DNA of 55,611 nucleotides, counting the filler, from Fonticula-like sp. SCN 57-25 (lineage: Eukaryota), in the NCBI GenBank assembly GCA_001724245.1. It is 2 parts of 2 records of this genome, joined end to end, with 100 filler letters (N's around TTAATTAATTAA, not from the genome) between each part and the next. Parts side by side here need not be neighbours in the genome. Positions count along the whole stretch, not along the records: positions 1 to 28,824 come from MEDX01000103.1; 1 more part is not named here. One strand, 5' to 3'. A program made the position numbers and the translations under genes. Under the pieces are notes generated by a model. That model ran no database searches. It was not told where the DNA came from and saw only the letters and a program-made list of their open reading frames with translations. This document shows, one piece after another, positions 1-55,611 of this stretch. Numbering within the stretch: position 1 is the stretch's first letter; each line of letters opens with the position of its first letter.

Positions 1-235
1 CCCGCTTGGCGTGTGCTGGGGCTTCATCGACGGGACGGCGCGGCCCATCTGTCGCCCGACGCGTAACCAGCGCCTGTACTACAGCGGCCACAAGCGCTAC
101 CATGCGCTCAAGTTTCAGCGCGTCCTGACGCCTGATGGCATGATTGCGCAGCTGTACGGGCCGGTTGAAGGGAGGCGCCACGACATGTTCTTGGTGAGAG
201 ACAGTGGCATCAGGATCAAATCTCGTATTCTCTAA
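1..235 (+). mobile_element. PIF/Harbinger-type DDE transposase fragment, running off the window start and truncated at its 3' side
   Basis: Translation CWGFIDGT..RP...QRLYYSGHKRYHALKFQ.V.TPDG.I..LYGPVEGRRHD matches the DDE_Tnp_4/HARBI1 core around the first catalytic Asp. Similarity ends near 212, before the expected GDxxY motif. Confidence 0.85.
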
Positions 236-689
236 ACTTGCGAATAAGCTCGTCTCGCGTGTCGCCCTTCGCGCCGCTCCTATCGGTGCCCCGGTCGACC
301 TCCACTCTGATCGTCCGACCTGGAGTCGCCGCCTTCGGCTGCGGATCGGCGCCCTCGATGCGCCGCGCGTCGTCGGCCGGCCGCGCGTCCCAGTGCACCG
401 ACGCATGGCCGTCCACAACCTTGGCGCGCCACTGTGCGTACGACACAAGGAGGCCGCTCGCGAGGTATGTGTCGTAGCGGCGGCGCTCGGCGGGATCGCT
501 CAGCACCCTGTACGCTTCGGAAAGGTCCTGAAAAGCCGCCGTTAATGCCGCATCGCCGCCGGCATTCCTGTCGGGATGCACGAGAAGAGAGCGCCGGCGA
601 AACTCCGCCGTCACCTGATCCGGCGTGCTGCTCCGGACACACCCGAGCACGCCATAGTAATCCGTCCGCTCCTGGAAAGACCACGACAT
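216..689 (-). CDS. DNAJC12: J-domain co-chaperone, DNAJC12-like
   Basis: DYYGVLGC...HPD J-domain, a central (S/H)VHW motif, and the C-terminal ELIRKFREYEI signature typical of DNAJC12. ATG at 689. Confidence 0.88.
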   Translation of the reverse strand: MSWSFQERTDYYGVLGCVRSSTPDQVTAEFRRRSLLVHPDRNAGGDAALTAAFQDLSEAYRVLSDPAERRRYDTYLASGLLVSYAQWRAKVVDGHASVHWDARPADDARRIEGADPQPKAATPGRTIRVEVDRGTDRSGAKGDTRDELIRKFREYEI

Positions 690-773
690 CGGCCGCTCCG
701 CGCAAGCGGACAACGCAGCGAATTTTATATGATCACGTGCAGTTAATCACGTGTCGTTCGCTGAGCTGCCGCG
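690..773. promoter_or_regulatory. 84-bp bidirectional promoter (DNAJC12/ATP10) with two E-boxes
   Basis: TCACGTG motifs with CACGTG at 734-739 and 748-753, between divergent ATGs. Confidence 0.6.
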
Positions 774-1602
774 ATGCTGCGTCTTGCACCCCGCTGCGCG
801 CGCCTGCTGTCGTCTGCGGCGCCGCCGCCGCCGCCCGCGCCCCACAAGACCAAGGACTTTTGGAATGTTCTCTCGGGGCTCAATTCTTATGTGAAAAAGT
901 TTGTCGCGCGATCGCCCGAAGAGCGCAAGGCAAGCATCGCCAGCCTGTACGCGCCGACCGTCTCTGCTGCTCGCCCGCACGGCGAACACGCTCCTGACCC
1001 CTTTGCTTTCTAGTTCTGAAGAGCTCAACCGCGGCTACTTTGACGACCACGCAGACATGCGCCGTAGCGGCGGGAAACACTCCGAGTCCGCCTTTGACAT
1101 TTTTCCCGCCAAAATCGCGTCGCCCTTTCCCGCGCTTCCTCTGGTCGGCGTGGCGGAATCGACGCCGTCCATTGACTCTCGCGCGCTCTTTTCTCCGTCT
1201 GCGCGCGCGACGCTCGTGCGCCTGAGCTTCCGCGACAGCGCGCGCATCAACCTCGATGCCTTTGCCGCGGCGCTGCCGGCCGGCGTCGCCACGCAGGACA
1301 TTATGTTTGTCGAGCGCGGCGTCTACCGCCTGATGGCGCCCATTATCACCCGTAACCTGCGGGGCAGCCTCAGCCAGGAGGCGCAAAAGTCCACGTGGTT
1401 GTACTTGGGCGATCTCGGCGCGGCGGAGCGGGATGCGCTCGGGATCACCAACCTGCTGGTGGGGTACGTGTACCTTGTCGATGGCGAGGGGCGGGTGCGG
1501 TGGCGCGCGCACGGGGAGCCCACCGAGAGGGAGATTGACTGCTTGCGGAGGGGGGCCGAGGCGCTGCTCAGCGGGAGCGCCGTGAAGAAAGCGAAAAAGT
1601 GA
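774..1602 (+). CDS. ATP10: Mitochondrial ATP synthase assembly factor ATP10 (2 exons; intron 947-1013)
   Basis: Arg/Ser-rich presequence; EELNRGYFDD; C-terminal thioredoxin-like LVGYVYLVDGEGRVRWRAHGEPT motif. The GTACG..TAG intron restores the frame. Confidence 0.88.
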
Positions 1603-1861
1603 GCGGAGCTGTGTATATTTTTGAACAGAACCAACAATGAACGAGGGATTGTAGCGATTGTGAATACATATGTATTTAAACAGACGTTTCTATGAACGTT
1701 TCGTGCACTGCGCCACACCTTTTTTTGATTCACATCAATTCGGTGTATTTATTCATAAGTAGATATATTGTTGCACATGAACAAACCTCATATCGAAATC
1801 ATCATTAACGCGAGTACCATTTGATAATTAATAAATTATTTCCTCTCAACTCTTCAACTTC

Positions 1862-4060
1862 CTACTCGCTTTCAGCAAACTTGCGCGCGAGCACCGACGC
1901 GAGCTCCGAGTCCAACCTGCTGATGGTGCCTGCGCTCGCCGCCGCCATCTTCTTTGCATCAATGGGCCTCAGCGTGGCATAACGACTCGCGATATCGACC
2001 GGCGTTGCGGGCGTCGTAGGCGTGGCAGGCGTGACAGGCTTGGTAGACACCTTGCTCCACGTCGGCGTGTCGGGGCTTGAAGCTCCCGATTGGTCGGCAG
2101 CCCTTGGCGAGACGGGCTTGAGCGTGACGATCGGCGCGGCGAGCTTGGCTGCGTCGGTGCGGCCGCCGACCCTTGTCGCAGTGCGGCGCAGCGTCGCAGT
2201 CCACTCGGGCGTCGCCGCTGCCTTTTCGGCGTCGCTCTTCTGCGTCTCCTTCCACTGGCGGATACTTGCCTCGATGTCTGCCCCGGCGTTGGGGTTGTCC
2301 AAGCGCGCGCGGCGCTTCTGCAGACGCTCCGCAAGCTCGACTTGGGCGCCGCCGCGCGTCGTCTCCTTGAACGCGGCAAAGCCCGTAAAGCGCACATTCT
2401 CAATGTCGCTGGCCGCTATAGAGACTTGCTGGTTTTGCGAAGCGGAATTCTTCATAACTTGAGCCGTCTTGGCTTGCAGCAGGCTCTGGAGGGTCGGCGT
2501 CGAGCTCTCCGACGCGGCAGACGAGCCAGCCGATTCACCAGTCGCGCTTGACGATGGTGCAGACAAGCTTGCAGAAAGCGCAGGAGTGCTGGCAGGTGCC
2601 GTAAACGAGTTTGCGATGAGTCCCGCTGCCTTTGCTGCTGCGATCTGGGCGTCCATTGCAGGGGTGCGGTATTGCGGGATGAGCGCGGACGGCCGCTCGT
2701 TGAGCTCGGATGCACCAATGTCGGAGAGCAGCGCCAGGGTGTTTGTCCAGGGTGTGTAGAACGAATACGTTTGATACATTTTATCAATGTTGCTCGTAGC
2801 AGCCATGAGCGCGGATGTCTTGCTATAGAGCGCCTCTACGGCATCCTTTCCGCGCTTGAGCTGGTACGCGTGAGCGACCGTCGCAGGAGTGTCGCGCCGC
2901 GAGCCATCGGCTGCAGAGACGACCTCATTGGCCGCGAGGAGTCGCTCGCCCTTGGAAATGTCGTCGAGCGCATCAATAAACATATACTGCTTGACGTTGA
3001 CGTATGCATTGAGCAGCGTCTTGGCAACGAGAACGCGCGCCGCCTCGCCGACGACGCCCATGTTGAGCTCGGCATCCGTGCGCGGCGCCCCAGTAGGTGG
3101 AGAAGCAGAGGTGCGCGCGAGAGTCAACGACGGAACGGATGACTCGTCGGTCGATCCGTCGGGAGAGGTCAGCCGCGCGCGGACTGCGACGACGTTGCTC
3201 GCGCTCTCGGGGCTGGCCAGCGCAGGTAGCGTGAGCGGAATGAGGATGTTGCGCTGACGCTCCTCCTCGGCATCCTCAATTGTGATATTTACCACGCTCG
3301 CAGATACGCGCTCGATCTGCTCGCCGTTGCCGACGTGGATGTCGCCAATCACGACGCCGTCCGGCACCGAGACACGGAAGGTGGCCGAGGGGAGCGACGT
3401 AGGAAGGAACGACTGGGCGAGGACGCTCTCGAGAGACGAAAAGATCGAGTCGAGATCGGGCACCGACATGAAGCGACCACGAGGAGCAGTGCTCACAAGG
3501 TACTGTAGGAGCCCCTGGTCGTGACAATCGGTGAACCCGAGCGCCACGAGATTCGGGCGCCACTTTGACACCCGCGAGCACCAAGAAGGGAAGGCGCGAA
3601 CAAGCTCCTTGGGCTGCATGGTGTGGCCATCGGTCATAAGGATCACGGTAGGGCGACGCGCGGGCGAAGAAAGCTCTACTTGAGAAAAGGCAATCTCGAG
3701 GCCAGCACCGATATTGGTGCCGAACGTGGATACGAAAGAGCCAGAAGCACTCCTCCACGTAGACTGCTCCGACGTGAGCGAATACTGCAGTTTGGCAGTT
3801 TCACAAAACGTGATCAAAGAGACGCGATCGAGGTTCGGGCGAATGCAGCGCTCGACAAGAAAGTCGTAAGTTTTGGCAACGCGGTCGATGGGCTCTCCCT
3901 CCATCGACGTCGAGACGTCGATGACGAGAATAATGTCGACGCCCGAGGGATCGGCAAGCTCGCCGTTGCGGAACGAGACCATCGCGTTGGTTTCCACGGG
4001 GACATCATAAGGAGCAGAGCGATGCTCGAGGAGCGCAGACCAGGCCACCTTGCCGGACAT
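1862..4060 (-). CDS. von Willebrand factor A (vWA) domain protein with a low-complexity C-terminal tail
   Basis: DIILVIDVSTSM (MIDAS DxSxS), GTNIGAGL, VILMTDG, LGFTDCHD. Single 732-aa ORF with a Ser/Pro/Thr-rich tail. Confidence 0.85.
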   Translation of the reverse strand: MSGKVAWSALLEHRSAPYDVPVETNAMVSFRNGELADPSGVDIILVIDVSTSMEGEPIDRVAKTYDFLVERCIRPNLDRVSLITFCETAKLQYSLTSEQSTWRSASGSFVSTFGTNIGAGLEIAFSQVELSSPARRPTVILMTDGHTMQPKELVRAFPSWCSRVSKWRPNLVALGFTDCHDQGLLQYLVSTAPRGRFMSVPDLDSIFSSLESVLAQSFLPTSLPSATFRVSVPDGVVIGDIHVGNGEQIERVSASVVNITIEDAEEERQRNILIPLTLPALASPESASNVVAVRARLTSPDGSTDESSVPSLTLARTSASPPTGAPRTDAELNMGVVGEAARVLVAKTLLNAYVNVKQYMFIDALDDISKGERLLAANEVVSAADGSRRDTPATVAHAYQLKRGKDAVEALYSKTSALMAATSNIDKMYQTYSFYTPWTNTLALLSDIGASELNERPSALIPQYRTPAMDAQIAAAKAAGLIANSFTAPASTPALSASLSAPSSSATGESAGSSAASESSTPTLQSLLQAKTAQVMKNSASQNQQVSIAASDIENVRFTGFAAFKETTRGGAQVELAERLQKRRARLDNPNAGADIEASIRQWKETQKSDAEKAAATPEWTATLRRTATRVGGRTDAAKLAAPIVTLKPVSPRAADQSGASSPDTPTWSKVSTKPVTPATPTTPATPVDIASRYATLRPIDAKKMAAASAGTISRLDSELASVLARKFAESE

Positions 4061-4366
4061 GTTGGAATGGGATGTTGCGGCGGCCCATCACTTGCAAACT
4101 TTTATACACCGTCGCGGGATATTATTGGCCAATTACGGCGAGATCGGCTCGAATGGGGCCAATGGAGGAGCGACTTTGACGCCATTAGCCAATAGCAAGC
4201 GCGCGAGGTAGGCAGTCACCACAGTCATCGCGGCAGACCAGTGACACATCTTACTCATCACATGGCTAGATTGCAGTTTGCATTTTATCCACGTGGCCAT
4301 AATTCGCTTCCATTTTCGGCGCTTATCGGGTTCTTTCTCCCACTTGCTTCCTTTCCCCGGTCCGCC

Positions 4367-6527
4367 ATGGCTGCGCTGCTCAAGTTGGCTCGGGCTGCCC
4401 CGGTACGCTCCCCGATGCCCCCATTGTGCTCGTGTGTTGGCGTGTGCACTATGTATAAGTGCAGTTACATATTTCTTAATTCGCTCTGCTTTTCTCCGCC
4501 TTTTGCTCCCTGTCTTTCCGCGCATTGACACCTGACCGTTTCTGCCTCTATAGCTTCGCGCGAGCACCCGCGCGCTTGCTTCGACCCCGAAGAAGATCGG
4601 CAACTACACGGTGATTGACCACGAGTATGACGCTGTTGTTGTTGGTGCCGGTGGTGCCGGTCTCCGCGCCGCTTTCGGTCTCGCCGAGGAGGGCTTTTCG
4701 GTCGCTTGCGTCACCAAGCTCTTCCCGACGCGCTCCCACACCACCGCCGCTCAGGTGTGTTTCGCGTTGCTTTTTACGATTTTATTGCCGCTTTTTGTAA
4801 AGAGAATTTTTGTGGTTTTTGTCCCTTGTTATTCGCCTTTTTTCCCGCGCTCTCATGTGAATTGCCGTGCCTAATGCGCGCCTTGTGTTTTACAGGGCGG
4901 TATCAATGCTGCGCTCGGCAACATGACCGAGGACGACTGGCGCTGGCACATGTACGACACTGTCAAGGGCAGTGACTGGCTCGGTGACCAGGATGCGATT
5001 CACTACATGTGCCGCGAGGCTCCCCAGGCCGTGATTGAGCTTGAGCACTATGGTGTTCCGTTCAGCCGCACGGAGACCGGCAAGATCTACCAGCGCGCTT
5101 TCGGCGGCCAGTCGCTCAAGTTTGGCAAGGGTGGACAGGCGTACCGCTGCGCTGCCGCTGCTGACCGTACTGGCCACGCCATGCTGCACACGCTTTACGG
5201 CCAGGCGCTCAAGCACAACACGACCTTTTTCGTCGAGTACTTTGCGCTTGACCTGCTGATGGAGAACGGCGCCTGCGTTGGCGTGATTGCGATGAACATG
5301 GAGGACGGCACGCTGCACCGCTTCCGCTCGCACAAGACCGTCCTTGCGACCGGCGGTTACGGCCGCGCCTACTTTTCGTGCACGAGCGCGCACACCTGCA
5401 CCGGCGACGGCAATGGCATGGTGACGCGCGCTGGCCTCCCGCTCCAGGACCTCGAGTTTGTTCAGTTCCACCCGACCGGTATCTACGGCGCTGGCTGCCT
5501 CATCACTGAGGGCTCGCGCGGTGAGGGTGGCTACCTTACCAACTCGACTGGCGAGCGCTTCATGGAGCGCTACGCCCCGACCGCCAAGGACCTTGCGTCG
5601 CGCGACGTTGTCTCGCGCGCCATGACTGTGGAGATCCGCGAGGGCCGCGGCTGCGGTCCCGACAAGGACCACATCTACCTCAACCTGCACCACCTCCCCC
5701 CGTCCGTCCTCAAGGAGCGCCTCCCCGGTATCAGCGAGACCGCTCATATCTTTGCCGGCGTTGATGTGACCAAGCAGCCCATTCCCGTGCTCCCTACGGT
5801 GCACTACAACATGGGCGGCATCCCGACGCGGTACACTGGCGAGGTTGTGACCAACAAGGGCGGCGTCGACACGGTCGTGCCCGGCCTGTACGCCGCCGGT
5901 GAGGCCGCGTGCGTGAGCGTGCACGGCGCCAACCGCCTTGGCGCCAACTCGCTGCTCGACCTGGTCGTCTTTGGCCGCGCCGTCGCGCACCACATTACCA
6001 AGACGCTCAAGCCCGGAGAGAAGCTCTCGCCGCTCGCCGCCAACGCTGGCGAGCAGAGCATTGCCAACCTCGACCACCTGCGCTTCAAGAAGGGCGAGAC
6101 GCCCACGGCCGTTCTCCGCGACCGCATGCAGCGCACAATGCAGAACAACGCCGCCGTGTTCCGCACAGAGGAGACGCTCGCCGAGGGCGCCAAGCTCATT
6201 GACGAGGTCGCCAAGACGAGTGAGGACCTTGTTGTCGCCGACAAGGGCCTCGTGTGGAACAGCGACTTGATCGAGACGCTCGAGCTCCAGAACCTGCTCC
6301 TCTGCGCCACGCAGACCATGCACGCGGCGCACCTCCGGAAGGAGAGCCGCGGCGCCCACGCCCGCGAGGACTTCCCCGACAGAGACGACAAGAACTGGAT
6401 CAAGCACACGCTGTCGTACACGGACCCCAAGACCTTCAAGACAGACATCTGGTACAGGCCCGTCATTGGCCACACGCTCGACGAGAACGAGTGCAAGGCC
6501 GTGCCCCCGGTCGCCCGCGTCTACTAG
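4367..6527 (+). CDS. SDHA: Succinate dehydrogenase flavoprotein subunit (exons 4367-4402, 4554-4754, 4896-6527)
   Basis: [16 protein letters not shown] fold; [15 protein letters not shown] covalent-FAD His motif across an intron; [21 protein letters not shown]. Confidence 0.98.
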
Positions 6528-6735
6528 ACGAGCGGCGGATTTGGGATGCGTTAATTCAATATTATAGTAATAAAAATCGTATAACCAAGCATGTTAGTCG
6601 CACATTTTCACACTGAGCCGCTCAATTGATGTGGATTTTGCCAATTATGACACCAAAAGGCGAGTTGAACGATCGAAAGGACCACCAAAAGGATCGCGAT
6701 TCTTGCAAGATTAATCGACTTTGCAGACATCGGCG

Positions 6736-7800
6736 ATGGCCTCTGCAAGCGGTGCAAGGATCCTGCGGGCGTTTCAGCAGGATGATCAGTCTAATTGGCT
6801 GTGCCTGGAATGCAGTCGGCTGCCACCTACGTGCGTAGACATGTACACCCGCGGCCTGGTGTGCACGCCATGCGCCGAAGCCCTTTCCCGCATGCCCAAC
6901 CACCTCGTCAAGGACATGTTGCAAGTGACCGTCGCCGAGGCGCGCGCCGTGCGATCGACCGGCGGCAATCAAGCGATCAACAGGTACTGGATGGCCAACT
7001 TTACGTACCCCTCGCTGGAGCTGCCGATCGGCCTGGCGCACTTTCTGTACCTCAAGTACGAGTCTGCCCTGTGGGTGATCAAGACGGCCGACGAGATGGA
7101 GGAAGGCGGCGGCGCGTACGAGATGCCGCCCGAGGTACTGTGGACGGCGATCATGCACAGGGTGGCGCGGGCAATGGAGGACGTCGACGTGAGACGCGCC
7201 GACGTGATGCGGCTGCAGAGCAGCTTCCCGACCGAGAGCATGATCGCGAGCTGGTCGTACCGCGAGCGGCCAGCGCTCCTCGCCGACTTTGATAAAAAGG
7301 TGCGCTACTGAACATATATTGGAATACGGGCATAGAGAAAGGGCTTGTATTTTTGTATGACATAATATGTGTATGGCGATAAAAATATGCTTGTGAATGT
7401 ATGCTGTTGTTTTATTGGTATTTGTTGGTATACTGGTAGTTATACGTACTGGTATTTTTTCAGGTATTTTTACTGGTTTTTATACTGGCATAAACTCTTT
7501 TATATAATTATGCTGGTGTATATTCTGGCATGTATGCTGGCATTTATACTGGTATTCATACGGCCATTCTATAGTAAAACACCATGACCTTGTCTCTATT
7601 ATGCACTAAGGCGTTTTTAGCGGTCCGCTCTCAATGAAGAGCTGATGCGAATCCAGCTCAAAGTGGACGCCATCGATTGTGAAAACGACTATGAAAAGTC
7701 GTTCAGGAGGGCGCACGTGCACGCCTTGGACGAGCTGTTTGAGGTGCTCACCGGCGTCAAGAACAAGCTGGACGCGGCAAGGGCGCGGCACCATCACTAG
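6736..7800 (+). CDS. Degenerate ArfGAP-type zinc finger fused to a BAG-like domain (exons 6736-7299, 7621-7800)
   Basis: CLEC-x16-CTPC, GGNQAINRYW and FLYLKYE are ArfGAP-fold motifs. A phase-0 intron GTGCG(7300)..CTAA..TTTTAG(7620) joins an exon encoding RSALNEELMRIQLKVDAIDCE..SFRRAHVHALDELFEVL. Confidence 0.7.
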
Positions 7801-8647
7801 AAGAGGCGCAGTTTGAGAAGGAACGACTGAATAATGCACTTTTAGTTTATATATTGATTTTGAACGAATACAATGACCAATGAACCAGTAAAAAGAAGAA
7901 AATGCGATGATTTGATAAGGTAAATGGCTGACTTGACCATATTTTTGTCATTATATGAATGTATTTTGTGTGTTTAACAAGAAAACGTGCTGTTTTTTGT
8001 TATATTTCACCCAGAAAAATTTTGAATATAGCATCAATTCCAGAATGCCTGCTCTATTTCAAAGAGATTGAGCATGGATTCTGATTCAAATGACATAACT
8101 TGGTGGGCTGAAAATGCATCCTCATATTTAACACAATAACTTTTTGACAATAATATAGTCATCATAAGCCCTTTGGTCCATTTTCACTGTTTGATAGTTT
8201 CAATTCATCCTTTTAATGCGCCAAAAGCCGATTTAAAGGCCTGTAAATTCACGATTAATAGGATAATCGACCAATCACAACTCAGTTTTTCTTTTCGCGC
8301 TCTAGCTCACTGTAACGGCTAAAAAACAACCAATATCTTTATTTGATTATGTGTATCATGTAACTGGTACCTACTGCTCTCTTTCTTCTGCTTTTCAGTT
8401 CTTTTTGGCCGCGAAATGCCCCTCATCTTGCTACACGCCATTTCACCTTCATTCACCTCTGATTCCAGAATGACGTTCCGGAACCATCACCCCCACCTGA
8501 TTGGCCATCGTGATGCCTCTCTCGCTTCTGATTGGCTGTTCATTTTTTCCCTTTCGGCGCCCTCGTGTTCTCTCGCTTTTTCCCTAATTTCTTTCCTTTT
8601 GTCGTCTCCCTTTGCGAACAGGTTAGCGCCGAACGAGCACATCAAAG

Positions 8648-9473
8648 ATGGGTCTTGAGAACGTTGACGCCCTCAACTTTTACTTGACTGACAAGTCCTA
8701 CATTGAGGGGTATGCCTTTTTTTGTTTGCGCCTTTGGCGCGAGCGCCGAGCTATGGACGGAAGTGCTTACCACGTGGTTCGTGTAGCTTCCAGCCCTCGC
8801 AGGCCGATGTCGTCGTCTTTGAGGCGTACGCCACCGCCCCCACCCAGGTCCACGCCGCTCGCTGGTGGAACCACATTAATTCGTTCGGTGACAAGCGCAA
8901 GTCGTACGTTGCTCATGCTGAACCCGCTGATGCTGACGCGCATCCCTCGATGCTGCCGATGCTATTTGCGGCAATGTGAATTGTCGATGCTAATCTTTTC
9001 TCCTCTTTAGGTTCGCTGCCGCCGCGCACCCCTCGACCCACTACGTCGGTGCCGACTCTGTCTTTGGCAGCGCTGGCGCCGCCGCCGCTGAGGACGACTT
9101 TGATCTCTTCGGTGATGACGAGGAGGTCGATGCCGAGGCTGAGCGCATCAAGGCCGAGCGCATTGCTGCGTACGAGGCCAAGAAGGCTACCAAGCCCGTC
9201 CTTATCGCCAAGTCGAGCATTCTCTTTGACATTAAGCCGTGGGACGACACCACCGACATGAAGGAGCTCGAGAACCTTGTCCGCGGCATCGAGATGGACG
9301 GTCTCCTTTGGGGTGCCTCGAAGCTTCTCCCCGTCGCCTTTGGCGTCAAGAAGCTCCAGATCATGGTCGTCATTGAGGACGACAAGGTCTCCACTGACGT
9401 TCTTGAGGAGATGATTTCTGAGTTTGAGGACTACGTCCAGTCGGTCGACATTGCCGCCTTCAACAAGATCTAA
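8648..9473 (+). CDS. EEF1B: Translation elongation factor 1-beta (exons 8648-8709, 8787-8903, 9011-9473)
   Basis: [58 protein letters not shown]. Confidence 0.96.
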
Positions 9474-9723
9474 ACGGACAACTGTATCTCTTTCAAATAA
9501 ATCATAAACCAAATGACCTATGAGACTATCGAATCATTTGTTAGTGCTTTCATGAACTCTTAACATGCGCATAGCATCACTGATCAACGTAATACTGATG
9601 CATTACGATGATCAGGGGCCAGCATCAAGGGGCATAACCGAGCACGTCTAAAGTGTGTAATCGAAAGACGCTGTGGCAATACTGAAACCCAAACTGTATT
9701 TACAAAACCAAATGAACAATTCA

Positions 9724-10957
9724 CTACTTGTCCGAAGGAATGAGCTTCTTGCGCTTGGCGAGGCAGCTCGCGCAGAACCACTTTCCCTTTGGCGGCGTCG
9801 TGAGGCCCACGCACGAGTAGTGGAACCACTCAAACGGACACTGCCTTGTGTAAGCAAACTGCAAACCGGCTTTCATATTGCAAGCGTACCAGATTATTGT
9901 CGCAGGCGACCATTTCGCCGAATGACACCTGCTGGCAGATACAGTACAGCGGCTCGCTGGGATCGATCGGTGCATCCGCCGTCTCCTCGACTTCGGTCTG
10001 CTTGCGCTTGCGGCCGGGCGTGCCGCCCTTGTCGCCCGCGGCGGAAAGCGAGCCGGACATGGAAGAGGAAAGGGGGGGCGGCGTGCTTACCGAGGAATCG
10101 ACTCCGGATTTGCGCTCTGGAACAGATGTCAGCATCAGAGCAGAAATGTGACATGAAACAGAAAAAAAAGCACAAAAATAGCCACAAAAGATGCAAATAA
10201 ACACAGCAAAAACAACATTCAAATATCAACAATGCGTACTTTGTAGCTTTTTGTCGATCGCCGCCTGCGCCTCTGCCGAAATGCCTGTGATCCAGCACTG
10301 TGTCAGCACAGCTTTCCTCGATTCCATTGCCCCCGCCCGACACGTACCCTTTTCCCTGAGCTTCTCCTCCTCCATCTCCTGCTCCAACCGCCGGATGTCC
10401 ACCTCGAGCCGCTTGCATTGCCGATCAATCTGCACCAAAATGATCAGCGAATCGAATAGACAATAAGTATACGATACGGCATCAGATAAACTCGAATAAC
10501 GTCACGATACGAAATATACTGTAATGACGCCACAATATATACATGAAATGCGGTGACGTACACTGTCAAAGGCGGCGACGCCGAGGTCGATCTTTTGGTT
10601 TATGAGATCCAGTGCTCGTACATAGTCTGCCTTTATGCTGGGCGGGTTCAGCTCGGCATCCTCGAATTTCGGGTTCTTGCGCTCGGCGCGAAAGTACTGC
10701 GACTGGCGGCGCAGTGTGGACGCCTTTGATTCTGTGCGGCCGGCGAGGATTAGACGCGCAGAGCGGCATGATCACGAAAGTGACGCACCCTGAAAGGCGA
10801 TATCCTTGTCGCGCATGTCCAGCATGCGCTCCCGCAGCTCCGCGGGCATGTGATCAATGCCTGTAAACGCGCAGATTTGTTAAAGACACAGACGGTTTTT
10901 GAGCACAAAGGAGCGCGCGCAACTGGTCACAAAGTCCTCGAGAAAGATCTTTGCCAT
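9724..10957 (-). CDS. Inhibitor of growth (ING) family PHD-finger protein, multi-exon
   Basis: N-terminal [21 protein letters not shown] domain. C-terminal [49 protein letters not shown]. Confidence 0.92.
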
Positions 10958-11089
10958 GGCGACGGTGACAGCAGCTCAGCTCGATCCGAAATTACTTGCG
11001 TGAGACGATTCAGAAATAGTGTTATCGATCAGAAATCGTCTCATCGCGATAGTTTCGCCTTTTTGCTCGCGTTTGTTTTCGCAGCGGCC

Positions 11090-11746
11090 ATGTCGGCGGC
11101 GGGCGCGGTTTCCCCGGTGGATCTCTCTGCGTTTGATCGCTTTATTGAGTCAAATGCTGCCGAGCAGGTTCGTCCGCTTCTCCTTTACCTCTTCTCTGTT
11201 CTCACTCGCCGCGCTGTCCTGTAGTTTTGCCACGACATTGTGAATAAGCATTGCGGGTCGTCCTGGTCCGGGCTGGGCCCGTACGCGCGCATCCTCCCTG
11301 CCTCGCAGCTGAAGCAATTTGTGGACGACTTTGAGTCTCTTTTGCGCACGCTCTCTGGCCTTGCTCTCTCCTCGCCGTCCGCCTCCTCTGCGGCCGACAT
11401 TTCTGCTGCCATTTCCACGCATGCGACGCTCCCGGCCGAGGCCGTCCCCGTCATCAGCCAGGTGGTCGCCGCGCGCAAACCTGAATTGCAGATTGCAGCG
11501 CTCGAGTCGGTGTCGCGGATATCCGGGTCGCCGCAGCTCGTCGACTTTGACTGGAAGGTGCAGCTGGCGGTGTCGAGCAGCAAAAAGGCCGTGATCAACA
11601 CGCCGCTCCTCATGCTCACGCTCTGGGTGAGGGATGCCCAGGGGACGCGGTCATCGATCGAGGTCGAGATGGGGCTTGAGCAGCTCGATGACATTATCGC
11701 CACGCTCGACAAGATCAACAAGGCCAGGATCGAGCTCAAGGTTTAA
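11090..11746 (+). CDS. COMMD8: COMM domain protein, COMMD8-like (intron 11168-11224)
   Basis: LVDFDWKVQLAVSSSK...PLLMLTL...IEVEMGLEQLDDIIATLDKINK COMM domain, closest in pattern to COMMD8. Confidence 0.8.
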
Positions 11747-12079
11747 AGATCGTCCGGGCAGCACATGTACAGAAACGCAATAGATTCCGTGTTGAGCACC
11801 GAGCCAATACATTAAAGTATGTTATTCGACAAAATTGTCATTCTTGAAGTGTCATATTTGACAGTGCCATATTGGATAAAAGAGGCCATTTATTCAATAT
11901 TGCCTCATTGAAACGTCACTATTGATGCACAATTCTTACTGTTCGACCCAGTGTCAATCTCAATTTAAGATGCGGAAATAGCACAGGGTGATAGTCATTA
12001 TTTGCTCAAATGAAAGATGAACTGTACAAGAGAGGAAAAACAATAAAGAAAACCGAAAAAATTGCCGCCTTTTCCGCGT

Positions 12080-12753
12080 CTACTTTTCAATGTACTCAAA
12101 GTCGTCCTCGGTGATGTTGGGCCAGTTTGCCATGATCACGGGCGCCACGTCGTACGACACGTCTCCCTGAATGAGAATCTCCAAAACCTGCGACGGGTTC
12201 TTGTGCGTCGTGCATCCGCACGCAAACTTTGACGAAAACAGCTTGGACGCCTTCTTGAGATCGACGTCGTACCGCTCGAGGCCGCTCACCGTCGTGACGT
12301 TCCGGCCCGCCCGCCGCAGCATCGTCACGATAATGGCGTTCTTTTTGCTCTTCTTGTCCTTCTTCTTGTTACTCTTCTTGCTATCATCCTCAGCAGGAGC
12401 ACCCGACGAAGAAGCCTCAGCAGCGGCATCGGTCGGCGCGGCAGAGGACGATGCGCCGTCAAGCGACACAGCGGCGAGATGGCCCTCGACTAGAAAGAAA
12501 AGAGGTAAGAATGACATATGCAGGAGAAGCGGCTTCCACCCCCTGTCGACAAAAAAGGCCATCGAACGCACCATTGTAGTCGGGATGGTTGGCCGTCCAC
12601 CACGCGTTGCACTCCTCAACGCGACCGCCGAAATCGCAAAACTCGCGCGGCATCGTGCATACTAAGCGATTAAAGTACATCGCGCGGTGAGCAAGCGCGC
12701 AGTACGAGCGCGGCGCGCGCACCTCCGCAGTAGAGAACCTCCTGGGCCGGCAT
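12080..12753 (-). CDS. DENR: Density-regulated protein / TMA22 (SUI1 domain), multi-exon
   Basis: VLYCG|VCTMPREFCDF N-terminal zinc motif. C-terminal VTTVSGLE..DLKKASKLFSSKFACG...ILIQGD SUI1 domain. Confidence 0.92.
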
Positions 12754-12858
12754 GGTGTCCCTTTCCCGTGCTCGTCGACGGCGGACAAGATTGTGCAAAC
12801 TGCCGCCATATTGCGCGGATCACGTGGCCGTGATTCCACGCTTTTTCCACTCGGCATC

Positions 12859-13804
12859 ATGGAGGCGATGCTGCGCGCCGTTCGGCCGCTGAGCGCGCCT
12901 CGGTGCGTGCTCTTTCTTCGCTCTAAATTGTGTTTCTGACGTCTTTTTAGCGTGCTTTTGAGCGCCCGCTTCAAGGCGACGCTTGTCGCGTCTGCCCGTA
13001 GCATCCGCCTGAACACGCTGCAGGACAATCCCGGCACGCGGCGCCCTCGGATCCGCGTCGGTCGCGGTCCCGCGAGCGGCAAGGGCAAGACGTCCGGCCG
13101 CGGTCACGGCGGTCAGAAGGCGCGCGCGGGTAACACAAAGCCGCGCCTTGGCTTTGAGGGTGGTCAGACGCCGCTTTTCGTCCGCATCCCCAAGCGCGGT
13201 TTCGCCAACGCAGAGTTTACGCGCACGTTTACGCCGCTCAATCTCGCCAGGCTCCAGCACTGGATCAATGAGAAGCGCATCGACGCGTCAAAGCCTATCA
13301 ACATGAAGACGCTGATCGACAGCGGGTGCGTCACCGAGATCAACGACGGCATCAAGATCCTCGGAGACGGTAGCGAGCTCTTCACCGCAAAGATCAACAT
13401 TGAGATCAGCAAGGCGTCCGCGAGGGCAATCTCGCGCATCGAGGAACTCGGCGGCAGCGTCACGTACGCAAGTGTTGCTTGGCATTATTCGTTGCCTTTC
13501 AGTGTATTTTTGTGTTCTTTTGGTGTGTGTACTGTGCGTTTCGTGTTTGCTTAGTATGTTTGAGTGTCTTCCATGTTCAAGTTCCTTTGCGTTTTTTTTT
13601 GCTTTTGTCTCTTTTTTCTTTTTCTTTGACTCACAAACTCCGCTTTTCGACAGTGCCATGTATTACAATAGGCTTGGTCTGCGTGCTCTCCTGCATCCCG
13701 AAAAGTTTACGACATTGCCAAAGCATGCGGCCCCCATCAAGGCCAAGGATATCGCGTTCTACTCAAAGGCGGAGAACCGCGGGTACCTCGCAAAGGCCGA
13801 GTAA
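12859..13804 (+). CDS. MRPL15: Mitochondrial ribosomal protein uL15m (3 exons)
   Basis: RVGRGPASGKGKTSGRGHGGQKAR, GFEGGQTPL..RIPKRGF, AISRIEELGG, YYNRLGLRALLHPEKF; N-terminal presequence. Confidence 0.94.
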
Positions 13805-14067
13805 AAAGACAGTTTTATGTTGTACAGAATACACAATTCATTATGGATACGAAAACAGACTGACATTTGATGCAACCGTCCAAAAGTATGACGCAAGGCA
13901 TACAGGAAAAGATGTGTGTTTGCCAATATGCTTGACAAGGTGCATTCATAAAACAATCGTGTGTTTTATGCACTTTTGCGTACTATTGTGCGCTCAGATA
14001 ATGATATCTGCACTGCTTCCTCTGCTTTTACACATAATCCGTCGACTGGTGGCTTTATCAACTTGTG

Positions 14068-15216
14068 ATGACCGATGGCGGCGCGCGGGTATGGCGCGAG
14101 ACGCGCCGCCTCTCCTCAATGAAACGTCTCTTTTCCTTCTTTGAGCTCCTCTGCGACGATCTGCACGTTGACCTAAAGTCCGTCTCTGTGACGTTTGCGA
14201 GCTGGCACTTTCGCGCGCTCCTCGCCGACCGGCCGCAGGGATCAGACCCGCTGATCCCTGCGTCATCGTCGGCCGACCCCCTCTTAGCGGACGAGCTGTG
14301 CGCGGCAGGCGCGCCCTCTCTCGACGACGCTCTCAAGGCCGCTGGCGACCTTGCGGAGCGCTCCGCGCGTCTGCACGCCGACCTGCAAGCCGAGCGCGCG
14401 CCTGGGGATCTCCTGCCTGTAGATGTTGATCTCGAGTCGCACACAATGATGTCCGTCTCATGCGGCGACGTCTCTTTTCCGCTTTCGCGCTCTCGCTACG
14501 AGACGCTTCTTGCCGCGCACACTGGAGGCTCTGACTCTTTTAATGACAACCTTTTCTGCATGCTGTGCCGATACGCTTCGCTGTTCTCGCCCGGAATGCA
14601 GGGCGCGATCCCACCTCCCGTTTTTGACACGCTCAGGCGGCATTTCCCGATCGCGCACGAGCTCTTTGCCTCTCCTCTCAATTCTGCGCAGCCGACGTTC
14701 TGTAGTCTGTTTCCCGACACGGACGCAGTCTTTGGGAGCATTGGTTCCTTTTTTGAGGCCGATCTGTCGTCCGGCATGCATCAGGCCAACCCGCCCTTTG
14801 TCGAATCGCTCATGTCGGCCATGGTCGATCGGATGCAAGATGCGCTTTCGCGAGCGGAAAAGACGCGTCCGCTCGGTTTTGTCGTGTTTCTCCCTGCGTT
14901 TGACGGCAACGGGAAGGAGTGCGCGCTATCGCGGATCTGCAAGAGCGCCTTCTTTAGGCGGAGAGTGTGGGTGGAGCGCGGGATGCACGAGTACTTTGTC
15001 GGGGATCAGCACGCCACGCGGTCGCAGACCAGGAGGTTTGTGCGCGCGGGCTTTCACACGTGCGTCGTGGTGCTGCAGACGAGCGAGGCGGCGGCAGCGT
15101 GGCCCGTGAAAGACTCGTTTGACGCCGACGTGATGGACGCGTTTAGGCCGACCTCGGATGCGAACGCCCTGTCAAGAAAGCGACGTATATCAGATGAACT
15201 AGAAGAGAACGAGTGA
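14068..15216 (+). CDS. PCIF1: Cap-specific adenosine N6-methyltransferase (PCIF1/CAPAM)-like; no WW domain visible
   Basis: GSDPLIP, MQGAIPPPVF, ELFASPLN, FCSLFPDTDAVFGSIGSFF and the catalytic NPPF motif. Start codon uncertain. Confidence 0.85.
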   Translation: MTDGGARVWRETRRLSSMKRLFSFFELLCDDLHVDLKSVSVTFASWHFRALLADRPQGSDPLIPASSSADPLLADELCAAGAPSLDDALKAAGDLAERSARLHADLQAERAPGDLLPVDVDLESHTMMSVSCGDVSFPLSRSRYETLLAAHTGGSDSFNDNLFCMLCRYASLFSPGMQGAIPPPVFDTLRRHFPIAHELFASPLNSAQPTFCSLFPDTDAVFGSIGSFFEADLSSGMHQANPPFVESLMSAMVDRMQDALSRAEKTRPLGFVVFLPAFDGNGKECALSRICKSAFFRRRVWVERGMHEYFVGDQHATRSQTRRFVRAGFHTCVVVLQTSEAAAAWPVKDSFDADVMDAFRPTSDANALSRKRRISDELEENE

Positions 15217-15681
15217 TGCCAATTTGATGTATAATAGTATTGTAACAATAGACACTGATTTCACACTGCTTTGAAGAACAATGCAACGTCTTGCATTCTA
15301 GTTTCTCTGTTCGTTTTGAAGGACAACGTTTCAATGATACCCATGAATGCAAACACTCTGAGGCCTGGACGAACGGCAAAGTTGTGTCGCCCCATAAACC
15401 CACTGTAACAGCAACCATAAAGACTCAAATTTGGGCAATAATAAGGGCGAGAAATTGTCGATCGCATGCGATTCAGGCACTTTCCTTTTTGGATTCGAAG
15501 GCGCAGTTCGATTGCAGATCCAAAATTCTCGATTGATTCCCTCGCCCAAATGGGAGCACAGATAGTTGCGTTAGCCTATTAGAATCACGATAATGTGGCC
15601 CCTAGATAGTAACGAGGAGCTCCTGTGCCCCTGCGCGTGCTTTTTCTTTCCTTTCTTTCATGAACACTCTTGCTCGCAAGA

Positions 15682-16341
15682 ATGGCTGCGAGGCCTCTGC
15701 TGTTTCTCGCGGTGGTGATGGGCGCATTGGCGCAACCGAATGACCCCTTGTTTGCTCTCGATGCTGCAGCAGGAAACGATGCGGTTCCGTCACCGACTTC
15801 GTTCCCATTCGCGCTTCCTCGGACTGTCGCCATTAACGAGTGTACCCTGACCAGCGATCGCTGGGTTGCTCGGGAAGTTCGAAGCTACGCTGCCGACGCG
15901 TCCGTGACCCTGGACCACGCGCTCACGTTTGACGAGAGTGGCGTGATGTGGCTCAGCACGACTGCGACTTCACAACCAGAAAAGCTCTGCCCTTCCAACA
16001 CTGCCCGGTGGGAGGGCCATTTTACCGACGCAGGCGGCATCGCACACTATGACTTGAGGACATGTACCCTGAACAAGGCGGGCTGCCTGAATTGCTTTCA
16101 GGGGTCCGGTTCGGCCAACTATTCTTTTGCGGACGAATGCTGGGCCCTGACGGTAACTGGCTTACTGCCGACTACGCTTACGCTTGAAAAGCATCAACTT
16201 CTTTCTCCTGCCCTTGTTGCCGCTTGTGTCGGAGGCACGCTTCTTCTCGCGATCTTTGGGACCTACTGTGCCTCTAGCAAGCTGAGGGCCCGAATCAGGA
16301 CAGACGCAGATCGAAGTGACAGTAGCTTGGAGCTCATCTAG
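15682..16341 (+). CDS. Hypothetical type I membrane protein (signal peptide, Cys-containing ectodomain, one TM helix)
   Basis: Hydrophobic N-terminus MAARPLLFLAVVMGALA; six Cys in the ectodomain; TM LVAACVGGTLLLAIFGTYC followed by basic residues. Confidence 0.7.
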   Translation: MAARPLLFLAVVMGALAQPNDPLFALDAAAGNDAVPSPTSFPFALPRTVAINECTLTSDRWVAREVRSYAADASVTLDHALTFDESGVMWLSTTATSQPEKLCPSNTARWEGHFTDAGGIAHYDLRTCTLNKAGCLNCFQGSGSANYSFADECWALTVTGLLPTTLTLEKHQLLSPALVAACVGGTLLLAIFGTYCASSKLRARIRTDADRSDSSLELI

Positions 16342-17066
16342 TCGTGTTTCCTAATTGCCATGTCATCTTGCGGCAAATCGGGCTCTTTGTTTGCTGAGGT
16401 TTTAATTCAAGGCACATTCAGGGCGAATTGGTACAAATATGGAGCTCGTCTAGTTATTCTGGATGTTTTCGAGTGCCACGTCACCATGCGATAAATCGGG
16501 ATTTTGGCTCGCCGAGTGCCCAATTCAAGAGCAAAGTGAGTGTAGTATAGGGCTTATCTATTTCTGCCTGTTTTCTGGTTGTCGCGCCAACTTGCAGCGA
16601 CAGTGACCAATGCTGTGTGTTTTATTTGAGCCTTTTGCGACTTCGTGTACATCATTCTTGTTGTTGTTGTTTTTTATGTTTGAAAGCTGTGAAATAGTAA
16701 ACAAATGCCCAACTCCCGTAACTGTCCGCGAGTGGAACACCCTGCGTTCAACTGCAGCAAGCGTTGCATAATTGTCTTTATCTAGGTCGTCGTGATGCTG
16801 TCGGGCAGGCACTACAAGCCCAAAAAGGAGATTTTCATTCCGAATTTGGAGTCGGGGCTGCCTAAAGAGGAGATAGCGCAACTCTCGATCTCCTTTTCCC
16901 GCCAAAACAAACCGACCAAAACGGACCGAAACGGACGCTGACCGACACCATTCCACCGGTTCACGAACAGGCGTCTCCTGCCGCGCCGCAGGCGATCCTG
17001 CAGCCTCTCCCTTGTCCTTTTCTCCGCCGCGCCTCTGGTTCGCCGTCGATTAAATAGGGATTGGCC

Positions 17067-20000
17067 ATGGCCAACTCCTCGCCTCCGATAGAGAGCTCTG
17101 CTATGGCTCTTTTAAGTGACATGAGCTCGCTGGATCCCTTGCCGGCGGCCATGACAGCGACGCATGACGAGCCGCCGCACAGGAACAAGGACGCGTCCTC
17201 CGAGTCCACCACGGGCCTTCTTGCCGACACGAGCGCCAACTTTACGGACAGCGACAGCGACGCCGTTGTGCCCTCCGCCGCTACCAACGGAAGCGCGATC
17301 GACGGCGATTCTTCCGATGACGACTCGTCCGACGGCGACTCTTCCGACGTTGAATCTGTGGCCGTCGTGCCTGATGCCGCGCCAACGATCGAGTTAAACG
17401 ACTTTGCCGCGTCGCCCGCCTCCAATTCCAAAGAAGCCGCGCCGGCGACTGCCATTTCACCTTCTCGCACTCCCTCTGATTCGTCCGCTGGCGCTTCAGA
17501 TTCGCGTGATTCCTCATCTGACGCCAACGGCTCCTCCAAGCTGAGCCGCCGCCAGCGCCTTCGCCAGCTCCAATACGAGTACCGCAACTACATTAGCCAG
17601 TCCGCGCGCGAAGTTCGCCGCAACAAGATGCAGTTTGCGCTCGGCTGCACTTCCATCTTTCTCGTTGTTGTGATCGTGTCCGTGTCGATCTCGACGCTTC
17701 AGTACTCGCCCGTCCTCTTCCTCGGCCTCGCCGAGAGCCAGTCCGGCGAGATTGACCTTTCCATCAGCGCGACAAGCCGCACTGGCTTTTCCGGCCTCAA
17801 CTACACCCTCATCAGCTCTTTCCTCAGCGATCACGGCGACGCCAGCATGCAGTACCACACCCCGCGGCACACCTTTGAAGCGGACGTGTACAGCGGCAAG
17901 GACTGCGCGCCGTGGAACGCGAGCGACCCGACCGACTCGCAGTGGACGTACAAAACGCCGCAGGACGTCGGGCGGCCGGCAGACTACCTCGTGCGCTGCT
18001 CCAACGCGTACAGCGAGTGCCTCAGCTACAACTGCGACTACCCGCAAGCGGGCGTTTTTTACCTCATCGACTCGGAAAAGGAAAAGGAAATCGGTCTCGG
18101 ACGCTCATGGGAATACCCCAAAGTGCCCAAAGTACGCACATTCACTTCTTTATAGGCCAATTTATCTTGGAATTGTGACTAAATATGCGGCTTAGGGGTC
18201 GTGTTATGTGCAGAATAACCTGGCGAGGTCACTTGATGTTGGAGTTGGCGACTATATTTACGTGTCTGTGAAGCTGAATGATGAAGAGGCGGCGTCGTTT
18301 TATATGGTGTCGGCCGGGTACAACTTTACAGTGAGGACGAATTCGACTTATTTGGCAAATATTCCATTGAGGGTTGACGCAATCATTCCATCGACGACCA
18401 ACAAATGGAGCGCGTCAGTGAGAAATGGTACGAAAGGGGAAAGGGGAGAATAGTATAATTATGAGCATGATGAAATGATGCTGTATTGATGATGAAATGG
18501 TGTTGAAATGGTGTGAAAATGATATGGAAATGTTGATGAAATGGTCTGTTTTATACTGTACTATATTGTATAGTACTGTATTGTACTGTATTGAATTGTA
18601 TCATATTGCATTGTATTGTATTGTATCATACTGTATTGTATTGTATTGTATTGTATTGTATTGTATTGTATTGTATTGTATTGTATTGTATTGTATTGTA
18701 TTGTATTGTATTGTATTCATTGTATTCCATAGTCTATTCCTTACTATATTCCATTTTCCATTCCATTTACTAACACTCTTTCCCTTTCCCAGTTGTTATG
18801 ATTGAACTTGAAGATTTTCCTTCCCTCCTCTCCCTCGCCCTCTCCTCCTCCGACCCCCAAATCCCCCCCCCCTTCCGCTCCGCCATCGCCTCCGTCCCCC
18901 CCCACTCCGGCGTCAGCACCGTCCTCCTCAACCTCCCCTCCCCCCGCTTCGACTTTTACCGCTCCACCACCTTTGCCACCAACGCGCGCTCAGTCGTCGC
19001 GTGGTCTTCCGACACACTCTTCCTTCTCGGATTCGACCAAGTTGACGCAATTCTTCCGTGCCTTCGCGAGCTGCAAGCAACGAATTTCGCGTCGGCTTTC
19101 CTTGGACTTATGCTAAATATTGTCATTATTTTGCTGACACTTATATCGACGCTGCTCATCTATTCGCTGCTGATGATTAGCGTGGAGGCGAGGACGTTTG
19201 AGTTGGGTATTTATAGAATGGTCGGGATGAGGAGGGCGGGGCTGCTGCAGATGATTTTGGTGCATGCGTGGATGTTTGCGGTGCCGGCGTGGGTGTTGGG
19301 GTTGGTGATCGCGCAGATCGTGTTTGCGGTGGTTGCGAATGCACTCAGTAATCTCTCTAGTCTCAGTGTACGAAGGGGGATTTGGCCACGTGGTGGATTT
19401 ATGCATGATTGGTCGTGTATGGATATCTGATCTGACACTGTTCATGCACTGTTGGTATGGTTGATGTTGTGTATTAGATATATTTTTGTTTGATTGTTTA
19501 TGTGTTTTATGTTACTGTTTGTGTATTAGATATATTTTATTTTACTGTTTATGTCCTTTTTTTCACTGTTTTTCATTGATTTTTATTGATTTTCATTGAT
19601 TTTCATTGATTTTTAATGCTATCTCGACCCTCACATTCATATCTATTTCAGGTTGCTCCTCTGCTGAGCTCGCTTGGAGTTGAAATTGCGACACTTCTCG
19701 GTCTTGTCATTCCCCTTATTGCCGCCATTCTCCCTATCAAGGTACGCCTTTCACTTATACTTTCTCTATATTAACCCTTTCACTTTAGGCTGCATTGGGA
19801 AAGAACTTGCATGATGCACTTGACTCGAGCAGATCAAAAACAAAGGCCGTCGAAATTACAGTTTCGCGCGCGACGGTCGACCAGCACTCTTTTATCTTTT
19901 TCACTGTACGTCCAGAAAAAATATGATGGGGATCACGTGGGGATCAGGTGGGGATCGTGATCGTGATGTCGTGATGTCGTGATGGCGATGCTGATGCTGA

Positions 20001-22315
20001 TCTGATCGTGTGCTAACCAATCATCTAGACGGGTATTCTTTTGACGGCGTTTGGGTTTATGATTTACTACTTTTTGCCGCTTGCGCTCCTTGGCGGTGAC
20101 GTCACTTCGCTGTTCAACATCTTCCTCGTCATCATCATGTCGATGATGATCGGCCTCGTGATCCTCGCGCTCAACTTCCAGGTACAATGCTGACTGTGCA
20201 TTTTTGTGATTTTTGCTGACTGTGCAATCCAGCCCCTGCTCGAGCAGCTGCTGATCAAGGTGTGGTTCCTCGTGTTTTTCTTTGAGAACCCGTCGATCCC
20301 GGGCATCGTCGGCAAGAACCTTGTGGCTCACCGTCGCCGGTACGCTTTTTGTCATTTTTTGGCTATTTTTGGCTACTTTTTTTCTTTTTTGTGCAAAAAC
20401 ATCTTGGCCATCGTGCTCATCTTGCTCATCTTGCGCGTGATCAGGAACCGCAAGACGGCGATCACGTACTCTACCGCACTCGCCTTTATCATTTTCCTCG
20501 CTGTTGCCGTCGATGTCGAGCTGCGCACTGTCCAGTACGACGCGTACATCAGCACGGGCTCTGCGCTGCGCGTCACCGCGTGGGACTTTGACAGCGACGG
20601 CCTGCCAAAGGGGATCGCGTCCATGGCCGTGCTCGAGGAGTGGGCCGAGGCGCACCCGTACGTGCAAGACTTTAGCTGGGTGTCGTACCATTTGCGCGAC
20701 ACGTGGCCGCTCAGAACTGCCACGGAAATCGAAACACTCGGCCAGTACGCCCTTTGACGATATGAAAAATGGCCATTTCTGACACTTTTTGCCACTTTTT
20801 CGCCACTTTTTTCCTTTTTTAGGTACACAAGCAGCAGCCAAAACATATATGGAGCGACGCCAAACGTCGTCGACACGCTTTTGAGCATGTTTTACAGCCC
20901 AGGCGAGGTGGATGACGCGTCGCCATATTCGATTTCCGAGCAGCTGTACACGCCAAAGGGGTCGCGCGGGTCACTTTTAGGGGCGAATTTTATTGCAGAT
21001 ATGGACATTACGTCATTGGAATCGCGTTTTCAGGTGACTGTGACGAGTAATACGAGGCCGCTGCAGCGCGTCACGAGGACAATTATGTCGCCAATTTCGC
21101 TCGTCAGGGGAATGTACGTGGCGGGAAAGTGGGAAAGCGGATAATGATTGATTGATGAATGATTATGATATATGATGATATATGATGATTTTTATGGCAT
21201 TGTGGTGTAATTTTGATGTCTTTTGATTGTCAGTTTGATATTGTTCGTGATTTTTATGTCACTTTTTTGTCCATTTTTGGTCATTTTCGGTCATTTTAGT
21301 CATTTTCGGTCATTTTTCGGTCACTTTTCGCCATTTTTCGCCATTTTTACTGACTATTTTGCAGTGCTTTGTTCAGTATGTCGTACTTTAGCGACAGCAG
21401 CAATGACATGGTCGTTTCACTTCCGACACTCGTCGACCTCTCTGAAGGCCAGTTCATGTCCGTCATGGACCTTCCCATGCGCTTCATGCTCCTCAAGACG
21501 CCCGACGGTGCGTACTGAACGCTCATTGGCTGCTTTACTGATGGCCACGTGGATGAAGGGATTACTGATGATGAGATGGATGAGCTGATTCGGTCGATGC
21601 CGTCGCTCAGTGTCGGGTTTGTTGATGATGCGCGCGATGACTTTTCGGCGTTTGTTGGCCAATCAGAGACGATTAAATGGGTTTTCCAGGTGCGAATTTG
21701 GGAATAAATTGTTATTTTTGGTTGAATTATGGTTTAATTGTGGTCGAATTGTATTGAATTGTATTGAATTGTGTTTGAATTGTGGTTGGATTGTGCAAAA
21801 TTGTGTTGATTTTTGGTTGATTTTTTAAGGTTTTGGTCAATTTTAGTGTTGAATTTGTGTCATTTTCGTTCTTTTTTGTCACTTTTTGTCACTTTTCTTT
21901 TCTTTTTCTTACTTTCGCTAACTTTCTTCTCCAGATTGTGACGATCTTTACAATGATCATTGCCTTCTTCTCGCTCAACACCTCCATGTACACCAACATT
22001 GTCGAGCAGTCCAAGGAGATCGGCATTCTTCGCGCGCTCGGCCTCACGCGCGGCGCCATCTTCCGCATCTACACGTACGAGGCGCTCTTCCTCGTGCTCT
22101 CGTCGGCCTTCCTCGGATCCTGCATCGGCCTGCTCATCGGCTGGTCCATCTCGGCCCAGCGCGCGCTCTTCACGCAGGTGCCGATCTCGTTTTCGTACCC
22201 GTGGGACCTCGTCATTACAGTGTCTATTGTCGCCATCATTTGCGCGCTCATCTCGACCGCAACGCCCGTCGCGCGGCTGGTCATGCGGCCCGTCATCGGC
22301 ACACTCAGATCCTAA
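17067..22315 (+). CDS. FtsX/MacB/LolE-type ABC permease family membrane protein, more than 10 exons
   Basis: Two FtsX-like halves: IYSLLMISVEARTFELGIYRMVGM and MYTNIVEQSKEIGILRALGL..IY..EA. REVRRNK and AHRRRNRKT motifs precede the first TM of each half. Exon boundaries only partly resolved. Confidence 0.85.
18550..18725. repeat. (TGTAT)n pentanucleotide microsatellite in an intron
   Basis: About 17 perfect units at 18632-18716 with degenerate flanks. Confidence 0.95.
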
Positions 22316-22878
22316 GGCGAGTCAACCCCTTTGCAGAAAATATGTTTTGTTTTGTATTATGTCAAGTATATATGAATACACAGAGTCTTGTAGCAAACTA
22401 GGAGCGCGGGGCGGGCTGGAAGGGGACGGCGCCTTCGGCAATCGCCTTGGCAAACGCTGAAAGTGAACAGTCAGCAACGAGAACGGGATGCTGGCGGCGG
22501 CGTACCAGTGCCGAGATTCTCAGTCACATTCGAACGATCAAATGAAGTAGGCGGCGTCGCGGGGCGCACATCCTTTGCCTTGCCGCCACCGGCCGCAGCC
22601 GCGTACCCTAATGAGCGAAAAGATGCGTCAGAAAGAGGAGGAGGGCATCGCATCCCTGCATACCGAGCTTGTCGCCCATCAGCACGACACACTGCCCCTC
22701 GAGTAAATCGCACCAAAACCGGCATTCGGACTTTAAAAGGGCGTGATGTCCAAAAAAGGAAATCTGCTGATCGAAATCAGAAGAATCAGAGGAATCAGCC
22801 TCGTGACTGCTGATTCAGCGCGGCCCAAAACACCGACGCCGACCCGCTTCCCTCCCGCCCCCACTTGCTCTCGCCGCC

Positions 22879-23524
22879 ATGTCGTCGACGTCCGCGTCCC
22901 GCGAAGAGATCAGTCTGAACTGGGGTGACCACTTTAGCGAGATCCATGCCGCCCGTGCGCTCTCGCGATCGCAGCCCTCATGATCCAACTGACCCCATGT
23001 CTAGTTGCCATTGAAAAGTCCGGTGGCAAGCCGTACGAGCGCCTCGAGGATCTGACCGGTACGAATACCCGTTTGTCATATGGAAAGGCTTGCTAACGGG
23101 AGCGGCGGAATAGACGAGCAAAAGTTGGTGCGCATGCAGGAAATCATGAACTTGAAGGATCTCGCGCTCGAGGGCATGACGTCAAAATTGGTCAAGGTGC
23201 GTCGGCCATCGCGTGCTTGCTCGATATTTAGGCCAGCATTACTAACCAATGTTGAATATGACTTGCTATTCCTATAGGCGAATGAGGAGCTGCACGCGAT
23301 CCAGAGCGTACGATTCCGATCCCCCTGACGATCCCTTTCTGACCCCCGCATTCCACCAGCGCTACTTTTTCTCGCTATTCATGAACATCAAGTTGACAGC
23401 GCGCGAGCTGCCCAAGAACAGCGACCTCACTGGCGAGCAGCTGTTCTCGATGTGCATCGAGGCGGAGGTGCCCGTGGACAACTGGCCAAAGTTCATCTCG
23501 ACGCATTACTTTAAGAACATCTAG
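22879..23524 (+). CDS. Hypothetical small protein (~125 aa, 5 exons)
   Basis: Four GT-AG introns with branch motifs give a continuous frame MSSTSASREEISLNWGDHF...RYFFSLFMNIKL...VPVDNWPKFI. Confidence 0.65.
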
Positions 23525-23930
23525 ATGGGAGGGCGCAGCGCATGAGCGGCTTTATATACATTCTTTTGGCTATTTGGACATCTCACAACAATACGAAATG
23601 TACAGGTATTTTTTATATGCGCTACGCAATGCAGGTGGTATTACTTTCTCTCTTTCGCCCAATAATAAATGCACTTTTAACGATCATCTGACGTCATGGT
23701 TTGGCAACGCATTGCTTTCGCAACACAATACAGCACTGGAATAGTTGCACATTCATCGCCAGTTCGCGCTTCTATTCACACATAGAGCGAGCTTTTTTAT
23801 ATTCAGCCAAACGCGCCTGATCTTTTGATCTTCCCATTTGAGCGCAGCATTCTTTTGTATTTTGCGCAGTCACCGTTTGCAATCCACTGTCGCCTGATCC
23901 CGCGCAGATCCCTCTGCGTCATTGCGCGGC

Positions 23931-26268
23931 ATGAACTCAAACAGCAGCAGTAGTAGCAGGCTTCCGTCGCCTCCCCTCACGGCGCCCACTGCGGGCATTC
24001 TCCCAGCGCCGACCCCCATTGTGATCCCCACGACACAGCATGCCGGCAGCTTTGACGCATCGGCGGCATCGGCATCTACCTCGCCGCGATCGCCGTCGGG
24101 GTCCGGGCACCTCGGCCAGCGCCGCGGGCCCATGCAGGCCATTCGCCAGCTGAGGCGCGCGGCCGGCGGCGCGGCAGCCGACTTTGGATCAACGGGATCC
24201 CTCGGCGGCGGGAGCAGCGTCCCGTTCCACATCGACAGGCTCAGATCCCTCTTTGGCGAGATCGAGAACGAGGTGCGCGCTCATTGAATACTTAATTATG
24301 GTGTTTCTTATGCGTTTTCCTATTTGTTTTGATATACAGGTAACGTCAATACTTGAAGAAAACCAAGCGCGTACGTCCCGTTTTATGATCTCCTCCCTTC
24401 TTTGTTTTGTTTACTGACCCGGATCCCCCATGCAGTGAGGCGCAGACTGGAGCGCTACGAACCAAACGTCGACTTTGACTACGCCGACGAGGACGTCTTT
24501 TACGAGCGCAGCGGCAAGGCGACGCCTCCTGTCGGCGCAGTGCGGGTGCGCGATCCCCATTTCCACCATCACCCGATGCCTGATGCTGATGCTGATGATG
24601 GTGATCAGAGGGAAAGGATATCGAGGAATACGTGGACGCCGACGCGCAAGTACCTCGGGCACCGCGACTGCGTGTGGGAGGTGACGATGGCGCAGGCGAG
24701 GCACGCGTGCTTGGGGACGGCGTCGGCGGACCGCACGGCGCGGCTGTGGAGCCCAAACTATCAGAGCAATGTTTACAACTATGCGGCGCACAAGGGATCA
24801 GGTGCGAGGAAAAGTGAAGAAAATTGTGTGGTTTTGAAGAGGGAAATTTATTGTTTTGCTGTTGTTTTAGTGTTGTTTTGGTGGTTTTTGCGTCATTTTT
24901 GGTGTTGCCGAAACTATGATGGTGTATTTTATGAGTTAATCTTGTCTCCTTTATGGTATCTTCTATGGTAACTTTTATGATATATTTTTTGATATATTTT
25001 ATGATGATTTTTGTGTTGTTTTCGTGACAATTGTGCATCAAATTGTGTTGTTTTTGTGTCACTTTTTTTTCCTTTTTCCTCTATTTCCACTCTTTATCGC
25101 TCTCTTTTCTCACATACTTCTTCCCATCAGTAAATTCGATTCGGTTCCACGCGACCGATTCCCTTGTCTGCACCGCTTCTGGCGACCGCACCGTCCACGT
25201 GTGGCGCATTCCCGCCGTCGTCACAAAAATCCTCGGCCAGGCGAGCGCCGTCCCCGCCGAAGCGCAGCGCCGCAACAGCATCTCGGGCGCGACGATCCCC
25301 GGCATCGACGATCTTGCCAATCTCACCGGCAAAGGTACATAAAATCCACCCATGAATCCGGTGCTGACTTTTTGGTAGTGCCGCTGGTGCGCCTGAGTGG
25401 GCATGGCGATGCGGTGAGCGCCGCCGACTGGTACGCGGGCGGAACGCGCATCGTGTCGGCTGGCTGGGACAAGGCGGTGCACCTATGGGACGCGCAGGCG
25501 AGCGGGTCTCCTTTGTCGATCTTGCCAGGTACGCGCGGGATCTCTTTTTTTGACGTTTTCCCGCCAAATTCGTGCTGATCACGCCGATCGCACAGGGCAT
25601 CAGGGCCGCGTGACGGGTGTCGCGGTGCACGCGACGGACGACGTGCTTGCGACGTCGAGCGCCGACGGGACAGTGCGGCTGTGGGACCCGCGAAAGCCGA
25701 CGGGCGTCGTCGACAGCGTCAAGGTCCACGCCGCGTACGTCTCGCAAACTGCAAACTGTGTGGCTTATGGTATCTTTTATAGAAATGTGACGTCGGTGGT
25801 GTTTTCGCGGACCGACTCTTATATTGTGACAGCGTCGGACGACCGCTACGTAAAGGTGTGGAACCTAAAGTTTATGCGGTCGCCCATCAGCATCATTCGG
25901 AACGATGCGGGTGTCAACAGGTGCGCGAGAGGGAAAAGTGGGCGCAAATTTTGCGCAAAGTGGGAAAATGGGTGTGAAAGTGTGTGGAAAGTGAGCAAAA
26001 GTGGCCTTTTTTCCTTTTCTTTCATTCTCATGCCGTGATTAGGATCGCCATCTCGCCGGTTGGGAATCTGATTGCGGCGCCGCTCGATGACGGCGGCATC
26101 CGCATTTTCGATGTGAGCGGCGGGCGCGCCATGAAGATCCCGCGCTCGCTTCAAGGGCACCGCAAGGGCGTCACCGGGACGGCGTGGGCGCACGATGACG
26201 CGGCCATCTTTTCGTCCGGGTACGCCGAGGACGTCTTCAAGTGGGAGCCGAGCTGGGGCGCGGAATAG
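23931..26268 (+). CDS. WDR37: WD40-repeat protein WDR37-like, multi-exon
   Basis: RLRSLFGEIENE coiled-coil motif; YLGHRDCVWEV, LGTASADRTARLW, YAAHKGS|VNSIRFH, TASGDRTVHVW follow the WDR37 repeat order. Confidence 0.85.
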
Positions 26269-26359
26269 ATCATAATAGGAAAGAAACGTGCCAGAAATGT
26301 AATATTATACGCTGCAACTAAATAGAAAGGAACAATTAATGAGCATAAAGAGTCATTTT

Positions 26360-26570
26360 CTAGTTCTTTCTGCTCTTCTGCTCGACATTCTTGAACCAGT
26401 TGGCGAGCTCGTTAAAGTGATCCTTGATGTTTGGAAGCTGCGAAACAAAAAGGTTAACTACCTCAAAAAGACGCAATAAAAGCATATACCTCGTAGTTTT
26501 GAGCAAGAAAGGCGCCCGCTACCGTGCCGATGGTCGCACCAGCGCTAAAAAACGTCCACCGATGGTGCAT
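26360..26570 (-). CDS. STMP1: Short transmembrane mitochondrial protein 1 (STMP1/DUF4535)-like microprotein (exons 26570-26490, 26437-26360)
   Basis: Spliced product MHHRWTFFSAGATIGTVAGAFLAQNYE|LPNIKDHFNELANWFKNVEQKSRKN carries the GxxxGxxxAQNYxxPN signature. Confidence 0.8.
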
Positions 26571-26600
26571 TGTCCCTGATGATCGCTGACAGAAGCGGAT

Positions 26601-26640
26601 TATAACCGACCAAAACCGACCAAAACCGACTATAACCAAC
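26601..26640. repeat. Four tandem 10-bp units: tataaccgac, caaaaccgac, caaaaccgac, tataaccaac
   Basis: Directly visible. A similar array lies at 16908-16946. Confidence 0.8.
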
Positions 26641-26833
26641 CCGATCGCGCGGGAAATCATCCGATGAAACGTAACCGTCCATGACTTTTGATTTAATGTG
26701 ACCTGACGAATAAAAATATGTTTCAAACAAAGAACAACGTACGTATAAAGCGGTGTCCATTTTGTTCTGTTCGTCATTCAACAACGCAGGACGCCGACCA
26801 ACGACTGCTCCACGGTACCAACGTCGCGTATCG

Positions 26834-27529
26834 ATGCGTGCCAGGGCAGAGCACTACGGCCCCCACCTGATCACCGCCGCCCATGCGCGTCGCACACTCG
26901 ATATCTCAAGGACCACGCTGCGACGCTGGTGCGACCTCGGTCGCGTGCGGTTCACCGTCGCCGATGGTAACCGGCGTTACCACGTCGCCGACCTTGAGCG
27001 TGAGCTCGGTGCCAGCGTCCCCGCGTCCACCGCCCCGGAAAAGGCGCGCGTCATCTACGCCCGCGTCTCGTCCACCCACCAACGCGCCGACCTCGACCGC
27101 CAAGTCGCCGACCTCCAGCGCGCCTACCCACAGCACGAGCTCGTCACCGACGTCGCCTCCGGGATCAACTGGCGCCGCCCCGGCCTGCGTGCCCTTCTGG
27201 AACGCGTCCTCGCAGGCACTGTCGCTGAGATTGTGGTGGCCCACCGCGACCGGCTCTGCCGCTTCGCCTTTGACCTCGTCGAGTTCGTCTGCTCCCAGTC
27301 CGCGTGCCGCATCGTGGTTCACGGTAGCCACGACACCGAGACCAGCGAGCTCGCCGACGACCTCCTCGCCATCGTCACCGTGTTTGTCGCGCGCAATAAC
27401 GGAGAGCGTTCGGCGCACAACCGGCGCCAGCGACGCGAACACGAAGCCGCAGCACGCGTCCAAGCGCCAGAAGACCGACAAGCCTCCACCCACGCGAGTG
27501 CGCAAGATACGACTCTTCCCGTCGCCTGA
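26834..27529 (+). CDS. tnpA: IS607-family serine recombinase/transposase TnpA
   Basis: N-terminal MerR-like HTH (ARRTLDISRTTLRRW...GNRRY); catalytic IYARVSS (Ser at 27068); DLDRQV; DVASGINWRRPGL; AHRDRLCRFAFDL; ELADDLLAIVTVF. Confidence 0.95.
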   Translation: MRARAEHYGPHLITAAHARRTLDISRTTLRRWCDLGRVRFTVADGNRRYHVADLERELGASVPASTAPEKARVIYARVSSTHQRADLDRQVADLQRAYPQHELVTDVASGINWRRPGLRALLERVLAGTVAEIVVAHRDRLCRFAFDLVEFVCSQSACRIVVHGSHDTETSELADDLLAIVTVFVARNNGERSAHNRRQRREHEAAARVQAPEDRQASTHASAQDTTLPVA

Positions 27530-28697
27530 CGAGGCCGCGACGCTGCGCCGCTGGGTCGGTACAGCGCGCTGGACGTACAACGCGTGCCTCGCGGCGGTCA
27601 AGGGCGGCACGCCGCGGACGCTCGCTGCGCTGCGCGCTGCATGCCTCAACGCTGATTCACCTTTGCTACAAGCGAACCCGTGGGCCGCTGAGACACCGTA
27701 CGACGTCCGCGACGAGGCGCTACGCGACCTGCTCAAGGCGTACGACAGCACCTTCGCAGCCAAGCGACCCCGCTTTACCATGCGCTTCCGCTCCAAGAAA
27801 GCGGACGCCGAGGCCATCGTCGTCCACGCCAAGCACTGGGTGCACAAGCGCGGTGTCTACGCGTTCCTCGCTCGCATGCGCGCTGCAGAGCCGCTCCCTG
27901 ATGTACTGGGGTACGACGCGCGACTCGTGCGTGAGCGCTACGGCCGCTACTTCCTATGCGTACCACTTCCGGCGCCAGCACCTGTGATCTCGGGCGAGAA
28001 CCAAGCCCGAGCACCACGCGTTGTTGCGCTCGACCCTGGCGTGCGCACGTTCCTCACCGCGTACGATCCCGCGGGCGACGCGCACGAGATCGGTAAGGGC
28101 GACGTCTCGCGTCTACACAGGCTCGCGCACGCCGCTGACGACCTCCAGTCACGCTGGACGCTCATCCGCAATGGTACCGCGTCCATCTTCCCGGTGCCAG
28201 AGCACTACGCGCACTGGTCGCGTGCAGACTACCGCCACCGACTCGTCTACCGGCAGAAGCGCGCTGCCGCTCGGATACGGCGTCGCGTACGCAACCTCGT
28301 CGACGAACTCCACCGCCAGGCGGCACGCTGGCTCGCGCGTGAGCACGACGTCGTCCTGCTCCCTGTCTTTGACACGCAACGGATGGTACGTCGCTCGCCC
28401 GCGCGAAAGCTCAGCAGCAAGTCGGCGCGCGGCCTCGTTACGTGGTCCCACTACCGCTTCCGTACCCACTTGCTCCACAAGGCACGCGAGCTCCAGTGCG
28501 ACGTCGTACTATGCAACGAGGCGTACACGAGCAAGACGTGTGGCGCGTGCGGCCACCTCCATGCTGCGCTCGGAGGAAGCAAGGTGTTCCGCTGCCCGTC
28601 GTGCGGGGCGACAGCGGACCGCGACGTTCACGCCGCGCGCAACATCTTGTTGCGCTACATGAGTACGGGGCCTTCGGCCTCGTACGTTGGGGCTTGA
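26883..28697 (+). CDS. Fanzor2 (eukaryotic TnpB-like) RNA-guided endonuclease; conserved part starts near 27490, true start uncertain
   Basis: RKIRLFP...LRRWVGTARWTYN (HTH_OrfB-like); TPYDVRDEA; RuvC-I VALDPGVRTF (D at 28032); LLPVF in place of the canonical Glu; relocated Glu in CNEAYTSKTC (28518); CGAC..CPSC zinc finger; RuvC-III DRDVHAARNI (D at 28623). Confidence 0.93.
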   Translation: MRVAHSISQGPRCDAGATSVACGSPSPMVTGVTTSPTLSVSSVPASPRPPPRKRRASSTPASRPPTNAPTSTAKSPTSSAPTHSTSSSPTSPPGSTGAAPACVPFWNASSQALSLRLWWPTATGSAASPLTSSSSSAPSPRAASWFTVATTPRPASSPTTSSPSSPCLSRAITESVRRTTGASDANTKPQHASKRQKTDKPPPTRVRKIRLFPSPDEAATLRRWVGTARWTYNACLAAVKGGTPRTLAALRAACLNADSPLLQANPWAAETPYDVRDEALRDLLKAYDSTFAAKRPRFTMRFRSKKADAEAIVVHAKHWVHKRGVYAFLARMRAAEPLPDVLGYDARLVRERYGRYFLCVPLPAPAPVISGENQARAPRVVALDPGVRTFLTAYDPAGDAHEIGKGDVSRLHRLAHAADDLQSRWTLIRNGTASIFPVPEHYAHWSRADYRHRLVYRQKRAAARIRRRVRNLVDELHRQAARWLAREHDVVLLPVFDTQRMVRRSPARKLSSKSARGLVTWSHYRFRTHLLHKARELQCDVVLCNEAYTSKTCGACGHLHAALGGSKVFRCPSCGATADRDVHAARNILLRYMSTGPSASYVGA

Positions 28698-28785
28698 CCC
28701 TTCCGTGCCTGTCGCGAGACAGCATGGTACAGGACTGAACGCTTTGTTCAGTTTTCATTCAAGCGTCCATCAATCAAAAGCTCTT
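28660..28785 (+). ncRNA. Predicted omega-RNA (fRNA) scaffold plus flank-derived guide; 5' boundary uncertain
   Basis: Consecutive hairpins: 28663-28685 (cUUCGg-capable), 28689-28700, 28703-28727 (GCGA tetraloop), 28733-28753. They overlap the Fanzor stop codon and end near the inferred right end. Confidence 0.7.
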
Positions 28786-28824
28786 AAAAGCGACTGGAAA
28801 ACAACTTGAAAGTGCGTTAAAATA

Positions 28825-28923
28825 NNNNNNNNNNNNNNNNNNNNNNNNNNNNNNNNNNNNNNNNNNNNTTAATTAATTAANNNNNNNNNNNNNNNNNNNN
28901 NNNNNNNNNNNNNNNNNNNNNNN
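28825..28923. other. Artificial contig linker / assembly gap
   Basis: N-run, TTAATTAATTAA (stops in all six frames, 28869-28880), N-run. Confidence 0.95.
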
Positions 28924-31530
28924 NGGGCGCAATGGGCCATGAATTCACAGACACTTTCATATGTTTGTCTACGAGCGAAAGTACAGGTGCGTTTGGCTTT
29001 GCTCTATTCATTTCGTGCTAAAAATCGATGCACAGGAGACGCAGCAGCGCGGCGAGGTTGCCTTGCGGCGAGTGCTCTTTTTAGAGGACGGGCGGCAGGA
29101 AATAACGCTTGATGTGACGCTGCCGCCGCGCTTTGGGCGGCACCAGATGGAGGACTTTGAGTACATGCACCTGCCGTGCTCGCGCACCGTCCCCGAGGCA
29201 AACTCGCACATGGAGCTCGTGCGCGTGGACAACAATGCGCTGTGCCTGTGCCTGCAGTGGCTCGACGACTCGTCGACCTCGCGCAACATCAACATCAGCG
29301 TCTTTTTAATATACTCGCGCTGCAAGGTGGACTTTGTCATCCCGATGTCGTCGGCGTCGCCGAGCGCGGTCGCCCTCACACAGGTCTTTTTCACCACGCT
29401 AAGTGCGCTTGTTTGCTTTTCATTTTTTCCGTTGCTCACCGTTTGCGCCAGACCACATGTTGGTAATCTACCTTCCCGGTCACTACCTGCAGCTGCTCGA
29501 CTGCAGCTCGGACCACGACCCGTGCCACAGCTTTTCCGCGCTTGGCCCCGACCGCGTCCCCCCTCTGCCCGGCCAGGACGAGTCGGGCGACAGCGCGGTC
29601 TTCCTCACGCACATTGAATCGATCCCGAACGTGGTGCTCGAAGCCGACTCGCCAGCCTCGGCGATGGCCGTGGGCGGTTTCGGGTTCGCCATGTTTGACA
29701 GCCGGACGGACACGGCCTACAGGTACCGGTTTGACGAAAAGGCGCTGCTGGACATGTTTGTAAAGACGCCGCCGGGGATCGCCCACGTGCAGGCGATGCA
29801 CCTCGCGCTCGCGCACCTGCAGGACCCGCAGCTCGTCCTGCGCATCGTGCGGACGCTGTGCGACACCCAGCCGCGCACCGTCACGGCCGACCTCTTAAAA
29901 GAGTTTTTGATTGGGACGACGTACATGTCGATCCGCAGCCTAAAGACGGACGCCGGCTTCAAGGTCGACGCCGAGTACCTGCGCCTGCTGCCCGTCACGA
30001 CGCTCGCGAGCATCGTGGACGAGCTCGAGGAGCGCCGGCGGCCGGCCGAGCGCGCCACGAGCATGCAGACTGTCGGCGAGGAGCAGTACCGCCCCTTCAA
30101 CATTCGCGCCGGCCAGCGCTTTTCCTTTGAGCTCATGCTCGGGCCGCCGTCGCTCCTGTCAAAGGCCGTCCACGCGCAGCCGTCTGGGCTCGCTTCGTCA
30201 TTCCTGGGAAGCCCGCGCTGGCGCAACCGGTTTGACAACGTGCTCTCGCGCGTGTTTGGCAGCCCGAGCCCCGACCGTACGCGCTTTTCTTCTTCTTTGT
30301 CTCTTTGTACTGACATTGTCTTAGCGTCGACGACGCGGAAGCGCTCCGGGAACGACGACGTTGACGACGACAACCGCCTTCGCCAGCGGTTCCTCGACGT
30401 CCTCACGCACTTTACGTCGACGTTTGTCTCCAAGGACGTGCGGCCGCGCTGCGCGGGCTACTCGGCCGAGTATGCGCGCTGCCAGTTTGCGCAGGCCGCG
30501 CAGCTCTGGGGCTGCATCGACGACACAGAGGGGTGCGCACCTACATGTGCAGCTTGGCCGTTTGCTGAATTGAACCTGTTAGGTTGCCGAATATCCACCA
30601 GCTTTTGAGGGAGCACCGGCAGGGCGCCTCCATGCAGCAGTATCTCCCGATGTTCCAGCTGCTCGAGAGCATGTACTGCGCCATCGAGGAGCTCTACTAC
30701 CCGTTCCCCGACTCGTACCACAGCAAGTTTGCGGTGCTGGGGTTCCACGTTCTTCCGCGACAGTGCGCCGCCCCTAGCTTGCATTTCGTATCACTAAACT
30801 CTTCCTGCAGTGTGTATATTCAGTATGTTGAGCGCGGTGTGTTCCGCATGACCGAGGCCGTCATCGAGCACATTGTCGTCCAGGTGCTCGGCGAGGCCAC
30901 GACCGAGGCCGACCAGCACTTCAAGTGGCTGCTTCTCTCGCGCGTTCGGTCTAGGGTACGCCTTTTCTCGCCCCTTTTTCTTTTGTTTTCGCGCATGCAC
31001 TGACATTTTTGTTGCAGAAAATCTTTGAGAAAATGCTTCGCAAGATTCCCGACGCCGCGACCAAGGTGGTCGAGCTTGCCATCGCGTCCCACCTCGGCAA
31101 CTGTACGACACACTTTATTGCGCTCGCGCGTCTCACGCTGTGCACGTAGCGTTTGATGTGGAGGACGAGGACGACGGCGAGCCGGAGTCGGCGGACCTTA
31201 CCGATGACCAGTTGGTACGCGACGCGGACATCCGCATGTCTTTGGCTGACGCAGTGTGGACAGGACGCGGCAACAAAGGAGCAGGTCGATCTGGACGAGC
31301 CCAGCTTTATCCCTCTCAGTGTCTTTTTGCAGCACCTGCGCAACAAGGGCATCCGCGCGTCCGAGCTCACGCACGCGTCGCGGACGCTGGCGCACAGCTT
31401 TGAGCCGTCGGCGTCGTTTGAGGCGCTGCGGGCCGGCAGCGACCCTGGCATGCTGCGCAACGGGTCGAGCCCATCGTCCGAGCTGCTGGCCGCGCATAGA
31501 GCGACCGCGCCGCGAGCGGGTGCCGTGTAG
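28924..31530 (+). CDS. GSAP: Gamma-secretase-activating protein (GSAP/pigeon)-like, 5'-truncated by the gap, multi-exon
   Basis: [16 protein letters not shown]...PCH and the C-terminal GSAP-16K-like [23 protein letters not shown]...LGFHVLP...QYVERGVF. Confidence 0.75.
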
Positions 31531-31664
31531 TTTTCCCATTTGAATATCCTTTGAGCTGCTCATTACCCCAATAAACTGTACTTTTTTCTCATGTAATTCT
31601 GGTATTATTGTTGCAGGCAGACTTCCAAGGGGGTAAAGATAAGCGAATTCAGGCTTCTTCTCCT

Positions 31665-31962
31665 CTAGATGTCGGCAGGGAAGCGGCCTTCGCTGCGCTC
31701 CGTATCCCAGCGCTCGACCTGAAATACACCGTGAGCGACTTGAAACGGCCAAATGTAAAGAGAGAAATGCGACGGGACGTACCCACTGCTCGGGGCAGAG
31801 CGAGCGGTAAGTGCGGAGGAACTGCTTGCAGACCTCAGCGCCCTCACCCTTGATCTTCTCGCACCGGTGGAAATCAACATAGTTCTGCCAGCAGTTCTTG
31901 CTCTGGTTCGTGTTAGGGAACCGGGCATCGAACTGCGGGGTTTGAATAACAGCGTCCGACAT
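31665..31962 (-). CDS. COX6B: Cytochrome c oxidase subunit 6B (2 exons)
   Basis: [24 protein letters not shown]...C...YRSLCP.QW|VERWD..R.EG.FP. Confidence 0.96.
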
Positions 31963-32233
31963 GACTGGCAGAGGACTGTGCCAAAAGTGTCAATACGCAG
32001 CGTCAATGGGCAAAAAAAGATGCGGAAAAAAAGAATAAGCAGCGGCAAAAATGTTCATTCTCTGCCCTTTGCAAAGGCAGCGCCGCATTGCGCAAATAGC
32101 GCGAAACAATGGCCAGAAACTTCCCCGAATCCCTCCATCCCGAAACCACGGCACGCACCCGCAGGGAAAAAGTGAAACCTCGTGACGTCACCGATTCCGT
32201 TATGTGTCGTCATCACAATCTAGTGACGTCATC
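31963..32233. promoter_or_regulatory. Bidirectional promoter (COX6B/TMEM209) with two CRE/ATF sites
   Basis: GTGACGTCAC at 32182-32191 and TGACGTCA at 32224-32231. Confidence 0.55.
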
Positions 32234-33991
32234 ATGGCGGCGGCAGCGGCGGCGGCGGCGGCGGGCAACCGTTCGCCGAGGCGCGCCGTGGGCGCGTGGG
32301 AGAGCGACGCGGTGCCGCAGCTGTTGGGGAACCGCGCCAATGGGACGGCCGGCCTTTCACGGACGATAGCCCTGAATAGCATTGCTTTTCTGCTGGCCTT
32401 TAGCGTCGTGTTCTCCTCATGGTTCGAGTACGTTACATCGTGTAAAATTGGACGAAGCCGCTAACGCGTCTGGTGCTTGTAGGGTGGTTGGCGAGGAGCT
32501 CAAGGAGCTGTTCAACATAGAAGTCAGCCTCCTGCATTATATGATTTACGCCGTAATGGCCCTTTTCGCGGTCAACGTGTTGACGTCGACCGCAAAGCTA
32601 TTGCTGACACCGCAGCCTCGCCCGGCCTCGACAACGCGCGAGGTGCATCGGCTGCTCGGCATGCCTGGCGACGCGTCCAAGTCGCCCTCCGCGCAGTCCT
32701 CCCAGACCCGGCCGGAGCCGTCTGCTATGCCCGCGGTGCAGGCGCGGTCGCCGCGGTCGCCGGCATCGGTGCCGTCCACGCCGTCGGCCGTGCTGCTGTC
32801 CGCGTCTGGATCGCCGTTTTCGCCCAAGCTGGGCGCGTCCATCGGGCCGTCTGGGTACGCATATTTACAAAGTTGAATGTATGGGCTGATGGCGTGTCGG
32901 GCGTAGCCGGAGCGTGTACGGCGTCATGCCGCCATCCCCTTCGCCGACGACGGCCGATCGCGGGCGCACGGCCGATCTGTCGCCGCTGGCCCAAAGCGCA
33001 CTTCCTCTGCAGATGGACTTTCCGTTTGCGTTCCACCAGGACTACAAAAAGGTGGCGTACCAGGTGGCGTCGCCTGACCCCCTGCGCCGGACGGCGTCGG
33101 ACACGCCCTCGAAGCGCACGCAGACGATCGGCATGTCGACCAGCGACGAGGCGCACGACAAGCTCATGGCGGAGAACATTGCCTTGTACATGGAGGGCTG
33201 GACGGAGAACGTGCGGTGGTGGATTTCCGTGCACGTGCTCAAGCCGCTCGTTGAGCGCCTGGATCGCTTTGACCAGCTTGCCCTTGCCTCCAACCAGCCC
33301 GGCCTGCGCTTCTACAGCACGGCCGTCCCCACCGGCTTTGGTTCGCACAATTTGTTTGTTTTTCTCGCCCTTTTCTTACCGTTTTTGTACAGGCGCTTCG
33401 ATGCAGCAGTACATGCACAATGAGTTTGCCAAGGAGCACTACCGTCTGAGCCTGCACCTGGCGGGCCCGCGCGGCCAACGCGAGTACACGCTCAACCGGC
33501 TCCGCAGCCTGAGCGAGAGCGCCATGCTGGGTGGCTTCCGCCACAACAGCGGCGACCGGTACGCCAACCGCGACTGGACCGACGAGCTCCCGACCGATGC
33601 CGAGCTCGTGATGCACTTTGTGTGCCGGTACTTTGACGAGAACCTCGGCGTGCAGGAGGACCCGAAGAGCCAGTTCCCGGTCGGCGCCCAGCAGATGGCC
33701 GCGCTGCCGCCCATGGGTGAGGCGTTCACCAACCTCTACCTCGTCACGTCGGCGTCGCCGGCGTCGTGGGCCGACAGCAACCTGCACATCCGCATGGTGT
33801 CCAAGAAGCCGCCAAACTACCGCGTCGTGGTCAACAAGGAGGCGTGGCCCGTCACACCGCACCACAACAACGTGTTCCACGCGCTCATCCTTTTTTTCCA
33901 CGTCGTCAGGACGCAGTACGGCGGCTACATTCGCTCGCTCGACATCGGGAGCCCCGCCATGGACATTATCGGCAAGGTGTTCAAGAGCTAG
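32234..33991 (+). CDS. TMEM209: TMEM209/Pom34-like nuclear envelope protein, multi-exon
   Basis: Two N-terminal TM helices; SP-rich linker; WTENVRWWIS..VLKPL; REYTLNRLRSL; WTDELPTDAELVMH; NNVFHALILF. Confidence 0.85.
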
Positions 33992-34175
33992 TGCAAAGTT
34001 TTGCTCTTTTTGTCGTGTACATCATGTATATTCACCACATACAATGCAGTCTCAATGACCATTACGCTGTTTTACACAATAGAGGGCAAGAGGGCAACGG
34101 TTCGTTCAACATTTGTCATGTTTGCTGTCCAGCTGACCGTGTCACCTCAACCTGTCAGGGGTGGAATCAGAGGTA

Positions 34176-35647
34176 ATGTCCACCAACAACACCACCGAGG
34201 CGGCCGCCCCGGCGCCGGCGGCCCCTCTGCAGCCGTCGCCGCCGCGGCCAGAGGCGCAGCCGCAGCAACAGCAGGGAACGACAAAGGGAAAGAAAATGTT
34301 TTCCTCGCTGAAGGATCTTGTTAGCAATACGTACGCGTTCAGGCATTGATGATTTCTGGCCTAATGACGAAACGCAGGCTCGATCACTTGGACGATCTGA
34401 CGACAATCGACGAAAAGAAATGGCTTGAACGCGCAAAGAAGGGGTGCGTTTTTTAGTAGTTGCTGTCTTTTTTTGCTGACCGTGCCGCCCCTGCAGCATG
34501 GACACGCTCAAGGAGGGCGTGGACAATCTCACGACCACGCTGAATGTGGAGCCCGTCAAGCTCAAGCCCCGCCCGCTTGATCTGTCGGCCGGCGGCGACC
34601 TGCTGCACAAGTATGACGTGGAATGGACGCGCATTTACCGGCAGCATCTCGATGTGATTCACAACACCAAGGTGATTGATCTCCGCATTCGCCGCATCAC
34701 AAAGTCGTGCGAGGAGGAGCTCGCTTCTTGGGAGCGCCTCCAGGCGCAGCTTGTATCGCTTCCGCAGATCTCGGAGGCGGTCCTGCGCACGTCGGCGCTT
34801 ATTGGCGAAGTGTCTCAGCAGTGCGAGGCGCTCGAGCAGCTCTTTGTGCAGTTTGACATGGACGCCGAGGCGGCCGATCTCGAGCACTTTACGCAGCAGC
34901 AGACGGCCAACTTTGAGGAGCACTGCGCGCTGCGCCGCCGCGACGTCAAGGCGCACGAATTCCTTGTCAAGAAGGCCAAGGACGACGTCGAGCGCGCGAA
35001 AATGCAGCGCGTCATCGCGCAGCAGGAGCACGAAAAGCTGGAGCGCGAAGAGTCCGTCTCATTAATAAAGGAGAAGATCCTGACGCAGCTCCACGCAATC
35101 GCGCTGCTCTCGCCCGAGCGCAAGCCCCGGTCTTCGAGCAGTGCGTTTTCCACCGCTTTTTAATGGTTCATTCTGCTAATTTCGCCAAACAGCGCACGAG
35201 GAAGACGCCGCGTCGCTGGCGCAGGTCGTGCTCGACGTCCCGCGGCCCGAGCAGGAGGCCCTCGACAGCTTCCTCGACCAGCCGCCGGCGGCCGCCCCCG
35301 TAGCAGAGGCCCCATCCGAAGACCCGATGTCGCCGCCGGCGGTGCCGATTTCCAACGTGGTCGACGACGTGCCCGAGGCGGACCGGCCGACGACGCCCGA
35401 GCCCGTGCCGGTGACCGAGGCAGAGGCGCCCGCGCAGGCAGTGCCATCATCAGAGAGCAAGGAAGAGCAGAGCGCCGAGGCGCAGCCCGAGCCACCGGCG
35501 GATGCGCCGGCCGAGGAGCAGGCGACGAGCGCCGCCGCCGAGCCCGAGGCGCCAAAGAGTCAGCCGGCCGGCAAGGGGCAGCAGGGCAAGCAGCAGGGCG
35601 GCCAGCGCGGAGGCAAGCAGGGCGGGCGCGGTGGCAAGCGCAAGTGA
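34176..35647 (+). CDS. DTNBP1: Dysbindin-like BLOC-1 subunit, multi-exon
   Basis: LSAGGDLLHKYDVEW, LQAQLVSLP, a long coiled coil, and EQEALDSFL before an acidic tail follow the dysbindin pattern. Confidence 0.7.
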
Positions 35648-36093
35648 AGGGGATTGCCAGAATTACCATAGAGCTCTTTGATTCCGTTTTATGTCGAGTT
35701 GCCTTGTAGTGCTAAATGCTTTTCTCAATGAACACGCAAGCGACCGTCTTTTCATTGTACTTTGCAGTTGTGCCTCACGGGGCGCAGTGTTTTTGGGAGT
35801 GGGCAGTACTATAAAGTGCTATGAAAAGTATGGATCGTTCATGTAAAGTGATATGTAATTGGCAATTGACAGCAGTACAAGGGCAAAAGTAAAAGTGTAA
35901 ACTGGAAAGGTTCAGTTTACATGAAAAGACAAAAAACCAGGGGGGCACATAAATATAAACCACATATAGTCGCACAGGTGAACAATACAACGTATCGGAA
36001 GCAATAAGCTATAATGACTCGAATGGCGGAATCGCCCTGACTGGCACAAATATATATCTCACAGGCAGACACATTCTAATGTCTAACAAATTC

Positions 36094-37205
36094 CTACATG
36101 ACGTGGGCATTGTAGAACGAAGGGCTAAAATGCAGCCGCGGGTACAGGCGGTGCTGCGGAAGGACGGACAGCTGCAGCAACGCATTGGCCGTTTCCAATT
36201 TTAGGGTCTGCTGAAGCGCGCTCATATCTTTCCGCAAGCGGCGCATGGCGGTCGAAAGGGTGACGTTGGTGCCGCGCCCGGAATCTAGCTGCTCGGCATC
36301 GTGCAGCATGTCGACCAAGTTGTCTGAAAAGTCGCGGAGGCGGTTGCCGCCCTCGGTCATGGCGGCCACCTGATGCTCGAGCCGATTCCTCTTCCGCAAA
36401 GCCATCTCGCGGCGAGAGATGCGCCGCACCTCGACACGAGGCGGCTCCACAGCCTCAACAACAGCATCCTCCACGGCCACAGGGTTGCCGTCAACTTTCT
36501 GGACGCTGTCGTCGCTGCAAGAGTCGTCGGTTTCGCTTGCGGCAGTGCTAGGGGGTGATACGGGGTAATCTCCCATCATAGTCGAGGGAATCGGATGAGG
36601 TGATGTCGGGTGAACAAGGTTCGCAAGGAAGGGCGGCAGCACATCACGTGTGGAAAGGGTCGGGGGAAGTACCGGAACAGTTTTCGTGGTCACCGGCGCC
36701 GAGATGGCCGGTTTGGAGTCCGATGACGATTCCACGTCACCACTTTTTGGCGCATCGGGAGGCGGGGTCAAGGGGGTGGTCGGTGCCGGGGGATTTGAGT
36801 GGCGAGCACTCCACACAATGGGTGCGAGAACACGGCCGTGGAGACGTTTTCCATGGGCAATGAGGTTGGAGCGCACCGAAAACCTCATCCCGCAGTTTGG
36901 CATCGGACATTGGAATGGCTTCAGTGACACGTCGTCAGTTTTGAAAGGGTAAATCGGAGAAAACATACCTTCTCCTTTGTGTGAGCGCGCAGGTGCTGCA
37001 CCAGCTTGGTGCGCTCCGCATAAGGCGCGTCGCGCCAGCAGCCTTCCCACAGGCACTTGAGCTGCCTCTCTATCCTTCCATCGCTGGCGCCCATAATCGT
37101 CGCATGCCCAACATGGGCGTCATCAAGGTGCACCACCAAGGCCTCCAACGATACCGCCACGTGACCGCAACCGGCCCACCGGCACGTCGAAGCGCCCCTA
37201 TCCAT
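36094..37205 (-). CDS. C2H2 zinc-finger transcription factor, GLI/ZIC/PacC-type tandem CWCH2 (intron 36919-36968)
   Basis: CRWAGC..HLDDAHVG, CLWEGC..HLRAHTKEK|PFQCPMPNCGMRFSVRSNLIAH: three fingers, the first two with conserved Trp. Confidence 0.85.
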
Positions 37206-37622
37206 GTCTCCAGTCGTGCTTTCTCAGGAACGCGCGCTCTTGATCCCGCGGACTATGATCCAAAGGGTTTTGCTCTCGTTCCTCGCACCGCGGCGTAGTA
37301 GGTAATCAGAGTGCACACAAATAAATCACGACACTACCCCCGGGTGGACCGAAAATGACTACCCGACGATGGCCGAAAATACCTTTTTTGGGTGGTGCTC
37401 CATTGACACGACGCTCCTATTGGCCCGTTTCCGGCCAATTACGCTTGAGAGGCGCTTCTGTTGACCAATCTAAGCATTAGGAACGCGAGAATGGCAAAAC
37501 CGATGGATCGCGCAAGGATCCGGATCGAGACGCGAATTACAAAGCAAACTGATGGCAAAGCCAACCAGCGAGGCGGCAGTACACAAACCATCTGACCCAT
37601 CAGACCCATCACCGCTACGAGA

Positions 37623-39048
37623 ATGGCCGCCTTCCAACTGCCCTTCCAGGTGGACAAGACTGTGAACTGCGTCGGGACCCCGCTCAAGGACACGCCGCAG
37701 GAGAGTCGCCCACTCCTCTTCACGCCCATCAAGTTCCGCGGGCTGACCCTCAAGAACCGCATCGTGGTGTCGCCCATGTGCGTTGCGTACACTTGCCAGA
37801 GCCTCGACTGACGCGCGGCCGTGTTTGTTAGGTGCCAGTACTCGTCGCATGACGGCGAATATAACATGTGGCACGCCTCGCACTATGGCAAGTTTTCCGT
37901 CGGCGGCGCCGGCCTTGTCATCATGGAGGCAACCGGCGTGATGCCGAACGGTCGCATCTCCCCCAACTGCCTCGGCATCTGGAGCGACAAGCACGCCGAG
38001 CTGATGCGCCCTACAGTCGAGTTTATTCACACACAGGTGCGTTTTGCTCGATTGCTATTGGATGGCTAACGCTACGTAGGGTGGCGCGGTTGGCATCCAG
38101 CTCGCCCACGCCGGCCGCAAGGCGTCGGACCTCCCGCCGTTCGTTTCGATGAAGCGCGAGGACTACCCCGGCATCTTTCCGGGTGTGTGTTGAATATAAA
38201 ACTTTTTGCCGCTGACGCTTGTTGTGCAGATGACGTGTGGGGCGCCTCGCCGATCCCGTTCAGCGACAACTGGTACGTGCCCAAGGAGATGACCATCGAC
38301 GACATCAACACGGTCAAGAAGGCGTTCGTGGACGCTGCTGTGCGCGCGGACAAGGTTGGTTTCGATGTCATTGAGATCCACGCGGCCCACGGCTACCTCC
38401 TAAGCAGCTTCCTTTCGCCGCTCTCCAACCAGCGCACGGACCAGTACGGTGCGCGCCCGCTCTTTTGCCCGCTCGCGCCCTCGCTGACTTGCATTGAAAT
38501 AGGCGGGAGCTTTGAGAACCGGACGCGCCTGCTCTTTGAAACGATTGAGGAAATCTCAAAGGTCTGGCCCGAGACCAAGCCGCTGTTTGTGCGCGTGTCG
38601 TCGACCGAGTGGGTCGAGGGCGGCTGGAGCCTCGAGGACACGGTCAAGCTGGGCATCGAGCTCAAGCGCCGGTACGGACTGTGCTTTTTTGCCAAGTTGC
38701 CGCAGTGTTTTCTGACCTCTTTCAACGCACAGTGGACGTGTTGATCTGCTGGACTGCTCGTCGGGTGGCAACAATGCCGCGCAAAAGATCAATGTCACAG
38801 GCTGGGGCTACCAGGTGCCGTTCTCTCGCGAGGTCCGCACCCGCGTCCCCGAGTTTGCCACGAGCGCCGTGGGCCTTATTGCCGAGCCGTGGCAGGCCGA
38901 GCGCGTGCTCGAGTCGGGCGCCGCCGATCTCGTCATGATGGGAACCCAGTTCCTGCGGGAGCCCAACTGGCCGCACCGCGCGGCGAGGGAGCTCGGCTTC
39001 CCGATGCACTGGGCGCCCCAGTACGAGCGCGGCCGCGCTCGCATGTGA
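37623..39048 (+). CDS. NADH:flavin oxidoreductase / Old Yellow Enzyme (YqjM-like), multi-exon
   Basis: NRIVVSPM|CQYS, EATGV.P.GRISP..LGIWSD, GIQLAHAGRKAS, IEIHAAHGYLL.SFLSPLSNQRTD.YGGSFENR, FLREPNW..QYERG. Confidence 0.95.
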
Positions 39049-39189
39049 TTCTAGCTAGTCGATATATTCCAACAACACGCCTGTGAGACAACACGCCTGT
39101 GTGCAATTACCATCGATATATACAATATATATTTTGCCAGCTCTTGTATGCCGAGCATCGTAATATAGATACCAGTAGATACAAAATTG

Positions 39190-42100
39190 TTACTTTCGGG
39201 ATTGCTGAAGGTTGGGCGCCATGAGCTTGACCTTGCCGAGCATCTGGGTCATGAGGTCCGCCTCGGGGATGCCCTTGATGAGCTCCTTTTCGCGCGGCAG
39301 CGCGTCCTGCACGCGCGCAAACAGCGACAGCGCCGTCTTGGACGCCTTGCCCTTCTTGAGCGTGCCGGGGGTGAGCTTGACCTTGTACTTGAAGTTTGTG
39401 ACGGCCGCATACGGTGCGCAGACCGGGACGGCGTACGTGAGAATGTCGTGCTCGTTGGGCTGGCCGGTTAGCGCGTCAATGAAGGTCAGGCTGGTAGCCT
39501 CCTCTTCGTCCAGCACAGTGATGTTTTCCTCCTCGAGAAGGCGCTTGATCTCCTCCTTCTCCTCCGCCGTCGTCTCCTCGACGGCCTCGGGCGCGTCGGC
39601 CTGCTCATCCTGGGCAACGGCAGGCGACGCGGCGTCTTCTGCCTCCTTGGCCTTGGCCCGCTGCTGCTGCTGCTGCTTGCCGCCCTTCTTCTGGTTCTGC
39701 TGCTGCATCCTAGCCGGCACGGTCTTTGCCACTGGCGCAGGCTTGGCCTTGACGGGCGCCAGCAGCTTCATCGCAAGCTCGCGGTCCTCGTCGTCCTGCT
39801 CGGCGTACTTTTCCTTCATCTTCTTTAGCTTGCCGCGCTTGCCGCGGGCGCTCGGCGCCGGCGCGGGCGCCTCCTGCTTGGGCGAGGGCGTCGGCTTGGG
39901 CCGGGACTCGCGCTGGGCACGCAGCTCCTCGACGCTCACCGAGGACGCGGCGGCCTTCTTTTGCAGGCGCCGCTCCGCCGCCGACATGTGCTTTGCGCCC
40001 GTCGTTTCGCGCTTGCCCTCGTCGCTGCTGTCATCGCTGTCTGCGCCATCGTACTCGTCCGCGGCGGCCGGGGCAGCAGGGGTGCGGAGAGAGGACTCGA
40101 ACGCCGACTGGACGCTCGTGTCGGGGAACGCCGCCTCGTCCTCGCTGTCGTTGTCTGCGTCGACGTCCGCAGCTGCAGCCACAGGCGTATCGGCCTTATC
40201 GTCATCGTCGCCGTCAGCGTCGTCGCCGCCTTCTGGCGCCACCTCCTCGTCCTCCTGCGTCGGCGTCGGCTCCTCGTCGGCCGCGTCACCGGCTTCCAAG
40301 CGCGGCCTGCGCTCGTGGATGTGCGCCGCCACGCAGCTCTCGTCCACGCGGAACATGATGCCAAAGCCCATGATCAGCTGCACGGGCGGCAAAAAGTTCT
40401 TCTTGCCGCGGACCATGAAGGAACCCGTCGTGAGGTACTCGCCCGTGGGCGCCGTCTTTGACACCTGGTGGTGCTCCACCCACCACGCGGCGATGGCCAC
40501 CTTAGAGTCCCAGGCCGACGAGAGGCACACGGCAAACGACCCCGCCTGCGCCAGCGTGACGGGGCTGATCGGCTGGCCATTCGGGTTTTTTACAATGACG
40601 CTCGCCGCGCCGTGAATGTCCGCGTGCACGTACGCGTCGCCTACAGCAGCACAGTTAGAATAATGCGAACAAAAAAAAACTGAAATACCCTTGCGCAGGT
40701 GGCGCTTGACGAGATTTTCGTTCTGCTGCATGTCGCGGCCGGCGAGAATGAGGTAATTCTCAGAGGAAATAAACCACAGAAACTTTTCAAACCACATGGG
40801 CTTGCGCATGCGGTTGATCGTCTTGGCGATCTGAACCTGCTTCATTTCGCGGGTAATCTTTTTCTCCGCCGACTTGTAAGCCTGTAAAGCGATGCGTCAG
40901 CGTGGCCGACCAAAATGCGCCAACCCGCGCACCATTTCCGACGCGTTCAGTGTCTTCTGCTCCTTGGCGGCATTCGCCTTTTTTACGGTAAAGTACTCGC
41001 GGGCATTTGCGTGCGCCGACAGCGCCAGGTCCACGTCAACCGCCACGCGGGCGCGCTTCTTTCCAACTGCCGACTGGAAACGTTCCTGTCAGCTTACTAT
41101 CAAAAGAATGCCAAGCCATACCGCTTCCTCGTCGCTAAAGTCCTCGTCAGAGTTGTACTCGTCATCCTCGCCCTCCACCGTCTCCTCCAAGAGCAGCGTG
41201 ATCTGATTCGTCTCCAGCTTGAGCCTGTCGATCGCGCGGGCGACCGGGTTCCCTAGCGCGCGCTGCTCCTTGATCAGGTCGCGGAGCGCGCCCCACTGCA
41301 TGGCGTTGGCGAGCGCGACGCGCACAACATTGATGGCATCGTCGACCAATTTCAAGTGCGCCTGGATGAGCTCGGCCTTGTGCACGTTGCTTGTCTGAGA
41401 CGCGCGAAGGTTGCGGACGCGAGACTCGTGGTCCTTGCGCACGGCCTCGATCTTCTTGAGCGCCTGCGTCTCTTGCGCCTGCATCTTTAGATCCGCGCGC
41501 TGCGACTCAAACTGCGAAAAGTACTCGTCGCAAGCGCGGTCAAACGACGGGAACTCTATCGTCTTTAGGGCCCGCGACTGCTCGAGCAGCAGCGGCTGAA
41601 AGTCCTCAAACGTCTCCAGGGCGTCGCCGCCGCCCACCTTTGGCGTGACCTTGACCGAGATGTAGCCCGGGAACGGGGTGGTTGCATGGAACAACGCCTC
41701 GGTCGCTACAAGCGCCTCGAGCAGAGCCGCCAATTGAGGGGACCCCTCAGAGGTGTCGAGCCGCTCGGCGACCTTGAGGTCTGCCGTGAGGCCAGCTCGG
41801 CGAATCGAATGGTCGATCAAAGAGGCGCCATAGTCAAAGTTCGCCCCAAGGACCTTGGCGAGCACGTCGTTCGGCCCAGCTGTGCGGAGGCATTCGCGGA
41901 GTCGCTCTTCCGTCGGGAGTGTCAACGACACCTTGAGGAGGGAAGTGGGGTACACCTCGTTCACGGCGAACCGCACGCTCTCTTCCGGCTGCACCACGCG
42001 CAGCAGCGAAAGGATCTTGTAGTCCTTATCCGTCAGGATAATGTTGCCCGACGCGTAAAACTCGCAAATCAGGTGGAATGCATACTCGCTTCCGCCGCCA

Positions 42101-42452
42101 AACTCGAGGTCCACCACACGATCCACACCCAGCTGGCGGGCGGATGTGAGACGCCGCGTGCGCAGATGCTTGCGAAGCTTCATGGCAAAGCCGGAAGGTG
42201 TGTTGCTCTTTTCGCGGGTGTACTCTGTCGAGTGTATCCGGATACCAGACTCGATCAAGAGGAAGACCTTTTCTTCGCCGCGCGCAAACTTGATCAGGTA
42301 TGTCCGGGGGTTAAGATCGTAAATGTTGGCTACGCGCATGCCCAAGAGCCTGGTCACACGTGTAAGCCAACGTGACCAAATATACACTCGTACCGCGGCT
42401 GCAGCTCCGCCATGGCGGCGAAGACATCGAGCGTGGAAAACCGCTGCTTCAT
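39190..42452 (-). CDS. NEMF: Ribosome quality control factor NEMF/Rqc2, multi-exon
   Basis: MKQRFSTLDV, LLIESGIRIH, GFAMKLRKHLRTRRL, QLGVDRVV, WFEKFLWFISSENYL..GRD.QQNE, VSKTAPTGEYL..GSFMVRG, PVCAPY...KYKVKLTPG..KKGK. Confidence 0.97.
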
Positions 42453-42612
42453 CTTGCTGCCTGCCTCCCGATCGGTGGTGCTTGATGGGGTGTGACGCAA
42501 TTGAAGTGCAAACCGAGTTGCAAAATGCAAACTATGGACGGTTTGCGTCTTCAGACGCAACAACCGCTGCAGAGCTGGCGCAGGCGTCGTTGGCGATCCG
42601 TACCAGGTAGCC

Positions 42613-42960
42613 ATGACAACGACACCGGGCTCTGACTATGACGTGGCCATGACGACGCCAGAACGCAGTGACGATGAAATGGACCGTAGCGCCTGGAACT
42701 CGGCGCCCTCGAGTCCCCAATCGCCCCAAACCTCGCCCACGGCGGAGAAGGAGGCGACGTTTATCGAAGAGTTTAAGAACAAGGTGCTGGAGAGCAAGGC
42801 TGACCAGTGGCTGTATACCTCGTCTGTGCGTTTCAGTCTCTGTCTTTTTGCATATTGCTTATTGTCTTTCTAGCCGGAGTGGTCGCCATATGCGCATGTC
42901 GACTACTCTGCCCCGCGCCACGCCTTCCTGTCGGGCACTGGGCCGTTGATGCCCCGCTAA
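42613..42960 (+). CDS. Hypothetical ~99-aa protein (exons 42613-42825, 42874-42960)
   Basis: GCCATG start, phase-0 GTGCG..TAG intron, SP/TP-rich N-terminus; divergent from NEMF. Confidence 0.55.
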
Positions 42961-43124
42961 TACGTGCCCCCTCTCATTTCGTGTCGCATACTCACTTTCG
43001 CATAATGTGTATTATATTCATTCAATTTGCATAACGTGGCAATATATGATGCTTGATATTTTTCGAAGCGCGGTCACTTGAGAGTCGGTTGCAGTAAGCG
43101 ACCCCCCTTGGTCTGGCCAATAAT

Positions 43125-44576
43125 TTAAAAGGTAACACTTTCGTTGAGCGGCGAATGCTTCCGCAGCGGCAGAATATTGTCGCGCGCAAGCTGGTGCTCC
43201 ACTCGCAAAAAGATCCAAATTGTCCTGCGGATGACCTCGAGCCCTTCCAGCAGCAGCAAACTAAGAGCGCGAATTAGCACGAAATACCCCAGCAAGAGCG
43301 CGTCGTACTTGACATCGGGGTTCAGGTTAATGTGCGTCGACAACTTAATGCTCCATGTACAGCGCAGCATAAGGTTGATGGCCATCGCAGCGTAGTAATA
43401 CATCGGCTTCTCGAACAGGAGGGAATTGCGGAGGAACGGGTGCGCGGCATCTCGCCGCCCAAGGTCCCAGTCGTACACAATGTCCCAGTAGAAAGAGTAG
43501 AGCGTGTTGACACATACCGCGAGCAGCCTGCAAGCCAAGGGCATGTTAGCAAACAAAAGATACCAGCCAAGACGCGTACCAAACTTCAAACCTGACGGCA
43601 TTGGGCGACGCGTGCTGAGCCGCGGAAAGAAAGATGACCGGGAACGCCGTGGAGTACTTTAGGGCGTTGAAGAGGTGCCGCGGAAGCCGCTCGTCCCGAA
43701 ACTGCCTCAGGCACTGCAGAAAGCGCCACAGGGACGGAAGGCTCATGATGAGCGGGGCGAAGCGCGCGCACGAGACGTTGAAGGCAGCGCCGGCGGCACC
43801 GCCCGCGGCGATCAGGCACGCCGTGGTCTCCATGTCGCCAAACACCTTGGCAAACGACGTGAAAATATCGGCCAAAATAATGTCGGCAAAGGAAACGGCC
43901 ACAAAGGGCGCGCGCAGAATGCGCCAGCAGGCACTAGCAGGGCATGAGCGGGATTACACTTGCATTGTGGGTCGCACTTTGCAAAGGTGGCGCGCAGCAC
44001 GCCAAAGTGGCGCACGGGGGCGAAAAGGAGCGCGACGTAAGAGACGTAGAGCATTGTCGGAAGGGAGAGCGAAACGGGCTCCTTAAAGGTCGACGGCAGC
44101 ATGTACGCAAACAGGGCCAGGTTCACCGTGTAGACAAAGGTGTACACGGAAGCGACCGCAAAGATCGACTTGTATCCAAAGTCGGTGTAGTTTGCGGGAT
44201 CCGTCTGCAGCACCGCGTTCATGTTAACGCCTATGCGGCTCAGGACTTGAACGTTGATGCCCCAGCACCATATCCCAAACACAATCAGGCCCGCCGCCCG
44301 GTAATAGCCGGGAAAGTAAGTCGTAAAGCTCGGCTGATCCTAAGCCGGGCGTGAGCAGGACGCATAGCAAAAGCACACGCGGACGTACATGAGGGTCAAG
44401 TAACCTCTGGTACAAGTACATAACGGACGCGCCCGATAGCGCCATCATGATGAACGTGAGCTTGTCCAGCGAGCTCCAGTCTGTGCGAGTAAACATGACA
44501 GGGTGAGAACCAAGATCTGCGAGAGGCCAGACGCACCCGCGGGGAACCCCCAGCGAAACCGTGTCTGGGACATCAT
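43125..44576 (-). CDS. EXS-family (ERD1/XPR1/SYG1) membrane protein without SPX domain, ERD1-like
   Basis: WCWGINV, VSFADIILADIFTSFAK, LPSLWRFLQCLRQF, HLFNALKYST, YSFYWDIVYDWDL, INLMLRCTW, LEVIRRTIWIFLRVE. Confidence 0.92.
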
Positions 44577-45059
44577 GGCGGCGGTGTGTCAAACCCCTCT
44601 AACGAGCTGCAAGCCGGGCCCCGAGTGGCAGCACGCGTGCCGGCACCTCCACACGCCCGTCTGGGTGGTGAGGTGGCACTTTGGGCTTTGACTAGCAAAC
44701 TAGAAACCAGTTTGCAAACAGATCAAAGGCAGATCAAAGGGATCGAAGTTTGCGCCTGCCAAGGGAAGTGTGTGCCAGGGGCGGGTACCAGGACGGCCCC
44801 CGCTATTGCCAGGAGCAAGACAACACGCGCAACAACGCAGCGCGCTTTCCTTTTGTGTAAACTTGTTATTTTTTGATGGGCCAAGGGGAATGATAGGGGC
44901 AGAAAGTCAAAATCAACTATGTATATTGTGCCGGAGCGACCACTGGTATTGAAACATTTTCGACAAAACAGCATAATTATGTATATATATATACTCTAAC
45001 AATAGATTTACACTCACCAAACATATGCACTAATAACAAATATAGACTGATTTATATGC

Positions 45060-46163
45060 TTAAAGATATGAAATTTTTTGGGCAGTCACCAGCGGGTTCT
45101 GCTTGGCAAGGAGTTGACGCTCCATTGTCTTGTAGTCAAAAGTGCATTCATGGTCCTCAGCGTGGCGGTGGTTAGAGCAGAATTTGCCGCCACACCTGCA
45201 CGCGTAACCGCCGATAAGGCTAAGGCGCTTGGAGCAGCGCTTGCACGAGTTGTGCTCGGCGGCCGTCTTGACCCGCTTCTGCGGGGCAGACGAAACCGGC
45301 GCGGCCATGGAAGGCGCGGCGGGCTCGGCGGCGGGCTCGGCAGTCATCGACGCGGGCTCGGGGAGAGCAACAGGCTCAATCACCTCGAGCTCGGCGGCGA
45401 CCTTGACGGACGGGGCGGCGGCGGCGGAAACCGGCGCGTTGCGAGCGAGGCGCTGCGAGGCGAGCTTCTCGCGAAGCGTATCCATCTTGTTGCGAAGCGA
45501 CGCGGCCGTCGGCTCCTGGACAACGGCGCGCGAGTGCTTGCCGCCACCGACGTGCGACGGCAGCTCAGACTCGGCAATGTTAAACGACATGAACGGAGAC
45601 CGCGGCGGGGAGCTGGGGGCCGCCATGGCCGACTCGCTGCCGAGCTCGGGGAGCGGGCCGAGGATAGGAGTCACCGAGGGGGAAATAGAAGTGACGCCGT
45701 CCTTGGGCATGACCGTGAAAACAACAACATGGTCGTCTACTTGAACCGAAAAGACAGTCGGCGCGCGGCGCGCCAAAAGGGTAGAAACTTGATCCTCGGT
45801 GAGGCTCTGGAGGCCGCGCGAGATAAGGTCAGACGTGGCGGGGTTGGCAGCAAGGCGGGGCGACGCGGAATCAAAAGACGCGTTGTGAAGAAGACCGCTC
45901 TGCAGAATCGGCACGAGCATCACTGTGGAGCCGTCCTTGACTCCCCAATCGTCGCACATCTTGCCGTCTCCGAGAACGCGGCCGCCAAAAATAAGGCTCT
46001 GGCGCTCCACAGCAACGTGCATGTGCGTGGCAACAAACTCCTTGAGCTGCGCGACGCGAGTGTCACGATGCAAGTGCAGCTCCCACGAGGTGCCCATCTG
46101 CGTGGTCAGCGTCACGCGAATGTGGGTCGGCGGAAGGGACGGCACGGCCGTTGACGACGACAT
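45060..46163 (-). CDS. Ubiquitin-like plus AN1 zinc-finger protein (ZFAND4/ANUBL1-like)
   Basis: N-terminal UBL (QSLIFGGRVL.D...WGVKDGSTVMLV); C-terminal AN1 (CKRCSKRL...CRCGGKFCSNHRHAEDHECTFDYK). TATA-like CTATATAA on the minus strand near 46270-46278. Confidence 0.9.
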   Translation of the reverse strand: MSSSTAVPSLPPTHIRVTLTTQMGTSWELHLHRDTRVAQLKEFVATHMHVAVERQSLIFGGRVLGDGKMCDDWGVKDGSTVMLVPILQSGLLHNASFDSASPRLAANPATSDLISRGLQSLTEDQVSTLLARRAPTVFSVQVDDHVVVFTVMPKDGVTSISPSVTPILGPLPELGSESAMAAPSSPPRSPFMSFNIAESELPSHVGGGKHSRAVVQEPTAASLRNKMDTLREKLASQRLARNAPVSAAAAPSVKVAAELEVIEPVALPEPASMTAEPAAEPAAPSMAAPVSSAPQKRVKTAAEHNSCKRCSKRLSLIGGYACRCGGKFCSNHRHAEDHECTFDYKTMERQLLAKQNPLVTAQKISYL

Positions 46164-46498
46164 TGTGTTAAAGATTGGTAAGAAAAAGTCGGAAGTGGGG
46201 GGATAACAGGTGCAGGAAGCGAGTGAAAGTTGGCGCGTGAACTGGATCTCGGTCCTCGTGCTCCGGTGCTTATATAGTAGCCTTGCAGAACCAGGCCTAG
46301 ACAGCGCTTATTATCCCCGCACGCACACTATTGACCTAGCCTGGTCCAGATGCTAAATAATTTCCATAATAGGAAAAATCGAGACCCCCCGACTCGGGCG
46401 CAACTTGTCGATTAATTCCGGCCCTACTGCGCACATCGAGGCACACGCTTGTAGCAGGCCTGTGGCGAAAAACCTGTCACAGTCCTGTAGCAACAGCC

Positions 46499-47186
46499 AT
46501 GTCGGATGCAGGCGATGAGGGGTGCGTGGAGCCGGGAAGAAGGGGAGGGAAGGGGGAGGGGAAGAGGGAGGGGAGGGGTGGGAGAAGCCGGTGCGCTTGA
46601 GTGACTTGGTGTGGAAGCGAGGGACGGGGCTTGGATGACTCGCAAGCACCTCATTGCCTTTCGTGCCGTTGACTGACCCTGCTTTTTCCTCGCGCGCAGG
46701 GTGGATGAGACGTTTGACGACTTTGACGAGGTCCTAGCGGAGGATGAGGACATGGACAATGAGGACGCCCGCGGCGAGCGTTTTGTTAATGGCGAGCAGG
46801 TACACGATGGCATTGAAATTTTGGAGCCGGAGCACAGGGCAATCGAGCCGTCGCAGCGGACGACAACTCGCTACATGACGAAATACGAAAAGGCGCGCCT
46901 CCTCGGCACGCGCGCCTTGCAGATCAGGTGTGTAATTTCCCGCATTTGTCGCGCTGTGTACTGACTGGACTGCTAGCATGAACGCGCCTATCATGGTCGC
47001 CATTGATAACCTCACTGATCCCTTGAAAATTGCGATGAAGGAGCTGGCCGAGCGCAAGCTCCCGCTCATCATTAGGCGGTATCTTCCCGACGGTACGCTT
47101 AGTGCTTGCTTTTGTTTCGCGGCGATACTGACGTTGCTGTAGGCTCGTACGAGGACTGGTCCGCCGATGAACTCATTGTAGATTAA
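46499..47186 (+). CDS. RPB6: RNA polymerase I/II/III shared subunit RPB6 (4 exons)
   Basis: [28 protein letters not shown]...[10 protein letters not shown]...[20 protein letters not shown]. Confidence 0.97.
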
Positions 47187-47680
47187 TCCAAAAACGCTCT
47201 TTAATGAACGCAAATTCAAACTTTTTGGTGCAGCTTTTAACACAAATAGTCGCTCTGTACATGCGCTGCGAAGCGCAATGCTGCGCGATAGCAGAGTCGG
47301 GCCACAGCAGTAAAGAACTATGTTTTCCCACTCTGTTGCCGGAATCATGGCACGCGCACATTGGCAGACCATGCCCGCCCTCCAGCTCGCAGCGCGCATC
47401 GTTTCTCGACCAGTTTGGCTACCGGTATCAAAGTGTGTAGCGAAGCGCCTGAGCGCGCCTGCCTGTCCATATTCAAATAACTGATTTCGTCCTGATTTCC
47501 ATTTCCCAGGGCGGCGTTTTCCACGTTGGGAACGCTGCGAACACCTGACCTTCACCGATTGGTTGATGATTCCGTATCTCGTCGCTGATTGGCTGATTCT
47601 CTCGCTGCGTTTAGGCGTCGGACCCCACACCTTTTTCCCTTGTTTTCCCTTTGTCCCATTTCGTGGAGGAAAGGAAAGTC

Positions 47681-48973
47681 ATGCGTACCGCCGCAGTCTT
47701 GGCTGTGGCCGTTGCGCTGCTCGCCGTTGCGTCGGCTCTGCCGGCGTACACGCGCACCGTTCGCTATGATGGCGAGAAGGTTTTCCGCTGCCAGTTTGGC
47801 CCCCAGCGCGCCGTGAACAGCGCCATGTACCGCCTCATCATCGACCAGGGCCTCGACATCTGGGGCCGCACCGAGGACTACATCGACGTCCGCGTCAAGA
47901 AGGCCCAGTTCGCTGAGCCTACCGTCCGCAACCTCATGTCCCGCTGCGACGTTCTCCATGCCGACCTCGAGGCCGTCATGGCCGAGGCTGATGCCAAGTT
48001 CCTTGCCCGCCGCGAGGCCAAGAAGGCCGAGTGGTTCGAGGACTACCACACCTACGACGAGATCAAGGCCTGGTATGAGGACCTTGCCAACACCTACAGC
48101 GACTTTGCCACCTTCATTGACTCGATCGGCACGACCCTCGAGGGCCGCGACCAGTTCGCCTTCACCTTCACCTCGTCCAACGGCACCGCCCTCAAGCCCA
48201 AGATCTTCTTCCAGTGCCAGATTCACGCCCGTGAGTGGATCAGCGGTGCCACCTGCGGCTACGTGATCAACGAGCTCCTCTCGACCTACGGCTCGAACGA
48301 CGAGGTCACCGCCATCCTCGACGCCGTCGAGTTTGTCGTCATCCCGATCCAGAACCCCGACGGCTACGCCTACACCTGGTCGAACGACCGCCTGTGGCGC
48401 AAGAACCGCAACCCCAACACTGGTGGCTGCGCCGGCGTCGACCTCAACCGCAACTACAACGACCACTGGGGCCAGGGCGGCTCGTCGTCGAGCCCCTGCT
48501 CGGACACCTACATGGGCCCCTCTGCCAACTCTGAGCTCGAGGTCCAGAACGCCATTGCCTTCTTCAAGGCCAACGCCCCCGTCATCGGCGGCATTGACTG
48601 GCACTCGTACTCGCAGCTGATCCTCCGCCCGTACGGCTGGACCCGCAACGACTCCCCCGATGAGGCCCAGCTCAAGGCCCTCGGCGACGGCATGCGCGAG
48701 GCCATCCGCGAGGTCCACGGCGTCAGCTACACCTCCCAGAAGTCGATCGAGCTCTACACCACCACCGGCACTGCGTCCGACTGGTTCTACGGCGAGGAGG
48801 CCACCGAGACCAACGACGGCTACCGCGCCGCCGGCTTCACCATCGAGCTCCGCGACACTGGTCGCTATGGCTTCGAGCTCCCCGCCGAGCAGATCATCCC
48901 CACCGGCGAGGAGTGCTTCCAGGCTGTCCTCTTCTTTGTCAGCGAGCTTGTTGCCAACCCGATCAAGGCTTAA
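47681..48973 (+). CDS. Secreted M14A zinc carboxypeptidase with propeptide
   Basis: Signal peptide; YHTYDEI, IHAREWIS, NPDGY, RLWRKNR, GVDLNRN, DWHSYSQ, FTIELRD.G.YGF.LP..QI. Confidence 0.95.
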   Translation: MRTAAVLAVAVALLAVASALPAYTRTVRYDGEKVFRCQFGPQRAVNSAMYRLIIDQGLDIWGRTEDYIDVRVKKAQFAEPTVRNLMSRCDVLHADLEAVMAEADAKFLARREAKKAEWFEDYHTYDEIKAWYEDLANTYSDFATFIDSIGTTLEGRDQFAFTFTSSNGTALKPKIFFQCQIHAREWISGATCGYVINELLSTYGSNDEVTAILDAVEFVVIPIQNPDGYAYTWSNDRLWRKNRNPNTGGCAGVDLNRNYNDHWGQGGSSSSPCSDTYMGPSANSELEVQNAIAFFKANAPVIGGIDWHSYSQLILRPYGWTRNDSPDEAQLKALGDGMREAIREVHGVSYTSQKSIELYTTTGTASDWFYGEEATETNDGYRAAGFTIELRDTGRYGFELPAEQIIPTGEECFQAVLFFVSELVANPIKA

Positions 48974-49252
48974 GCGCCTCGTAGATCGCGTGTAGATCGC
49001 TTCGTTTCAATATATAGTACTGCTTTTGCAGCACAAGTTATGGAAAAGGAATCGCACAATGATATATTGACGCAACACCTCAAAAGTACATGCTCAGAAC
49101 GTATGCCAATCGCGAGTATCATGTACAATATGGCCATAGTCCACTTTAGTCGAATGACGTGTCAACAAACTCGATGTCAAAAATCGCAAAAAATCGACAA
49201 GTGGCATGCACAGTCATCGTCACGTGACGTCCTGCCGTCGATCGAGTGAGCG

Positions 49253-50767
49253 ATGCTGTCGGTGGTCAAGCTTGGCCTCGGGAGGCGCGGCCTTCGAGCA
49301 GCATTCTCGACGCAGGCGGACTCGTTTGTAGAGACACGGGTGCGCGAGCTGTCGGATTCCCGGCGTGTGCGACTTACCTTGCGCGGCTGCAGCAAATGAT
49401 TTCAAAGGTCCTGTCGAGCCTCCAGACCAATGGCGAGGCCCGCGCCTACCTGCGCCACTTTTCAAAGGTGGACTCGCCCAAGTTTGCCGTTCTCCTCGTG
49501 GAAGACCCGCTTGAGAAGCACAATGTGCAGTCGCTTGCGGCCTCACTGACCATTTTGCATCGCTTTGGTCTTTTGCCCATTGTCGTGCACAGTGGGCATG
49601 GGTGGAATGCCACAGACGAGATCTCGTACAAGTCGCTCACTGCGTACGACCCACGCGCCCTTGCCTTGCTGTTGCTAATTTGTGTGCACTAGCTCTGGGC
49701 CAAACTCGTGGCAGGCGTCTGTTGCCGACACTTCGCGCTTGGTGCAGTCGATCGAGCTGTGCGGCGGCCGCGCGAGCTCCCTGCCGTACGGCGTGCTCAA
49801 CGTCAACATTGGACGCGGTACGGCGCACCATTTTCCGTTCCTTGTTCTCACTGGCGACTTAGCGGGCGCCATGGACACGCTTGACGTTCAGCTGGGTGAC
49901 ATTGAGACGGTGATCCGGAGCGGCAAGATCCCCGTTGTCCCCTCAATTGGGATGACTGCCGGTGCTCAGCTGCTTCGCTTCAACCCATATGCGACCGCGC
50001 GGCACATTGCGTCGCTCGTCCAGCCGCACAAGGTAATCATGGTGAGCAACGACGGCGGCGTGCGCACGTCGGACGGGTCTGTCATGCCGTTCCTCAACCT
50101 CGCGGACGACTTTTTGCCGCTGATGCGCGAAGGGCAGCTGACGATGTCGAGCAGCCGCCGCCTGCAGAGCCTCCCGGCGTTCCTGTCGGCGCTGCCGGCG
50201 AGCTCGTCGGCGACGCTCACCACGCCGGACGCCATCATCGACGAGCTGTTCACGCACGACCGGTCGCACACGGGCACCATGGTGCGCATGGGGCCCGGCA
50301 TCCGCCTGCACCGCAACTTTGATGAGCTCGACGAGCCGCGCCTGGTCGCGCTCCTCGAGGACGCCTTTGGGCGCCGCCTCGACAGCGAGTACTTTGAGAA
50401 CGTGCGCCGCAAGGAATTTTGGATTTACCTTGCTGGCGACTACAAGGGCGTGGCCGTGCTGTACCGGGAGGGCGGCGTGCCGTACATGTGCAAGCTCGCC
50501 GTCTCGTCCAGCGGGCAGGGGCAGGGCATTGTCGACCTGCTCTGGAACGCCATCACGAGAGACCACACGGACATGTTCTGGAGGTCGAGGACGGACAACG
50601 TGGCAAACACGTGGTACTTTCAGCACGCAGACGGCACGTACCGCGCGGGGTACTGGACCGTATTCTGGTTCGGGCAGCGCGCGCGCGAAATCCTCCCGTT
50701 CTATAACGAGTTTTGCCGAGACCTCCAGCCGACATTCCATCAAAAGCTACAAGTCACACATGATTAA
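49253..50767 (+). CDS. NAGS: N-acetylglutamate synthase, vertebrate/fungal type (AAK domain plus DUF619/NAT domain), mitochondrial
   Basis: Presequence; EARAYLRHF...KFAVL; ELFT....GTMV Arg-binding motif; PYMCKLAV...QGQGI.D.LW, FWRSR..N..NTWYF...DG. The kinase KxGG motif is absent. Confidence 0.75.
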
Positions 50768-51024
50768 TACGCACTGTACAAAACCATTCCTTGCATATGA
50801 CTGCATCGCTGTAATTTACCACAATGAAATCTTTGATAATTGAAACTATAGGGTATATTTTGCACTATTCATATAGCTACTGCTTCACGGATTGCGCCAT
50901 ACAATGACTGTACCTGGCATTGGACTATTCCGCCGCCTCGGTGAAGCATAATCTTACATTATTTTATCTTTGGTTCATATGACGCATTCCCATAGGGCCG
51001 AATGCAATCAGGAGCATGAAAACG

Positions 51025-51120
51025 GCGGACCAATCTGACCAATCAGCACACTTCATGTTGACGTCATCACGGGAATTCCCCAATGGGAATCTCCCATCCA
51101 TTATCGGCGAGCTATTAAAG
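51025..51120 (+). promoter_or_regulatory. Dense promoter module: CCAAT boxes, a CRE, two kappaB-consensus sites and a TATA-like element
   Basis: CCAATC twice (about 51030-51045), TGACGTCA 51059-51066, GGGAATTCCC 51071-51080, GGGAATCTCC 51085-51094, TATTAAA near 51113. Confidence 0.55.
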
Positions 51121-51341
51121 GCACAGGCTTGAGACTCGGTTAGCGCATCCCACCACAGTGGCCTCCGCATTGTCGCCGGGTGAATCCACTTTGGCGTTTT
51201 CCCCCCTTGCTTCTCCCGCTTGTTTTTGTTTTTCTATTGGAGCGAACCCCCACACCCTGCCGTCGTCTGCCGTAGTGATTGGCGAACTGCAGCATGCTGT
51301 CGACCCACCCCAGCGTGGCCCCTTCCGGCGGGCGCCCCGGG

Positions 51342-53032
51342 ATGGCCATGCCGCACCCGGTGGAGAAAAAGTACCGCGGTCTTCACTCTGTCGCAATTGA
51401 TAATGACTTGCGGGAGGTTGAGAACATGCTTAGGTACGCTCTTTTCGCTTGCTCGCTTGGCTCTTTCCCCAGTTAACCCTTAACTGCGTATCTAGTGCTG
51501 GCGCGTACGTTGATGTGCGCAACGCTCGGGGGCGCACGCCACTTATGGGCGCCTGCTTTTTTGGCCATGTTGATATTGTTCGAGTATTACTAGCGCGTGG
51601 TGCTGACGTGAATGCGCGGTGCAACGAGGGCGCCACGGCGCTTATGTACGCTGCGCTCGGCGAGCAGGCCGAGATCGCGTCCATGCTGCTGTCCGCCGGC
51701 GCCAATCGCGATGCGCGCGCCACGCGGCCAGATGTCACCGCTTTGTCGTGCGCGCGCGCCGTTGGGAGCACGTCGGTGGCCCGCATTGTTGAGCGGCGCG
51801 ACATTCTTGGCCAGCTCCCGCGCGAGATCGCGCTGCACATCCTGAGCTTTTTGGACACGCATTCGATGCTGGCGCTGGCGCAGTGCTGCCACCTGTACCA
51901 CCGGCTAGCGAATGACAAGATTGTGTGGCGCCGCCTGTGCGCGCGCCGCGGCTGGTCGCGCCCCGAGGTCGACATGCTCATGAGCTACGGCGTGAACGCG
52001 CACCGCTTCGTGTACGCCGAGCGCAACACGCTCAACCGTAATTGGCGCGCGGGCCGCTCGTCTGTGCGCGTGTCGCACGCGAACGCGGAGCTTTTCTCGT
52101 TGGGTCAGCGCGATGGCCTGCTCTACACGGGCTGCAGCGACCGCACGCTGCGCACGTGGCGCGCGGACAATGGCGAGGCGCTCGGGGTAACGGGGGCGCC
52201 GGCGTCCATCACGTCGATCGCCTTTTGGGGCGGGAACCACCTGCTGACGGGCGACCACGACGGCCACGTGTCGCTGTGGAACACGGAGGCGCTCGACGCG
52301 CCGCGCGACCGCAAGCACGCTCACGGGCACATCATCTCGTCCATTGCGTCGGGCACCGATTTCTGCGCCACGTCGTCGTTTGACGCCGTCATCAAGCTGT
52401 GGTCGATGGCGCCGGCGGACATCTCGTGCAAGGGGACGCTCGTCGGGCACGGCGGCGACGTGCACGCCCTCACCATTGTCGATAGCACGGTCTACAGCGG
52501 GTCGTTTGACAAGAGCGTTCGCGTGTGGGATGTCAGGTCATTGAGGCACGTCGCGACAATCAACGGCGCGTCCAACACGATCCTCGGGCTCGCCGTCGCG
52601 GACAATGTTATCGCCGCCGCCGACCGGGACTGCTCCCTGCGATGTACGTAACTGCTTTTCATTTCTTGGCGTCTGCTAACTTTCAATTCAGTCTGGGACC
52701 GGCGCGTGTTCAAGCAGACGTTCCACACGATTCGCCTCGAGTCGTGGGCGCGCAGCCTGGAGATCCACAACAACAGGCTGGCGGCCGGCTGCCAGGACGG
52801 GTCCGTGCGCCTCTATGACTGGTCGACAAAGGCGCTTCTGTGGAGCGCCCCGACCCACAGGCAGCTCGTTACGGGCCTGTGCATGGACGACGACAAGATG
52901 GTGACGGCTTCTCGCGACGGGACGCTGTGCGTCAGCGACTTTTCGGCCCCGCAGGAGCACCTTCTTGAAGTGTTTGGAAAGGAGTGGATGAGCACCAACG
53001 CGCCCCTAATGTACCAGGGCGACGCGCTCTAG
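51342..53032 (+). CDS. Ankyrin-repeat / F-box / WD40 protein, multi-exon
   Basis: GRTPLMGAC..GHVDIVRVLLARGADVN and GATALMYAA (ANK); LPREIALHILSFLD..SML...QCC...W (F-box); GH...SGSFDKSVRVWD (WD40). Confidence 0.9.
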
Positions 53033-53184
53033 GGCCGCTGCAAGGCCAAGTTTTTGCTCGATACTCTATAGACTTTTTTGGGTAGTATCGTTGTGTATTA
53101 ATAGGTAGTCATACATGCTGCAAATAACAAAATTAAACAGTTTGGACCAGAACAGCCCACTTTCAAAAATTTACTCTAGTCGTC

Positions 53185-55170
53185 TCAGTGATTCTGGTTC
53201 GACTTGATTGACCGTACAAAGCGTGCGATGCGCGACCCAGACGCCGACAGCGACCTCCTCCTGCCCTCCTCCTCCTCCCCAGGGCTGCCACTCTCGATGG
53301 AAAGCCATTCTTCCTCGGTCTTTGGCGGCTTTAGCGAGCTCGACTGCTTCCTCACGACCTGCGCCTGGTCCTCGACAAACTCCATGTCCACGTACTTTGC
53401 GCGGATCCATGCCTCGCGCGCCTTGCGCTCCGCCGTGGGTCCTATCCTGCGCGACTTGTCGGCCGGCGCCCTCGCCTCGTAGCGTCGCTTCGAGTTTTCA
53501 TTGCCGATATCATGGAGCGTCTGCACCCACTCTGGCCGCCACCGGTCGAGCTCGAGCGACCGCACCTGAGAGATGTGCACGCCGAGCGACCGGTGGATTC
53601 CCGAGCACTCGATGCAGAGGAGGATTCCGAGGTTGATGCTCGCCCACTCGGGGTCGGGCGCGCCGCAGTCGGCGCACAGCGCGTTGCCCGGGACGGCGCG
53701 CAGGGCGGCGAGGCGGGCGCGCACCGACGCGTCGTCGTCACCGTCCCCGGCGACCGCGCCCGACGTAAACTTGGCCAGCGAGCTGTGCGACCTGGCGCGC
53801 GACACGGGCGCGTCGTCGCCCACAACAAGCGAGCCTGACGACGAAGCACTGGGGCCCGCGTGCTGCCCCTGCAGCGCGCTCGCGATGGCTGCCTGGATGG
53901 CGGCGATCCACGCGTACATTTCCTCCGACGACTCTGCCTGGATCAGGAGCGTGCGCGTCGGTGAAATGACGGTGAACACAAAGTTGCGGTCAATGTCGGA
54001 TATCGGCTTGACGGTGCAGAGCAGGAGGTTGGCCACGGGCCACGGGACGTCGTGCGGGTCCGCCGACTGCGCGTAGAGCAGCGTGTCGACCACCATGGCG
54101 TAGCTCTTGATCCAGTACGACGGGTGCAGCACGTACGTGCCCACTGCCGCCGATGCCGCGGCAACATTCCCTGCAGCGCCAGGACCGCTCGCTCCGCCGG
54201 TACCGCCCGCGGCAGCCGCGCGGCGCTCGCTCATGTACACCCAGCCGCGCTTCCCTGTCTTTTCGGGCGCCGAAGCGACCGACGGCAAAGATAGCGCAGT
54301 CACATCAGGGCTGTTGTTCTGCCGCGACAAGTCGCGCGTCTGGAACCGCACGAGCTGCTCGTTGAGCTGCGCGTCCGCGTCGGCGACGATCCGGTGAAGC
54401 TCCTCAGTGTCCTCCTTGCTGCTCAGCGCCGCGTCAGCCGCCGCCTTTGACGATTGCTCAAAGAGGCGCTCCATGAGCGGTTCGGCGCTACGGTACGTCG
54501 CGTGTACGAGCTTGTGAAAGGTGGATTGCGACGAGACGTGCTCGTGGAGCTGCGGGCATCGTTGACGTGCGTCACTAATCAACGAGCGGCGTACCTTGTT
54601 CATGATGACGGAGCGCTTGCGGTACTGCACCTGGTTGAGGTCCTGTACGTACTCGCACATACGGCGATGTAAAAGCTTTCGGCTGCTAAACATCATGTTG
54701 GCGGTCGTGCTCATGGCTGCCACGTCACCCTGCTTGCACTGGAAAAAGCGGTCCGTGTTGACGTCATTCTCGTGCTGGAGCCGCTCCACTGTCTTACGGG
54801 CACGGCGAAGACCGGCAAAGTCGGTATCCAGGTGAGCACGAAGCGCTGCAACGGTGGACTGAGACTGTGCCAGGCACATTTGCCGGTGCTCGTCTATTTG
54901 AAGCAGCACGGCCGCGAGCGACTGCAGAATGTCGCGCGCCGCATGGTTCTGCTCCTCGATGAGCTCGACCGTCGCGTACTCCCTCACGGCGTTGGCCAGA
55001 TCCTTCTCCGTATTCGACATGGCCGCCGTGAGGTTCGAGTACATCTCAAAGAGCCCATAGATCTTGGTCGTCTTGCGCTCCAAATCGTCAACAGCCGCCT
55101 CGTGAAACTCGAGGCGGGCCCTGAACAGCGGCGCCGCCGCCGACACCTCGGCAAGACCTATCTTCCCCAT
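53185..55170 (-). CDS. BAR-PH-ArfGAP protein (ACAP/centaurin-beta-like); probable in-frame intron 54550-54594
   Basis: PLFRARL BAR start; PH ([34 protein letters not shown]); Arf[40 protein letters not shown] with intact Arg finger. Confidence 0.92.
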
Positions 55171-55447
55171 TTGCACGTTAAATAGGAGCCCTGTGTGTGT
55201 CGGGACTCCCCTCGCCGCCGAGCAAAGCCAACAAAGCGGGGGCCAACTAACGCGCCAAGATCACCGCCCGACAGGGGGGCCGGCTCCTCAATCTGCTGAC
55301 GACGACCGTGTCCACGTGGATATTTCCACATCCACGTGGACAAGGTCCGCTTTTGTTTATCGCAGGGCGGTCGCTGTGGGGCGTTGGCGGCGCGACGGTG
55401 AAGAGAGCCATTAGCGAAAGCGAGCATTCGGAGGGAGCCGCGCCGAA

Positions 55448-55611
55448 ATGAGTGGCTACGTGGATGATCTGAGCGAGGAGCAGGAGAGGACCCTGCGGTG
55501 GCTGCAGTCCACTTTGCGGAAGAAGGCGGAATCGCCCGATTATGCCAGCCTCGTACCCCACAATTACCTGCAGGAAGTCGAGGACGATTGTGCGAGAAAT
55601 TCGGCGCTGCT
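55448..55611 (+). CDS. Start of a probable Sec14/CRAL-TRIO lipid-binding protein, running off the window
   Basis: MSGYVDDLSEEQERTL resembles the CRAL_TRIO_N start (GxxxxLsxeQexxL). Confidence 0.5.
   Translation, partial: MSGYVDDLSEEQERTLRWLQSTLRKKAESPDYASLVPHNYLQEVEDDCARNSAL

Follow-up and report, generated by a model that had tools for sequence, protein, structure and literature searches.

Introduction

The question raised by this locus is where an IS607-type transposon that carries a Fanzor2 gene begins and ends. Fanzor2 nucleases count among the candidates for compact genome editing, and the TAM and guide of a Fanzor2 are normally read off the ends of its transposon. Therefore, if the left end is misplaced by 67–155 nt, the empty site will be wrong, and the TAM may be as well. 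In recombination by a serine recombinase, the terminal core of the right end must recur at the true left junction. According to passages in three sources on the IS607 mechanism (PMC6188088, PMC10690162, PMC10711439), a circular double-stranded DNA intermediate is formed, and crossover occurs at an identical dinucleotide.

The whole stretch of DNA analysed here (the window, 55,611 bases) had been read before from its sequence alone. This original prediction placed the element between junctions at 26752/26753 and 28765/28766, with a TAM of about 5'-(AA)GCG and a guide starting at 28766. The strings it quoted were all found in place, i.e., TATAAAGCG at 26744–26752, followed by GTGTCCATTTTG, and TCCATCAATCAAAAGCTC from 28766. 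The features of the locus are compiled in Table 1.

Results

An IS607-Type tnpA and a Fanzor2 Gene in a Eukaryotic Contig

Domain searches and solved-structure matches agreed with the predicted pairing of an IS607-type TnpA with a TnpB-like gene, here a Fanzor2. The Pfam Resolvase domain of TnpA (E 1.4e-19) covered residues 100–233 of a 258-aa frame. As expected for the IS607 family, a DNA-binding HTH is located N-terminal to the catalytic domain (HTH_17 at 40–83, E 9.5e-05, with 23 bits under the 27-bit cut-off). The closest solved structures were catalytic domains from TnpA proteins of the IS607 family (3lhf, 3ilx, 6dgb and 6dgc), and the catalytic serine motif YARVSS aligned to YARVSS of 3lhf.

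The tnpB-type gene lies downstream of tnpA on the same strand and matched Cas12f1-like_TNB (E 3.9e-20) and HTH_OrfB_IS605 (E 7.1e-06). Its best solved relative was the mimivirus L79 Fanzor2 (9b0l, E 2e-21), with the match mainly confined to the C-terminal RuvC/zinc-ribbon part. The hallmark of Fanzor2, as given in passages of PMC10711439 and PMC13565253, is a RuvC triad, a DPG signature and a Glu shifted to a place six residues ahead of the zinc finger. All three were present (ALDPG, NEAYTSKTC and DRD). Numbered from 27498, D179 (in ALDPG), E341 (six residues ahead of the zinc finger) and D374-R375-D376 were invariant in 37 aligned sequences. In the comparison with 9b0l, ALDPG was aligned and the Glu of CNEAYTSKTC paired with the Glu of NEYLTTKTC in ApmFz2. 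The conserved core of Fanzor2 begins near 27498, and the 205 codons upstream of it lie over tnpA, read in the +1 frame. Since this overlapping frame (26883–27497) stayed stop-free in 1941 of 5000 synonymous tnpA shuffles, its being open is no evidence of selection in the copy present in the window (copy A).

That this Fanzor2 is encoded in a eukaryote follows from the host genes on the same contig (PCIF1_WW, ArfGap+BAR+PH, NFACT in two ORFs, and WD40, downstream of which the element is located), from the relatives of SDHA and from a Logan contig of run X1, which covered 25800–27256 with 0 differences. The best named SDHA matches were Fonticula alba (81%) and chytrids or Mucoromycota (79–81%). 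The host thus appears to be an uncultured fungus-side (Holomycota-like) eukaryote. The DNA is GC-rich (0.61–0.69).

No second copy of the element was found inside the 55,611-base window. Possible signs of mobility came from contigs of other runs, in which a second copy (copy B, about 90% identical) had unrelated flanks on both sides, and from a decayed relative (L001). The latter was the one Fanzor2-protein relative among 79 pattern matches in metagenome contigs; none was found among 7 viral matches and 36 matches in genome contigs.

Table 1. Features of the locus, in order of position in the window.
Feature	Position	Strand	Basis
Most likely left junction AAGCG/G, crossover in CG at 26596–26597, element from 26598	26593–26598	+	Preferred reading (see text)
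Tandem array of the 10-bp unit AACCGACCAA (3.8 copies), which may be subterminal repeats bound by TnpA	26604–26641	+	TRF, k-mer scan
CCGT motif; internal on the preferred reading, or left junction of an element from 26679	26675–26678	+	Copies A, B and L001 compared by eye
Conserved non-coding block, at least 85% identical to copy B, holding the originally predicted left junction	26686–26779	+	Contigs of X1 and X4
TATAAA, possible TATA box	26744–26749	+	Position relative to the tnpA ATG (85 nt upstream)
Direct repeat, left copy	26761–26781	+	17 identical positions and one 1-base gap against the right copy
tnpA, IS607-type serine recombinase, 231 aa, YARVSS catalytic motif	26834–27529	+	Pfam, solved-structure matches
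Fanzor2 (TnpB-like) frame, 604 codons from ATG at 26883	26883–28697	+	Domain, structure and alignment comparisons
Predicted omega/reRNA scaffold; shares sequence with the 3' end of the Fanzor2 ORF	28560–28765	+	Fold, copy B substitutions
Direct repeat, right copy	28743–28762	+	Pairs with 26761–26781
Right junction AAGCG/T, core CG at 28764–28765	28761–28766	+	Copy B breaks, L001 alignment, viral register test
Predicted guide-encoding flank	28766–28785	+	TnpB/Fanzor biology (passages of PMC10711439 and PMC10432273) and right end
Contig joint (N44, TTAATTAATTAA, N44), a linker joining the two contigs of the window; not biological	28825–28924	.

The Right End and the Guide

The predicted right junction was upheld by copy B, which in runs X2 and X4 matched up to 28766 and continued with unlike sequence. 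Furthermore, L001 aligned without gaps to the same right end as copy A. The last 25 nt ending at 28765 were 16/25 and 14/25 identical to the right ends of the giant-virus loci L128 and L130, which had been delimited independently, compared to 9/25 and 7/25 in the register ending at 28766. In local alignment, the right end of copy A was marginal against L128 (53 of 2000 shuffles) and null against L130 (1156 of 2000), and its terminal 20-mer had 0 matches in viral contigs. T28766 is common to copies A, B and L001. The right end of L001 reads TAGCAT, not AAGCGT; in copies A and B it reads ...TTCAAGCG/T. The GG found at the termini and in the target of most IS607 members is thus absent from the right end here, which is followed by just 59 bases of flank before the contig joint.

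Because the right junction holds, the predicted guide start is 28766 or 28767. It is predicted at 28766 if the core is CG, and at 28767 if T28766 belongs to the scaffold or to the core; in a passage of PMC10711439, the first base past the right end of IS607 elements is described as possibly RNA scaffold rather than guide. Given the support from copy B and from the viral register, the originally predicted guide start is correct to within one base.

The 3' region folds at -95.7 kcal/mol (z -3.70), and none of 200 shuffles was equally stable. Hairpins were predicted at 28663–28685, 28703–28727 and 28732–28754, as was a possible pseudoknot of CTTGA (28693–28697) with TCAAG (28759–28763). All copy B changes in the hairpin at 28703–28727 preserve pairing, including a compensatory change from U-A to C-G at 28710/28721. 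The CTTGA/TCAAG pair is kept at near-identical spacing in L128 and L130; a regular expression for CTTGA...TCAAG had 26 matches over 80 viral loci, of which only those in L127, L128 and L130 resemble real right ends. The structured RNA ending at the right end is therefore predicted, from its fold, to be the omega/reRNA scaffold of Fanzor2. Rfam gave 0 families at gathering score across the whole window, and a mir-431 match at the right end (E 7.9) was put down to chance. The same applied to matches of a conserved omega-RNA 18-mer, used as a pattern, in 59 genome contigs and 2 viral contigs, since none of these 61 loci matched the element by blastn.

Copy B Runs Through the Originally Predicted Left Junction

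In contrast to the right junction, the left junction at 26752/26753 was not supported. A copy B contig (X1, X4) aligned continuously across it from 26686 to 26779, giving a 94-nt aligned side that is preceded by unlike letters and followed by 69 unalignable letters, before the alignment resumed at 26849–27057. The original prediction had itself named identity running well past its junctions as the outcome at odds with them, and the alignment of the copies gave just this on the left. As judged from this alignment, the true left end lies at least 67 nt further left than 26753. Since copy B is unbroken to at least 26686, TATAAA is internal to the element, where it may serve as the TATA box of tnpA. 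With the left end preferred below, the supposed left flank, TATAAA included, is best read as the element's own conserved upstream region. The predicted empty allele, TATAAAGCG joined to TCCATC..., is accordingly wrong in its left half.

The 5-mer AAGCG, which had been taken to mark both ends, is present at 26748–26752 and 28761–28765, but it is at chance level as a junction signal, with 10 copies in 26400–28824 (including 26593 and 28788) and 73 in the window. The imperfect direct repeat of about 20 bp, also noted originally, exceeded chance, as its local score of 14 was matched or exceeded in 6 of 1000 shufflings of the right-end region. It is a predicted candidate for a subterminal TnpA-binding repeat, and the block conserved in copy B stops at 26779, near the end of its left copy. 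The reported lack of terminal inverted repeats was confirmed for the 25 longest inverted pairs (of 84); a 9-mer scan of both ends, restricted to the candidate ends examined, likewise revealed none. For the left-end candidates examined, terminal inverted repeats and target-site duplication are both absent.

To score candidate junctions, a 16-base probe across the right junction was compared with the left region and with 2000 shuffles. The site 26752/26753 matched at 9/16, and the sites 26671 and 26548 at 11/16. Scores of at least 8, 9 and 11 were reached by 2000, 1937 and 252 shuffles, respectively.

The Most Likely Left End Carries the Right-End Core

The best candidate for the left end is AAGCG/G at 26597/26598. 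Its AAGCG (26593–26597) is the same 5-mer as the terminus of the right end. In L001, AAGCG/T is found at 194–198/199, i.e., 228 nt before its tnpA ATG, compared to 237 nt in copy A. Moreover, 26615–26663 of copy A is similar to 224–270 of L001, with a score also attained in 7 of 2000 shuffles, in 5 of the 5302 other subwindows of the window and in 115 of 19,500 subwindows from unrelated loci, while no similarity between the two was found to the left of AAGCG (673/2000 and 1441/2000 shuffles scored as high). In the 15 bases that follow the core, 9 agree with the left end of L128/L130, compared to 1–3 at the other candidates.

Several observations speak against this placement. AAGCG is found here roughly every 240 nt. 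When the viral left-end probe was run over 26450–26830 in an unbiased scan, 26598 tied with four other positions at 9/15, a score equalled in 1843 of 2000 shuffles, and the local alignments of the left region of copy A with L128 and L130 were non-significant (613 and 1265 of 2000 shuffles). L001 is decayed, with in-frame stops. Lastly, a CCGT offset common to copies A, B and L001, together with the invariant T28766, fits a left end after CCGT better. On balance, a probability of about 0.5 is assigned to this left end and thus to an apparently intact IS607EU element of about 2.17 kb (26598–28765) that comprises TnpA, Fanzor2 and a 3' RNA scaffold.

AACCG motifs related to the AACCGACCAA array occur at 235 and 266 of L001. 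Placing the left end from the helically phased array alone was weakened, since similar tandem repeats of 10–12 bp are abundant in the host intergenic DNA of the window; for the same reason, the array may be host DNA. A protein search for the flanks of other copies with the minus-strand ORF spanning the left end scored no match.

With the left end at 26597/26598, the empty site would run from 26588 to 26597 (last letters GACAGAAGCG) and continue directly from 28766 (TCCATCAATC...). The recombination core, as read from the termini, would be CG and not the canonical GG. CG is common to both junctions for left ends at 26597/26598, after CCGT and at 26752/26753, but not at 26686. The TAM is predicted as about 5'-AAGCG. 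The original guess of (AA)GCG may therefore be right, although for a different reason, namely the AAGCG at 26593–26597 and at the matching place in L001.

Other Placements of the Left End

A left end elsewhere at or to the left of 26686 is rather unlikely. It could be 26686 itself, fall within 26598–26675 or lie left of 26593 (e.g., at ACGTCCA, 26553), and the TAM would then be fixed only in ending with the core. Copy B sets just an upper bound, 26686, with 30 nt seen to the left of it; the single-copy junction matches are all at chance level, and 26548 scores the same as 26671 against the right-junction probe. These points are countered by the lack of similarity between copy A and L001 left of 26593 and of a dinucleotide common to 26686 and the right junction. 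As neither copy A nor copy B shares such a dinucleotide, a left end at exactly 26686 was ruled out.

Improbable, too, is a left junction after CCGT at 26678/26679, with the right end unchanged and crossover within CGT. It implies a TAM of about 5'-CCG(T), a guide from 28767 and an empty site of 26669–26678 (ACGTAACCGT) joined to 28767 onward. CGT is shared with the right-end terminus GCGT; compared by eye, in copy A as in copy B, it is separated by 7 nt from the conserved block that follows and forms the last letters of the right-end block. In L001, AACCGT ends 155 nt before the tnpA ATG, with 156 nt in copy A, and the best local alignment of the two between CCGT and the ATG is on the same diagonal (offset 81 vs. 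81). The invariance of T28766 in the three copies fits, and NlovFz2 provides an earlier example of a CCG TAM (passage in PMC10432273). No exact match of the left region to the right-junction probe is longer than CGTCCAT (7 nt), but this is within chance, as 346 of 2000 shuffles reach at least 7. In addition, the similarity of copy A to L001 extends upstream of CCGT (7/2000 shuffles; 5/5302 windows), where the 19 preceding positions hold 5 more columns identical in A, B and L001 (by eye). Of the 7 nt that follow CGT, A and B have 1 in common, though these copies are about 90% identical elsewhere, and 2/15 bases after the core match the left end of L128/L130.

The originally predicted left junction, with 26686–26752 as a repeated host target or co-duplicated flank, is very improbable: it has AAGCG at both junctions, a direct repeat beginning 8 nt inside and a distance of 81 nt to the tnpA ATG, the nearest to the 45–67 nt of viral L077 and L113, but copy B is continuous here and yet stops exactly at the right end, duplication of at least 67 nt of left flank with 0–1 nt of right flank is unparsimonious, its probe score is reached by nearly all shuffles (1937/2000), and 3/15 bases match the viral left end.

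Discussion

The element is a further member of a known transposon type, which combines an IS607-type tnpA with Fanzor2. In the ISvMimi-type IS607 of mimivirus (ApmFNuc/ApmFz2, L79, 9b0l), a serine-recombinase tnpA is likewise followed by Fanzor2. As described in passages of PMC10530073 and PMC13565253, the L79 system is also alike in the DPG, in the Glu six residues before the zinc finger and in a guide RNA, predicted here, reaching past the right end. In contrast, the mimivirus element starts with GGG and has the TAM NGGG (passage in PMC10530073), whereas the right end here is GCG without GG; mimivirus is viral, and the present element resides in the GC-rich DNA of a cellular eukaryote. The bacterial IS607 family (IS607, IS1535, ISXfa1 and CboIStron) shares the N-terminal HTH and C-terminal serine recombinase of TnpA and, according to passages of PMC6188088, PMC10690162 and PMC10711439, the lack of terminal inverted repeats. 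Its subterminal repeats and the right-end guide RNA that accompanies its tnpB have a candidate and a predicted counterpart here, respectively. However, the characterised bacterial elements recombine at GG and have the TAMs GGG or TGGG, while the element here ends in CG. Unlike them, it has a Fanzor2 frame that overlaps almost all of tnpA and, with the preferred left end, a long left non-coding region (about 237 nt) that holds TATAAA.

NlovFz2 of Naegleria lovaniensis, a Fanzor2 of a cellular eukaryote, has a measured TAM, 5'-CCG, that contains CG, and an N-terminal disordered extension, alike by published description only (passages of PMC10432273). The giant-virus Fanzor2 relatives L128/L130 and L113/L115 are 29–31% identical and have delimited ends without GG, as L128/L130 begin and end with TG and L113/L115, with a CG right end, end in CCG followed by a variable base (3 contexts). 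As a positive control of the end-finding method, GG was recovered at the start and at the end of the viral family V1 in 5 contexts. L128/L130 share with the element here the right-end tail of TCAAG plus a 2-nt core and the upstream CTTGA; they differ in being located on viral contigs without tnpA, in having a single 516-aa ORF, and their ends are delimited by 2–3 insertion contexts per viral family.

By the IS607 mechanism established elsewhere, TnpA would excise the element as a double-stranded circle, and re-insertion would use a crossover within a 2-bp core that is the same in the target as at the two junctions. Fanzor2, with a guide from read-through into the right flank, would cut the emptied site beside the TAM, and repair of this cut could copy the element back. 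Joints of the left with the right flank (empty site) and of the right with the left end (circle) were absent from the contigs of X1, X2, X4 and X5; since contigs drop rare forms, this absence is uninformative on excision.

For IS607 elements in general, a short k-mer shared within a single copy is insufficient to fix the ends, for which comparison with a further copy or a relative is required. With this locus, the IS607EU elements gain one from a fungus-side cellular eukaryote that appears intact and autonomous. The sequence evidence from its termini suggests that GG is not the only recombination core in this clade. Tentatively, and with somewhat less than even odds, it may represent an IS607EU lineage that crosses over at CG and whose Fanzor2 has co-evolved a longer TAM that is not a G run (about 5'-AAGCG). 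If true, the TAM specificity would be one that has yet to be described among Fanzor2 nucleases, and the IS607 transposases would drift in their core dinucleotide (GG, CG, TG) across eukaryotic and giant-virus lineages. A non-GG core, if confirmed, would widen the range of sites that IS607EU elements and their nucleases can address.

Identity and Host of the Element

The element is a genuine and seemingly intact IS607EU/Fanzor2 transposon of an already-known kind (PMC3627910, PMC3673617, PMC13565253), with a non-canonical CG core, the dinucleotide at which the serine recombinase crosses over. [quoted passage not shown] The gene downstream of tnpA encodes HTH_OrfB_IS605 and Cas12f1-like TNB domains, and the best solved relative of its product was mimivirus L79 Fanzor2 (9b0l, E 2e-21). 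Fanzor signatures, for which criteria are described in PMC10711439 and PMC13565253, were present as ALDPG, DRD and a Glu that precedes the zinc finger by six residues; these were invariant in 37 aligned relatives. At E ≤ 0.001, 1326 proteins of the 8000 scored candidates matched, the named ones being Lipomyces proteins and EukProt transcripts with about 45–50% identity.

The contig of the element carries PCIF1_WW, ArfGap+BAR+PH, NFACT (in two ORFs), SDH flavoprotein and WD40 genes. The best named relatives of SDHA were those of Fonticula alba (81%) and of chytrids or Mucoromycota (79–81%). The host of the element is a eukaryote. Tandem repeats of 10–12-bp units pack its intergenic DNA (108 TRF rows), e.g., at 16909–16936, 19560–19613, 21250–21348, 24851–24891 and many other sites; some T-rich units, such as TTTTCATTGA (5.4 copies), resemble the end repeats of the element. 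An artificial linker (N44-TTAATTAATTAA-N44) at 28825–28924 joins two contigs. Thus, the window consists of contigs of a binned assembly joined end to end, and only 59 nt lie between the element end and the contig end. Genes to the right of 28925 are not necessarily neighbours of the element. A search of the window revealed no second copy.

Features of the element, its second copy and related giant-virus families
Feature	Position or loci	Strand	Contexts	Description
tnpA	ATG 26834 to 27529	+		231 aa; Resolvase domain (E 1.4e-19), weak HTH before it
Copy B left contig	26686–26779; 26849–27057; 27150–27256			segments in order; 69 unalignable letters between the first two, 29-letter replacement of 27058–27149 before the third
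V1	L077, L078, L096/097/099, L103, L105		5	GG at start, GG at end (canonical)
V2	L113/L114/L115		3 at right end	right end ...AACCG then variable base; left flanks end ...GCG
V5	L128/L130		2	TG at start, TG at end
V3	L076/L079		2	megablast boundary 10–26 nt inside true GG end

The Right End

Nineteen runs were listed, all as contigs and none recorded as RNA; the contigs of runs X1, X2, X4 and X5 were aligned to the window at 85% likeness. Contigs of X1, X2 and X4 contained a second copy (copy B), about 88–93% identical to the copy in the window (copy A). In X1, the depth of copy B (about 10–15) was similar to that of copy A (14–19). On the right side, copy B matched as far as 28766 in X2 (contig of 190 nt) and X4 (contig of 885 nt), after which it reads (A/G)CCTCGTCATATG..., unrelated to the flank of copy A.

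For comparison, an alignment-based scan yielded 80 giant-virus loci with 22–38% identity, and element families were delimited by unrelated flanks in an all-against-all megablast (Table). The GG ends of V1 show that this method recovers the canonical pattern, and the ends of V2 and V5 show that non-GG cores exist in the clade. The boundary found for V3 is explained by an indel near the terminus; thus, alignment boundaries can underestimate the left end, as at 26686 in this element. L127 was noted alongside L113/L114/L115 and L128/L130, the giant-virus Fanzor2 families whose delimited ends lack canonical GG. At about 4034–4050 of L107, CTTAGAGC directly adjoins an element right end; in the related copy L110 (3333–3345), it comes after GA at the left end. 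A tandem or circle-junction-like arrangement, or mere chance, may account for this.

The right junction at 28765|28766 with a CG core, as originally predicted, was borne out. The 25 nt ending at 28765 were identical to the right ends of L128 and L130 at 16/25 and 14/25 positions, as compared to 9/25 and 7/25 in the register ending at 28766. In both the element and these viral loci, the 2-nt core comes straight after TCAAG, and CTTGA lies 65–73 nt from the end. The right ends of the element and of L128/L130 are homologous.

The Left End

The left junction is placed at AAGCG|G, 26597|26598, with a probability of about 0.5. L001, the only metagenome relative found, has AAGCG|T at 194–198|199, and AACCG-type repeats lie right of AAGCG in both sequences. 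Left of these points, no similarity between copy A and L001 was found (673/2000 and 1441/2000 shuffles reached the scores). The chief weaknesses of this placement are that AAGCG is frequent and that the host has 10–12-bp tandem repeats of its own. L001 (1–2421) is decayed, with in-frame stops and internal deletions, and a cysteine-rich minus-strand ORF adjoins it; its right end reads TAGCAT vs. AAGCGT in the element, consistent with CpG decay.

A left end elsewhere, at or left of 26686, is possible with a clearly lower probability. The left side of copy B was represented by one contig, found in X1 (624 nt) and X4; left of 26686 its sequence is unlike copy A and ends ...GGGTGCCGTTGGGGGA. An end exactly at 26686 was rejected because neither copy has a dinucleotide there in common with the right junction, which breaks the shared-dinucleotide rule of serine recombinases given in PMC6188088 and PMC10690162. 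The rule is obeyed by two candidates, AAGCG|G at 26597|26598 and the junction after CCGT.

A junction after CCGT (26675–26678) is unlikely. CGT stands 7 nt before the conserved block in both copies and also ends the right-end block in both, and AACCGT in L001 ends 155 nt before its tnpA ATG, compared to 156 nt in copy A. However, the 7 bases between CGT and the block are identical at only 1/7 positions between the copies, and similarity goes on upstream: 26615–26663 of copy A resembles 224–270 of L001, with a score attained by 7/2000 shuffles, 5/5302 other windows of this stretch and 115/19500 unrelated-locus windows. By eye, five more columns identical in A, B and L001 lie in the 19 positions before CCGT.

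The originally proposed junction at 26752|26753 is very improbable, since copy B runs straight through it and identity extends beyond the point at which the prediction required it to stop. TATAAA at 26744–26749, 85 nt before the tnpA ATG, is therefore internal to the element and may be a TATA box. The strings on which that proposal was built are correct, with AAGCG at 26748–26752 and 28761–28765. The imperfect direct repeat at 26761–26781 and 28743–28762 (17 identities, one gap) is beyond chance (score attained by 6/1000 shuffles), and, of the 84 inverted pairs, the 25 longest included no terminal inverted repeat, in line with the original observation. The presence of AAGCG at both supposed junctions is not beyond chance, with 10 occurrences in 26400–28824 (including 26593 and 28788) and 73 in the window. 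A 16-nt probe across the right junction was matched at 9/16 positions by 26752|26753 and at 11/16 by sites 26671 and 26548; 252/2000 shuffles attained 11/16 or more. The left end cannot be fixed by any single-copy junction match.

Predicted Guide, TAM and 3' RNA

The predicted right flank stands as the guide, starting at 28766 given a CG core, or at 28767 should the invariant T28766 be part of core or scaffold; for ISXfa1, the right-flanking nucleotide is reported to belong to one of these (PMC10711439). The last bases of the TAM, the short motif flanking the target, must equal the core CG, whatever the left end. The junction at 26597|26598 gives a TAM of about AAGCG, in agreement with the predicted (AA)GCG, which probably holds. 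A junction after CCGT would give CCG(T), similar to the CCG of NlovFz2 (PMC10432273). TAMs described for IS607 and Fanzor2 systems are GGG, TGGG, NGGG, CCG and TAG (PMC10711439, PMC10690162, PMC10530073, PMC10432273). The predicted empty site, TATAAAGCG|TCCATC, fell with its left end; with the junction at 26597|26598, it would be 26588–26597 joined to 28766 onward.

The region 28560–28766 folds at −95.7 kcal/mol (z −3.70; 0/200 shuffles as stable). In the hairpin at 28703–28727, the changes in copy B keep pairing (G-U to A-U, C-G to U-G, and a double U-A to C-G at 28710/28721); a change at 28736 would disrupt pairing unless accompanied by a change in the partner base. CTTGA (28693–28697), which lies in a hairpin loop, may form a pseudoknot with TCAAG (28759–28763). 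A pseudoknot of this kind is reported as needed in IS607 TnpB and Fanzor2 RNAs (PMC10711439, PMC13565253). The predicted RNA matched no Rfam family.

Fanzor2 Reading Frame and Fate of Copy B

Upstream of the conserved core, the Fanzor2 frame runs without a stop over 205 codons (26883–27497) and covers tnpA almost completely in the +1 frame. In GC-rich copy A the open frame by itself is no evidence, as it stays open in 1941/5000 synonymous shuffles. The motif PFWNASSQALSLRLWWPT in this extension aligns with the N-termini of the related Fanzor2 proteins P0007, P0012 and P0065. It also occurs in the AT-rich giant-virus loci L077 (3204–3532) and L113 (3219–3550), where the Fanzor2 ORF overlaps tnpA by 329–332 nt. 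The tnpA AUG at 26834 is followed 49 nt later by the second AUG, ATG 26883; speculatively, TnpA and Fanzor2 may be made from one mRNA by leaky scanning.

In copy B (X1, X4), the 92 nt of 27058–27149 are replaced by unrelated letters with an in-frame net loss of 63 nt; thus, the catalytic YARVSS region of TnpA is gone. Its Fanzor2 corresponds to the related protein P0002 (92% identical), whose Ala-His insertion matches a 6-nt insertion behind 27977 in copy B. By our count, third codon positions hold 15 of the 20 differences between the copies listed in 28463–28666, with 139 further differences outside this listing. The Fanzor2 of copy B evolved under constraint, and copy B looks like a non-autonomous element with a maintained nuclease.

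Follow-up and report, generated by a model that had tools for sequence, protein, structure and literature searches.

A predicted omega-RNA scaffold at the 3' end of a Fanzor2 gene within an IS607-type transposon of a Fonticula-like eukaryote

An IS607-type Fanzor2 element in a eukaryotic contig

The window analyzed here, a 55,611-nucleotide stretch from the assembly of Fonticula-like sp. SCN 57-25, carries a Fanzor2 protein gene inside an IS607-type element with a serine recombinase, in a contig whose neighboring genes are eukaryotic in type (ArfGAP-BAR-PH, NFACT, PCIF1_WW, and ubiquitin-AN1). The element and its two genes are as follows.

26686 to 28766, plus strand: IS607-type Fanzor2 transposon of about 2.08 kb, ends approximate, placed from the contigs of an approximately 90% identical copy
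26834 to 27529, plus strand: tnpA, IS607-type serine recombinase, 231 amino acids from the ATG at 26834 (Pfam on the open reading frame 26753-27529)
26883 to 28697, plus strand: Fanzor2/TnpB reading frame, 604 amino acids, stop codon at 28695-28697 (Pfam HTH_OrfB_IS605 and Cas12f1-like_TNB)

The ends of the element were located, with a precision of a few nucleotides only, by comparison with contigs of other sequencing runs, in which the related, approximately 90% identical copy occupies another insertion site. The match to that copy begins at 26686 (a loose end in X2) and ends at 28766 in both X2 and X3, where the loose ends continue with dissimilar sequence, and the contig holding the host flank in X3 breaks at 26706. 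Immediately before 26686, the two copies have different left flanks (...CCATGAC versus ...GGGGGA). Among the contigs compared with the element, none joins across its whole length, and neither an empty site nor a circle junction was found; within the window, neither sequence comparison nor a search with the covariance model R2 (described below) found a second copy.

Pfam matches on the recombinase reading frame comprised Resolvase (1.4e-19) and HTH_17, and the tnpA translation contains the motif IYARVSS. The core of the Fanzor2 protein starts near 27495, with a Cas12f1-like_TNB domain match of 6.1e-20, and the closest solved structure is that of ApmFz2, the Fanzor2 of Acanthamoeba polyphaga mimivirus (9B0L, 3.8e-23), which a profile search recovered at 6.2e-44 with a match that stops short of the N-terminal ~200 residues. 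The predicted RuvC triad D384/E546/D581 (in LDPGVRT, NEAYTSKTC, and DRD, respectively) aligns with D324/E467/D501 of ApmFz2, and each of its residues is at least 90% conserved among 36 sequences. The protein sequence thus has the features of a Fanzor2 or pro-Fanzor TnpB, namely, the RuvC triad, a glutamate shifted towards the zinc finger, the DPG motif, and a C4 zinc ribbon, and both nuclease and recombinase genes are intact with their catalytic residues. Scanning viral contigs with the single protein found no relative, whereas profile scans did find relatives.

The approximately 200 codons that precede the Fanzor2 core overlap tnpA in its +1 frame, such that tnpA is nested within the Fanzor2 reading frame but read in a different one, an arrangement kept in 64 of 67 related loci. 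We considered whether these N-terminal 200 residues of the 604-residue frame are an out-of-frame artifact and dropped the idea, since long homologues align there; from the window alone the long open frame is uninformative, with 43.5% of synonymous shuffles equally open. The start codons of tnpA and Fanzor2 are 49 nt apart in this element, and in relatives the gap has a median of 25 nt and is often only 4 to 10 nt. Given such closely spaced start codons, a eukaryotic ribosome could make both proteins by leaky scanning, and we tentatively suggest, as a real possibility that we would not yet call probable, that one transcript may yield three products: the recombinase, Fanzor2, and a 3' guide RNA. 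In such a scheme, a given molecule would be either translated or folded into the scaffold, as the stop codon sits in the pseudoknot loop described below. If true, leaky scanning would overcome the difficulty of expressing both genes of a bacterial transposon from monocistronic mRNA. We found no description of the nested recombinase/nuclease arrangement in the literature searched. If confirmed, it would represent widely conserved dual coding and an answer to how two-gene prokaryotic transposons are expressed in eukaryotes and giant viruses, and would matter more than the RNA scaffold itself.

Predicted scaffold stems and their covariation

A preliminary description of this locus had proposed four stems around the Fanzor stop codon as the scaffold of an omega-RNA, extending over 28660 to 28785. 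All four are present in the sequence at the places proposed, and the features of the predicted RNA are as follows.

28659 to 28766, plus strand: predicted omega-RNA scaffold, best match of model R2, whose seeds excluded the window; z -4.35
28663 to 28685, plus strand: H1, 10-bp hairpin (28663-28672 with 28676-28685) within the last codons (sequence, RNAfold)
28689 to 28700, plus strand: small hairpin GGG/CCC (28689-28691 with 28698-28700) (sequence; RNAfold of 28647-28765)
28703 to 28727, plus strand: H2, 10 bp with C28708 bulged (28703-28707 and 28709-28713 with 28718-28727) (RNAfold)
28733 to 28753, plus strand: H3, 8-bp hairpin (28733-28740 with 28746-28753) (RNAfold)

RNAfold, one of the checks suggested in the preliminary description, reproduced H1, H2, and H3, and the small hairpin appeared in the fold of 28647-28765. 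Predicted stability far exceeded chance: the minimum free energy of 28655-28790 is -53.2 kcal/mol on the plus strand, where shuffles average -35.2 (z -5.21, 0 of 200 shuffles), compared to -42.0 (z -2.20, 3 of 200) on the minus strand, and the scaffold proper (28659-28766) reaches -48.9 (z -4.35, 0 of 200). Three pairs on the plus strand are G-U (G28668-U28680, G28705-U28725, and G28733-U28753), which together with the strand asymmetry points to an RNA of the plus strand. The ARNILLR codons contain an additional 7-bp hairpin (28637-28655), which was set aside, as it is not kept in the subfamily to which the window belongs. The only Rfam match between 26000 and 29500 at E≤1 was a chance long noncoding RNA match at 26093-26323.

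The predicted scaffold begins 36 nt inside the gene, its 5' part coinciding with the final 12 codons plus the stop, so that the same bases would encode both protein and RNA structure, as had been proposed. The overlap with the stop codon likewise holds, with the TGA (28695-28697) lying in the small-hairpin loop GCUUGA (28692-28697). The suggestion of UUCG and GNRA tetraloops fared less well: the letters cUUCGg and GCGA are there, yet RNAfold gives H1 a 3-nt loop and homologues keep neither motif, and in the related copy GCGA is replaced by ACGA (28714 G>A).

That copy also bears on whether the fold is maintained. In H2 it carries a compensatory double change (28710 T>C with 28721 A>G, turning U-A into C-G) and a G-U to A-U replacement (28705 G>A), while two further changes would break pairs in H1 (28666 C>G) and H3 (28736 T>G) unless their partners have also changed. 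A relic of an inactive element copy, with a fold that is an omega-RNA by descent and idle in this genome, would fit the lack of an RNA run among the sequencing runs containing the stretch, the single copy in the window, the absence of a contig bridging an empty site, and the openness of the long N-terminal frame in synonymous shuffles as well. We regard this reading as improbable, given that both genes are intact with catalytic residues and that approximately 90% identical copies at another insertion site preserve H2 through compensatory change.

Covariation across related 3' ends, also named as a check in the preliminary description, was assessed in a wider family. With default filters, a model made from the window alone (R1) found few relatives (7 and 1 matches). 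Seven homologues, with the window excluded, served to build model R2; these seeds had themselves been found with a window-derived model. R2 was searched against 99 of 159 sources (502,707 bases). It returned 33 matches at E≤1, every one on the TnpB strand, of which the best was the window at 28659-28768 (66.5 bits, E 1e-19); in 31 of the 33 (the window and 30 other places), the TnpB match has its 3' end within the R2 match. The scaffold lies on the nuclease strand at the gene 3' end in all 29 family members (29/29), with a length of 90 to 139 nt (median, 109; approximately 106 nt in the window).

In the family alignment of 32 distinct rows, which was fitted to the structure of the model and so leans towards it, 95.2% of cells pair, compared to 59.9% after shuffling, and double-change cells number 203 versus 59.4. 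The covariation score was 0.789 against 0.175 for shuffled alignments (0/500) and 0.075 to 0.163 for slid partners. Double changes occur in 17 of 19 pairs (9 of 10 in H1, 2 of 3 in the small hairpin, and all 6 modeled in H2), and the small-hairpin stem alone varies among GGG/CCC, GGU/ACC, GCA/UGC, and GAG/CUC. H1, the small hairpin, and H2 are thus predicted stem-loops backed by covariation. These column-wise counts cover H1, the small hairpin, and H2, because R1 aligned H3 and the 3' tail inconsistently, with false matches on the minus strand among its alignments. At the place of H3, a hairpin of at least 5 pairs is present in 21 of the 22 homologues with a located pseudoknot strand.

Since H1 and the small hairpin lie within codons, and a larger sister subfamily encodes H1 by a conserved GARGIFLRA motif, conservation might be a by-product of coding for the protein C terminus. 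This seems to us the least likely explanation of those considered, with hardly any probability left to it: C-terminal tails differ within the window's own subfamily (STGPSASYVGA, TNKEVVDSSTIVGT, and TVTSKEPVYAGAGTYPLGSS), each still giving a perfect H1 hairpin of different sequence; in the window, H2, H3, and the 3' strand are all located downstream of the stop; and the place of the stop codon varies from +18 to +209 nt from the scaffold start (29/29 loci).

Predicted pseudoknot and guide at the right end

The 3' boundary of the scaffold is defined by three further features.

28759 to 28764, plus strand: pseudoknot 3' strand UCAAGC, exact complement of 28692-28697 (RNAfold pairs both strands)
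28765 to 28766, plus strand: right end, GT, the last two bases common to the related copy (loose ends of X2 and X3 at 28766)
28767 to 28787, plus strand: predicted guide, flanking DNA in the RNA (start from contig comparison; length assumed from published guides)

The proposal that the small-hairpin loop forms a pseudoknot is upheld by our comparison with a different partner. Pairing of CTTG (28693-28696) with CAGG (28730-28733), as originally suggested, is physically possible (four pairs, one of them G-U), yet within the 9 nt that follow H2 only 8 of 29 homologues offer the loop a 4-bp match, which puts this pairing at chance level. Instead, the conserved, covarying partner, as judged by computation, is 28759-28764, just before the right end, with six Watson-Crick pairs to 28692-28697. 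When the loop position was fixed by the model alignment, 21 of 26 loci had a loop complement of at least 5 nt located 10 to 90 nt downstream of H2 (1000 shuffles of the loops: mean, 6.3; maximum, 13), and 11 of 26 had one of at least 6 nt (mean, 1.4; maximum, 7), with 17 different loop sequences among the loci tested. An independent anchor, GGG-N5-8-CCC, gave 10 of 16 loci, where cross-locus controls predict 2.1 (0 of 100,000 simulations); a version of this regular expression that used only the first GGG...CC match was discarded for picking wrongly in several loci. The anchored tests replaced an unanchored one that was too noisy (of 111 loci, 34 at 6 nt, versus a mean of 23.3 and a maximum of 31 after shuffling, and 63 at 5 nt, versus 58.4). 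In a separate chlorovirus-like subfamily the putative knot pairs are AAGUUA/UAACUU, AAUUCU/AGAAUU, AACGUA/UACGUU, and AAUUUC/GAAAUU, and copies within one genome begin to diverge 1 to 2 nt beyond the 3' strand. If the full 6-nt loop were paired above a 3-bp stem, no loop bases would be left to connect the strands, so the true register in the window may instead be 5 bp, the number seen in most relatives.

The related copy stops matching 2 nt after the pseudoknot 3' strand, at 28766, which indicates a scaffold of approximately 28659-28766 and a guide starting near 28767. The preliminary description thus placed the scaffold correctly and extended it too far, as the structured unit ends near 28766 and 28767-28785 would be flank, the predicted guide. 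Within a precision of a few nucleotides, the predicted scaffold ends at the right end of the element and the guide would consist of flanking DNA; guides are given as 16 to 21 nt long in the available text of PMC10711439 and PMC11832414.

Hairpins at gene ends often signal 3' end formation. The stems here, less than 100 nt from the right end, could accordingly be thought to act in DNA as right-end binding sites for the recombinase, or in the mRNA as a structure that forms or stabilizes its 3' end. We consider such a role very unlikely, as the G-U pairs and strand asymmetry indicate an RNA of the plus strand, a recombinase site or terminator would leave the covarying long-range pairing of loop and 3' strand unexplained, and the architecture fits TnpB/Fanzor2 RNAs that have been solved and tested. 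Moreover, IS607 recombinases work on double-stranded DNA, according to the available text of PMC10711439.

We conclude that 28659-28766 on the plus strand very probably encodes the omega-RNA (reRNA) scaffold of the Fanzor2/TnpB RNA-guided endonuclease of this IS607-type transposon; in place, strand, architecture, and covariation the stretch is as expected of such a guide scaffold, in agreement with the preliminary description. We propose that a transcript through the nuclease gene would extend beyond the stop codon, cross the right end, and enter the flank, and that its 3' part would fold into H1, the 3-bp hairpin, H2, and H3, with 28692-28697 pairing with 28759-28764 to give the pseudoknot that is the protein-binding core in the TnpB/Fanzor2 family. 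The RNA would be processed and bound by the nuclease, the following 16 to 21 nt from approximately 28767 would act as the guide, and the complex would cut DNA matching the flank beside a transposon-adjacent motif. As the cleavage target would be the empty site, recopying of the element would be favored (homing).

Comparison with known TnpB and Fanzor guide RNAs

A scaffold of this kind is expected biology, given that knotted TnpB/Fanzor2 RNAs overlapping the gene 3' end have already been described, solved, and tested. What is added here is a corrected scaffold structure for this element with comparative support, a covariance model without an Rfam counterpart that detects the scaffold class in 31 loci, and the presence of an intact IS607/Fanzor2 element on a nuclear contig of a eukaryote. 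The class is also unusually short (approximately 90 to 140 nt versus 205 nt in the solved Fanzor2), which is relevant to shrinking genome editors.

The closest comparison is ApmFz2, the nearest solved relative of the window's protein, with the catalytic glutamate shifted in both. Its RNA likewise comes from the 3' end of an IS607-type element, and its cryo-EM structure, in the available text of PMC11832414, shows the 5' 45 nt forming a pseudoknot with positions -4 to 0, such that in both systems the first ~45 nt would knot with the last ~5 nt before the guide, with stem-loops between. The two RNAs have no detectable sequence similarity, and the ApmFz2 scaffold, as far as its description goes, is 205 nt and mostly downstream of the gene, whereas that of the window is approximately 106 nt with the stop codon in the knot loop. 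The GGG motif reported there for ApmFz2 fits the GG that follows the 3' strand in most relatives, whereas the window has GU.

The reRNA of ISXfa1 TnpB, according to the available text of PMC10711439, shares the three stem-loops, a knot between an apical loop and guide-flanking bases, and a scaffold ending at or just past the right end. In that system a compensatory mutation test found the pseudoknot to be needed, and the same paper predicts the same knot in Fanzor2 RNAs; across the Fanzor2 and IS607 TnpB RNAs covered in the available text of PMC10711439 and PMC11832414, the loop partner lies directly before the right end. ISXfa1 differs in being bacterial and in having GG crossover dinucleotides at both ends, whereas the bases at the roughly placed ends of the window element are not GG. 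The omega-RNA of ISDra2 TnpB (IS200/IS605) resembles the window's in being formed from the tnpB 3' end and the right end, with a pseudoknot core and a flank-derived guide, as described in the available text of the same two papers; unlike the window element, ISDra2 is there associated with a Y1 transposase, single-strand hairpin ends, the motif TTGAT, and the canonical position of the catalytic glutamate. Fanzor1 (SpuFz1, PDB 8GKH) is likewise a eukaryotic TnpB-derived nuclease with a guide RNA encoded at the 3' end. Its RNAs, in the published accounts available, have lost the pseudoknot that the window RNA is predicted to retain, which groups the window RNA with those of Fanzor2 and TnpB.

Fold of the 3' end of the Fanzor2 gene

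The predicted omega-RNA (reRNA) at about 28659-28766 (+) is very likely the guide scaffold made by an IS607-type Fanzor2 element, itself intact. The identity proposed in the preliminary description stood, upheld by covariation and by position at the 3' end of the gene, whereas its pseudoknot partner and its 3' limit both had to be corrected. We infer expression, processing, guide length, adjacent motif and homing of the element.

Features of the element and its scaffold (window coordinates)
26834-27529 (+): tnpA, IS607-type serine recombinase (Resolvase 1.4e-19, HTH), in another frame over the 5' part of the Fanzor2 frame
26883-28697 (+): Fanzor2 frame, 604 codons, terminated by the scaffold's stop codon
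28663-28672 with 28676-28685 (+): H1, 10 bp
28689-28691 (GGG) with 28698-28700 (CCC) (+): small hairpin, enclosing TGA 28695-28697
28703-28707 and 28709-28713 with 28718-28727 (+): H2, C28708 bulged
28733-28740 with 28746-28753 (+): H3

All four stems of the preliminary description were found in the sequence and recovered by RNAfold, which gave -53.2 kcal/mol for 28655-28790 (z -5.21); 200 dinucleotide-shuffled versions averaged -35.2 and none reached that energy. The 108 nt of 28659-28766 gave a z of -4.35. The opposite strand folded more weakly (-42.0, z -2.20) and three G-U pairs are present on the + strand only; given these values, the fold is genuine, is improbable by chance and is a property of the + strand RNA. 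The UUCG and GNRA tetraloops proposed alongside the stems are not conserved among relatives, and in an approximately 90% identical copy 28714 G>A in the H2 loop abolishes the GNRA reading.

The knot first proposed, CUUG 28693-28696 with CAGG 28730-28733, comprises four pairs including one G-U. Of 29 relatives, 8 have a loop match of this kind within 9 nt after H2, a number close to chance. UCAAGC 28759-28764 is a perfect complement of the entire loop GCUUGA 28692-28697, is paired with it by RNAfold unprompted, and is the better partner.

The Fanzor2 frame carries HTH_OrfB_IS605 and a Cas12f1-like TNB domain in Pfam, and the remaining genes of the window are of eukaryotic type (ArfGAP-BAR-PH, NFACT, PCIF1, ubiquitin-AN1). 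The 100-nt spacer at 28826-28925 (43 N, TTAATTAATTAA, 45 N; lengths approximate) is a contig join, so that only 128 nt of true sequence lie 3' of the stop codon and the two halves of the window are not necessarily neighbours. A TTGTA-type microsatellite array lies within an AT-rich stretch at 18526-18741.

A recombinase gene nested in the Fanzor2 frame

On the + strand of the window, tnpA lies over the first ~200 codons of the Fanzor2 frame, and the related locus L001 has the same arrangement (2329-3129 within 2468-4195). That the Ser/Pro/Thr-rich first 200 residues are an out-of-frame artefact over tnpA was ruled out by alignment to long relatives, one from a eukaryotic transcriptome, whose N-termini align with residues 23-200 and share motifs including PFWN..S, SWF and SSPSSPCLS.SI. 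In L001, a 575-aa frame with an ATG likewise overlaps tnpA, at a G+C content of 49% in the overlap and 41% in the scaffold match. These N-terminal codons are thus part of the predicted long Fanzor2 frame and are not an artefact, judging from alignment. Searched by tblastn with the Ser/Pro/Thr-rich N-terminal residues and the low-complexity filter off, the window gave a second match at 47916-48392 (+) (29% identity, E 5.6e-11), which is probably compositional only.

Dereplication left 67 loci whose tnpA is on the same strand; in 64 of them the tnpA +1 frame is at least 350 codons long and continuous with the TnpB core. The median overlap of this frame with tnpA is 578 nt (322-712), and its first ATG follows that of tnpA at a median distance of 25 nt. 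Stops in this frame totalled 64 versus 280.5 expected from synonymous codon shuffles, and 41 loci had none at all (2.3 expected); the +2 frame held 14 stops on average and was never open. The high G+C of the window makes it uninformative on this point, as 43.5% of its shuffles are open. A full-text search found no Fanzor or IS607 paper that speaks of overprinting, nested or overlapping frames, and passages of the key papers make no mention of a tnpA/TnpB overlap. At about 829-901 of L079, another related locus, an AT-rich insertion of ~70 nt breaks tnpA and the overlapping Fanzor2 frame at one place; it resembles a spliceosomal intron, this copy then being eukaryotic.

Element ends and the putative guide start

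Four metagenome runs, all of DNA, contain the stretch or its relatives, and their contigs were compared with 26200-28825. In two runs a copy of ~90% identity matches until 28766 and then gives way to unlike sequence (X2 record 14, 33 differences over 28398-28766; X3 record 22, 12 differences over 28632-28766), which moves the 3' limit in from the 28785 first described. Another contig begins to match at 26686 and a host-flank contig breaks at 26706; taken together, these breakpoints place the element at about 26686-28766. A contig in run X1 continues beyond 28824 with other sequence, and the end of the window contig is therefore not the element end. From the point of divergence, the scaffold ends 2 nt past the knot 3' strand and the guide should start near 28767. 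In one chlorovirus-like genome, too, the copies cease to agree 1-2 nt past their 3' strand.

In H2 of the related copy, 28710 T>C and 28721 A>G together turn a U-A pair into C-G, 28705 G>A replaces a G-U pair by A-U, and 28708 C>T falls on the bulge. Two more changes, at 28666 in H1 and 28736 in H3, would each disrupt a pair if the partner base is unaltered.

CGTCCAT occurs at both junctions, at 26676-26682 and 28764-28770 (in 26675-26693 and 28763-28783), and beside it the left CTTTTGAT is the reverse complement of the right ATCAAAAG; L001 likewise has ATCAAAAGC 3' of its knot at about 4279-4288. A preference of the recombinase for certain targets may lie behind such repeated junction sequences. 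GG directly follows the knot 3' strand in about 10 of 22 relatives, in agreement with the published IS607 GG crossover; the dinucleotide is GT in the window and GC, AC or AG in several other loci.

Scaffold family, covariation and the loop-to-3' knot

A protein search yielded 1073 relatives from 7999 scored candidates, the nearest 92%, 83% and 59% identical, followed by many of about 50% identity whose contigs are often ~2 kb long; profile scans added 78 viral and 80 metagenome loci of at most 46% identity. The 3' ends of these loci share a recurring plan, in which a hairpin is followed by (G/U)UUGG-N, a loop and N-CC, one or two hairpins, and an exact complement of the loop. Measured from model start to 3'-strand end, scaffolds of the family span 90-139 nt (median 109; 106 in the window). 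A hairpin of at least 5 pairs occupies the H3 position in 21 of 22 loci. The gene/RNA overlap suggested from the window proved to be a general rule: in 29 of 29 loci the stop codon lies inside or beyond the scaffold start (+18 to +209 nt), and in three of them (the window, L001 and L128) within the pseudoknot loop.

The covariance model R1, built from the window alone, found L090, L007, L125, L001, L040, L084 and L091, and from these seven, with the window left out, R2 was built and then applied to 98 loci plus the window (99 of 159 sources). At E<=1 it returned 33 matches, every one on the TnpB strand and 31 straddling the 3' end of the TnpB match by coordinate comparison; the best was the window itself (28659-28768, 66.5 bits, E 1e-19). 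Across 32 distinct rows and 19 pairs, 95.2% of cells were paired versus 59.9% in shuffles, with 203 double-change cells versus 59.4. The check on covariation raised by the preliminary description was borne out in H1, the small hairpin and H2, with double changes in 9/10, 2/3 and 6/6 (modelled) pairs and a score of 0.789 versus 0.175 shuffled (0 of 500 shuffles), in an alignment fitted to the model and seeded by loci found with a window-derived model; the score dropped to 0.075-0.163 with partners slid 1-3 columns. In the window's own subfamily H1 differs in sequence from one member to the next, yet always forms a perfect hairpin.

The window's ARNILLR codons (28637-28655) fold into a 7-bp hairpin without mismatches, which is not conserved within the window's subfamily. 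In a larger sister subfamily (L028, L035 and others), the codons of GARGIFLRA, a conserved motif of the catalytic region, make up the hairpin 5' of the small pseudoknot one, so that the RNA module of the window subfamily sits ~13 codons further downstream relative to the protein.

For the model-anchored knot test we used 26 loci with 17 different loop sequences (33 rows minus three odd or weak, one duplicate and three with short downstream sequence). A loop complement 10-90 nt after H2 was present at 5 nt or more in 21 loci (mean 6.3, max 13 among 1000 loop shuffles) and at 6 nt or more in 11 (mean 1.4, max 7), against 6 and 1 in reversed downstream sequence and 4 and 2 in upstream coding sequence. 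The motif-anchored test found 10 of 16 loci where cross-locus controls predicted 2.1 (0 of 100,000 simulations); the unanchored test was weak (34 of 111 versus 23.3). A chlorovirus-like subfamily (L065-L069, L072, L073, L075, L077), with neither an R2 nor a tnpA match, has a longer, different scaffold with the same loop-to-3' knot in several compensatory variants: AAGUUA/UAACUU, AAUUCU/AGAAUU, AACGUA/UACGUU, AAUUUC/GAAAUU and one 5-of-6 case.

The closest solved structure to the window nuclease is mimivirus Fanzor2, ApmFz2 (PDB 9B0L; 3.8e-23, profile 6.2e-44), whose catalytic D324, E467 and D501 align with D384, E546 and D581, each at least 90% conserved in 36 relatives. The window knot, 28692-28697 with 28759-28764, is the pseudoknot described in the TnpB/Fanzor2 literature. 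Passages of PMC11832414 describe the first 45 nt of the ApmFz2 omega-RNA as pairing with positions -4 to 0 adjoining the guide, in a knot common to TnpB and lost in Fanzor1, and a passage of PMC10711439 reports that the knot of ISXfa1, a bacterial IS607 TnpB element, is needed, as judged by a compensatory mutant, and is also predicted in Fanzor2 RNAs.
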